A stretch of 35,692 nt of DNA, from NCBI GenBank assembly GCA_037439705.1, contig JBBIVP010000002.1:1-35692 (forward strand). The letters run 5' to 3'. The first letter of the stretch is position 1. Every line of letters begins with the position of its first letter. The translations under genes and the position numbers were made by a program. Positions 1 through 35,692 of this stretch are shown here, one piece after another. This DNA is from a bacterium (GTDB taxonomy: Bacteria; JBBIVP01). The notes under the pieces were generated by a model that worked only from the letters and a program-made list of their open reading frames with translations, was not told the origin of the DNA and searched no databases.

Positions 1-501
1 GGGATGGAGGAGACCGGTTATAAGAACTTTTCTGCTTTCAAATTTCTTTATAATATAGGGAGTGAATGGATTGTTGCCATTTTCATCATATAAATTTGCA
101 AGGACGATTGTGAGCCCATTTTTTTCAGATTCATTTTTCAAAAACTGGAGACCATAGAAAAAGTCCATTTCCCCGGGAGTTATTGCATCATATCCTATTT
201 TTGCAAAAGATTCCATTATCAGTCTTGTCCTCAAGAAATGGATGAAGAGATTATCCTGAGGTTGTCCTGAAAAGTCTCCCGCATCAACGAGAATGGCGTG
301 TTCGGAGAATGCCTTTTCTTTCAGAACAAGGGTTTTCAAAATTGAAAGGTCACCTAAATACTCCTCAGGTGTTCTTATTGATTTTATCTTTCCCCTTATG
401 TCTGCTGTGAAAAGGATGGTGAGGGTGTCTTCTTCAGAAATGAAAAGGTTACAGTTCGCAAAAAAACTAACCAAAAACAAACTCAACAGCTTCCTGAACA
501 T
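1..501 (-). CDS. Secreted calcineurin-like metallophosphoesterase / 5'-nucleotidase-type N-terminal domain (partial, 3' end beyond window)
   Basis: Absent from the ORF track because no stop lies inside the window. Reverse-strand ATG at 501 is preceded by AAGGAGG. It translates MFRKLLSLFLVSFFANC (signal peptide), then TILFTADIRG, VDAGDFSGQP and GYDAITPGEMDF, the order and spacing of 5'-nucleotidase/phosphoesterase motifs. Overlaps the radA 3' end by 35 nt. The plus-strand ORF 293..529 is its antisense shadow. Confidence 0.7.
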   Translation of the reverse strand, partial: MFRKLLSLFLVSFFANCNLFISEEDTLTILFTADIRGKIKSIRTPEEYLGDLSILKTLVLKEKAFSEHAILVDAGDFSGQPQDNLFIHFLRTRLIMESFAKIGYDAITPGEMDFFYGLQFLKNESEKNGLTIVLANLYDENGNNPFTPYIIKKFESRKVLITGLLHP

Positions 502-1801
502 TTTTTACCTCCTTTATTTCTATATCTAATTTTTTAGTTTTTTCTAATGGAGGAACTATTGCGATTTCAAATCCCAATTTTTTTGCTTCTAAAAGTCTCT
601 TTTCAGTTCCTGCAACCCTTCTTACTTCTCCTGTGAGCCCTATTTCCCCGAAGGCAACAATTTTTGGACCTATCTTTTTGTTTTTCAAACTGGATATAAC
701 TGCGAGAAGCACAGGCAGGTCAGCAGAAGGGTCTTTGATGAAAATTCCTCCAACAACATTAACAAATACATCCCTTGTTTTAAGGTCAACTCCAAGCTTG
801 TTCTCTAAAACTGCTAAAAGTATTGAAACCCTGTTATAATCAACTCCCATAGAAACCCTTCGTGGTGTTCCAAAAGGGGTGTATGAGGTTAAAGCCTGGA
901 TTTCAAGAAAAAAAACCCTGTTCCCCTCAATGTGAGGAAAAGCCACGCTTCCAGGACTATCAAGTGTGCTTTCTGAAATGAAAAAGGAAGATGTATTTTT
1001 TACCTCCCTTAATCCTCCTTCTTCCATCTCAAAAATTCCAACTTCATTTGTTGAGCCAAAACGATTTTTTATGCTTCTCAAAATCCTTAATGAAGTATGT
1101 CTTTCTCCTTCAAGGTAAAGAACTGTATCAACTATGTGTTCTACAAGTCTTGGTCCGGCTATAATTCCCTCCTTTGTGACATGAGCAAGAAAAAAACCAG
1201 ATATTCCGTTCATTTTACAGAATCTGGTAAGCCTTTGTGTTACCTCTTTCAACTGTGAAGGGGTTCCGGGAAGGGATGGAATTTCTGATATTTTCATTGT
1301 TTGAAGCGAATCAAAGATGGCAACAGATGGGTTTATTTTTTCAAGTCCTTCCTCCACTACTTCCACTTCAGTTTCTGAAGAAAAAAATACATTTTCACCT
1401 GAAAAACCTATTCTCTTTGCTCTCATCTTTATCTGAGTGAGTGATTCCTCTCCGCTCACATACAAAACCTTTTTTCCCCTTTTGCTGAATGCATCTGCAA
1501 TCTGAAGCATAAGCGTTGATTTCCCAATTCCAGGTTCTCCTCCAACCAGAACCTGAGTTCCCACTACCAGCCCTCCACCCATTACCCTGTCAAACTCTTC
1601 AATCTCTGTTTTTGTTCTTTCTTCCTTCTCTCCCTCCAGTTCAGAAAACATTTTTATCGTCATAGTACTTTTCTTTTTTTTCTCTTTTTTCACCTCCATT
1701 TCCCTGAATGTATCCCATTCCTCACACTGAGGACACCTACCTAACCATTTGGGAGTTGTATAACCGCAGACCTCACATATAAATACATTTTTTTTCTTCA
1801 C
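467..1801 (-). CDS. radA: DNA repair protein RadA/Sms
   Basis: N-terminal CxxC...CxxC zinc finger (CEVCGY...CPQC), Walker A GEPGIGKST, KNRFG motif, and a Lon-protease-like C-terminal domain. Confidence 0.95.
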   Translation of the reverse strand: MKKKNVFICEVCGYTTPKWLGRCPQCEEWDTFREMEVKKEKKKKSTMTIKMFSELEGEKEERTKTEIEEFDRVMGGGLVVGTQVLVGGEPGIGKSTLMLQIADAFSKRGKKVLYVSGEESLTQIKMRAKRIGFSGENVFFSSETEVEVVEEGLEKINPSVAIFDSLQTMKISEIPSLPGTPSQLKEVTQRLTRFCKMNGISGFFLAHVTKEGIIAGPRLVEHIVDTVLYLEGERHTSLRILRSIKNRFGSTNEVGIFEMEEGGLREVKNTSSFFISESTLDSPGSVAFPHIEGNRVFFLEIQALTSYTPFGTPRRVSMGVDYNRVSILLAVLENKLGVDLKTRDVFVNVVGGIFIKDPSADLPVLLAVISSLKNKKIGPKIVAFGEIGLTGEVRRVAGTEKRLLEAKKLGFEIAIVPPLEKTKKLDIEIKEVKNVQEAVEFVFG

Positions 1802-2766
1802 AGTTGAACTATTGTTCTTTTTAAAACTCTTTTTTTGAGGTGGACTGGCATATTCAGTAAATCGTCTATTTTCTGGAGCAATTTTTCCTTTTCCTCCGGA
1901 AGTTTTCCATTGAGGTCTATGTAGTTTGACACATGGTCTGTTAAAAATTCAGATGTTACATCAAGATTTTCTATCAGAAGTTTTAATTCTTTCATAATAG
2001 TTTCAGGAGATGCCTCTACGAAATCTCCGCTTTCCATCTTTTCATAAAGAGGAGTAAACGGAAGCAGGACAAGTGTTCTGATTCTTATGAAATGAGGATT
2101 TATTTTATTGAGTGCGTCCGCAGTATTTTGTGCATGTTCCATCCACCTCTTTTCTCCACCAAGACCGCTTATCACATATTCGCTCAACTCAAATCCTGCA
2201 TCTTTTGCTTTAAGTCCAGCCTCAACTGCTTCTGAAGACCTTACTCCCTTTTTAACATATTCCAGTATGAAATCATCTCCACTTTCAAGTCCTACATGAA
2301 GCCTTGTGAGTCCTGCTTCTCTTATTGCTTTTAAATCCTCAAATTTTTTATTCAGTATTGTTCTTGACCTTGCATAACTTGTAATCCTCTGAACCACTGG
2401 AAATTTTTTCTTTATGTACTTTATAATTTCAATCAAAACATATGGTTTAATGACAAGGCTGTCCGAATCTCCTATGAAAACATTTTTCACCTCTCCCTGA
2501 AGAAGCCACGGTATTCCGAGAGCAGAACCTATGTACCTGACATCTCCGCCGTAACCCTTGAGCCATGCCATTTCCTTAGCCCTTTCATAGATTTCCCTAA
2601 AAGAATCAATGTCCCTTTTTATTTCTTCTATCTCTCTCATTTGGAATTTTACAGTTTTGTACATTCCGCAGAACTCACATCTGTTCCAAGGGCAGTTTCT
2701 TGTTACTCTTATCAGCAAGCTGTATGCTTCCGATGGCGGTCTGAATGGCGGAAGTTCAAAGGTCAT
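1798..2766 (-). CDS. Radical SAM protein (no B12 domain), unknown substrate
   Basis: Cys triad CPWNRCEFCGMY near the N-terminus. Downstream GDSD, GLESG and similar strand motifs are typical of the radical SAM TIM barrel. 4-nt overlap with the radA start; 2-nt gap after the upstream surface-protein gene. Confidence 0.8.
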   Translation of the reverse strand: MTFELPPFRPPSEAYSLLIRVTRNCPWNRCEFCGMYKTVKFQMREIEEIKRDIDSFREIYERAKEMAWLKGYGGDVRYIGSALGIPWLLQGEVKNVFIGDSDSLVIKPYVLIEIIKYIKKKFPVVQRITSYARSRTILNKKFEDLKAIREAGLTRLHVGLESGDDFILEYVKKGVRSSEAVEAGLKAKDAGFELSEYVISGLGGEKRWMEHAQNTADALNKINPHFIRIRTLVLLPFTPLYEKMESGDFVEASPETIMKELKLLIENLDVTSEFLTDHVSNYIDLNGKLPEEKEKLLQKIDDLLNMPVHLKKRVLKRTIVQL

Positions 2767-2768
2767 TT

Positions 2769-4412
2769 TCAGAAATCAAATACTATTCCTACATAAAGGT
2801 TTTTGCTTGTGAAATCCCACCTTTCAAACCTTTCACCGAAGGGATAGGATTTTCTGTTTATTCTCTGAACGATATATTCGGCGTAGATGCCCGTGTAGTT
2901 CACTCCGAAGTCTTCGTCCATCTTGCTCGCATGCTTTTTGTCAATAAAGTCAAGGACTAAAATAAGCCCTCCTCCGTAGTGGTAGCCTCCCGCAACTCCT
3001 TTTTCGGGAGTTTTTCCATCAACGATTTTTTCCATAAAGAAGACCCAGTCAAATCCTCCCCTTCCGTAGGGAATAAGGGGCTGGTCTTTTATGAATTCAA
3101 GCCTGTAGAAGGAACTCAATCGTAACGGAAAGATGTAGAAGATATGGTCCCTTGCAGAGGATTCAACACTTCCGTTTTCTATCACCTGTCCGTAACCCTT
3201 TTCCCTGAAGAATCCTCCCCTTAAAGATATACCGAGAACCCCAAAGTACTTGTACTTGAGAAATTCCCAACCAACTTCACCCTCAACCAGAAAGTGTCCT
3301 CCGCTTCCATATATTTCATCCCAGTGATACGAACTCAATTTGTCCGGATGATAATTCGTTCCTGAAATGCTTACTGTCCAGTGCCTCGGAGATTCTGAAA
3401 ACGCATTATCAACAAGGAGAAATATTGCCAGAGGGATAAAGATGGATTTTTTTCTTAAAAAGATAAAAGGGAGCAGGAACATGACGAGAAGTATTCTGTC
3501 ATCAAAAAGGAGAAAGATAATTTTAAAAATCCCTTTTATAAAAGAGGGCAATCCATTAACCAGGTGGAATAGAGTTTTGTAATAAAATTGAAGGATTTTT
3601 GCACCCAGAGGAAGTTTTTTCAGACCATCCCTTATCACCCTCAGAATCTCATATCTCCCGTGAGGATTAAGGGTTGTTATTACACATCCACCTTCTTCAT
3701 CCACAAAATCACTCACCCCCATTGTCTCATACGGAGTACCTTCTATTTCAGTAGATAATGGACTCGTCATATCGCTGTAATCAACAGCTCTAATTGAAAG
3801 GAAATACCTCTTTCCGTTTTCCAGATCGGAGAGAGTATAAGAAGTGGCTTCTCCAGAATTAACATCCACTTCATGAAGGTATAAGTCTAAACTCGGAGAT
3901 GTAACAGGTGAATCCGAATTTTCCGCTTCTCTCCAGTAAATTTCAAACCTCTTTATGTCCCTGTCAGGATGTTTGTCCCAGGAAAGAAATAAAACAGAAT
4001 TTCCCCCTTTTGCTTCAAAACCATAAGGAGTATCAGGAATATCGTCAAGGGTTATAGTGATATTTGTTTTGATTACATCTCCTCCTTCAGAAAGAGTAAT
4101 GTATATGTAAATGTTGTAGTCTCCATCTCCTTCTTTAAAGTCTTCCCATGGTTTTATTTTTGTAGAGACATAAGTATTTGAACTTATGTTTCCTTCAGGA
4201 TTTTCCGAGATTTCCTCTCCTGTTCCAATTTCTCCAGTTCCTCCAACCTCAATCTTATATTTTCCTGGGGTGTCTGATTTCCATTTTATTGTTATCTCCT
4301 GGCTTTCTGTAACTGTGCTTGAAGGGGTTATTTCTTCAACCGTGATTGTTGCTGGAAATCCGTTTTTTACTAAAAGAAACGCTATAAATATTGAAAATAA
4401 AATTTTCTTCAT
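2769..4412 (-). CDS. Composite surface protein: signal peptide + FN3-like module + Gly-Gly-Cys box/helical anchor + second signal-like segment + porin-like beta-barrel ending in Phe
   Basis: N-terminal signal peptide MKKILFSIFIAFLLVKNGFPA. FN3-like block PDTPYGFEAKGGNSVLFLSWD...YFLSIRAVD. GGC at aa 241-243 (Cys codon 3684..3686), followed by EILRVIRDGL...LQFYYKT and hydrophobic helices. KKSIFIPLAIFLLVDNAFS-E looks like a second signal peptide. The C-terminal ~210 aa show alternating aromatic/Gly-rich beta-strand patterns and end ...YVGIVFDF. Confidence 0.7.
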   Translation of the reverse strand: MKKILFSIFIAFLLVKNGFPATITVEEITPSSTVTESQEITIKWKSDTPGKYKIEVGGTGEIGTGEEISENPEGNISSNTYVSTKIKPWEDFKEGDGDYNIYIYITLSEGGDVIKTNITITLDDIPDTPYGFEAKGGNSVLFLSWDKHPDRDIKRFEIYWREAENSDSPVTSPSLDLYLHEVDVNSGEATSYTLSDLENGKRYFLSIRAVDYSDMTSPLSTEIEGTPYETMGVSDFVDEEGGCVITTLNPHGRYEILRVIRDGLKKLPLGAKILQFYYKTLFHLVNGLPSFIKGIFKIIFLLFDDRILLVMFLLPFIFLRKKSIFIPLAIFLLVDNAFSESPRHWTVSISGTNYHPDKLSSYHWDEIYGSGGHFLVEGEVGWEFLKYKYFGVLGISLRGGFFREKGYGQVIENGSVESSARDHIFYIFPLRLSSFYRLEFIKDQPLIPYGRGGFDWVFFMEKIVDGKTPEKGVAGGYHYGGGLILVLDFIDKKHASKMDEDFGVNYTGIYAEYIVQRINRKSYPFGERFERWDFTSKNLYVGIVFDF

Positions 4413-4418
4413 AGGGGG

Positions 4419-4447
4419 AGTATATCACTTCAACTTAATTCATTCAA
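4419..4447 (-). promoter_or_regulatory. Sigma70-like promoter of the FN3/barrel operon, leaderless geometry
   Basis: Reverse strand: TTGAAT (4447..4442) - 17 nt - TATACT (4424..4419) - 6 nt - ATG (4412). No Shine-Dalgarno sequence in between. Confidence 0.35.
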
Positions 4448-4452
4448 GTTAA

Positions 4453-4481
4453 TTGATTTTAATAAAAAATGCTGGTAAAAT
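4453..4481 (+). promoter_or_regulatory. Sigma70-like promoter of tatA, leaderless geometry
   Basis: TTGATT (4453..4458) - 17 nt - TAAAAT (4476..4481) - 7 nt - ATG (4489). No Shine-Dalgarno sequence. Confidence 0.35.
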
Positions 4482-4488
4482 AATTTCT

Positions 4489-4677
4489 ATGATAGGGACA
4501 TTTGAGCTGATCCTGATTGCAGTAATAATTCTCCTTATTTTTGGGGCTGGAAAACTACCTGAACTCGGAGAGGGACTGGGAAAGGGGATAAGAAATTTTA
4601 AGAAGGCTTTGAAGGGACAGGATGAGATTGATGTTACACCTTTAAAAAAAGAAGAGGAAAAAGAAAAAAGAAATTAG
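4489..4677 (+). CDS. tatA: Twin-arginine translocase subunit TatA/E
   Basis: MIGTFELILIAVIILLIFGAGKLPELGEGLGKGIRNFKKAL is the TatA TM helix, FG hinge and amphipathic helix. The track ORF starts at a TTG (4453); the ATG at 4489 gives the canonical N-terminus. Confidence 0.85.
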   Translation: MIGTFELILIAVIILLIFGAGKLPELGEGLGKGIRNFKKALKGQDEIDVTPLKKEEEKEKRN

Positions 4678-4679
4678 GG

Positions 4680-5417
4680 TTATTTGAGAAGCCCGCTCTT
4701 TATTTCTACGAAAAAGCGTGCAGCATCTTTCACATAGGGGTGAATTTCTCGCTGGTTTAAAATCGGCTTTATGTCCTGGATTAAAAGATGGGGGATAAGG
4801 GCTATGGAGATTGATACAGGCGTATGTGGATTCCAGAATAAAGCAGTTTTTATTGAATATCTGGAAATCCATTTTTCATTGTGATAGATTTCCTTGAGAA
4901 TTTCAGGTGATATATTTCTTCTCGCTGCTATTTTTACTATCTCCCTTTCTGTTAGCAGGGAATTGTTGAGGAGTTCCCTTATCACCTCCGGATTTCTGTC
5001 GTAGGTGAGTTTCTCAAGAAGTCTTCTGTTAAACTGTCTTGCATAAAATTTTTTGTGTCCCAAAGAGAATTCATCCAGTTCTGGAAATGACGGTGTTTCT
5101 TCGTCAATGAGTGATGGCATTTTCGCATCATCGGTAAATAACCATAGAACCCTTGTATATTCAAATTCCCTTGCTAAATCCTTTATATAAATACACCTTT
5201 CCCTTCCAAAACATTTTTCCCTTTCCAGAGGGTCTCCCAGTATGAGGAGAATTTTCTGAAAAGTTATGTTGCCTCTGTATGCCTGAGTTATTATCCAATC
5301 AATGTTTTCAACACTTTCAAAATCTGAAATTTCACTGAAAAATTCCTTAAGTTTTGCAGTGAGCATTCTTCTTTCGTTAATGGTTTTAAAGAAATCTGCT
5401 TCAATTAGACACTTCAT
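4680..5417 (-). CDS. Hypothetical helical-repeat protein (HEAT / leucine-rich-repeat-variant-like)
   Basis: Repeated ...NPxxxxELL.../...NPHTP... helical units in the C-terminal half. ATGA overlap with the upstream zinc-ribbon gene. The family name is not certain. Confidence 0.55.
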   Translation of the reverse strand: MKCLIEADFFKTINERRMLTAKLKEFFSEISDFESVENIDWIITQAYRGNITFQKILLILGDPLEREKCFGRERCIYIKDLAREFEYTRVLWLFTDDAKMPSLIDEETPSFPELDEFSLGHKKFYARQFNRRLLEKLTYDRNPEVIRELLNNSLLTEREIVKIAARRNISPEILKEIYHNEKWISRYSIKTALFWNPHTPVSISIALIPHLLIQDIKPILNQREIHPYVKDAARFFVEIKSGLLK

Positions 5418-6547
5418 TTTTTATAATCAATTATCTGAATTTTTACTTCTGCTTCAGGAGGTGGGTCATAAAAGACAGCCATAAAATCAACCCCCTTTTC
5501 AGGTGCAACATTCACATTTGAAAACATTTCGCCAATTTCGTTCTTAAGGCGCTCATAAACCTGAGACGGCGGAAGTTCTCTGATTTCCTCTTCCTTCAGT
5601 ATGTTGCCTGCATAAAATTCTATAGAGGATTTTTCAAATCCATCTTCACCGTATAGTGATGCTCTGAGCTTTATATTGCTTACAACCATATTTCTGGGCT
5701 TTACCTTTCCAATAAGATACCATACTCTTTCTCCCCTTGCGTTTACAAGAAGTGCTTTTTTTGTAATCTTTACTTCAAATTCCGAATTTTCTTTTGCAGT
5801 CTCAAAAAATCTATTGAAAAACAATTCTCCTTTCCACAGATATAATCCTCCTGCACCACCGATAAGGATTAACAGGCTTATTAAGATGGCTACAATTCTG
5901 CTTTTTCTTTCTTCTTTTACCTGTTTTCCCATCGGAGATTTTTTTAGGGGTGTTTTTTTGATAACAGGAGAGGGACGGACTGGCTGAGCAACAGGTTTTT
6001 CAGGTTCCTCCATTAACGGTCTCGGTGTTTCTTCAACCGGCTCCTCTGTGAAAAGTAATTCTGTGATCATCTCAAAGGATGAAAGTTTTTCTTCAGGTTT
6101 TTCTTCAGGTTTTTCTTCGGGTTTTTCTTCGGGGAGAGTTTCTTTAAAAATCAGATTATCTGACACCTTTTCTTCTTCAGGGGTGTCAAGTTTCCAGTCG
6201 GCGATTCCCGGCAAATCGGTCGTAAATGTTTCTTCGGATGGTTCTTCTTTTCCGAGTGAAAATCCGGAGTCAATAAATTGTTCTTCCTGATTTTCCACTC
6301 CTGAAGTCCGCTCTAAACTGCTTTTCAGTTCCTCATCGGGCATATAAAATCCTTCATCCTCTGTAAATTTTGTGGGCGGCGGTTCGGGTATGGATGGTGG
6401 TGGAGGTGGAGGAGAAGATTTTTTAACCTTCTTTCTTACGACAAGTTTGACACCGCATCCCGAACACGGAATTTTTGTACCCATTTCGGTTAGACTTTCA
6501 TCTTCAACCATATTAAGGGTTCCGCACTTTGGACATTTTACTTCCAT
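5414..6547 (-). CDS. Zinc-ribbon (MJ0042-type CxxC finger) membrane protein with a Pro/Glu-rich linker, one TM helix and a DUF3426-like C-terminal domain
   Basis: MEVKCPKCGT...IPCSGCGVKL zinc ribbon, poly-Pro run, PEEK x4 repeat, and TM helix IVAILISLLILIGGAGGLYLW. The beta-rich C-terminal domain follows the usual zinc-ribbon/DUF3426 architecture (recognised from memory). Confidence 0.65.
   Translation of the reverse strand: MEVKCPKCGTLNMVEDESLTEMGTKIPCSGCGVKLVVRKKVKKSSPPPPPPSIPEPPPTKFTEDEGFYMPDEELKSSLERTSGVENQEEQFIDSGFSLGKEEPSEETFTTDLPGIADWKLDTPEEEKVSDNLIFKETLPEEKPEEKPEEKPEEKLSSFEMITELLFTEEPVEETPRPLMEEPEKPVAQPVRPSPVIKKTPLKKSPMGKQVKEERKSRIVAILISLLILIGGAGGLYLWKGELFFNRFFETAKENSEFEVKITKKALLVNARGERVWYLIGKVKPRNMVVSNIKLRASLYGEDGFEKSSIEFYAGNILKEEEIRELPPSQVYERLKNEIGEMFSNVNVAPEKGVDFMAVFYDPPPEAEVKIQIIDYKK
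6086..6133. repeat. 12-nt tandem repeat x4 inside the CDS (encodes PEEK x4)
   Basis: tttttcttcagg / tttttcttcagg / tttttcttcggg / tttttcttcggg read directly from the sequence. Confidence 0.9.
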
Positions 6548-6553
6548 AATTTT

Positions 6554-6582
6554 ATTTTACTAATTTTCTCCTTGACACTCAA
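6554..6582 (-). promoter_or_regulatory. Sigma70-like promoter of the zinc-ribbon operon, leaderless geometry
   Basis: Reverse strand: TTGAGT (6582..6577) - 17 nt - TAAAAT (6559..6554) - 6 nt - ATG (6547). Confidence 0.35.
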
Positions 6583-6601
6583 GTTTTTTGTATGATAAAA
6601 T
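6572..6601 (+). promoter_or_regulatory. Sigma70-like promoter (extended -10) for the small membrane protein gene
   Basis: TTGACA (6572..6577) - 18 nt containing TG at 6593-6594 - TAAAAT (6596..6601). AAAGGAGG follows, 6 nt before the ATG at 6621. Confidence 0.45.
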
Positions 6602-6620
6602 TTAAAAAAGGAGGATTGAA

Positions 6621-6866
6621 ATGAAGCTGGACCTGAAAGCCACTGCTTTAGCGGGCGGGATACTCTGGGGTTTAACGGTTTTTTTAGCAACCATATGGAT
6701 AGTAATAAAAGGTGGTGGGTTAACCCTCATGAAACTATCCCAGTTTTATATAGGTTATTCGGTCAGCATCCCTGGAGCATTCATAGGTGGAATTTACGGA
6801 TTTTTTCACGGATTTATCGCTTGCCTCATTTTTGCCCTTCTCTATAACCTTTTTGTGAAGGGTTAG
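6621..6866 (+). CDS. Small integral membrane protein (about 3 TM segments), unknown function
   Basis: Strong Shine-Dalgarno AAAGGAGG. The 81-aa product is almost entirely hydrophobic and Gly-rich helices. Its stop codon overlaps the convergent cytochrome gene stop (TTAG at 6863..6866). Confidence 0.6.
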   Translation: MKLDLKATALAGGILWGLTVFLATIWIVIKGGGLTLMKLSQFYIGYSVSIPGAFIGGIYGFFHGFIACLIFALLYNLFVKG

Positions 6867-7975
6867 AAACTGAACCCCTTTCCAAAGTGGGTTAAAAGGT
6901 CGTATGAATGCTGATATAAAAGAAGGTCTTTGTTTCTTTCAGAAAATGGTAAGAGGTCTGTGTCATAAATTCCTTTGAGAACGGGAAGGGTTTTTAAAAG
7001 ATAGTCTTCAGCCATTTCCAGATTTTTTTCAAGTTCGTTAATTTTATCTTCAAAAAATTTCTTCGTATGACAGTTCATACAGAGGTTTTTTAGTACCTCC
7101 TTTCTTTTGTTCAGAAGTTCCTGCGACTGCTCAACAGGAATTTTTTTATCAGGGAGTAAAGAAATTCCCCTTTTTGCCAGTCTCAAAATTTTAAATGAAA
7201 ATTCTTTATGAAGTCCAACCGTATGACTTCCATTCACCATGTGGCAGGTTACACAAACAGGCGAATCGGGATTTGATGAGGCAGGAAGTAATAAAGAGGG
7301 CTTCCAGCCTTCAATTTTTAATTCCCAGTTCCATCTATCTTCCATTGCCTTAAAAATGGTTCCATGGGATGAGGACAGAAAGTAATAATAAACCCTTTTT
7401 TCATTTCCATCGTGGCAACGGGCACAGGTTTCAGGTCTTCTTGCAGAAGAGGTAGAATAGGTATGAGGAATGTGGCAGGAAGAACAGGCATTTTTTTCTT
7501 TTCCGATGGAATGGCAAGAAGAACATGTATCTTTCATTTCTAAATTCAGCAACTTTACCGCAAGCTCCAGATTTCTCATAGCTGATGAGTGAATTCCATT
7601 TTCAAACTCCTCAAATTGTTTTTTGTGGCATCTCTTGCATGTGTGAAATGATACAGACCTTTTTACCTTTTTGTCCTCGCATTCCGTTTTTTCAGATAAA
7701 ATCTCCTCACCTGATTCTCTTGCAGGAAGATGGCATTCATTACATCCAACTCCCTTTTCTCCGTGCTTGCTTTTCTTCCATCCTGTTATGGAGATTTTTG
7801 ATAACCCCCTTTCCGTATGACACTCATAACATGCCATTGATTCTGCTGAAATATAAGGCTCCGGAACCCTTCCCTTTCTTCTTTGAACCTCAATGCTTCC
7901 TACGATTATGAGTGCAATCAGCATCAAAACCGCAAGGATCCCTGTTACCACCCTTTCATAGGTATAGTCCTTCAT
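6863..7975 (-). CDS. Membrane-anchored octahaem c-type cytochrome
   Basis: N-terminal TM helix plus eight CxxCH motifs: CYECH, CNECH, CKRCH, CSSCH, CSSCH, CARCH, CVTCH, CMNCH. Last gene of the Rieske/cyt b operon. Confidence 0.85.
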   Translation of the reverse strand: MKDYTYERVVTGILAVLMLIALIIVGSIEVQRRKGRVPEPYISAESMACYECHTERGLSKISITGWKKSKHGEKGVGCNECHLPARESGEEILSEKTECEDKKVKRSVSFHTCKRCHKKQFEEFENGIHSSAMRNLELAVKLLNLEMKDTCSSCHSIGKEKNACSSCHIPHTYSTSSARRPETCARCHDGNEKRVYYYFLSSSHGTIFKAMEDRWNWELKIEGWKPSLLLPASSNPDSPVCVTCHMVNGSHTVGLHKEFSFKILRLAKRGISLLPDKKIPVEQSQELLNKRKEVLKNLCMNCHTKKFFEDKINELEKNLEMAEDYLLKTLPVLKGIYDTDLLPFSERNKDLLLYQHSYDLLTHFGKGFSF

Positions 7976-7984
7976 ATTCCCTCC

Positions 7985-8995
7985 TTAATCCAATGATTCT
8001 TTAATTATCGCAAACACAAAATATAGTGTTAATAAAAATCCAGCAGTTCTCAATGCAAATGGAGCATATTTTCCTGCTACTTTTTCTGCCAGTTTTTCAA
8101 CATAAGGATAAAAAAGAAAAAGGAATATAAAAGCGGTAAGCATAATTATTCCCGCTTTGAGTGGAACGAGTTTTAAAAAGAAGTAAACCGGATAAAAATA
8201 CCATTCGGGTTTTATGTGAGAAGGAGTTCTAAAAGGATTGGCTCTTTCTCCAATTTCTGGTGGAAACATCAGGGATATGAGGGTGAGCGCTGTGAAGATA
8301 AATATAAATATGTTTACTTCTAAATAAAGGTGTTCCGGGATGAGGAGATATTTTTTTTCAGATTGAATGGAAACTCCATATTTTCTCACGAGAAGGATGT
8401 GAGTAAAAATAAAAATGGCAAGGAGAAGCGGAAGTATGTAAATATGAAGGGTAAATAGCCTCAATGTTGTGAACTGGCTTATTCTTTCCCCACCTTTTAT
8501 GAGCATTGAAAGGAATCTCCCTATAAGAGGGGCAGATTCCACGAGTTCTGTTCCAACCCGTGTAGCCCAGTAGGAAAGCTGGTCGTGAATGAGGGAATAC
8601 CCTGTAAAACCTGCTCCAAGAGACAGAAATAACATTATCCCTCCTGTAATCCATGTGAATTCTCTTGGGGATGAATACGCCCTTGTTACGAATGTTCTTA
8701 TGAGGTGAAGGAATATGGAAAATATAAAAATTGTCGCTCCGTATTTGTGAAGCCCCCTTATCCACCATCCCATAGAAACCGTATATGTTATTCTTCCTAC
8801 GCTTTCGTATGCTGAATCATAATATGGAACATAATAGATTAAAAGAAAAATTCCTGTAAGAACCTGAAGAAAAAACAGAAAAAAAGGGGTTCCTCCGAGG
8901 GCGTAAAAGAAATTTTTTAACTCCTCAGGTAGGTCTTCGTTGAGGAATTGAAAACTATTCTTCCTCATAAAATCCAACCTCAATGTAAATTCCAT
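7985..8995 (-). CDS. Cytochrome b, b6-like with fused subunit-IV-like C-terminal part (Rieske/cyt b complex)
   Basis: Helix B H-x13-H (HKYGATIFIFSIFLH) and helix D H-x14-H (HIYILPLLLAIFIFTH) are b6-type spacings. PEWYFYP is the Qo-site motif. The start is uncertain: GGAGG abuts the ATG at 8995, so the ATG at 8968 (MRKNSF...) is an alternative. Confidence 0.88.
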   Translation of the reverse strand: MEFTLRLDFMRKNSFQFLNEDLPEELKNFFYALGGTPFFLFFLQVLTGIFLLIYYVPYYDSAYESVGRITYTVSMGWWIRGLHKYGATIFIFSIFLHLIRTFVTRAYSSPREFTWITGGIMLFLSLGAGFTGYSLIHDQLSYWATRVGTELVESAPLIGRFLSMLIKGGERISQFTTLRLFTLHIYILPLLLAIFIFTHILLVRKYGVSIQSEKKYLLIPEHLYLEVNIFIFIFTALTLISLMFPPEIGERANPFRTPSHIKPEWYFYPVYFFLKLVPLKAGIIMLTAFIFLFLFYPYVEKLAEKVAGKYAPFALRTAGFLLTLYFVFAIIKESLD

Positions 8996-9389
8996 CCTCC
9001 TTTATCTCGGTGGTCAATTTTTTTAACGGAGAAGGAGCCGGTCCTGATAATACCTTTCCATTTTCATCAAAAATTGCTCCGTGGCAGGGGCATTTGAATT
9101 TTTTTTCAGAAGGATTCCATTCAACCCTGCAGCCCAGATGTGTGCAGGTGGAGGAGAATGTTTCTATTTTTTCTTTCCTTTTTATAAGGATAAGAACTTC
9201 GTCTTTAAATTTTATTTCTTTAAAGCCTTCTTCCAGTTCCGAAACCCTGCCCCCATAAATTACAACTTTTTCTCTTTTTGAGCTCCTTACGACATATCTT
9301 ATAAGGTTTTTAATTCCAAAAAATGAGCCGAAAAGGATGGAGAAATAAAGAAGTATTTTTGATAAAAAAAACCTTCTCTTTATTTTCAT
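8955..9389 (-). CDS. Rieske [2Fe-2S] protein with Tat signal
   Basis: CTHLGC...CPCHG cluster-binding boxes. N-terminal KRRFFLSK twin-arginine motif plus a hydrophobic helix. Confidence 0.9.
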   Translation of the reverse strand: MKIKRRFFLSKILLYFSILFGSFFGIKNLIRYVVRSSKREKVVIYGGRVSELEEGFKEIKFKDEVLILIKRKEKIETFSSTCTHLGCRVEWNPSEKKFKCPCHGAIFDENGKVLSGPAPSPLKKLTTEIKEDGIYIEVGFYEEE

Positions 9390-10846
9390 TCCTGTTTCTT
9401 TTCCAAAAGTTCTCTGTCAATTTCCACCGGATAAATGCTTCTCATCCTTATAAGAAGTTCCGTCTGGATTATATCAAATTGCTCCTTTTCATATGCGGTT
9501 CTTATTTCATCCTTTCTTTTCTCAAACTCTTTTTTATCCGGTTTTTGAAGGTCCTTTAAAATCAAAACATAATATGCTCCGTTGAAAAAAACAGGTTTTT
9601 CGCTCACCCTTTTTGATTCTCCAAGAAGCCATGCATATATTACAATCTCCTTTGCCATACCCAGTTCTTTTATTTCCATATCCAGCAGTGAAAAGGGATG
9701 GGTAGGTTCAAGTTTAAACCCCATTTCCCTTGCCTTTTTTTCTGGATTTTTAAGGTCCTTTATCTTTTCTATCAACTCTTCAGCCTTCTTTCTCGCAGAT
9801 TCCATCCTTTCCATTTCCAGAACTTTTTCTTTAACTTTTGGAAGTGCTTCCTCAAATTCAAGAACTTCTCCTGTTATTATTCCCTGAAGTTTAAAAATGA
9901 TGGCTTTTTCATCAAGAACAATTGGTTCACCTACATCTCCTTCTTTCATCGTAAAAGCCTTATCCGTGATTTCCTGTGAAGATGGAAGGTCAACCGGGAA
10001 AGGGCTCATTTTTTCAAATGGTGGGGTTTCACTGCATGAAATTCCTTTATCTACGCACACAGATTCAAATCCCTTTTCTTTCATTTCTTCATATATTTCT
10101 TTTATTCTCTTTGAAAATACTTCAGGGGTTTCTCCTTCACCTTTATTAATGATTGCATACCTTATTATTCTCTTTTCACCACCTCTGAATTCCTCTTTGT
10201 GAGACTCATAGTATTCCTTTAATTTTTCTTCCGATACCTTCACCTTCATATCCTTCGGGTCAAATTTCACAAGATAAATGGAGAGTTTGGTATTTTTAAG
10301 TTCATAATCTTTCCAGAGGTCTTCATCGGAAATTGTTATTGCATCTTTCAAAAGGGAAAGGAGCTTTGAAGAAAGTATTTCCAGTTTCAATCTCTTCTCA
10401 AACTCTTCCGGGAAAATCCTGTTGCTTTTAAGAATGGAAAGATAATCCTTCCTGCTTATATTCCCCCTTATTCCGAGAACCCTCCTTATTTCCGAATTGA
10501 GTTCGTCATCAGAAACCCTGTAGCCTATCTTTTCAGCCTCATTTGCAATAAGCCATGAGTTTATGAGAACCTGAACCACCATTTCTTTCAGCATTTTTTC
10601 ATCAAGGTTCTTAAATTCCTCCTTTTCCCTTGCAATTTCAAGCATCCTTGAATAAGCCATGGAGAAATCCCTTGGAGTTATGTACAACTTTCCCGCTTTT
10701 GCAACATTTCCGCGAAGCCCTTTTATGGAGCATGAACGCCATACTGCTGTGAGGATGCTGAATCCTATAAAGAATGAAGTAGCAACTGCAAGAAGTATAA
10801 TTTTTGCTACAGGAGATTTTGAATACTTTCTGACTATATCAAGCAT
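9386..10846 (-). CDS. PpiD/SurA-N-like periplasmic chaperone, membrane anchored; no clear parvulin signature
   Basis: N-terminal TM anchor (VAKIILLAVATSFFIGFSILTAV) and long helical SurA-N-like regions. ATGA overlap with the Rieske gene. Family call is by overall pattern only. Confidence 0.6.
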   Translation of the reverse strand: MLDIVRKYSKSPVAKIILLAVATSFFIGFSILTAVWRSCSIKGLRGNVAKAGKLYITPRDFSMAYSRMLEIAREKEEFKNLDEKMLKEMVVQVLINSWLIANEAEKIGYRVSDDELNSEIRRVLGIRGNISRKDYLSILKSNRIFPEEFEKRLKLEILSSKLLSLLKDAITISDEDLWKDYELKNTKLSIYLVKFDPKDMKVKVSEEKLKEYYESHKEEFRGGEKRIIRYAIINKGEGETPEVFSKRIKEIYEEMKEKGFESVCVDKGISCSETPPFEKMSPFPVDLPSSQEITDKAFTMKEGDVGEPIVLDEKAIIFKLQGIITGEVLEFEEALPKVKEKVLEMERMESARKKAEELIEKIKDLKNPEKKAREMGFKLEPTHPFSLLDMEIKELGMAKEIVIYAWLLGESKRVSEKPVFFNGAYYVLILKDLQKPDKKEFEKRKDEIRTAYEKEQFDIIQTELLIRMRSIYPVEIDRELLEKKQE

Positions 10847-10855
10847 AATTCCTCC

Positions 10856-12055
10856 TCAATAAGACCTCGGAAGTCCGAGGACATGTTCGCTTATGTAATT
10901 CAGAATCATTTCTTTTGAAACAGGTGCAGTTTTTAAAAGCCTTGCTGCCTCCCACATATAGATGAGTGCGTTTTCCTCGCTGAAGCCATTCCCACCAAGC
11001 GTTTCTATTGCTCTATCAACAGCCATTATGGCAAGCTCAGCACCGAGGTATTTTGCCATATTTGCGTATGCTCCTACTATTCCCGGCTCCAAATCCTTAT
11101 CAAAAGCCCATCCCGCCCTGTATGTTAGAAGTCTCACTGCTTCCTGATAAATTTTAACCTCTGCAAGTGGATGCTGAATTGCCTGATAGGCACCAATTGG
11201 CGTATCTCTGAAAACCCTTCTTTCCTTTGCATATTCCACTGCGACATTGAGGCAGAATTCGGAAAGACCAACAGCAGAGGCAGAAGCAAGAATTCTTTCA
11301 GGGTTTAAGCCCTTGAAAAGGGCAAATGCACCTGCATTTTCTTCTCCTATTATATTTTCTTCTGGAACTTCAACTTCATCAAAAAATATGGTGCACTGAT
11401 TTGTTCCCTCAATTCCCCTCATGGGCATTGTATTTACTGTTATTCCCTTTGACTTCATATCAACTATAAAAAGAGTTAACCCGTATGCTTTTGGAAATCC
11501 TTTTTCCACAACTTCATTATATGGAACTGTTCTTGTAACGAGCAGGATGTAATCAGCCACATTTGCACCGGTTATGAATGTCTTGGAACCGTTAATGATA
11601 TAATAGCGGTTTTTCTTTTGAGCCAGTGTCTTTATACGAAATGTATTCGTTCCAGCATCTGCTTCTGTAACTCCGAGGGCACACTTGAGTTTTCCCTCTG
11701 CAATTTGGGGAAGAAATTTTTTCTTCAGTTCCTCACTTCCGTTTTTGAGGATACAGCAGGCATCAACGACGGTAAGGATTAAAAGCGCATTTCCAAATCC
11801 AAGGCTTGAAAGTTCTTCAACTGTAAAAATCATTGTGAGGAGTCCACTACCTGTTCCTCCGTATTCAGGAGGAATTACGCTTCCTATGTATCCTGCTCGT
11901 GCAATCTCTTCCCATATTTCATAGGGAAATTCCTTCCTTTTTATGATTTTCTCCCTGAGCTCGGTCTTCTTTTTCTCAAATTTTTTGAAGAGGGAACGAA
12001 CACCTTCCTTTATCATCTTCTGTTCTTCACTGAGTTCAAAACTGAGTCCATTCAT
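10856..12055 (-). CDS. Acyl-CoA dehydrogenase
   Basis: ACAD pattern throughout: SEEQKMIKE..., YGGTG, GVTEADAGTN, IINGSKTFITGA, GGNGFSEE. The ATG at 12055 has AAAGGAGG 7 nt upstream, so the track start at 12103 is over-extended. Confidence 0.9.
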   Translation of the reverse strand: MNGLSFELSEEQKMIKEGVRSLFKKFEKKKTELREKIIKRKEFPYEIWEEIARAGYIGSVIPPEYGGTGSGLLTMIFTVEELSSLGFGNALLILTVVDACCILKNGSEELKKKFLPQIAEGKLKCALGVTEADAGTNTFRIKTLAQKKNRYYIINGSKTFITGANVADYILLVTRTVPYNEVVEKGFPKAYGLTLFIVDMKSKGITVNTMPMRGIEGTNQCTIFFDEVEVPEENIIGEENAGAFALFKGLNPERILASASAVGLSEFCLNVAVEYAKERRVFRDTPIGAYQAIQHPLAEVKIYQEAVRLLTYRAGWAFDKDLEPGIVGAYANMAKYLGAELAIMAVDRAIETLGGNGFSEENALIYMWEAARLLKTAPVSKEMILNYISEHVLGLPRSY

Positions 12056-12075
12056 TACAAACCTCCTTTTTTTGA

Positions 12076-12103
12076 ATAATAGCAACTTATCTTTCCATTT
12101 CAA
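12076..12103 (-). promoter_or_regulatory. Sigma70-like promoter for the acyl-CoA dehydrogenase gene (leadered)
   Basis: Reverse strand: TTGAAA (12103..12098) - 16 nt - TATTAT (12081..12076), followed by a Shine-Dalgarno sequence and the ATG at 12055. Confidence 0.3.
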
Positions 12104-12127
12104 GAAAAATCTGATAAAATTTTAAAT

Positions 12128-13528
12128 ATGAAGGTTCTCCTTATAAAACCGAGGTTCATAAAAAGAGCATTGAATGCGGCAACCCCTCCAATAGGGCTTG
12201 CCTATCTTGCTTCCTATTTGAGGGATAAGGAAAGATCAGCAAAAATAAAAATCCTTGATATGCTTTTTTGCGATGAGACCTACCTTGTAGAGGAAATAAA
12301 GAATTTTTCTCCTGATGTTGTAGGCATTAGCGCATTGACAATTGAGGCAGAGAATATGCACAGGGTAGCCCTTTTGACAAAAAGGATTTCAAGAAAGATA
12401 TTTGTCCTTGCAGGTGGTCCGCATCCAACCCTTTTCTCAAACGATGTCCTTTCAGATGGAAACATTGATTATGTAGTTAAAGGAGAAGGTGAAAGGACAT
12501 TTCATGAACTCCTTCTTTCACTATATGCAGGAAAGGAACCAATAGATGTTAAGTGAATTCTTTACAGGAAAAACGGTGAGATATTTTTTACAGGTGAGAG
12601 GGAGCCAATTTATGACCTTGACTCAATCCCATTTCCCGCATGGGAACTTCTTCCAGTTGAAAGGTATAGAAAATTAAAAAAATTCAGTGTAGTTCGCTCT
12701 GATTTCAAATACCTCCCAATTTTCACATCAAGAGCCTGCCCTTATGGATGTATATATTGCCACAGGATATTCGGAAGGGGGTTCAGGAAAAGAAGTCCTG
12801 AGAACCTTCTTTCAGAGATGGAGGAGTTCATAAAAAGGTTCGGGATTGAAAAGTTTGAGGTTATTGATGATATATTCAACCTTGATGAGGAAAGGGCAAG
12901 AATGATATGCGAGGGAATTATAAAAAGGGGATGGAAAATCCTTCTTTCATTTCCAAACGGTTTGAGGGGAGACAGGCTCTCTTTTGAAACACTCAAACTT
13001 ATGAAAGATGCTGGAACCTATTACATAAGTTTTGCAATTGAATCAGCATCAGAAAGGATTCAGAGATTGATAAAGAAGAACCTTGATGTTGAAAAGACAT
13101 TAAGGGCAATTGAATGGGCTGTGAATCTCCGAATATGGACGATGGGATACTTTATGCTCGGATTTCCAACAGAAACAGAGGAAGAGATAAAGAAAACAAT
13201 TGATTGTGCAAGAAAATCAAAACTTCACATAGCCCTGTTTTTTATAGTCACGCCTTTCAAGGGAACGGAACTCTATGAAACCTACATTCAGGATGCATAT
13301 ATCCCGTATTCGCACTATCATTATTACACAGACCATTACAACCTTTCAGCAGTTGATGGGAAAACCTTGAGGAAACTTTATAAATTTGCATACTGGAAAT
13401 TTTACTCATCACCTTTAAGGGCTTTCAGAATAATAAGGGATTATCCAACTAATAGATTCGGGATAATAAAGCAGTCCTTTTCCCTCTTTTTTGAAGGGCA
13501 AACTAATCCCGAGAAGACGAAATTTTAG
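12128..13528 (+). pseudogene. B12-binding-domain radical SAM enzyme interrupted by a single in-frame TGA (12554..12556); pseudogene, read-through/recoded gene, or sequence error
   Basis: Track fragments 12128..12556 and 12818..13528 are in the same frame (690 nt apart). The stretch between them translates without further stops as ILYRKNGEIFFTGEREPIYDLDSIPFPAWELL...TSRACPYGCIYCH, carrying the CxxxCxxC motif at 12737..12760. The N-terminal part has the B12-binding Rossmann pattern (DVVGISALT, AGGPHPT). Confidence 0.8.
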
Positions 13529-14288
13529 GGCATCTTTTTGAATAAAAATACATAAGAATTGGAATCCATATAAAGAATATAATTATGCACAAAAACTGGG
13601 TTAACGAAAGGCTTCCAATTGCAGGTTTTCTGAATCTAATGAAGTCAAAGGAAAATCTCTGAACCGAAAGAAGAAGTGGTATCCACAAAGATGTCTCACC
13701 ATAGTATTTTTTGAATCTGTTCATAAAAATTGCAATAAATCCGAGAATGATTCCTCCGAATCCTTCATAAATTTGAACAGGATGGAGTTTCTGCCCGGGA
13801 AAGAAATATCCTGCAATGCTATTCTCTGGAAATTTTACCCCCCATGGAAGGTCTGTTGGAAGACCGAAGCAACAGCCTGTTAAGAAACATCCGAAAATTT
13901 TCATAAATGCATAGCCAAAGAAGACGACGGGTGTGAATTCATCGTAGAACCTCCACAGGTTCTCGGTCTTTTTTCTCAAATAAAAAAGTGAAAGGGTTCC
14001 GCCCATGAGGATTATCCCTGGAAATGAATTCCCCCACATTATATACCTTTCAATTGAAGATGGCTCTTCAATTATCCTTCCAATTTTTGAGATTATGAAA
14101 ATCACCCTCCATCCTATAACCCCCGCTACGAATGTTATCATTGAAAAATTTATATAAACCTCTTTTGATATACCCATTCTTTCAGTCAAAAAATATCCTC
14201 CAAGGATTATGCCAATTGCAGTTAAACAAAGAGCTAAATGATATGTATGGATTATGAAATCTCCCCTCTCAAAGAGGTGGGGTAGCAA
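13503..14288 (-). CDS. lgt: Prolipoprotein diacylglyceryl transferase (Lgt) family protein, divergent
   Basis: Polytopic membrane protein with HPVQIYE (Lgt HPxQLYE signature), WGNSFPG (cf. GGMSFHGG), GCFLTGCCFG central motif and QRFSFDFIRFRKP (cf. FRxxxEFFRxPD). Starts 3 nt after the PA14 gene stop. Converges on the rSAM gene with a 26-nt overlap. Confidence 0.75.
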   Translation of the reverse strand: MLPHLFERGDFIIHTYHLALCLTAIGIILGGYFLTERMGISKEVYINFSMITFVAGVIGWRVIFIISKIGRIIEEPSSIERYIMWGNSFPGIILMGGTLSLFYLRKKTENLWRFYDEFTPVVFFGYAFMKIFGCFLTGCCFGLPTDLPWGVKFPENSIAGYFFPGQKLHPVQIYEGFGGIILGFIAIFMNRFKKYYGETSLWIPLLLSVQRFSFDFIRFRKPAIGSLSLTQFLCIIIFFIWIPILMYFYSKRCPKISSSRD

Positions 14289-14291
14289 AAC

Positions 14292-15479
14292 CTATCTTCT
14301 CTTAAATTTTGTTCTTAAAAGAAGTGAAATGATGAAGATGAGTGGAATAATGAGAAGTATATCCGTTCTTTTGAAGCCTGTTGAAATACATCCACCACCT
14401 GCAATCATTCCTGGAGAGGTTGGATTGCATGCCTTCTCAGATAATGCAAGGTATCTTTCAGGAATGGGAGTAATTGCAGTTCCTGGATTGCTGTCGCAAT
14501 TTGCTCCCCCTAAAGTGGTTGAGCCCAATTCAGCGACTGCATTTCCCTGTGTCTCAAAGAACTCAAGGACAAGGAGGTGAAGACCAGGGGTTAGTGATAG
14601 ACTTATTGGTGGTGTCTCCATTGTTGTATCTGTGGAGTTTACATTCCAGTTACTGAATACAACTCCGTCATCAACTATAAATCTTATAGCATCATTGTAC
14701 CTGATACAGAAGTTATATGTTCCAGCGGTAGGAATTACAACATTTCCACTCCACCGGACCGAGAAATAATCATAAGGCATTCCTGATGGATATGATGGAG
14801 CATTTGTCCCCCAGTTGTAACCAACATTGTTATCATACCATATTCCTTTCAGGGATGTGAACTCTCCAGGTGATGCATCCGTGTAGTATTCTCCCCTTAA
14901 TCCAGGCATATATATCAATGTTACAGGAAATGGATAATCCTCATTTCCGCATGTTCCATTTCCTGTTCCTGCTCTATCCAGCCCGAACCATGCAGTTGCT
15001 CCACTTGTTGTCTCACAGTATTGAACCTCTATAAGGTGATAACCAGCGGATAGGCTTATATTAACATAACAATGGCTCGGACCTTTGTCCCTCCAGCAAT
15101 CGCTTCCATCTGAAAGCCTGTATTCAGTCCCATCAACGAACATCCTCACCCCATCATCCGTATAGGCGCAGAACCTATATGTTCCACTTGTTGAAACATT
15201 GAACAATCCCTTCCACCAAACTCCAAAATAATCTGCCTGTCCAGCAAGTCCTGGATAGCCACTCCCCCAGTTAAACTGGATATTATCATCTGTCTGTTTT
15301 CCTCTTAAGTTCCATGTCCACCCTGTTCCTGTGCATGTTCCAGAAGAGCCTGAGAGTGTATAATACTCTCCCTTCCATGTGTTTATGTAGTCCCTGTATT
15401 CGCAGTTTCCAACAACATACTTTGCTGAATAACAATAACTTGGAATAAGAAGCCCTATCAATACAACTATTCTCTTCAT
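14292..15479 (-). CDS. Secreted protein with two PA14 domains and a C-terminal Cys / TM / basic tripartite tail
   Basis: Signal peptide MKRIVVLIGLLIPSYCYSA. Two PA14-like blocks: ...DYFGVWWKG...GTYRFCAYTDDGVRMFVDG... and ...DYFSVRWSG...GTYNFCIRYNDAIRFIVDD.... The tail is IAGGGC (Cys codon 14388..14390) followed by ISTGFKRTDILLIIPLIFIISLLLRTKFKRR. Confidence 0.8.
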   Translation of the reverse strand: MKRIVVLIGLLIPSYCYSAKYVVGNCEYRDYINTWKGEYYTLSGSSGTCTGTGWTWNLRGKQTDDNIQFNWGSGYPGLAGQADYFGVWWKGLFNVSTSGTYRFCAYTDDGVRMFVDGTEYRLSDGSDCWRDKGPSHCYVNISLSAGYHLIEVQYCETTSGATAWFGLDRAGTGNGTCGNEDYPFPVTLIYMPGLRGEYYTDASPGEFTSLKGIWYDNNVGYNWGTNAPSYPSGMPYDYFSVRWSGNVVIPTAGTYNFCIRYNDAIRFIVDDGVVFSNWNVNSTDTTMETPPISLSLTPGLHLLVLEFFETQGNAVAELGSTTLGGANCDSNPGTAITPIPERYLALSEKACNPTSPGMIAGGGCISTGFKRTDILLIIPLIFIISLLLRTKFKRR

Positions 15480-16690
15480 GCCTCACCCCTCTTCAAAATA
15501 ATTCTTATAAAAACTGCTGTAATAAAGACCATTAAAACTGGATAGATGAGGAAGTTTCCTTTAGAATAATTGCAACCAAACATACCACCGCCTCCTCCTT
15601 CTGTTGATGGCTCACCTCCACCGCATTCCTCATCTATCATAACCATATTAACAGGTGGAATTGGTTGAACAACGCCATTTCCAGGGGTTGATGGAAGGGA
15701 ACCATCGCAGTAATTTGCTCCTGATTGTCCAGGCAAGTTCCATCCAAGAACTATCCGCGCAGCACCTCCTCCTTCATAGTATTCCAGAAGGAATGCATGA
15801 GGACCCCTTGTCAAACTAACATTATTTGAAGACCATTCAGTAGAACTCTGAGTTATCCACTTGTCAATAAGGAGTTCAAGTTCTCCATCATCATTCGTAT
15901 CAAGGTAGAACCGAACCCCGTCATCTGATACAGTGCAGAACCTGTATGTTCCATCAGATGGTGCAATTATCATTCCTGTGAAGCGAACAGAAAAATTATC
16001 AACAAGCCCAACGCATCCACCCTCTGTTGTTGTATCCCAGAATGGATATTCAGCTGATGGAAATGTTATGATGTATGCATATCTGTAGAAGGAAAGGGAA
16101 TTGAAGTTCGTTCCAGAATAAACCTTCATCCTCACACCCTGAGCCATAAATCTATCATAGGGGAGTGGATATACCTTTCCTGGTGGGGCTGGTTGGTTCC
16201 ATCCAAATGTAGCACTTGCAGAAGCTGACTGTTCATAGTAATCAAGAAGTAATAAATGATAACCGAGGGATGGGCTCACTGTGACGCTACACTCTGTTGC
16301 CCCTTTATCCCTCCAGCAATTTGAGCCATCTGAAAATGTCATCAGTGTTCCATCTAAATACCCCCTCACCCCATCATCAGTTGTTCCGTAAAAGGTATGA
16401 GAGCCACTTCCATAAAATACAGCCCTCCACCTTATTGCAAACTCATTAATTTTGTCAAGTAGTGCATAAGGACCTTCACCCCATACTTAGGCTATTGATG
16501 CAGGCCATAGTCTCTGGGCTGTAAGGTTGGCTGGTTGAATAGGATTAACGCCCGGAGCGTCACCTGAATATGAATACCCCTCCTCCACATAACCAAGAAC
16601 AAGGTTTTTGTATTCGCAATCACCAGCAGTAAAGGAAAAGCTATTTTTCACAAAAAAGAGAACAATTCCTATCAAAAATACCCTTTTCAT
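15476..16690 (-). pseudogene. Paralogous two-PA14-domain secreted protein with the same C-terminal tail type, interrupted by one in-frame TAA (16487..16489)
   Basis: Track fragments 16487..16690 (signal peptide + GDCEY...) and 15476..16369 are in the same frame. The 117 nt between them translate VWGEGPYALLDKINEFAIRWRAVFYGSGSHTFYGTTDDGVR, completing the first PA14 domain. The tail is GGGGGMFGC (Cys codon 15572..15574) plus 31 aa (TM helix, KRGEA). ATGA overlap with the next PA14 gene. Confidence 0.75.
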
Positions 16691-16716
16691 CTTTTCCTCC
16701 TTTTTTCATTGAAATA

Positions 16717-16745
16717 ATTATACCCCAATTTTTAGGAATTGTCAA
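16717..16745 (-). promoter_or_regulatory. Consensus sigma70 promoter of the PA14-PA14-lgt operon
   Basis: Reverse strand: TTGACA (16745..16740) - 17 nt - TATAAT (16722..16717), then GGAGG (16700..16696) and the ATG at 16690. Confidence 0.55.
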
Positions 16746-16765
16746 GTTGGCGGCAGCCGATTCTC

Positions 16766-16794
16766 TTGACTTATACCTGAAAACGATATAAAAT
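16766..16794 (+). promoter_or_regulatory. Sigma70-like promoter of the lipoprotein / 657-aa protein operon
   Basis: TTGACT (16766..16771) - 17 nt - TAAAAT (16789..16794), then GGGAGG (16808..16813) and the ATG at 16821. Confidence 0.5.
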
Positions 16795-16820
16795 AATCAA
16801 AAAAATAGGGAGGTGCAGAG

Positions 16821-16967
16821 ATGAAGAAAGGCAGATGGAAAAAGGCGGTAGTAGGAGTGGGAATGGTACTTGCCCTTTTAATAGGGGCAGGATGCGGAAA
16901 AGGGAAAGAGGGGAACACAGGCAAGGTGCGGGTGATTGGAACCTCAAACCAGCCTGTGCAGAAATAA
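16821..16967 (+). CDS. Small (48 aa) putative lipoprotein
   Basis: Below the track length cut-off. GGGAGG lies 7 nt upstream. MKKGRWKKAVVGVGMVLALLIGAGC-GKGKEG... has a positive N-region, a hydrophobic core and a lipobox-like IGAGC. The stop is at 16965..16967, 21 nt before the next ATG. Confidence 0.55.
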   Translation: MKKGRWKKAVVGVGMVLALLIGAGCGKGKEGNTGKVRVIGTSNQPVQK

Positions 16968-16988
16968 TCAACAAAAGGAGGTAGAAAG

Positions 16989-18962
16989 ATGAAGAAAAAA
17001 GGTATGCTCATAGTGTATGGGGTAATACTTTCTGGCTTTGCCCTCTTCTTCCTCCAGAAACCAAAAGCGGAAAGCCCGATTTCAATAAAAATAACCCTCT
17101 TGAAAACCGAACTCCTCGCGGATAAAACCGCTGAACCATTGGTTGTGATAGAAGATGCGAATGGCATAGAGGCTGATCTTGTAAATAATCCAAACTCAGT
17201 ATTTGGAGAAGGAGAGGTCCCTGCCGGAGAATACAAAAGGATAAAACTGACCCTGAAAAACAGAATAATCTATTCAGGACCAAATCCATGCGGTGGAAAT
17301 GCAATTCAAGACGAAAAAGTTCTCATAGATTCTCAAAAATCTGAGGATGAAGCCGTTGAACTCTATTTTGCAACCGCTGATGACGGAGGAGACACAGGAT
17401 GGGTAGCAAATGGAACAGCAGACCATCCATTATTTATACAGAATCCAATAAATGTTGAAGCAGACCTGTCAACAGTTGTTAAACTCATATTTAACACCGC
17501 AAATACCCTTCAGTGCATAGGAAATTCGCCTGTTTTGATTCCACCCACAATATCAATAGTTAACTATGTTGAAAAACCCGCCCTCAGCACCTGCCAGTTT
17601 CCAGCAGAATACTGGTTCACCCATTTCAACATCTCAACAGGAATTTACGATGAAAATGGACAAAGAATAGACCCAACCCTTCAAAACTTATTTGGTAACA
17701 CAACAGTTGTTTCTGGATGGGGAATGGTTACTTTTGGAGCACCTGACCAGAACGGAGTGGGCTCATGGTATATCTATCCCGGAAAAAAGGCGGAAGATGG
17801 CGGAATGGCTGAACACAGGCATAACCTTGCTCGTTACTGCACAGAATCACAATGTGAAGATGGGTATCACAATCCGACCCAGCCCGATGCAGGAAATCAG
17901 CCATTTGGTGGAATCAATACCATTACAGGAAATAAGGTCGTAATGAGCATGGGAGAGAATAGCATTGAAGGATACTTATCTGATGACTGCTCAGTATTTA
18001 TTGGATTGAACATATCAAGTGATAGTGATAACGATACGGTATTTGCAGTAAAAAAATCTCAATTTAGTTCATTGCCAAAAGAAAAAATTGCTGTGCTCAC
18101 ACAAAGGGTAGAAATCAAATACAACGACCTGACCAATAAAACAGACATGTTCTGGACATCGCTTGAGTTGACAATTCTTGATTTAACCAAAACACCTCTA
18201 AAAACCCTTTCATGGATGTCCATGAATCACCTCGATACGGAGTATGATGAAAATGGCCTCCTGAAAAACTGGAAAATAAACGAGCCCGGAGAGAAGGTTG
18301 ATAGCTTCTCCGCCGAGTCATTCCCATTTTCAATCAGTGATAACGGGATTTTAACCGGACAGGGAATGGATAGTTTCATTGCTCTCGGTGCAAACAATAA
18401 CGGAATAGTTGCTGGAGCAAATGTGGAAGTAAATCCTACTTACGAGAATCATGTTATAAACAGTGCCTTTATAATGAGCTTTGATGAATCCCCATCTATC
18501 TCGGATCTCAACGGAAAATGGATGATTGTTATAAGGAACTCATTGGTGGAACCGGCAAACGATGGATGGTATACAGGAGATGAAAATGCAAAGTACGGAA
18601 TTGAATATGGGATGGTTGAAATAGAGAATGGAAGGGTTAAGTCAAAAAGCTTCACATACAGGGATATATTCACCGGAGACATGACCTCAGATGTTGGAAG
18701 CGAAGAAACTTTAGAACTTGTATCTGAATGCTATGAAGAGGGAAAACCATTAACCACGAGCCCATGCAACGGAATATCGCTCAATGTCTTTAAAATCATA
18801 GGAACCGATGAAAGAACAATAGGAAGAATTGCGCTTGATAAAACCAAAAAGATAATCCTTATGTGGGCACCAATTGACCTTGATGATACTCCAAAAGAAG
18901 AAGAAGAACACAAAGGCGGAAATCAGAACCAATCATTTGGAGTGGGTATAAAGGTAGAATAA
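16989..18962 (+). CDS. Large secreted protein of unknown function (657 aa); N-terminal beta-sandwich possibly DUF4382-like
   Basis: AAAGGAGG 7 nt upstream. Signal peptide MKKKGMLIVYGVILSGFALFFLQKPKA. The pattern ...GIEADLVNNPNSVFGEGEVPAGEYKRIKLTL... is reminiscent of DUF4382 (from memory). No catalytic motif recognised. A terminator follows. Confidence 0.7.
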   Translation: MKKKGMLIVYGVILSGFALFFLQKPKAESPISIKITLLKTELLADKTAEPLVVIEDANGIEADLVNNPNSVFGEGEVPAGEYKRIKLTLKNRIIYSGPNPCGGNAIQDEKVLIDSQKSEDEAVELYFATADDGGDTGWVANGTADHPLFIQNPINVEADLSTVVKLIFNTANTLQCIGNSPVLIPPTISIVNYVEKPALSTCQFPAEYWFTHFNISTGIYDENGQRIDPTLQNLFGNTTVVSGWGMVTFGAPDQNGVGSWYIYPGKKAEDGGMAEHRHNLARYCTESQCEDGYHNPTQPDAGNQPFGGINTITGNKVVMSMGENSIEGYLSDDCSVFIGLNISSDSDNDTVFAVKKSQFSSLPKEKIAVLTQRVEIKYNDLTNKTDMFWTSLELTILDLTKTPLKTLSWMSMNHLDTEYDENGLLKNWKINEPGEKVDSFSAESFPFSISDNGILTGQGMDSFIALGANNNGIVAGANVEVNPTYENHVINSAFIMSFDESPSISDLNGKWMIVIRNSLVEPANDGWYTGDENAKYGIEYGMVEIENGRVKSKSFTYRDIFTGDMTSDVGSEETLELVSECYEEGKPLTTSPCNGISLNVFKIIGTDERTIGRIALDKTKKIILMWAPIDLDDTPKEEEEHKGGNQNQSFGVGIKVE

Positions 18963-18971
18963 AAATCCTTT

Positions 18972-19005
18972 GGGGGATCCTGACCGAGGGTCCCCCCTTT
19001 TCTCT
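18972..19005 (+). terminator. Rho-independent terminator
   Basis: Stem GGGGGATCC (18972..18980), loop TGACCGA, stem GGGTCCCCC (18988..18996; one G-U pair), then CTTTTCTCT. Starts 10 nt after the stop codon. Confidence 0.6.
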
Positions 19006-19045
19006 AAAATTTTATTTTTGTTAGAAAATAAGATATAATAAATAA

Positions 19046-19618
19046 ATGAAGCCTTCTTCTATGAAAAGAGCATACTGTCCAAGCTGTGGAGAAGAGGTTG
19101 ATGTATTCGTTATGATTGCTGGTGGAGAGGAAAGACCACATTGTTCACAGTGCGGTCTCCTTCTGGATGAGAAATCATTAGAAGAAAAAAAAAGAACACT
19201 TGAAAATGTATTCATTGCAGAGGATTCCTATTCTCTAAGAAGTGCCCTGTCAGAAATCCTCATTTCAAGAAAAATTGCAAAAAATGTGATTGAAGCAGGA
19301 GATGGAAGGGAATTTCTCGCAAAGGTAACAGAGGCTTTCAAGAAAGATATGAATGTAAGCCTTGCTATACTTGATGTAAACATGCCAAATATTGATGGAA
19401 TAAATGCTGCAAAAACTCTTAGAGTCCTTGAAGACGGTTTCAGAAGGAATTCAAGAATACCAATACTATTCTTTTCCGTAGTCCCATGCGATGAAAACTT
19501 CAAGAAATTCCTCCAGCTTTTAACACCTTCTGCCTACCTCAACAAGGGTAAGGAAGGAACTCCTGAAAAACTTGCTGAAAGGGTTTATCAGATAATAAAG
19601 AGACTCCTTGAAAAATGA
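19046..19618 (+). CDS. Single-domain response regulator (CheY-like receiver) with an N-terminal zinc ribbon
   Basis: CPSCGEE...CSQCG ribbon. The receiver has FIAEDS, LAILDVNMPNIDG (phospho-Asp), ILFFSV and YLNKG (conserved Lys). No output domain. Confidence 0.8.
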   Translation: MKPSSMKRAYCPSCGEEVDVFVMIAGGEERPHCSQCGLLLDEKSLEEKKRTLENVFIAEDSYSLRSALSEILISRKIAKNVIEAGDGREFLAKVTEAFKKDMNVSLAILDVNMPNIDGINAAKTLRVLEDGFRRNSRIPILFFSVVPCDENFKKFLQLLTPSAYLNKGKEGTPEKLAERVYQIIKRLLEK

Positions 19619-20247
19619 AAAAACTAATTTTAATTTTTCTTTTGATTTCTTCCACACTCCATGCGGACAAAAAAAAGTCTCCCGAAGAACTGTACAATGA
19701 AGGGGTCAAGAGATTAAGCGGAGGTGCTTTCAGGGAAGACCCTGACAGAGCCATTGAGATTTTCAGAGAAATAATGGAACTGTATCCTGAAAGTGAGTAT
19801 GCGGTCCTTGCGGAAATAGGAATAGGAGATGCCTATTACAAAAAAAAGGAATACCTTTCAGCAGTGGAAATTTATAAAGGATTTTATGAGAAAAGACCCG
19901 ACTACCAAAATGCGGATTACATTCTCTTCAGAATAGGCGAGTGCTTTTACAAACTCACACCTTCTTATGACAGAGACATTACGCCTGCACATCATGGAAT
20001 TCTCTATCTGAATACGCTCATAAAAAAATACCCTGCATCAATATATAGAGAAAAGGCTGAGAAGATGATAAAAGACCTCAAAAACAAAATAGCAAAAAGG
20101 GAACTCATGATTGGAGAATTTTACCTAAAAAGAGGTGACCTGGGTTCAGCAAAAAAACATTTTGAAAGCCTTCTTGAAGTTGCTGATGACCCTTTACTCA
20201 AAGAAAAGGCGGAAAGATATCTAAAAAGAATAAGTGAGGAAAAGTAG
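19615..20247 (+). CDS. bamD: BamD/YfiO-like TPR protein (outer membrane protein assembly factor)
   Basis: Signal peptide, then the BamD-like TPR pattern: ELYNEG...AIEIFREIMELYPESEYA...AYYKKKEY..., DRDITPA..., LIKKYPASIYREKA..., IGEFYLKRGDLGSA. No lipobox Cys, so the symbol is tentative. Confidence 0.65.
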   Translation: MKKLILIFLLISSTLHADKKKSPEELYNEGVKRLSGGAFREDPDRAIEIFREIMELYPESEYAVLAEIGIGDAYYKKKEYLSAVEIYKGFYEKRPDYQNADYILFRIGECFYKLTPSYDRDITPAHHGILYLNTLIKKYPASIYREKAEKMIKDLKNKIAKRELMIGEFYLKRGDLGSAKKHFESLLEVADDPLLKEKAERYLKRISEEK

Positions 20248-20996
20248 TGCCTGAACTTAATATAGGAGGAAATAAAATTTACTACAGGGAGAACAAAGGA
20301 CATTCCATACCGGTTATTTTTATTCACGGTGCTGGGGGCAACGGAAGTCTGTGGGGATATGTGCTCAAAAATCTGAAAGGAATTCATGCGATTGCACCAG
20401 ACCTTCCCTGGCACGGAGAATCATCAGGAAACCCTTTTGGAGAAATTTCCAGTTATGCAGACTTTGTCCATCAATTTATAACAGAAAAGGGGATTGAAAA
20501 ATGCGTTCTTGCCGGACATTCCATGGGTGGAGCAATCACTCTTGAACTCGCTGTAAAAGAAAAACCCTATTTAAAGGGAATAGTTCTTATTTCTACTGGA
20601 GCAAAACTGAGAGTCTCTCCATTAGTGTTTGAAAGCCTTTCAAATCTTGAATCACACATAGACGAATTTACGAGTTTTCTCTTAAAAGATGAAAACCTGA
20701 AATCCCTCATGAAGGATGCACTGCTAAAAAGTGGAGCAGGTGTTTTAAAAGCGGATTTTACAGCCTGCAACAGATTTGACCTTATGGAAAAAATATCGGA
20801 AATAAAAATTCCAGCCCTTATTCTTTGTGGAGACAATGATTTCATGACCCCTCTCAAATACTCAGAATACATGCATGAAAAAATAAAAAATTCAAGGCTC
20901 GTTCCTGTCAGTGGTGCAGGACACATGCTCATGCTTGAAGCTCCCGAACTTGTAGCGGAAGAAATAACTTTTTTTATAAGAGACCTTAATGCCTGA
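20247..20996 (+). CDS. Alpha/beta hydrolase
   Basis: HGAGGNGSLW oxyanion region, GHSMGG nucleophile elbow, and C-terminal GAGHMLMLE. The GTG start overlaps the preceding TAG. Confidence 0.8.
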   Translation: MPELNIGGNKIYYRENKGHSIPVIFIHGAGGNGSLWGYVLKNLKGIHAIAPDLPWHGESSGNPFGEISSYADFVHQFITEKGIEKCVLAGHSMGGAITLELAVKEKPYLKGIVLISTGAKLRVSPLVFESLSNLESHIDEFTSFLLKDENLKSLMKDALLKSGAGVLKADFTACNRFDLMEKISEIKIPALILCGDNDFMTPLKYSEYMHEKIKNSRLVPVSGAGHMLMLEAPELVAEEITFFIRDLNA

Positions 20997-22362
20997 AAAA
21001 GGATTTGGACGGATAATAGCACTTTTTGGAAAAAGGGCACTTTATTCTACAGAAGACCTTCTTATATATTCCTTTGATGCCACAAAAATGAGGGGAGCTC
21101 CACACCTTGTAGTTTATCCTGAAGACGAAAAAGAGGTTGCTGAACTTGCAAAAATTGCTTCGGAATATGAAATTCCTCTCATCCCAAGGGGAGCGGGAAG
21201 TGGATTTGCGGGAGGAAGTGTGCCATCTGAAAAAGGAGGAGTAATTGTATCAACAGAAAGCATGAGGAAAATAAAGGATATAGATGAAAAAAATATGATA
21301 GCCATTGTTGAGCCTGGGGTTATAACAGGAGACTTTCACAAAACGGTTGAAAAGATGAACCTGTTCTATCCACCTGACCCTGCAAGCCTTGAATTCTCAA
21401 CCCTCGGAGGAAATGTGTCAACAAATGCAGGAGGATTGAGAGCAGTTAAATACGGAGTAACAAGGGACTATGTATTATCGTTGAAAGTGGTGCTCGCTGA
21501 TGGCTCAACAATACGAACAAGGGCCCTTACAATCAAAGATGTCTCAGGATATGACATAACCGGATTATTTGTTGGAGCGGAGGGCACACTCGGATTTGTT
21601 TCTGAAATAGCGCTCAAACTCCTCCCCAAGCCCGAAAGAAAAGCAACACTTCTTGCCACCTTTCGCTCCGTTGTGGATGCCATAAATGCTGGAATAGAAA
21701 TAATAAAAAGTGGAGTCCTTCCAGCCACCATGGAATTTATGGACAGAACCGCCATTGACCTCGTGCGTTCCGTTTCCTCAATTGAAATTCCAGAAGGGAC
21801 ATCATCCGCCCTTCTTCTTGAAGATGATTGCTTTGAAGAAGCGGTTTTAAGGAGTTTAAAAATAATGAAAGAAGTATGTCTCAAAAACGGAGCGATAGAA
21901 GCAGATGGAACAATTGAAAAAGAAAAGGCAGATGAAATGTGGAAGATAAGGAGAAATATCTCTCCAGCCCTTGCAAAAATCGCCCCCTTCAGGTTAAATC
22001 AGGATGTGGTCGTGTTGAGAACAAGCATCCATGAACTGTTAAAAAGGGCTGAATCCATTGCAAATTCAAAGAACCTCAAAATTGTGAACTTCGGGCACAT
22101 GGGAGATGGAAACATCCATGTCAACTTCCTTTTCAGGAATAAAGAGGAAGAGAAAATTGCAAAAGATGCGGTAAGTGAACTTTTGAAAGAGGTTGTTGAA
22201 CTCAAGGGTAGCATTACGGGTGAACATGGCGTTGGAATGGCAAAACTCCTTTTCATCAAACAATTCATGCCAGAAAGGATGATAAAAATTATGATAGGAA
22301 TAAAAAGCGTCTTTGACCCCAAAAATATATTCAACCCGGGCAAAGTAATTCCCGATGACTAA
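20989..22362 (+). CDS. FAD-linked oxidase (GlcD / D-lactate dehydrogenase family)
   Basis: FAD-binding PCMH-type pattern (IPRGAGSGFAGGSVP, GVITGDF, PPDPAS, STLGGNVSTNAGG) and C-terminal GSITGEHGVG. Confidence 0.85.
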   Translation: MPEKGFGRIIALFGKRALYSTEDLLIYSFDATKMRGAPHLVVYPEDEKEVAELAKIASEYEIPLIPRGAGSGFAGGSVPSEKGGVIVSTESMRKIKDIDEKNMIAIVEPGVITGDFHKTVEKMNLFYPPDPASLEFSTLGGNVSTNAGGLRAVKYGVTRDYVLSLKVVLADGSTIRTRALTIKDVSGYDITGLFVGAEGTLGFVSEIALKLLPKPERKATLLATFRSVVDAINAGIEIIKSGVLPATMEFMDRTAIDLVRSVSSIEIPEGTSSALLLEDDCFEEAVLRSLKIMKEVCLKNGAIEADGTIEKEKADEMWKIRRNISPALAKIAPFRLNQDVVVLRTSIHELLKRAESIANSKNLKIVNFGHMGDGNIHVNFLFRNKEEEKIAKDAVSELLKEVVELKGSITGEHGVGMAKLLFIKQFMPERMIKIMIGIKSVFDPKNIFNPGKVIPDD

Positions 22363-23635
22363 ATCCGAACTTTTTGAATACCTGCGCAATTATGTGGCCA
22401 TCAACCTGTATATATGTGCAAAGTGCGGACAGTGCAGAATTTTATGCCCCGTATATGAAAGCACGGGAAAAGAATTTTCAACGGCCAGAGCAAAAGTAGC
22501 ATTACTGGAAGCAGTTACCTTTACCGATTTTATACCTGGAAAAAGATTTTACGAAATAATGTCTCAGTGCACAACCTGCATGGGATGCAAGGAAAAATGC
22601 ACCAATGAAGTCCGCATGGACCTTCTGATAGCCTTCGGAAGGTTTATATGGAGTGAGAAAAATGGTTCTGTATTCCTGCCAGTTTTTTTTGAAATTCTGA
22701 AAAACTCAAAAAGACTGGAGTTCATTCTTAAAATTTTCAGACCATTTCAAAATCTCCTTCTCAACGGTAACTCTCCAAAGTTCAAGAAATTGTTGAAAAG
22801 GAATTACCTTCCAAGAATAAAAGAAAAATTTTTGAGGGAAGAATTCAATGGACTAATTATAAAAGCAGAAAAGGAAAGGGGAAGGGTTATTTTCTTTCCG
22901 GGATGTTTTCTTGATTTTTTCTTTCCAGAAATAGGCTCTTCTGTAATAGAACTCCTGACCTCATTCGGAATAAGCGTTGTGTTGCCGAAAAATTGGTCAT
23001 GCTGTGGCATTCCTGCAATTGGCTTCGGAGAACTTATGAGTGCATACAGAATGGCTTCAGAAAACGCTAAAATTTTTGAAAAAATGGGGGGAGATCTGAT
23101 AATTACGGCCTGCGGTTCATGCGGAGCAACTCTAAAAGACCATGCCCCGCTTCTTTTTGGCTGGAAGGACAAAAGAATAGAAAACACAGGCAAAAGGGTA
23201 AAAGACATTATGGAACTTATTTATTCCGATAATGAATTTCAAAAAATAAAGGAGTTCCAAACAAATTCAGTAAAGGCGGTTTACCATCCTTCCTGTCATC
23301 TTAAGAGGGGAATGGAGGTTCACAGAGAAGTTATTGAGGTTCTGAAATATCTAAAGAATTTAAAACTTACAGAGATGGAAGAAAAATGCTGTGGATTTGG
23401 TGGCAGTTTTAATATAAGGTGGTATGATTTTTCCGTAGAAATAGGAGAAAGAAGGATAGAATACATAAAATATGACCCTCCGGATTACCTTCTCACAGGC
23501 TCACCGGGTTGTATGATGCAGTTCAGGGATGTTCTTTCAAAAGCTGGATTAAAAACCGAGGTAACCCATCCTGTAGTTTTACTCTTGAAGGAAATTAAGA
23601 AAAATTTTTCTTCTCCTGCGATTACCGGTACCTGA
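22355..23635 (+). CDS. Fe-S oxidoreductase with two 4Fe-4S motifs and two CCG domains (GlcF/HdrD-like partner of the oxidase)
   Basis: CAKCGQCRILCP and CTTCMGCKEKC ferredoxin motifs. CCG motifs WSCCGIPA and EKCCGFGG. 8-nt overlap with the upstream oxidase gene. Confidence 0.85.
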   Translation: MTKSELFEYLRNYVAINLYICAKCGQCRILCPVYESTGKEFSTARAKVALLEAVTFTDFIPGKRFYEIMSQCTTCMGCKEKCTNEVRMDLLIAFGRFIWSEKNGSVFLPVFFEILKNSKRLEFILKIFRPFQNLLLNGNSPKFKKLLKRNYLPRIKEKFLREEFNGLIIKAEKERGRVIFFPGCFLDFFFPEIGSSVIELLTSFGISVVLPKNWSCCGIPAIGFGELMSAYRMASENAKIFEKMGGDLIITACGSCGATLKDHAPLLFGWKDKRIENTGKRVKDIMELIYSDNEFQKIKEFQTNSVKAVYHPSCHLKRGMEVHREVIEVLKYLKNLKLTEMEEKCCGFGGSFNIRWYDFSVEIGERRIEYIKYDPPDYLLTGSPGCMMQFRDVLSKAGLKTEVTHPVVLLLKEIKKNFSSPAITGT

Positions 23636-23644
23636 AAAAAGAAC

Positions 23645-24040
23645 CTATTTTTTCTTCTCCTTCTTTTCTTCCGCTACCTTTAAAGGTCGGTCAACAAGCT
23701 CAAAAAGTGCCTCTTCCGCTCCATCACCCTTTCTGAACCCAAACCTTGTAATCCTCGTATATCCACCATTTCTGTTTTTATATCTTTCAGCAAGTTCGCC
23801 AAATATCTTTCTTACCACATCATCATCCTGAACGATACTTGCACACAGCCTTCTGGCATGGAGCGTTCCCCTTTTACCGTATGTTATAAGCCTCTCCGCA
23901 ATCCTTCTCGCTTCCTTAGCTTTTTGCACAGTTGTTATAATTCTTTCATGCTTTATCAGAGAAACTACAAGGTTTCTGAGCATTGAAAGCCTGTGGGAGG
24001 ATGGTCTACTTAATTTGTTATAATTTTTCCTATGTCTCAT
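23645..24040 (-). CDS. rplQ: 50S ribosomal protein L17
   Basis: MRHRKNYNKLSRPSSHRLSMLRNL... is the canonical L17 N-terminus. Last gene of the alpha operon. Confidence 0.95.
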   Translation of the reverse strand: MRHRKNYNKLSRPSSHRLSMLRNLVVSLIKHERIITTVQKAKEARRIAERLITYGKRGTLHARRLCASIVQDDDVVRKIFGELAERYKNRNGGYTRITRFGFRKGDGAEEALFELVDRPLKVAEEKKEKKK

Positions 24041-25037
24041 CTGTTATCCTCACCTTCTTCTTTATCTTTTGAATCTCATCAAGTTTCATTCCAAGGGAAA
24101 GTCCGAGTTCCGCCAATTTTTTCTTTATCTCTTTAAGAGATGTCCTTCCAAAATTCTTCTTTTTCAGAAGGTCTGATTCTTTCAGCTGAATAAGTTCCGC
24201 AATCGTCCTTATACCCGCATTTCTCAAACAATTGGCTGCCCTTGTAGTTACATCCAGTTCATCAACAGACCTCATAAGATATTCTTTTATCTCGTTTTTG
24301 TCTGTTTCTTCCACCACCTGATATTTTTCCTTTTTTGGTTCTATCCCTTCAAAAGCAACGAAAATTCTCAACTGGTCAATCAGTATCTCTGCCGCCTGAA
24401 CAAGTGCTTCTTCAGGAGTGATTGAACCAACTGTCCAGATGTGAAGGATAAGTTTGTCATAATCAGTTCTTTCACCTACCCTTGTATTCTGAACATCAAA
24501 ATTTACTTTTACTATTGGACTAAAGAATGAATCAATAGCAAGCCAACCTACACCCTTCTCATCCTTTTTATTCTCTTCTGCAAGAACATATCCTCTTCCT
24601 TTCCTCGCTATCATCTGTATATCTATCTTTCCTCCGGGAGCGAGTGTGAGTATATGCTGGTCCAGATTAATTATTTCCACAGTTCCATCAGTTTTTATAT
24701 CCCTTGCAAAAAGCATACCTTCCCCTTCTGATTTCAACCTCAGCTCCTTTGGTTCATAAGTATCGATCTTCAATCTCACTTTTTTCAGATTTAGAATTAT
24801 GTCAAGAACATCTTCTACAACCCCATGAATTGCTGTGAAAGGATGCGATACACCTTCAATTTTAATAGCAGTGATAGCACCTCCCTCAAGGGAACTTAAA
24901 AGAACTCGCCTCAAAGAATTGCCAAGCGTTATGCCATAACCCCTTTCAAGAGGCTCGATTGTAAACTTCCCATAAAAATCTGTGAGGGTATCACTTTCAA
25001 CCTTTATCCCCTCCGGTTTTATTAATTTCTCAAACAT
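24030..25037 (-). CDS. rpoA: DNA-directed RNA polymerase subunit alpha
   Basis: GxTLGNSLRRVLLSS motif, 335 aa, C-terminal helix-hairpin-helix domain (RAANCLRNAGI), conserved operon position. Confidence 0.95.
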   Translation of the reverse strand: MFEKLIKPEGIKVESDTLTDFYGKFTIEPLERGYGITLGNSLRRVLLSSLEGGAITAIKIEGVSHPFTAIHGVVEDVLDIILNLKKVRLKIDTYEPKELRLKSEGEGMLFARDIKTDGTVEIINLDQHILTLAPGGKIDIQMIARKGRGYVLAEENKKDEKGVGWLAIDSFFSPIVKVNFDVQNTRVGERTDYDKLILHIWTVGSITPEEALVQAAEILIDQLRIFVAFEGIEPKKEKYQVVEETDKNEIKEYLMRSVDELDVTTRAANCLRNAGIRTIAELIQLKESDLLKKKNFGRTSLKEIKKKLAELGLSLGMKLDEIQKIKKKVRITDET

Positions 25038-25065
25038 TTCGCTCCTCCTTATATTATAATAGAAT

Positions 25066-25692
25066 TTATTTTGAATAATACTCTACAATCAACCTTTCAC
25101 TTATGGGAACATCTATCTCGTTCCTTTCCGGTAATCTTTTTACAACAATTCTCATCTCTTCATCATTTACATCAAGCCATGCCGGAATAGAATTTCTGCG
25201 AAGGGAAATGGAATTTTTTGCAAGAAGTTTTATTGCCTCTTTCAATATAATTTCATCCCCAACTCTCACAAGATAAGAGGGACGGTCAACTCTCCTCTTT
25301 CCCACAATTATATGACCGTGAGAAATCAACTGTCTTGCCTGCATTCTGGTGATTACGAAACCAGCTCTATATAGCACAATATCAATCCTCCTTTCAAGAA
25401 GAATAAGAAGAGTTTCTCCTGTAGCTCCTTTTGCCTTCTTTGCCATCTCAAAATACTTCTTACACTGCCTCTCAAGAATCCCATAAATTGCTTTCAACTT
25501 CTGAAGTTCTCTGAACCTTATTCCATAATCCGAAAGTTTTACTATTGCTGTGGGACCATGCTGTCCAGGCGGATAATTTTTCCTCGTCGCTTCCATACTG
25601 CATTTTTCAGTATAACATCTTACCCCCTTGAGATATAGTTTCTGGTTTTCCCTTCTACACCTTCTACAAACAGGACCAATCGCTCTTCCCAT
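25066..25692 (-). CDS. rpsD: 30S ribosomal protein S4
   Basis: [15 protein letters not shown]... is the canonical S4 start. TAATG junction with rpsK. The track start at 25722 is over-extended. Confidence 0.9.
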   Translation of the reverse strand: MGRAIGPVCRRCRRENQKLYLKGVRCYTEKCSMEATRKNYPPGQHGPTAIVKLSDYGIRFRELQKLKAIYGILERQCKKYFEMAKKAKGATGETLLILLERRIDIVLYRAGFVITRMQARQLISHGHIIVGKRRVDRPSYLVRVGDEIILKEAIKLLAKNSISLRRNSIPAWLDVNDEEMRIVVKRLPERNEIDVPISERLIVEYYSK

Positions 25693-26078
25693 TAAACCCT
25701 CCTTCTCTTTGGTGGTCTGCAACCATTGTGTGGAATTGGAGTTATGTCCCTTATCATGGTGATTTTTATCCCTGTTCCTTGAATTGCCCTGATAGCTGCT
25801 TCTCTTCCGGAACCAGGTCCTTTCACATATATAACAGCCCTCTTTGCACCAAAACCTTTTGCCTTTTGAGCTGCATCCTCAGCTGCAATCTGAGCTGCGT
25901 GAGGTGTTCCCTTTTTTGTTCCTTTATAACCTTTCAACCCTCCGCTTGACCATGTTATTGTGTTACCGTGTTGGTCTGCAACCGTAATATAAGTATTATT
26001 AAATGTTGAGTTGATGTAAAAAATTACATCTTCCACATATTTTTTTGCCTTCTTTTTCTTAGGTGACTTTCCTGCCAT
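25692..26078 (-). CDS. rpsK: 30S ribosomal protein S11
   Basis: [21 protein letters not shown]...[16 protein letters not shown]. Confidence 0.95.
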
Positions 26079-26089
26079 ATCTCAACTCC

Positions 26090-26491
26090 TTACTTTCCTT
26101 CTTTTGTTGCCACAGGTTCCTTTTTCTTCTTTGAAGAAAGGATTCTCCTCTTTGGACCCTTTCTCGTTCTTGCATTACTCCTTGTCCTCTGACCCCTAAC
26201 TGGTAAACCCCTTATATGCCTTAATCCTCTGTATGTTCCCATATCTACGAGTCTCTTTATATTTAGCTGGATTTCCTTCCTCAATTCTCCTTCCACCTTA
26301 TATTCAGACTCAACAATTTTTCTTATTGCGGTTATCTCCTCCTCTGTAAGTTCATGTCCTCTCTTCTCCGGAGAAATACCTGCCTTCTCTAATATTTTGA
26401 AAGCGCTCGTTCTTCCAATTCCGTAAATTTTTGTCAATCCGAACCATATCTTTTTATCCTCAGAAATGTTAACTCCTGCAATTCTTATCAC
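26090..26491 (-). CDS. rpsM: 30S ribosomal protein S13
   Basis: MIRIAGVNI...YGIG...[17 protein letters not shown]. Confidence 0.95.
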
Positions 26492-26500
26492 TTTCTCCTC

Positions 26501-26614
26501 CTATCCCTGTCTCTGTTTGTGTTTTGGGTTAGAGCATATAACTCTAACCACACCCTTTCTCCTTACAATTTTGCACTTATCACACATCTTTTTCACCGAT
26601 GTCTTCACCTTCAT
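26501..26614 (-). CDS. rpmJ: 50S ribosomal protein L36
   Basis: Not in the track (37 aa). Reverse-strand translation is [37 protein letters not shown], between infA and rpsM as expected. Confidence 0.9.
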
Positions 26615-26615
26615 T

Positions 26616-26834
26616 TTACTTCCCCCTGTATATTATTCTACCCCTTGTTGGGTCATAAGGAGAGAGTTCTACAACCACTTTATCTCCTGGAAGAATTTTT
26701 ATGTAATGCATCCTCATCTTCCCTGAAACATGTGCAGTAACGATGAGTCCATTAGGAAGTTCAACCTTGAAAGTAGCATTTGGTAGGGTCTCCTTAACTG
26801 TGCCTTCAACCTGCAGTCCTTCCTTCTTGGCCAT
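26616..26834 (-). CDS. infA: Translation initiation factor IF-1
   Basis: [29 protein letters not shown]...[15 protein letters not shown], 72 aa. The track ORF to 26936 is an upstream extension into map. Confidence 0.9.
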
Positions 26835-26838
26835 TTCT

Positions 26839-27582
26839 TCAATAAGTAAGCACCGCGGCGCCGTTATCCGTAATAGCGATAGTATTCTCATAATGGGCTG
26901 AAAGCCCGCCATCAACTGTCTTAACTGTCCATCCATCTTCCATTATCCTCACTCTATAATCCTTCTCGTTCACCATCGGCTCAATAGCAAGGGTCATTCC
27001 TTCTTTCAAAAGAACACCTGTTCCCCTTATTCCAAAATTTGGAATCTGGGGGTACTCGTGAAGTTCAGATCCAATGCCATGACCAACAAATTCTTTTACC
27101 ACACTAAATCCATTATTTTCAACAAATTCTTGAATTTCTGCCGAAACATCTCCTACCCTTGCTCCATCCTTAATTACCTTTATAGCATTCCAGAAAGCCT
27201 TCTCGGCAACCTTGATAAGCCTCTCTGCGGTTTCAGATACTTTACCAATAGGTATTGTTCTTGCTCCGTCAGCATAAAAACCGTCATAATATACCCCAAT
27301 ATCTATACTCACTATATCACCTTCTTCTATTATTCTCTCTCCCGGTATTCCGTGCACCACTTCATCGTTTAGTGAAACACATAATGCTGCAGGATATCCC
27401 CTGTACCCCTTGAAAGCTGGGGCCGCATTCTTTTTTTTCAACCATTCTTCCGCAAAGGCTTCCAGTTTTTTCGTTTTTATTCCTGGCACTATTTTCTCCG
27501 AAAGGTAAAGAAGGACATCCCGCGTTATTATACCTGCTTTCTTCATTATCTCTATTTCTTCCTTGGTCTTAAGCCTTATCAA
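26839..27582 (-). CDS. map: Type I methionine aminopeptidase
   Basis: Canonical MAP pattern (VVHGIP, DIGV..DG..D, GHGIG, AIEPM, HYENT). Ends with TGA 4 nt before the infA ATG. Confidence 0.95.
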
Positions 27583-28225
27583 TTTTTTTTAAAGCGGAAA
27601 TGATTCCGGAATAAACTTCTTCCGGTAATCCTGAACCATCAATTCTCAAAAGCTGGTTCCTTCTGGTGTAATAATCTATAAGCGGAGCAGTCTTCTCTCT
27701 GTAAACCCTTAATCGTTCTCTTATCACATCTTCCTTGTCATCATCCCTTTGGTAAAGAGTACCACCACATTCACATATACCGTCCTTTGGTGGTGGGCTT
27801 GTTTCTAAATGGTATATCCTGCCACATTTAGAACAAACCCTTCTTTTTGAATTCCTTCTTATTACTTCGTTATCAGAAACATCTATAAATAAAACTACTG
27901 TATCCATATTTTTAGCATTCAACATTCTTTCAAGAGACATAGCCTGTGCCTCCGTTCGCGGAAACCCATCAAGGATACATCCGTTCATACAATCATCTCT
28001 ATTCAATCTATCCTCAATTATTCCTATGACCACATCATCAGGAACAAGCTCACCTTTTGACATATATTCATTTGCTTTGATACCGAGGAGTGTCTTCTCT
28101 TTTACTGCGGTTCTCAATATATCACCTGTTGAAATGTATGGAACTCCAAAAAATTCTGAAACCTTAACCGCCTGCGTGCCCTTTCCAGCTCCAGGTGGTC
28201 CAAGAAATATAATGGCTTTTCTCAT
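27569..28225 (-). CDS. adk: Adenylate kinase (zinc-lid type)
   Basis: [12 protein letters not shown]-loop. Lid with CSKCGRIYH...CECGG. Confidence 0.95.
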
Positions 28226-29541
28226 CTGAAAACCCTTCTCCCTTTAAGTTTTGCCCCTTTAACAAATCCCTCATAATTCCTCATTATAAGATGGGATTCT
28301 ATTTGCTGGGCTGTGTCAAGAGCAACACCAACTGCTATGAGAAGACCTGTTCCACCAAATCGGAAAGGAACATTGAATTCGGCATAAAGAATGGAAGGTA
28401 ATATGCAGATAATCACGAGATATATAGCGCCTCCAAGGGTTATCCTTGAAAGGACCCAATCAATATATTCGGAGGTATTCTTTCCAGGTCTTATTCCTGG
28501 AATAAATCCTCCATATTTTTGAAGGTTTTCAGCAACATCCACAGGATTAAAAATGATAGCAGTGTAAAAATAAGCAAAGAAAATTATCAAAATAGCATAA
28601 AGAATATTATAAATTGCTCCTGTTGGAAGTAGCATATCATAAATCCTTTTTAACCATGAAACATCAGCAATACTTGATATGGTCAATGGGAACATAAGAA
28701 GGGCTGACGCAAATATGGGGGGAATAACACCAGATGTATTAACCTTTAATGGAAGATGGGTGAGCTGACCTCCATAAACCTTTCTTCCAACAACCCTTTT
28801 GGCATACTGTACTGGAATCCTTCTGTGCCCCCTTTCAACGAAAATTATTGCTCCAACCACAGCCACTACAATCAACAAAACCATAAGGAGAACAAAAAGG
28901 AACATTTCGCCTGTTCTTACGAGCTTAAAGGTTCTCACTATCGCTCCAGGAAGTCTGTCAACTATTCCAGCATATATTATAAGTGAAATACCATTTCCTA
29001 TTCCCCTTTCTGTAATCTGCTCTCCAAGCCACATAAGAAATATGGTTCCTGTTGTCATCGTTATCATGGCCATCATTCTGAATTTAAAACCCGGGTTTAA
29101 TACCACCGGCATATCACCTGGCCCCTTCATTCCCTCAAGACTTATCGCAATAAATATGGATTGAATCATGGCAAGGAAAACGGTGCCATATCTGGTATAT
29201 TGATTCATCTTCCTCCTGCCGAGTTCTCCTTCTTTTTTTAACCTTTCAACCGCAGGGAAAACTGCTGTGAGAAGCTCCATTATAATCGCTGAACTTATAT
29301 ATGGCATCACCCCGAGAGAAAAAATTGAAAGCTGTTCAAGTGCTCCTCCAGAAAACAGATTTATAAGTCCGAAAATGGTCCCCTCTGCACTTTGAAAAAA
29401 CTGCCTTATTACTTCCACATCAACTCCTGGAGTTGGAACAAATATACCCACTCTATAAACCGCAAGAAGCCCAAGAGTTATCAGAAGCTTCTTTCTAAGT
29501 TCAGGAATTCTCGGGATGTTTAAAAAACCCCTATCTAACAT
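28222..29541 (-). CDS. secY: Preprotein translocase subunit SecY
   Basis: 10-TM SecY pattern ([17 protein letters not shown]...). ATGA overlap with adk. Confidence 0.95.
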
Positions 29542-29974
29542 ATTCTACCTCTCCCCCTGCCTTCTTAATTTTCTCAATGGCACTTGTTGAAAAGGCATGG
29601 GCTTTAACTTTCAATTTCAGATTCAGCTCCCCGTCTCCCAGGATCTTCACAGGTGCTTTTCTTTTAATAAGTCCTTTTTCCATCAAAACCTCTGGAGTAA
29701 TCTCGTCTCCATCTTTAAAGAACGAATTTAGGGTCTTAAGGTTTATCCATTCATATTCAACCTTTATTCCTTCCCTGGAAAATCCCCTCTTTGGAATTCT
29801 TCTCAAAAGCGGAGTTTGTCCACCTTCAAACCTTAAAGGAGGGCCACCTCCTGACCTCGCCCTTTGCCCTTTATGACCGTGCGTGGATGTTTTACCGTGT
29901 CCTGAACCCCTGCCTCTTCCTACCCTTTTTTTCTTTCTAACTGCGCCAGGGGGGAATGATAATTTTTCAAGCAT
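29531..29974 (-). CDS. rplO: 50S ribosomal protein L15
   Basis: [43 protein letters not shown] lies 7 nt upstream of the ATG at 29974. The track start at 30052 is over-extended into rpsE. Confidence 0.9.
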
Positions 29975-30527
29975 CTCTCTTCTCCTTTTTTGAAAATGTA
30001 CCCTGTGGTATGTATCCAATTTTTTCAAGAGGTATTCCCCTTTCTTCAGCAATTTCTTCAGGATATTTCAGGAGTTTAAAGGCTTTAAATACCGCTTTGA
30101 CCAGATTGTGAGGATTGTGAGAACGCATGCTCTTGGTAAGAAGGTTTTTTATGCCAGCTAACTCTGCAATTGCTCTAACCGTTCCTCCCGCTACAACTCC
30201 TGTTCCTGGAAGAGCAGGTTTCAAAATTACAATAGCGGAGCAAAACTTTGCTGATACCTCGTATGGAATTGTCTCATTTATAATAGGAACTTTTATTAGA
30301 TTCTTTTTTGCCTTCTCCACAGCTTTTCTTATAGCATCGGGAACTTCCCTTGCCTTTCCAAGAGCATATCCCACCATTCCCTTGCCATCCCCAACAACCA
30401 CCAAAGCATTGAAACCAAATCTCTTTCCTCCTTGAACCACCTTTGCAACCCTTGAAACACTCAAAATTTTTTCCTTGAGTTCTAATTCTTCAAGTTTTTC
30501 TTCTTCGTCGTAATAACTCTCTTCCAT
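29967..30527 (-). CDS. rpsE: 30S ribosomal protein S5
   Basis: [36 protein letters not shown].... Acidic N-terminal extension. Confidence 0.95.
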
Positions 30528-30540
30528 TATTCAACTCCTT

Positions 30541-30915
30541 TCAAAACATCAGCCCTCCCTCTCTTGCTCCATCAGCAAGAGCCTTCACCCTTCCATGATA
30601 CTTAAAATAACCTTTGTCAAAAACCACCTTTCTTATTCCCTTCTCAAGAGCCTTCTTTGCCAGAAGCAATCCAACCTTTCTTGCAGATTCTTTATTCTTC
30701 GTTTTTCCATTTAATTCTGCTCTGAGTTCTGGAGAAAGTGTTGAACAGGAAACAAGGGTAACCCCTTTAGGATCATCAATTATTTGAGCATAAATATGCT
30801 TTAATGAACGATAGACCGATAAACGAGGTCTTTCTGGGGTTCCAAAAACTTTTTTTCTCACCCTTTTTTTTCTCCTAATCCTTCTTTCTTTTATATTTTT
30901 AACACTTATAGCCAT
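30541..30915 (-). CDS. rplR: 50S ribosomal protein L18
   Basis: [20 protein letters not shown]...[17 protein letters not shown]. Confidence 0.95.
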
Positions 30916-31481
30916 TATTTGGGAGCACCTACTGCCTTTTTACCAGCCTTTCTTCTTACCACTTCATCCACATACCTTATTCCCTTTCCAACATAAACAT
31001 TTGGAGGTCTCACTCTTCTTATATTCGCTGCAAACTGCCCCACTAATTGTTTATCAATTCCATGGACAGTGATTCTGAAATTTTTTTCAACTGTTTTTAA
31101 CTGTTCTACTGAAACCTTCAATCCTTTTGGTATCTTCAAAGAATAGGGTTTTGAAAACCCAACATAAAGAATTAGTTCCTTCCCCTTAACCTCTGCTTTA
31201 TAACCAGTTCCTATTACATCCAATTTCTTCTCAAAACCCTGTGTCACACCTATTATTGCATTGTTTATAAGTTGACGAACAAGACCATGTAGCATCCTAT
31301 CCCTTTTTGAATCATTATTCCTTTTAACCAATATCATTTCCTTTAAAATCTCTACACTTATTCCATCTGGAATTTTTACGCTCAATTCTCCATTTTTTCC
31401 CTTTACAATTACTGACCCATTTGAGGTTGAAATTTGAACATCAGGAGGAATAATGATGGGTTTCCTTCCTATCTTTGACAT
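30915..31481 (-). CDS. rplF: 50S ribosomal protein L6
   Basis: [13 protein letters not shown]...[11 protein letters not shown]...[12 protein letters not shown]. Confidence 0.95.
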
Positions 31482-31482
31482 C

Positions 31483-31878
31483 TCACCATACTATCCCTAT
31501 AAATTCTCCGCCCACCTTAAATTTTCTTGCCTTCTTATCACTCATTATACCTTTTGATGTTGAAAGAATACAAATACCAAGTCCTCTTTTTACAAGTGGC
31601 AATTCCTTAACACCTACATAAACCCTTCTTCCAGGAGTCGTAACTTTTTTGATTCCCTTTATGACAGGCTCCCCATGTTTGTTATATTTGAGATAGATTC
31701 TTAGAATAGAATAGTTCTTCATCTCTACAACATCATAACCCTCAATAAATCCCTCTTCTTTCAAAACCTCACAGATATTTCTTTTTAATTTTGAATGCGG
31801 AAGGTCCACTATCTTTTTCCCAACGCTCTGAGCGTTTCTTATGGCAGTGAGCATATCTGCTACAGGGTCGGTCTGCAT
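31483..31878 (-). CDS. rpsH: 30S ribosomal protein S8
   Basis: MQTDPVADMLTAIRNA... is the canonical start, with AGGAGG 6 nt upstream. The track start at 31965 is over-extended into rpsN. Confidence 0.9.
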   Translation of the reverse strand: MQTDPVADMLTAIRNAQSVGKKIVDLPHSKLKRNICEVLKEEGFIEGYDVVEMKNYSILRIYLKYNKHGEPVIKGIKKVTTPGRRVYVGVKELPLVKRGLGICILSTSKGIMSDKKARKFKVGGEFIGIVW

Positions 31879-31888
31879 AAAAAACCTC

Positions 31889-32074
31889 CTACCAGCTTGC
31901 CTTTCTGACACCCGGGATCTCACCAACAAGTGCCCTCTTTCTGAAACACATTCTACACATTCCAAATCTCCTTAGATAACCTCTTGGTCTTCCGCATATA
32001 CTACACCTGTTCCTCTTTCTCACTTTAAATTTTGGCTCTCTTTTAGCCTTTTCTATCTGCGCCTTTCTCGCCAT
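31889..32074 (-). CDS. rpsN: 30S ribosomal protein S14, zinc-binding type Z
   Basis: 61 aa, [22 protein letters not shown]. Confidence 0.95.
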
Positions 32075-32076
32075 AT

Positions 32077-32619
32077 TTAACTCCTGAACGGAAAACCTAA
32101 ATACTTCAACAATAGTTTAGCTTCCGCATCAGTATTTGCGGTAGTGCAAATAGTTATATTCATCCCTCTAATTTTTTCAACTTTTTCGTATTTTACCTCT
32201 GGAAATATGATTTGTTCTCTAACCCCAATAGTATAATTTCCCCTACCGTCAAAAGAATTTGGATTTAAACCCCTGAAATCCTTTGTTCTTGGAAGTGCTA
32301 TGTTTATAAATCTATCAAGAAACTCATACATTCTATCTTTTCTAAGAGTTACCATACAGGCTATTGGAGCGTTCTTTTTCAGCTTGAAGTTTGATATAGC
32401 CTTTTTCGCTCTTTTTATAACAGGTTTTTGACCTGTAATTTGAGCAAGTTCGTTCATAGCAAGTTCAAGGTGTTTAATTTCGTCCTTTGCCTCACCAACT
32501 CCCATATTTATAACCACCTTTGCCATCCTCGGGACCTGAAGTGGATTTTTATAACCCAATTCCTTCATCATTCTCGGAATTATCTCTTTCTCATATTTTT
32601 CCTGCAGTCTTGGCTTCAC
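32077..32619 (-). CDS. rplE: 50S ribosomal protein L5
   Basis: (M)[12 protein letters not shown]...VINMGVGEA. The GTG at 32619 forms a GTGA overlap with the rplX stop and gives the canonical N-terminal length. The ATG at 32640 is the alternative. Confidence 0.85.
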
Positions 32620-32939
32620 TTCTCTATCACCTCGCCACATTTCTTACAGTAACGAACCTTTGTTCCGTCTTCCAGAAATTTCCTGCCAACTCTTACAGGT
32701 TTATCACACCTTGGACAAATAACCATCAAAACTGAAAGGTGTAAAGGAACTTCTTTTTCAATTATCCCTCCTGTAGGATATTTTTGAGAAGGTCTAACAT
32801 GTTTCTTCACCATATTTACCTTTTCCACAACCACTTTCATCTTCTTCGGAATAACAGAAAGAACCTTGCCCCTTTTCCCTCTTTCTTTTCCCCTCATTAC
32901 CTGCACTATATCACCTTTTTTTATTTTCAATCCGCCCAT
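32616..32939 (-). CDS. rplX: 50S ribosomal protein L24 (C-terminal CxxC...CxxC ribbon)
   Basis: [26 protein letters not shown]...[11 protein letters not shown]...CKKCGEVI. The start lies 1 nt after the rplN stop. Confidence 0.9.
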
Positions 32940-32940
32940 C

Positions 32941-33309
32941 CTACAAAACCTCTGGTGCAAGAGAAATAATTTTCATAAACTTCTTCGCTCTCAATTCCTT
33001 TGCCACTGGTCCGAACACCCTTGTTCCTATTGGTTCTAAATACTGATTTATAAGAACTGCTGCATTTGAATCAAATCTTATGTATGTCCCATCGGGTCTT
33101 GCTATTTCCTTTTTCGTCCTCACAACAACTGCTTTCATCACATCCCCTTTTTTAACCTTTGAGTGGGGAATAGCCTCTTTAACAGAAACAACTATAATGT
33201 CTCCTACTCTTGCATACCTTCTCCTCGTCCCCCCAAGAACCTTGATACAACAAAGTTTTTTTGCTCCTGAATTATCAGCAGCTTCAAGTATTGTGTGTGG
33301 CTGAATCAT
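32941..33309 (-). CDS. rplN: 50S ribosomal protein L14
   Basis: [27 protein letters not shown].... Confidence 0.95.
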
Positions 33310-33583
33310 TTGTGGTAATCTCCTTTTCCTCCGCCCTTACTCCTTCTTTTATTTTTCTCACAACAACAAACCTCTTCTCCTTGCTTATAGGACGAGTTTC
33401 TACTATTTCCACCATATCCCCTATCCTGCACCTGTTTTCTTCATCATGAGCCTTAAATTTCTTGACTCTCTTTATATATTTTTTATACTTGGAGTGTTGA
33501 AAAATCCTATCTACACCGACTACAACAGTCTTATCCATTTTATCGCTCAATACAACTCCCACAAATCTTTTTGTCTTCTTCAC
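33284..33583 (-). CDS. rpsQ: 30S ribosomal protein S17
   Basis: [16 protein letters not shown]...HSKYKKY...AHDE...GD.V.I.ETRPISK. Confidence 0.9.
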
Positions 33584-33774
33584 AGTTTAATCCCCATTTC
33601 TCTCAAAACAGTTAGCACTCTCGCTATATCCTTTCGGATGCTCTTAAGGTCATAAGCTACTCCTGACTTAGCAACTGCTTTTTGAAATCTCCTGTTTAAA
33701 TATTCTTTTCTCAATTCTTCTAATTTTATTTTCAATTCTTCAGTGCTCATCTCTCTCAATTCCTTCGCTTCCAT
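33580..33774 (-). CDS. rpmC: 50S ribosomal protein L29
   Basis: [31 protein letters not shown].... Confidence 0.95.
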
Positions 33775-33776
33775 AA

Positions 33777-34196
33777 TTATATTATTTCCTTCCTTTTTAC
33801 TATTCTCGTTGGAATTGGAAGCTTCTGGCTTGCGAACTTAAGAGACTGAATAGCGACATCTTCAGGCACATTTGTAATCTCATATATAATTTTCCCTCTT
33901 TTCACAACAGCCACATATCCCTCAACATTTCCTTTACCCTTTCCCATCCTTGTTTCCAGAGGTTTTTTGGTAAAGGGTTTATCAGGAAAAACCCTTATCC
34001 ACAACTTAATGCCCTTCTTTGCTGTTCTAACAATAGCCACCCTTCCAGCTTCCAGTTGTCTTTGAGTAAGCCAGCACCCTTTCAGTGCCTGTAATCCATA
34101 ATCCCCAAAAACGAGGGTATTACCCGAAGTAGCCTCACCTTTTACCCTTCCTTTCTGCTGTTTTCTGAACTTTGTCTTATTCGGCTGAAGAAACAT
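33777..34196 (-). CDS. rplP: 50S ribosomal protein L16
   Basis: MFLQPNKTKFRKQQKGR...ETRMGKGKG. Confidence 0.95.
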   Translation of the reverse strand: MFLQPNKTKFRKQQKGRVKGEATSGNTLVFGDYGLQALKGCWLTQRQLEAGRVAIVRTAKKGIKLWIRVFPDKPFTKKPLETRMGKGKGNVEGYVAVVKRGKIIYEITNVPEDVAIQSLKFASQKLPIPTRIVKRKEII

Positions 34197-34205
34197 CTTT
34201 ACCTC

Positions 34206-34850
34206 TCAATAAACAAGTTCTCTGTCAAACCTTTCTCCTTTATAAATCCAGACCTTTACTCCTATATTGCCCATTTTTGTATAAGCCTCAGAAAATCCGT
34301 AATCAATCTCCGCTCTAATTGTGTGAAGGGGAACCCTCCCTTCTCTGTACCACTCTCTTCTTGCTATTTCAGCACCTCCGAGTCTGCCCGCACATGAAAT
34401 TTTTATCCCACCTGCTCCAAATTTCATTGCAGATGTAACTGCTCGTTTCATTGCCCTTCTGTAAGGGACCCTTTTTTCAATCTGAAATGCTACATTCTCC
34501 GCAACAAGCTGTGCGTCAAGCTCAGGCTTCTTTATCTCCTGAACATCCACAATTATCTCCTTTCCACCCGAGTATTTCTCCAAATCCTTCTTCAAAGCTT
34601 CTATTTCCTGCCCCTTTCTGCCAATTACTACTGCTGGGCGAGCTGTATATATTGTGATATTTATCCTGTTTATCGCTCTCTCTATTCTTATCCTTGAAAT
34701 TGTGCCAAGCATATATCTCTTTTTTATAAGCTCTCTAATTTTAATATCCTCATAAATAAATTTTGGAAAATCTTTAAACGCTACCCACTCTGAATGCCAA
34801 CCCCTTGTAATTCCAACCCTGAATCCTATTGGTGAAACTTTCTGCCCCAT
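34206..34850 (-). CDS. rpsC: 30S ribosomal protein S3
   Basis: [22 protein letters not shown]..., KH domain, [10 protein letters not shown]. Confidence 0.95.
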
Positions 34851-35186
34851 TTACATCCTCTCATCAAGAACAATGGTTATATGAGAGAACCTCTTTCTTA
34901 TAAGCCCGGCTCTTCTCCTTGCCATTGGACTTATTCTTTTCATAAAAGGTCCCTCATCCACAAGAAGGGTTTTTATATAAAATCTGCTGACATCTACATC
35001 ACCTTTTTGACGAGCATTATAAACCGCAGATTGTAATACCTTTTTTAAAATCACGGGAGCTTTTCCGATTAACAAATTGAGTACTTTTTCTGCTTCTTCC
35101 ACCCCTTTCCCTCTTATAAGGTCTGCCACCCTTCTAATTTTATAAGGTGACATTTTTACATATCTGCATACTGCCCTTACTTCCAT
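34851..35186 (-). CDS. rplV: 50S ribosomal protein L22
   Basis: MEVRAVCRYVKMSPYKIRRVADLIRGK.... The start lies 1 nt after the rpsS stop. The track start at 35264 is over-extended. Confidence 0.9.
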   Translation of the reverse strand: MEVRAVCRYVKMSPYKIRRVADLIRGKGVEEAEKVLNLLIGKAPVILKKVLQSAVYNARQKGDVDVSRFYIKTLLVDEGPFMKRISPMARRRAGLIRKRFSHITIVLDERM

Positions 35187-35187
35187 A

Positions 35188-35484
35188 TTAACCCTTCTTC
35201 TCCTTTTTAGCCCTCTCTGCCTTCCTGTCTCCTGAATGTTGACGGAAAGTTCTTGTTGGAGCAAACTCTCCCAATTTATGCCCGACCATATTTTCGGTTA
35301 CATATACAGGAATAAATTTCATACCGTTATGAACTGCGAAAGTAAAACCAACCATTTCAGGAACAATTGTGGACCTTCTTGACCATGTTTTTATAACTTT
35401 TCTCTCTCCTGATTCCACCATTTTCAAAACCTTTTCCATAAGTTTTGGGTCAACATAAGGACCTTTTTTCAAGGACCTGGCCAT
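35188..35484 (-). CDS. rpsS: 30S ribosomal protein S19
   Basis: [15 protein letters not shown]...[14 protein letters not shown]...VHNG..F..V. Confidence 0.95.
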
Positions 35485-35692
35485 TATTTTCTCCTCTTAA
35501 GGATAAATTTATCCGAATGCTTTTTCTTTCTCCTTGTTTTATAACCTTTAGTGAGCAAACCCCATGGAGAAACGGGATGAGGATTTCCCTGACCAGCTTT
35601 TCCTTCTCCTCGACCGTGGGGATGGTCACATGTATTCATAGATACCCCCCTGTTATGAGGTCGTCTTCCAAGCCATCTCGTTCTGCCTGCCT
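35484..35692 (-). CDS. rplB: 50S ribosomal protein L2 (C-terminal fragment; 5' end beyond window)
   Basis: Reverse-strand translation is ...[57 protein letters not shown].... TAATG junction with rpsS. Confidence 0.9.

Follow-up and report, generated by a model that had tools for sequence, protein, structure and literature searches.

Gene organization of the locus

The window, i.e., the whole 35,692-nucleotide stretch of DNA that was analyzed, carries a promoter and three closely chained genes. The features are as follows.

16717..16745, reverse strand: sigma-70-type promoter TTGACA-17-TATAAT, matching the consensus at 12 of 12 positions and preceding the three genes
15476..16690, reverse strand: PA14-A, made up of a signal peptide, two PA14 domains and, at its C-terminus, a Cys-type tail; an in-frame TAA interrupts it here
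16487..16489, reverse strand: early TAA stop in PA14-A (codon 68), relative to the orthologues
15479..15634, reverse strand: PA14-A tail, ECGGGEPSTEGGGGGMFG-C373 (codon 15574..15572), spacer NYSKGN, Pro-containing helix, KRGEA
14292..15479, reverse strand: PA14-B, 395 aa, intact, made up of a signal peptide, two PA14 domains and, at its C-terminus, a Cys-type tail (Pfam, AlphaFold, fold match)
14295..14432, reverse strand: PA14-B tail, EKAC351-NPTSPGMIAGGG-C364 (codon 14390..14388), spacer ISTGFKRTD, Pro-containing helix, RTKFKRR
13503..14288, reverse strand: divergent Lgt-family transferase, 261 aa, TTG start at 14288 (PF01790, AlphaFold)

The PA14-A ATG is preceded by a GGAGG ribosome-binding site. 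The stop of PA14-A and the start of PA14-B overlap by 4 nt (15476-15479), and a gap of 3 nt separates PA14-B from the Lgt gene. This chaining and the promoter, which was the sole perfect match in a consensus scan of the region, had been reported in an earlier note on this DNA, and both were recovered. The observation made in that note was largely real, with its layout, promoter, domains and tails upheld, but the stop in PA14-A had been overlooked and its statements on motifs and on an FN3 protein did not hold. The GGC box of the FN3 protein (2769..4412), which had been described as followed by helices, was rejected as a C-terminal tail; the Cys is internal (Cys243 of 547 residues), with an outer-membrane beta-barrel after it.

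PA14-A and PA14-B were collinear paralogues (31% identity, E 2e-47), and Pfam assigned two PA14 stretches both to PA14-B and to intact PA14-A orthologues, which agrees with the paralogous double-PA14 pair proposed before. The AlphaFold model of PA14-B contained two beta-sandwiches (pLDDT 79.7), and its best structural match was the RsgI sensor 6QE7, a tandem PA14 structure (E 1e-17). The earlier account of the PA14-A gene, domains and tail was correct except for the in-frame TAA. Codon 68 encodes Tyr in four orthologues and is TAT or TAC in the three that were aligned as DNA. Moreover, the window PA14-A lacks three otherwise conserved Cys residues (Cys46, Cys51 and Cys205). The PA14-A orthologues are intact, with lengths of 379-408 aa.

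Conservation of the three-gene unit

The trio and its promoter were found on seven metagenomic contigs (the window, L001, L002, L003, L009, L094 and L095). The upstream neighbours were of five kinds (a 657-aa secreted protein, MetRS, MutL, TrmD and an aldolase-like gene) and the downstream neighbours of four (a radical SAM gene, CoaX, a DUF3089 lipoprotein and SerRS). Because the flanking genes differed in this way, the trio was regarded as the conserved unit. The 4-nt overlap between the PA14 genes and a gap of 0-3 nt before the Lgt gene were present in all seven contigs. The -35 element, spacing and -10 element were kept in the window, L001, L002, L009 and L095, and the DNA farther upstream was unrelated. 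These results support the view that the three genes are a conserved block with translational coupling, whose promoter stays with it when the flanking genes are exchanged. The identity between the window and L002 was 76-79% for the trio genes and 51-77% for the shared neighbours; hence, the trio was vertically inherited under constraint. The association of PA14 and Lgt genes was limited to one narrow lineage (seven contigs, Lgt identities of 54-85%), and a genome of this lineage was not found among the GTDB representatives.

Anatomy of the C-terminal tails

In both window proteins, a Gly run ending in Cys (GGGGGMFGC in PA14-A and IAGGGC in PA14-B) is followed by 31 residues with a helix and a basic end, so that the tripartite tail described earlier was present in each. 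According to the alignment of the seven contigs, all 14 tails shared the tail Cys, a short spacer, a helix with Pro and basic residues; outside these common elements, the A and B tails were dissimilar. The distance of exactly 31 residues after the Cys held for 12 of the 14, and the most divergent contig had 27 and 29. GG-Cys was given as kept in the 14 tails, but the only strictly invariant residue before the Cys was Gly at -1. The likeness to a lipobox put forward in the earlier note is therefore weak, and the label "inverted lipobox" was discarded as too strong, since no lipobox precedes the tail Cys. The invariant tail residues of the seven PA14-B orthologues were G362, G363, C364, L376, P379 and R389.

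In the AlphaFold model of PA14-B, residues 353-374 were disordered and residues 371-394 were helical, placing the tail Cys in a disordered juxtamembrane linker (pLDDT <50) directly before the helix. The Cys count of the folded ectodomain was even (10 or 12) in six of seven B orthologues and four of five A orthologues, and the tail Cys would usually be the unpaired odd Cys, as judged from sequence. A second conserved Cys (EKAC, EEC) lies 11-16 residues upstream. When all ORFs in ~100 kb of lineage DNA were scanned for the tail pattern, matches occurred only in the PA14 pairs. The tails look like modification sites. They are members of an established class, the C-terminal sorting signals with a Cys of the MYXO-/JDVT-CTERM-like kind, although no tail exceeded any cut-off of the published sorting models and the best score of the window tails was 10.6 bits (Synerg-CTERM). 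The L003 A tail matched JDVT-CTERM end to end with 23.6 bits against a cut-off of 27; the MYXO-CTERM-type analogy drawn earlier was apt, without a score that reached this threshold.

The divergent Lgt-family gene

The Lgt gene matched PF01790 over its full length with 93.6 bits, as expected from its earlier assignment to this family, and scored under every NCBIfam lgt equivalog cut-off. The term K-type denotes the replacement of Arg143 by Lys130 together with a one-residue insertion. The K-type clade reached 91-103 Pfam bits, whereas ordinary Lgts from many phyla reached 183-262. The AlphaFold model had a pLDDT of 93, and its only PDB match was E. coli Lgt 5AZB (TM 0.73). Mapped on E. coli Lgt, the residues Y26, R73, G99, G104, D129, G154, R239 and R246 were retained. 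At R143 (Lys and insertion) and G27, none of the 25 comparison Lgts agreed with the clade, and at G98, G105 and G142 hardly any did. When 1.84 billion representatives were searched exhaustively with HMMER, only one further K-type relative (P0068) emerged, and the clade had no GTDB match. By its sequence and fold, this homologue looks like an active but unusual enzyme of a tiny clade.

The divergence claimed in the earlier note was borne out by a score about half that of ordinary Lgts, but not by the motifs cited for it. GCFLTGCCFG is identical in P0006, the nearest ordinary Lgt, which is encoded beside lspA; the N146 position is Cys in 23 of the 25 comparison Lgts outside the clade, and the full GC...GCC is found in 22. 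In FDFIRF the only change is Asp for E243; both R239 and R246 are still there. On the related contig L093, two K-type genes stand in tandem and PA14 genes are absent. Hence, the clade forms paralogues and is not strictly tied to PA14 proteins.

Possible lipidation of the tail Cys

The analysis shows how the genes are organized and conserved, how the tails are built, that the enzyme has the Lgt fold and that most of its key residues are retained. The reading favoured here, tentatively but as a serious possibility, is that the Lgt-family enzyme lipidates the tail Cys of both PA14 proteins. Together, the promoter and the three genes would constitute a self-contained surface-display module. The paralogous tandem-PA14 proteins, which are putative carbohydrate binders, would leave the cell via Sec, and the C-terminal helix would anchor each in the inner membrane with its basic end in the cytoplasm. 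Each protein would then expose one free Cys on a flexible linker rich in Gly, at 6-9 residues from the membrane on its outer side. We infer that the co-translated divergent Lgt acts on these tails, using a membrane phospholipid as donor and attaching its diacylglyceryl group, or a related lipid, to the Cys thiol. The helix may subsequently be cut off by an intramembrane protease encoded at another locus, such as a CPBP-type "myxosortase". The product would be a C-terminally lipid-anchored PA14 protein, which a type II secretion system could carry to the cell surface; a type II secretion gene of the lineage, GspL, lies on L001.

The interpretation in the earlier note was of this kind and was partly supported: the conserved unit, the invariant Cys, the divergent Lgt and the MYXO-CTERM analogy persisted, but its motif evidence and the inverted lipobox did not, and the dedicated Lgt paralogue that it proposed is no more than a candidate. 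Several features argue against lipidation. The tail Cys has no lipobox ahead of it, the chain crosses the membrane in the direction opposite to that of a signal peptide, and 6-9 partly charged residues lie between the Cys and the helix. The association is confined to one narrow lineage, which also has classical lipoboxes that call for an Lgt; the K-type genes of L093 stand without PA14 genes, and ~130 kb of sampled DNA contained no CPBP, rhomboid or exosortase-like gene. Moreover, the Lgt could be the only one of the organism and stand beside the PA14 genes for unrelated reasons.

This last point leads to a somewhat unlikely alternative, in which the gene is the housekeeping Lgt of a deep-branching, poorly sampled lineage, it came to lie behind two abundant surface-protein genes through operon history or because of a strong promoter, and not because the enzyme is specific for these substrates, and the MYXO-/JDVT-CTERM-like tails are handled by general machinery elsewhere. 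The lineage is rare, since its SecY had at best 63% identity to any GTDB representative, and the family is poorly conserved between phyla (25-36% among ordinary Lgts). Lipoboxes of the classical N-terminal type (IFSC, VLSC) are present in the lineage and require some Lgt, and no canonical lgt or lspA was present in the sampled loci. P0006, the nearest outside relative, is canonical and lspA-linked with the same GCFLTGCCFG. In addition, a MYXO-CTERM protein was processed in E. coli once MrtX alone was added (PMC11980579), an indication that a general enzyme can be enough. However, the Pfam score was about half that of ordinary Lgts while the SecY of the same organism was not unusually divergent, and the universally conserved R143 was replaced next to an insertion. 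The trio and promoter outlasted at least five rearrangements exactly at their borders, which is unexpected for a gene serving every lipoprotein, and K-type paralogues exist (L093).

It is improbable that the tails are plain type-I membrane anchors whose juxtamembrane Cys pair forms an interchain disulfide in a membrane-bound A-B heterodimer, with nothing lipidated or cleaved and the Lgt unrelated. Each paralogue has exactly one odd Cys at an equivalent position, at 31 residues from the C-terminus in A and B of five genomes, and the translational coupling of the two genes suggests equal protein amounts. The additional upstream Cys and the lack of a nearby processing protease (no CPBP, rhomboid or exosortase-like gene in ~130 kb of sampled lineage DNA) are also consistent with such a dimer, but the strict linkage to Lgt is left unexplained. 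The Gly run, Cys, Pro-helix and basic cluster at the extreme C-terminus are the signature of a sorting signal, and the L003 A tail is close to the JDVT-CTERM threshold. A helix-breaking Pro in the membrane segment, invariant here, is typical for intramembrane-protease substrates (Haft preprint). Furthermore, PA14-B and its tail are intact in the window despite the interruption of PA14-A.

Comparison with known systems

PA14-B shares two PA14 beta-sandwiches, an extracytoplasmic location and a membrane tether with the RsgI-type tandem PA14 carbohydrate sensors (6QE7/6QDI) and with PA14 adhesin lectins (MpIBP, Epa, Flo), at a sequence identity of ~22%. In contrast to these, the anchor is C-terminal with a cytoplasmic end of only 5-7 residues; hence, there is no anti-sigma or signalling domain.

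The Lgt has the seven-helix fold of E. coli Lgt (5AZB/5AZC; PF01790) in the short-head form of many non-proteobacterial Lgts. It differs from the E. coli enzyme by G27 to His, G98 to Trp, G105 to Ile, G142 to Met and R143 to Lys with a one-residue insertion, and its gene does not adjoin lspA. Its operon partners offer only C-terminal candidate Cys residues in reversed membrane orientation.

Second copies of lgt occur in about 1,300 genomes; plasmid copies are encoded with their own substrate T4SS lipoproteins, and a divergent accessory subgroup lacks R143/R239 (PMC13251419). The Lgt here is likewise a divergent family member beside likely clients with an altered phosphate-binding Arg, although R239 is kept. 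Paralogues occur in the K-type clade as well (L093), whereas the present gene is only a candidate second copy. The known accessory Lgts are associated with lipoproteins that have N-terminal lipoboxes; here, the neighbours combine ordinary signal peptides for signal peptidase I with a Cys tail at the C-terminus.

The PA14 tails are built like MYXO-/JDVT-CTERM-like signals: Sec-exported surface proteins end in a signature motif that contains an unvarying Cys, then a transmembrane helix and finally a cluster of basic residues. The conserved Pro inside the helix recurs in Synerg-CTERM and JDVT-CTERM. They differ by GG(G)C and a spacer of 6-9 residues, without DP or GCGC. No lipidating enzyme has yet been assigned to Cys-type C-terminal signals, and Lgt is the leading candidate (PMC11980579; Haft preprint). 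The linkage of the trio makes this long-suspected Lgt-type lipidation directly testable. Like the two-gene JDVT-CTERM/MrtJ cassettes, the PA14/Lgt unit combines few substrates with an adjoining candidate processing gene, which is here an Lgt-family transferase rather than a CPBP protease.

Organization and Conservation of the Cassette

The gene order around the Lgt-family gene was evaluated in the window and on related metagenomic contigs. The cassette comprised PA14-A and PA14-B, which encode paralogous exported proteins with Cys-type C-terminal tails, and the Lgt-family gene itself.

Promoter and genes of the cassette in the window
16745..16717, minus strand: sigma-70 promoter, TTGACA-17-TATAAT, a perfect match to the consensus
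16690..15476, minus strand: PA14-A, preceded by a GGAGG ribosome-binding site
15479..14292, minus strand: PA14-B, with an ATGA overlap with PA14-A
14288..13503, minus strand: Lgt-family gene, with a TTG start three bases after PA14-B

The consensus promoter and the chained genes reported in the earlier note, with the ATGA overlap and the 3-nt gap, were all seen. Six further contigs found by protein and DNA searches carried this trio in identical order (L001, L002, L003, L009, L094, and L095; L009 is the same contig as L096). The two PA14 genes overlapped by 4 nt on every trio contig, and the gap between PA14-B and the Lgt-family gene was 0–3 nt on every one. The −35 element, the 17-nt spacer, the −10 element and the ribosome-binding site were conserved, and the DNA farther upstream was unrelated. 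The upstream neighbour was a gene for a 657-aa secreted protein in the window, MetRS on L002, MutL on L001 and L094, TrmD on L009, and an aldolase-like gene on L095. The downstream neighbour was a radical SAM gene in the window and on L002, CoaX on L001, L009, and L094, a DUF3089 lipoprotein gene on L095, and SerRS on L003. Identity between the window and L002 was 76–79% for the trio genes and 51–77% for the shared neighbours; hence, purifying selection has acted on a vertically inherited trio. A mobile element was rejected as the cause of its relocation, with no notable inverted or direct repeats flanking the trio. The Lgt-family gene converges on the radical SAM gene, their 3' ends overlapping by 26 nt (13503..13528), and neither gene had a detectable terminator-like hairpin.

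The reading placed first here, at nearly an even chance, is that the Lgt-family enzyme of the operon attaches a lipid to the tail Cys in both PA14 proteins, and that the helix is then possibly removed by an unlinked protease. Linkage of the genes, anatomy of the tails, and fold of the enzyme are shown, and the enzyme–substrate relation, the lipid, and the cleavage are inferred.

Family Membership and Divergence of the Lgt Homologue

The Lgt homologue belongs to the Lgt family. It matched PF01790 at 93.6 bits (cut-off 24.9) over residues 3–247 and profile positions 1–240, and its AlphaFold model (pLDDT 93) adopted the seven-helix Lgt fold. The sole significant PDB match of the model was E. coli Lgt (5AZB; E 2.3e-9, TM 0.73/0.68). 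The scores against the curated models were low, being 109.4 against a cut-off of 334 for NF000778 and 54 against 118.9 for TIGR00544, and thus fell below every NCBIfam lgt cut-off. The window gene and its orthologues formed a clade (the K-type) in which Lys and a one-residue insertion replace R143 (E. coli numbering). This clade scored 91–103 bits in Pfam, compared with 183–262 bits for ordinary Lgts from several phyla. Percent identity was rejected as a measure of its isolation, because the difference was only modest (19–30% from clade to ordinary Lgts vs. 25–36% among the ordinary ones, with one closer pair at 45%); the Pfam score was the clearer measure.

The E. coli-essential set compared consisted of Y26, G154, and R239, together with R246, G99, G104, and D129. 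All seven were kept in the window protein, as Y16, G142, R211, R218, G86, G91, and D116, respectively, and R73 was kept as well. E. coli G142-R143 corresponded to M129-K130 plus the one-residue insertion, and the signature motif was not matched at this point. In E. coli, R143 is an essential residue believed to position the phosphate of phosphatidylglycerol (PMC13251419), and Arg occupied this position in 25/25 comparison Lgts. Two changes were unique to the clade relative to these 25 ordinary sequences, namely R143 to Lys with the insertion and G27 to His. The changes G98 to Trp, G105 to Ile, and G142 to Met each occurred in no more than a few of them.

The motifs GCFLTGCCFG and FDFIRF, which had been read in the earlier note as signs of divergence, proved to be ordinary and were rejected as marks of specialization. 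The first was shared unchanged by P0006, an Lgt encoded directly after lspA and the closest one outside the clade. A Cys at the N146 position was present in 23 of the 25 comparison Lgts, and the full GC...GCC form in 22. Since N146C and E151C are common Lgt variants (PMC13251419), they are no argument against membership. In FDFIRF, R239 and R246 were retained and the sole change was E243 to Asp.

Distribution of the K-Type Clade and Its Lineage

When 1.84 billion representatives were searched exhaustively with HMMER, the clade scored 520 bits, P0068 197 bits, and ordinary Lgts no more than 134 bits. P0068 was the single intermediate relative, sharing the Lys-plus-insertion and WGNS features of the clade, and the ordinary Lgts below it formed a continuum. 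It was encoded on L093, a 4.6-kb contig free of PA14 genes, directly after a still more divergent Lys-type gene; the two tandem genes (1745–3331) scored 48.5 and 106.8 bits in Pfam. Paralogy within the clade was found on L093 only. This contig and L003 came from one sequencing run and had similar composition, which is weak evidence that L093 derives from the same lineage as the trio contigs. The L093 pair was flanked by genes for 4Fe-4S proteins and an FAD-dependent oxidoreductase, which by eye was possibly geranylgeranyl-reductase-like. The contexts of P0011 and P0040, two other divergent Lgt matches, contained no Cys-tail proteins.

The profile of the K-type clade had no match in the GTDB species representatives (r232). 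The best GTDB match of the window SecY (28222..29541) was 63% identical, and the closest sequences were from Binatia-like and 'Deltaproteobacteria' MAGs. The window proteins looked rich in Lys, Glu, and Ile, with a GC content of ~39–40%. A BamD/YfiO homologue (19615..20247, plus strand; Pfam YfiO, 103 bits) had a signal peptide and zero Cys. Such a protein would not be a lipoprotein in this organism, an unusual state for BamD. An apparent multihaem cytochrome c, a cytochrome b, and a Rieske protein were encoded consecutively beside a SurA/PpiD-like chaperone at 6863..9389 on the minus strand. These genes were identified by eye, and most of the block was syntenic with L002, whose Pfam annotation backs the last three.

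It is also conceivable, though unlikely, that the enzyme is the housekeeping Lgt of the lineage and that its linkage to the PA14 genes is incidental. No further lgt and no lspA were found in ~130 kb of lineage DNA. Some Lgt activity on N-terminal lipoboxes is required, since the classical lipoboxes IFSC and VLSC occur in the lineage. Against this alternative are the linkage of all three genes on seven contigs and the replacement of R143, which is Arg in every comparison Lgt. Two lgt copies are present in ~1,300 genomes, plasmid copies are encoded alongside client lipoproteins, and one Lgt subgroup is without R143 and R239 (PMC13251419).

Structure of the PA14 Proteins and Interruption of PA14-A

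The description in the earlier note of two paralogues with two PA14 domains each agreed with the domain, model, and alignment data. PA14-B matched PF07691 at 84.8 bits in two stretches, placing it in the PA14 family, and the intact PA14-A of L001 likewise contained two PA14 stretches (Pfam). The PA14-B model (AlphaFold; pLDDT 79.7) consisted of two beta-sandwiches. Its best structural match was the tandem-PA14 carbohydrate sensor RsgI (6QE7, E 1e-17), and further fold matches included the PA14 domain of MpIBP and the lectin domains of Epa adhesins. PA14-A and PA14-B were collinear, with 31% identity (E 2e-47).

PA14-A had been treated as intact; however, the window copy was interrupted at codon 68 by an in-frame TAA (16489..16487). 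Tyr occupied this codon in 4/4 intact orthologues; three of these were aligned as DNA and used TAT or TAC. The window PA14-A also lacked three Cys retained in its orthologues, and for this reason the stop may reflect genuine decay of the gene, not an error of sequencing. An in-frame TGA (12554..12556) split the B12-binding radical SAM gene (12128..13528, plus strand), and the intact 465-aa orthologue on L002 had Gly at this position. The two were single-base nonsense changes within 4 kb, and nonsense codons of this sort were found in no other window gene. Stop-codon reassignment was rejected, because the two codons differ (TAA at a Tyr and TGA at a Gly position) and because both serve as ordinary stops at the ends of other window genes.

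Anatomy of the C-Terminal Tails

Each window tail was built of a Gly run, the Cys, a spacer, a hydrophobic helix with a Pro, and basic residues. All 14 tails contained the signature motif, a transmembrane helix, and a basic extreme C-terminus. The GG-Cys, one helix Pro, and a basic residue beyond the helix were invariant in seven PA14-B and five PA14-A orthologues; the rest of the tail was unlike between A and B. In the PA14-B model, residues 353–374 were disordered and the terminal helix spanned 371–394. The tail Cys (Cys364) lay within the sole low-confidence stretch, 6–9 residues ahead of the helix.

The search for the tail pattern proposed in the earlier note was run over all ORFs in ~100 kb of lineage DNA; the tail was present on PA14 pairs and absent from the other ORFs. 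The PA14 pairs of L094 and L095 likewise carried it, with the GG-preceded Cys. It was found in 0/8 sequences read among the more distant PA14 homologues P0050–P0064. The FN3 protein (2769..4412, minus strand, 547 aa), whose GGC box followed by helices had been pointed out in the earlier note, was rejected as a third tail-bearing client. Its Cys243 is internal and is followed by a beta-barrel. In Myxococcus, the corresponding parts are encoded by two separate genes, which this ORF appears to fuse. Its FN3 region is related to the MXAN_2561 family, whose members are MYXO-CTERM-anchored; Cys243 then precedes, in order, a membrane segment, RKKS, a signal-peptide-like stretch (324–339), and an MXAN_2562-family outer-membrane beta-barrel.

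In 6/7 PA14-B and 4/5 PA14-A orthologues, the Cys count of the folded mature part was even (10 or 12). The tail Cys was the odd Cys in 10 of the 12 PA14 proteins, being left as the odd one because the other Cys were gained and lost as pairs. This pattern and the model fit a tail Cys that would be a free thiol at the outer face of the inner membrane. The tails could instead be plain anchors whose lone Cys forms a disulfide between PA14-A and PA14-B, which is regarded as distinctly improbable. An equal length after the Cys would suit such pairing, and exactly 31 residues followed the Cys in both window proteins. The earlier claim of a constant 31 residues held for this pair and for 12/14 tails, and it failed on the most divergent contig (27 and 29). 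Other explanations collectively retain a small probability.

Proposed Role and Relation to Known Sorting Signals

Returning to lipidation by the cassette's own enzyme, a stronger form of this reading is that the K-type Lgt is a dedicated transferase for a juxtamembrane C-terminal Cys, in an orientation opposite to that of a signal peptide; this is possible, but the balance leans against it. The phylogenetic base is narrow, with seven contigs from one lineage. If the K-type Lgt is such a dedicated transferase, it would be the first enzyme assigned to the 'missing' lipidation step of Cys-type C-terminal signals (MYXO-CTERM and relatives), and the Lgt fold would have been recruited for C-terminal protein lipidation. 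The R143-to-Lys-plus-insertion clade provides a defined variant among the little-understood divergent and second-copy Lgts.

A candidate for the cleaving enzyme was sought in the sampled DNA. No CPBP-like, rhomboid, or exosortase-like gene was found in ~130 kb of lineage DNA, PF02517 was absent from the precomputed annotations, and the EExxxR/FxxxH/HxxxN set was found in no multi-TM ORF of the window, L001–L003, L009, L093, L094, or L095. An M50 (site-2) protease was encoded on L095 (12477–13151), two genes downstream of the trio and after the DUF3089 lipoprotein gene; it was rejected as the cleaving enzyme, being near the trio in one context only.

Comparison with sorting-signal models, also proposed earlier, gave a near-match and no tail above a cut-off. 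The curated cut-offs of MYXO-CTERM (TIGR03901), JDVT-CTERM (NF033191), Synerg-CTERM (TIGR04564), CGP-CTERM, GlyGly-CTERM, and PEP-CTERM were reached by none of the tails. The PA14-A tail of L003 matched JDVT-CTERM end to end (23.6 bits, cut-off 27) and weakly matched the MYXO-CTERM end of a myxosortase-dependent protease. The only NCBIfam sorting-model match of the window tails was to Synerg-CTERM (10.6 bits, cut-off 22.5). The other seven tails had no match at E up to 10; HMMER filters may hide weaker ones.

Cys-type C-terminal signals, multiple or divergent lgt copies, and PA14 surface proteins are already known. In the literature, no prior account was found of a conserved Lgt-family cassette whose partner proteins carry their only candidate Cys in a C-terminal tripartite tail. 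Cys-type signals anchor dozens of myxobacterial surface proteins and occur in several other phyla, and the CPBP myxosortases that cleave them were identified in 2023–2025. Lgt has been offered as their Cys-modifying enzyme as a conjecture only, and the same source points out that a lipobox is missing and that the topology is inverted (PMC11980579). Haft assigned cleavage to the CPBP 'myxosortases' and stated that the Cys-modifying enzyme was unknown. With one strong promoter, two candidate client proteins, and one Lgt-family gene, the cassette makes the question of this enzyme testable by experiment, and it offers gene-neighbourhood evidence of the kind that identified MrtJ for JDVT-CTERM. Haft's class is defined by an invariant Cys, a helix, and an Arg-rich end, with the Pro within the helix conserved in JDVT- and Synerg-CTERM; the tails described here are alike in architecture, with a Cys, a Pro-containing helix, and a basic end.
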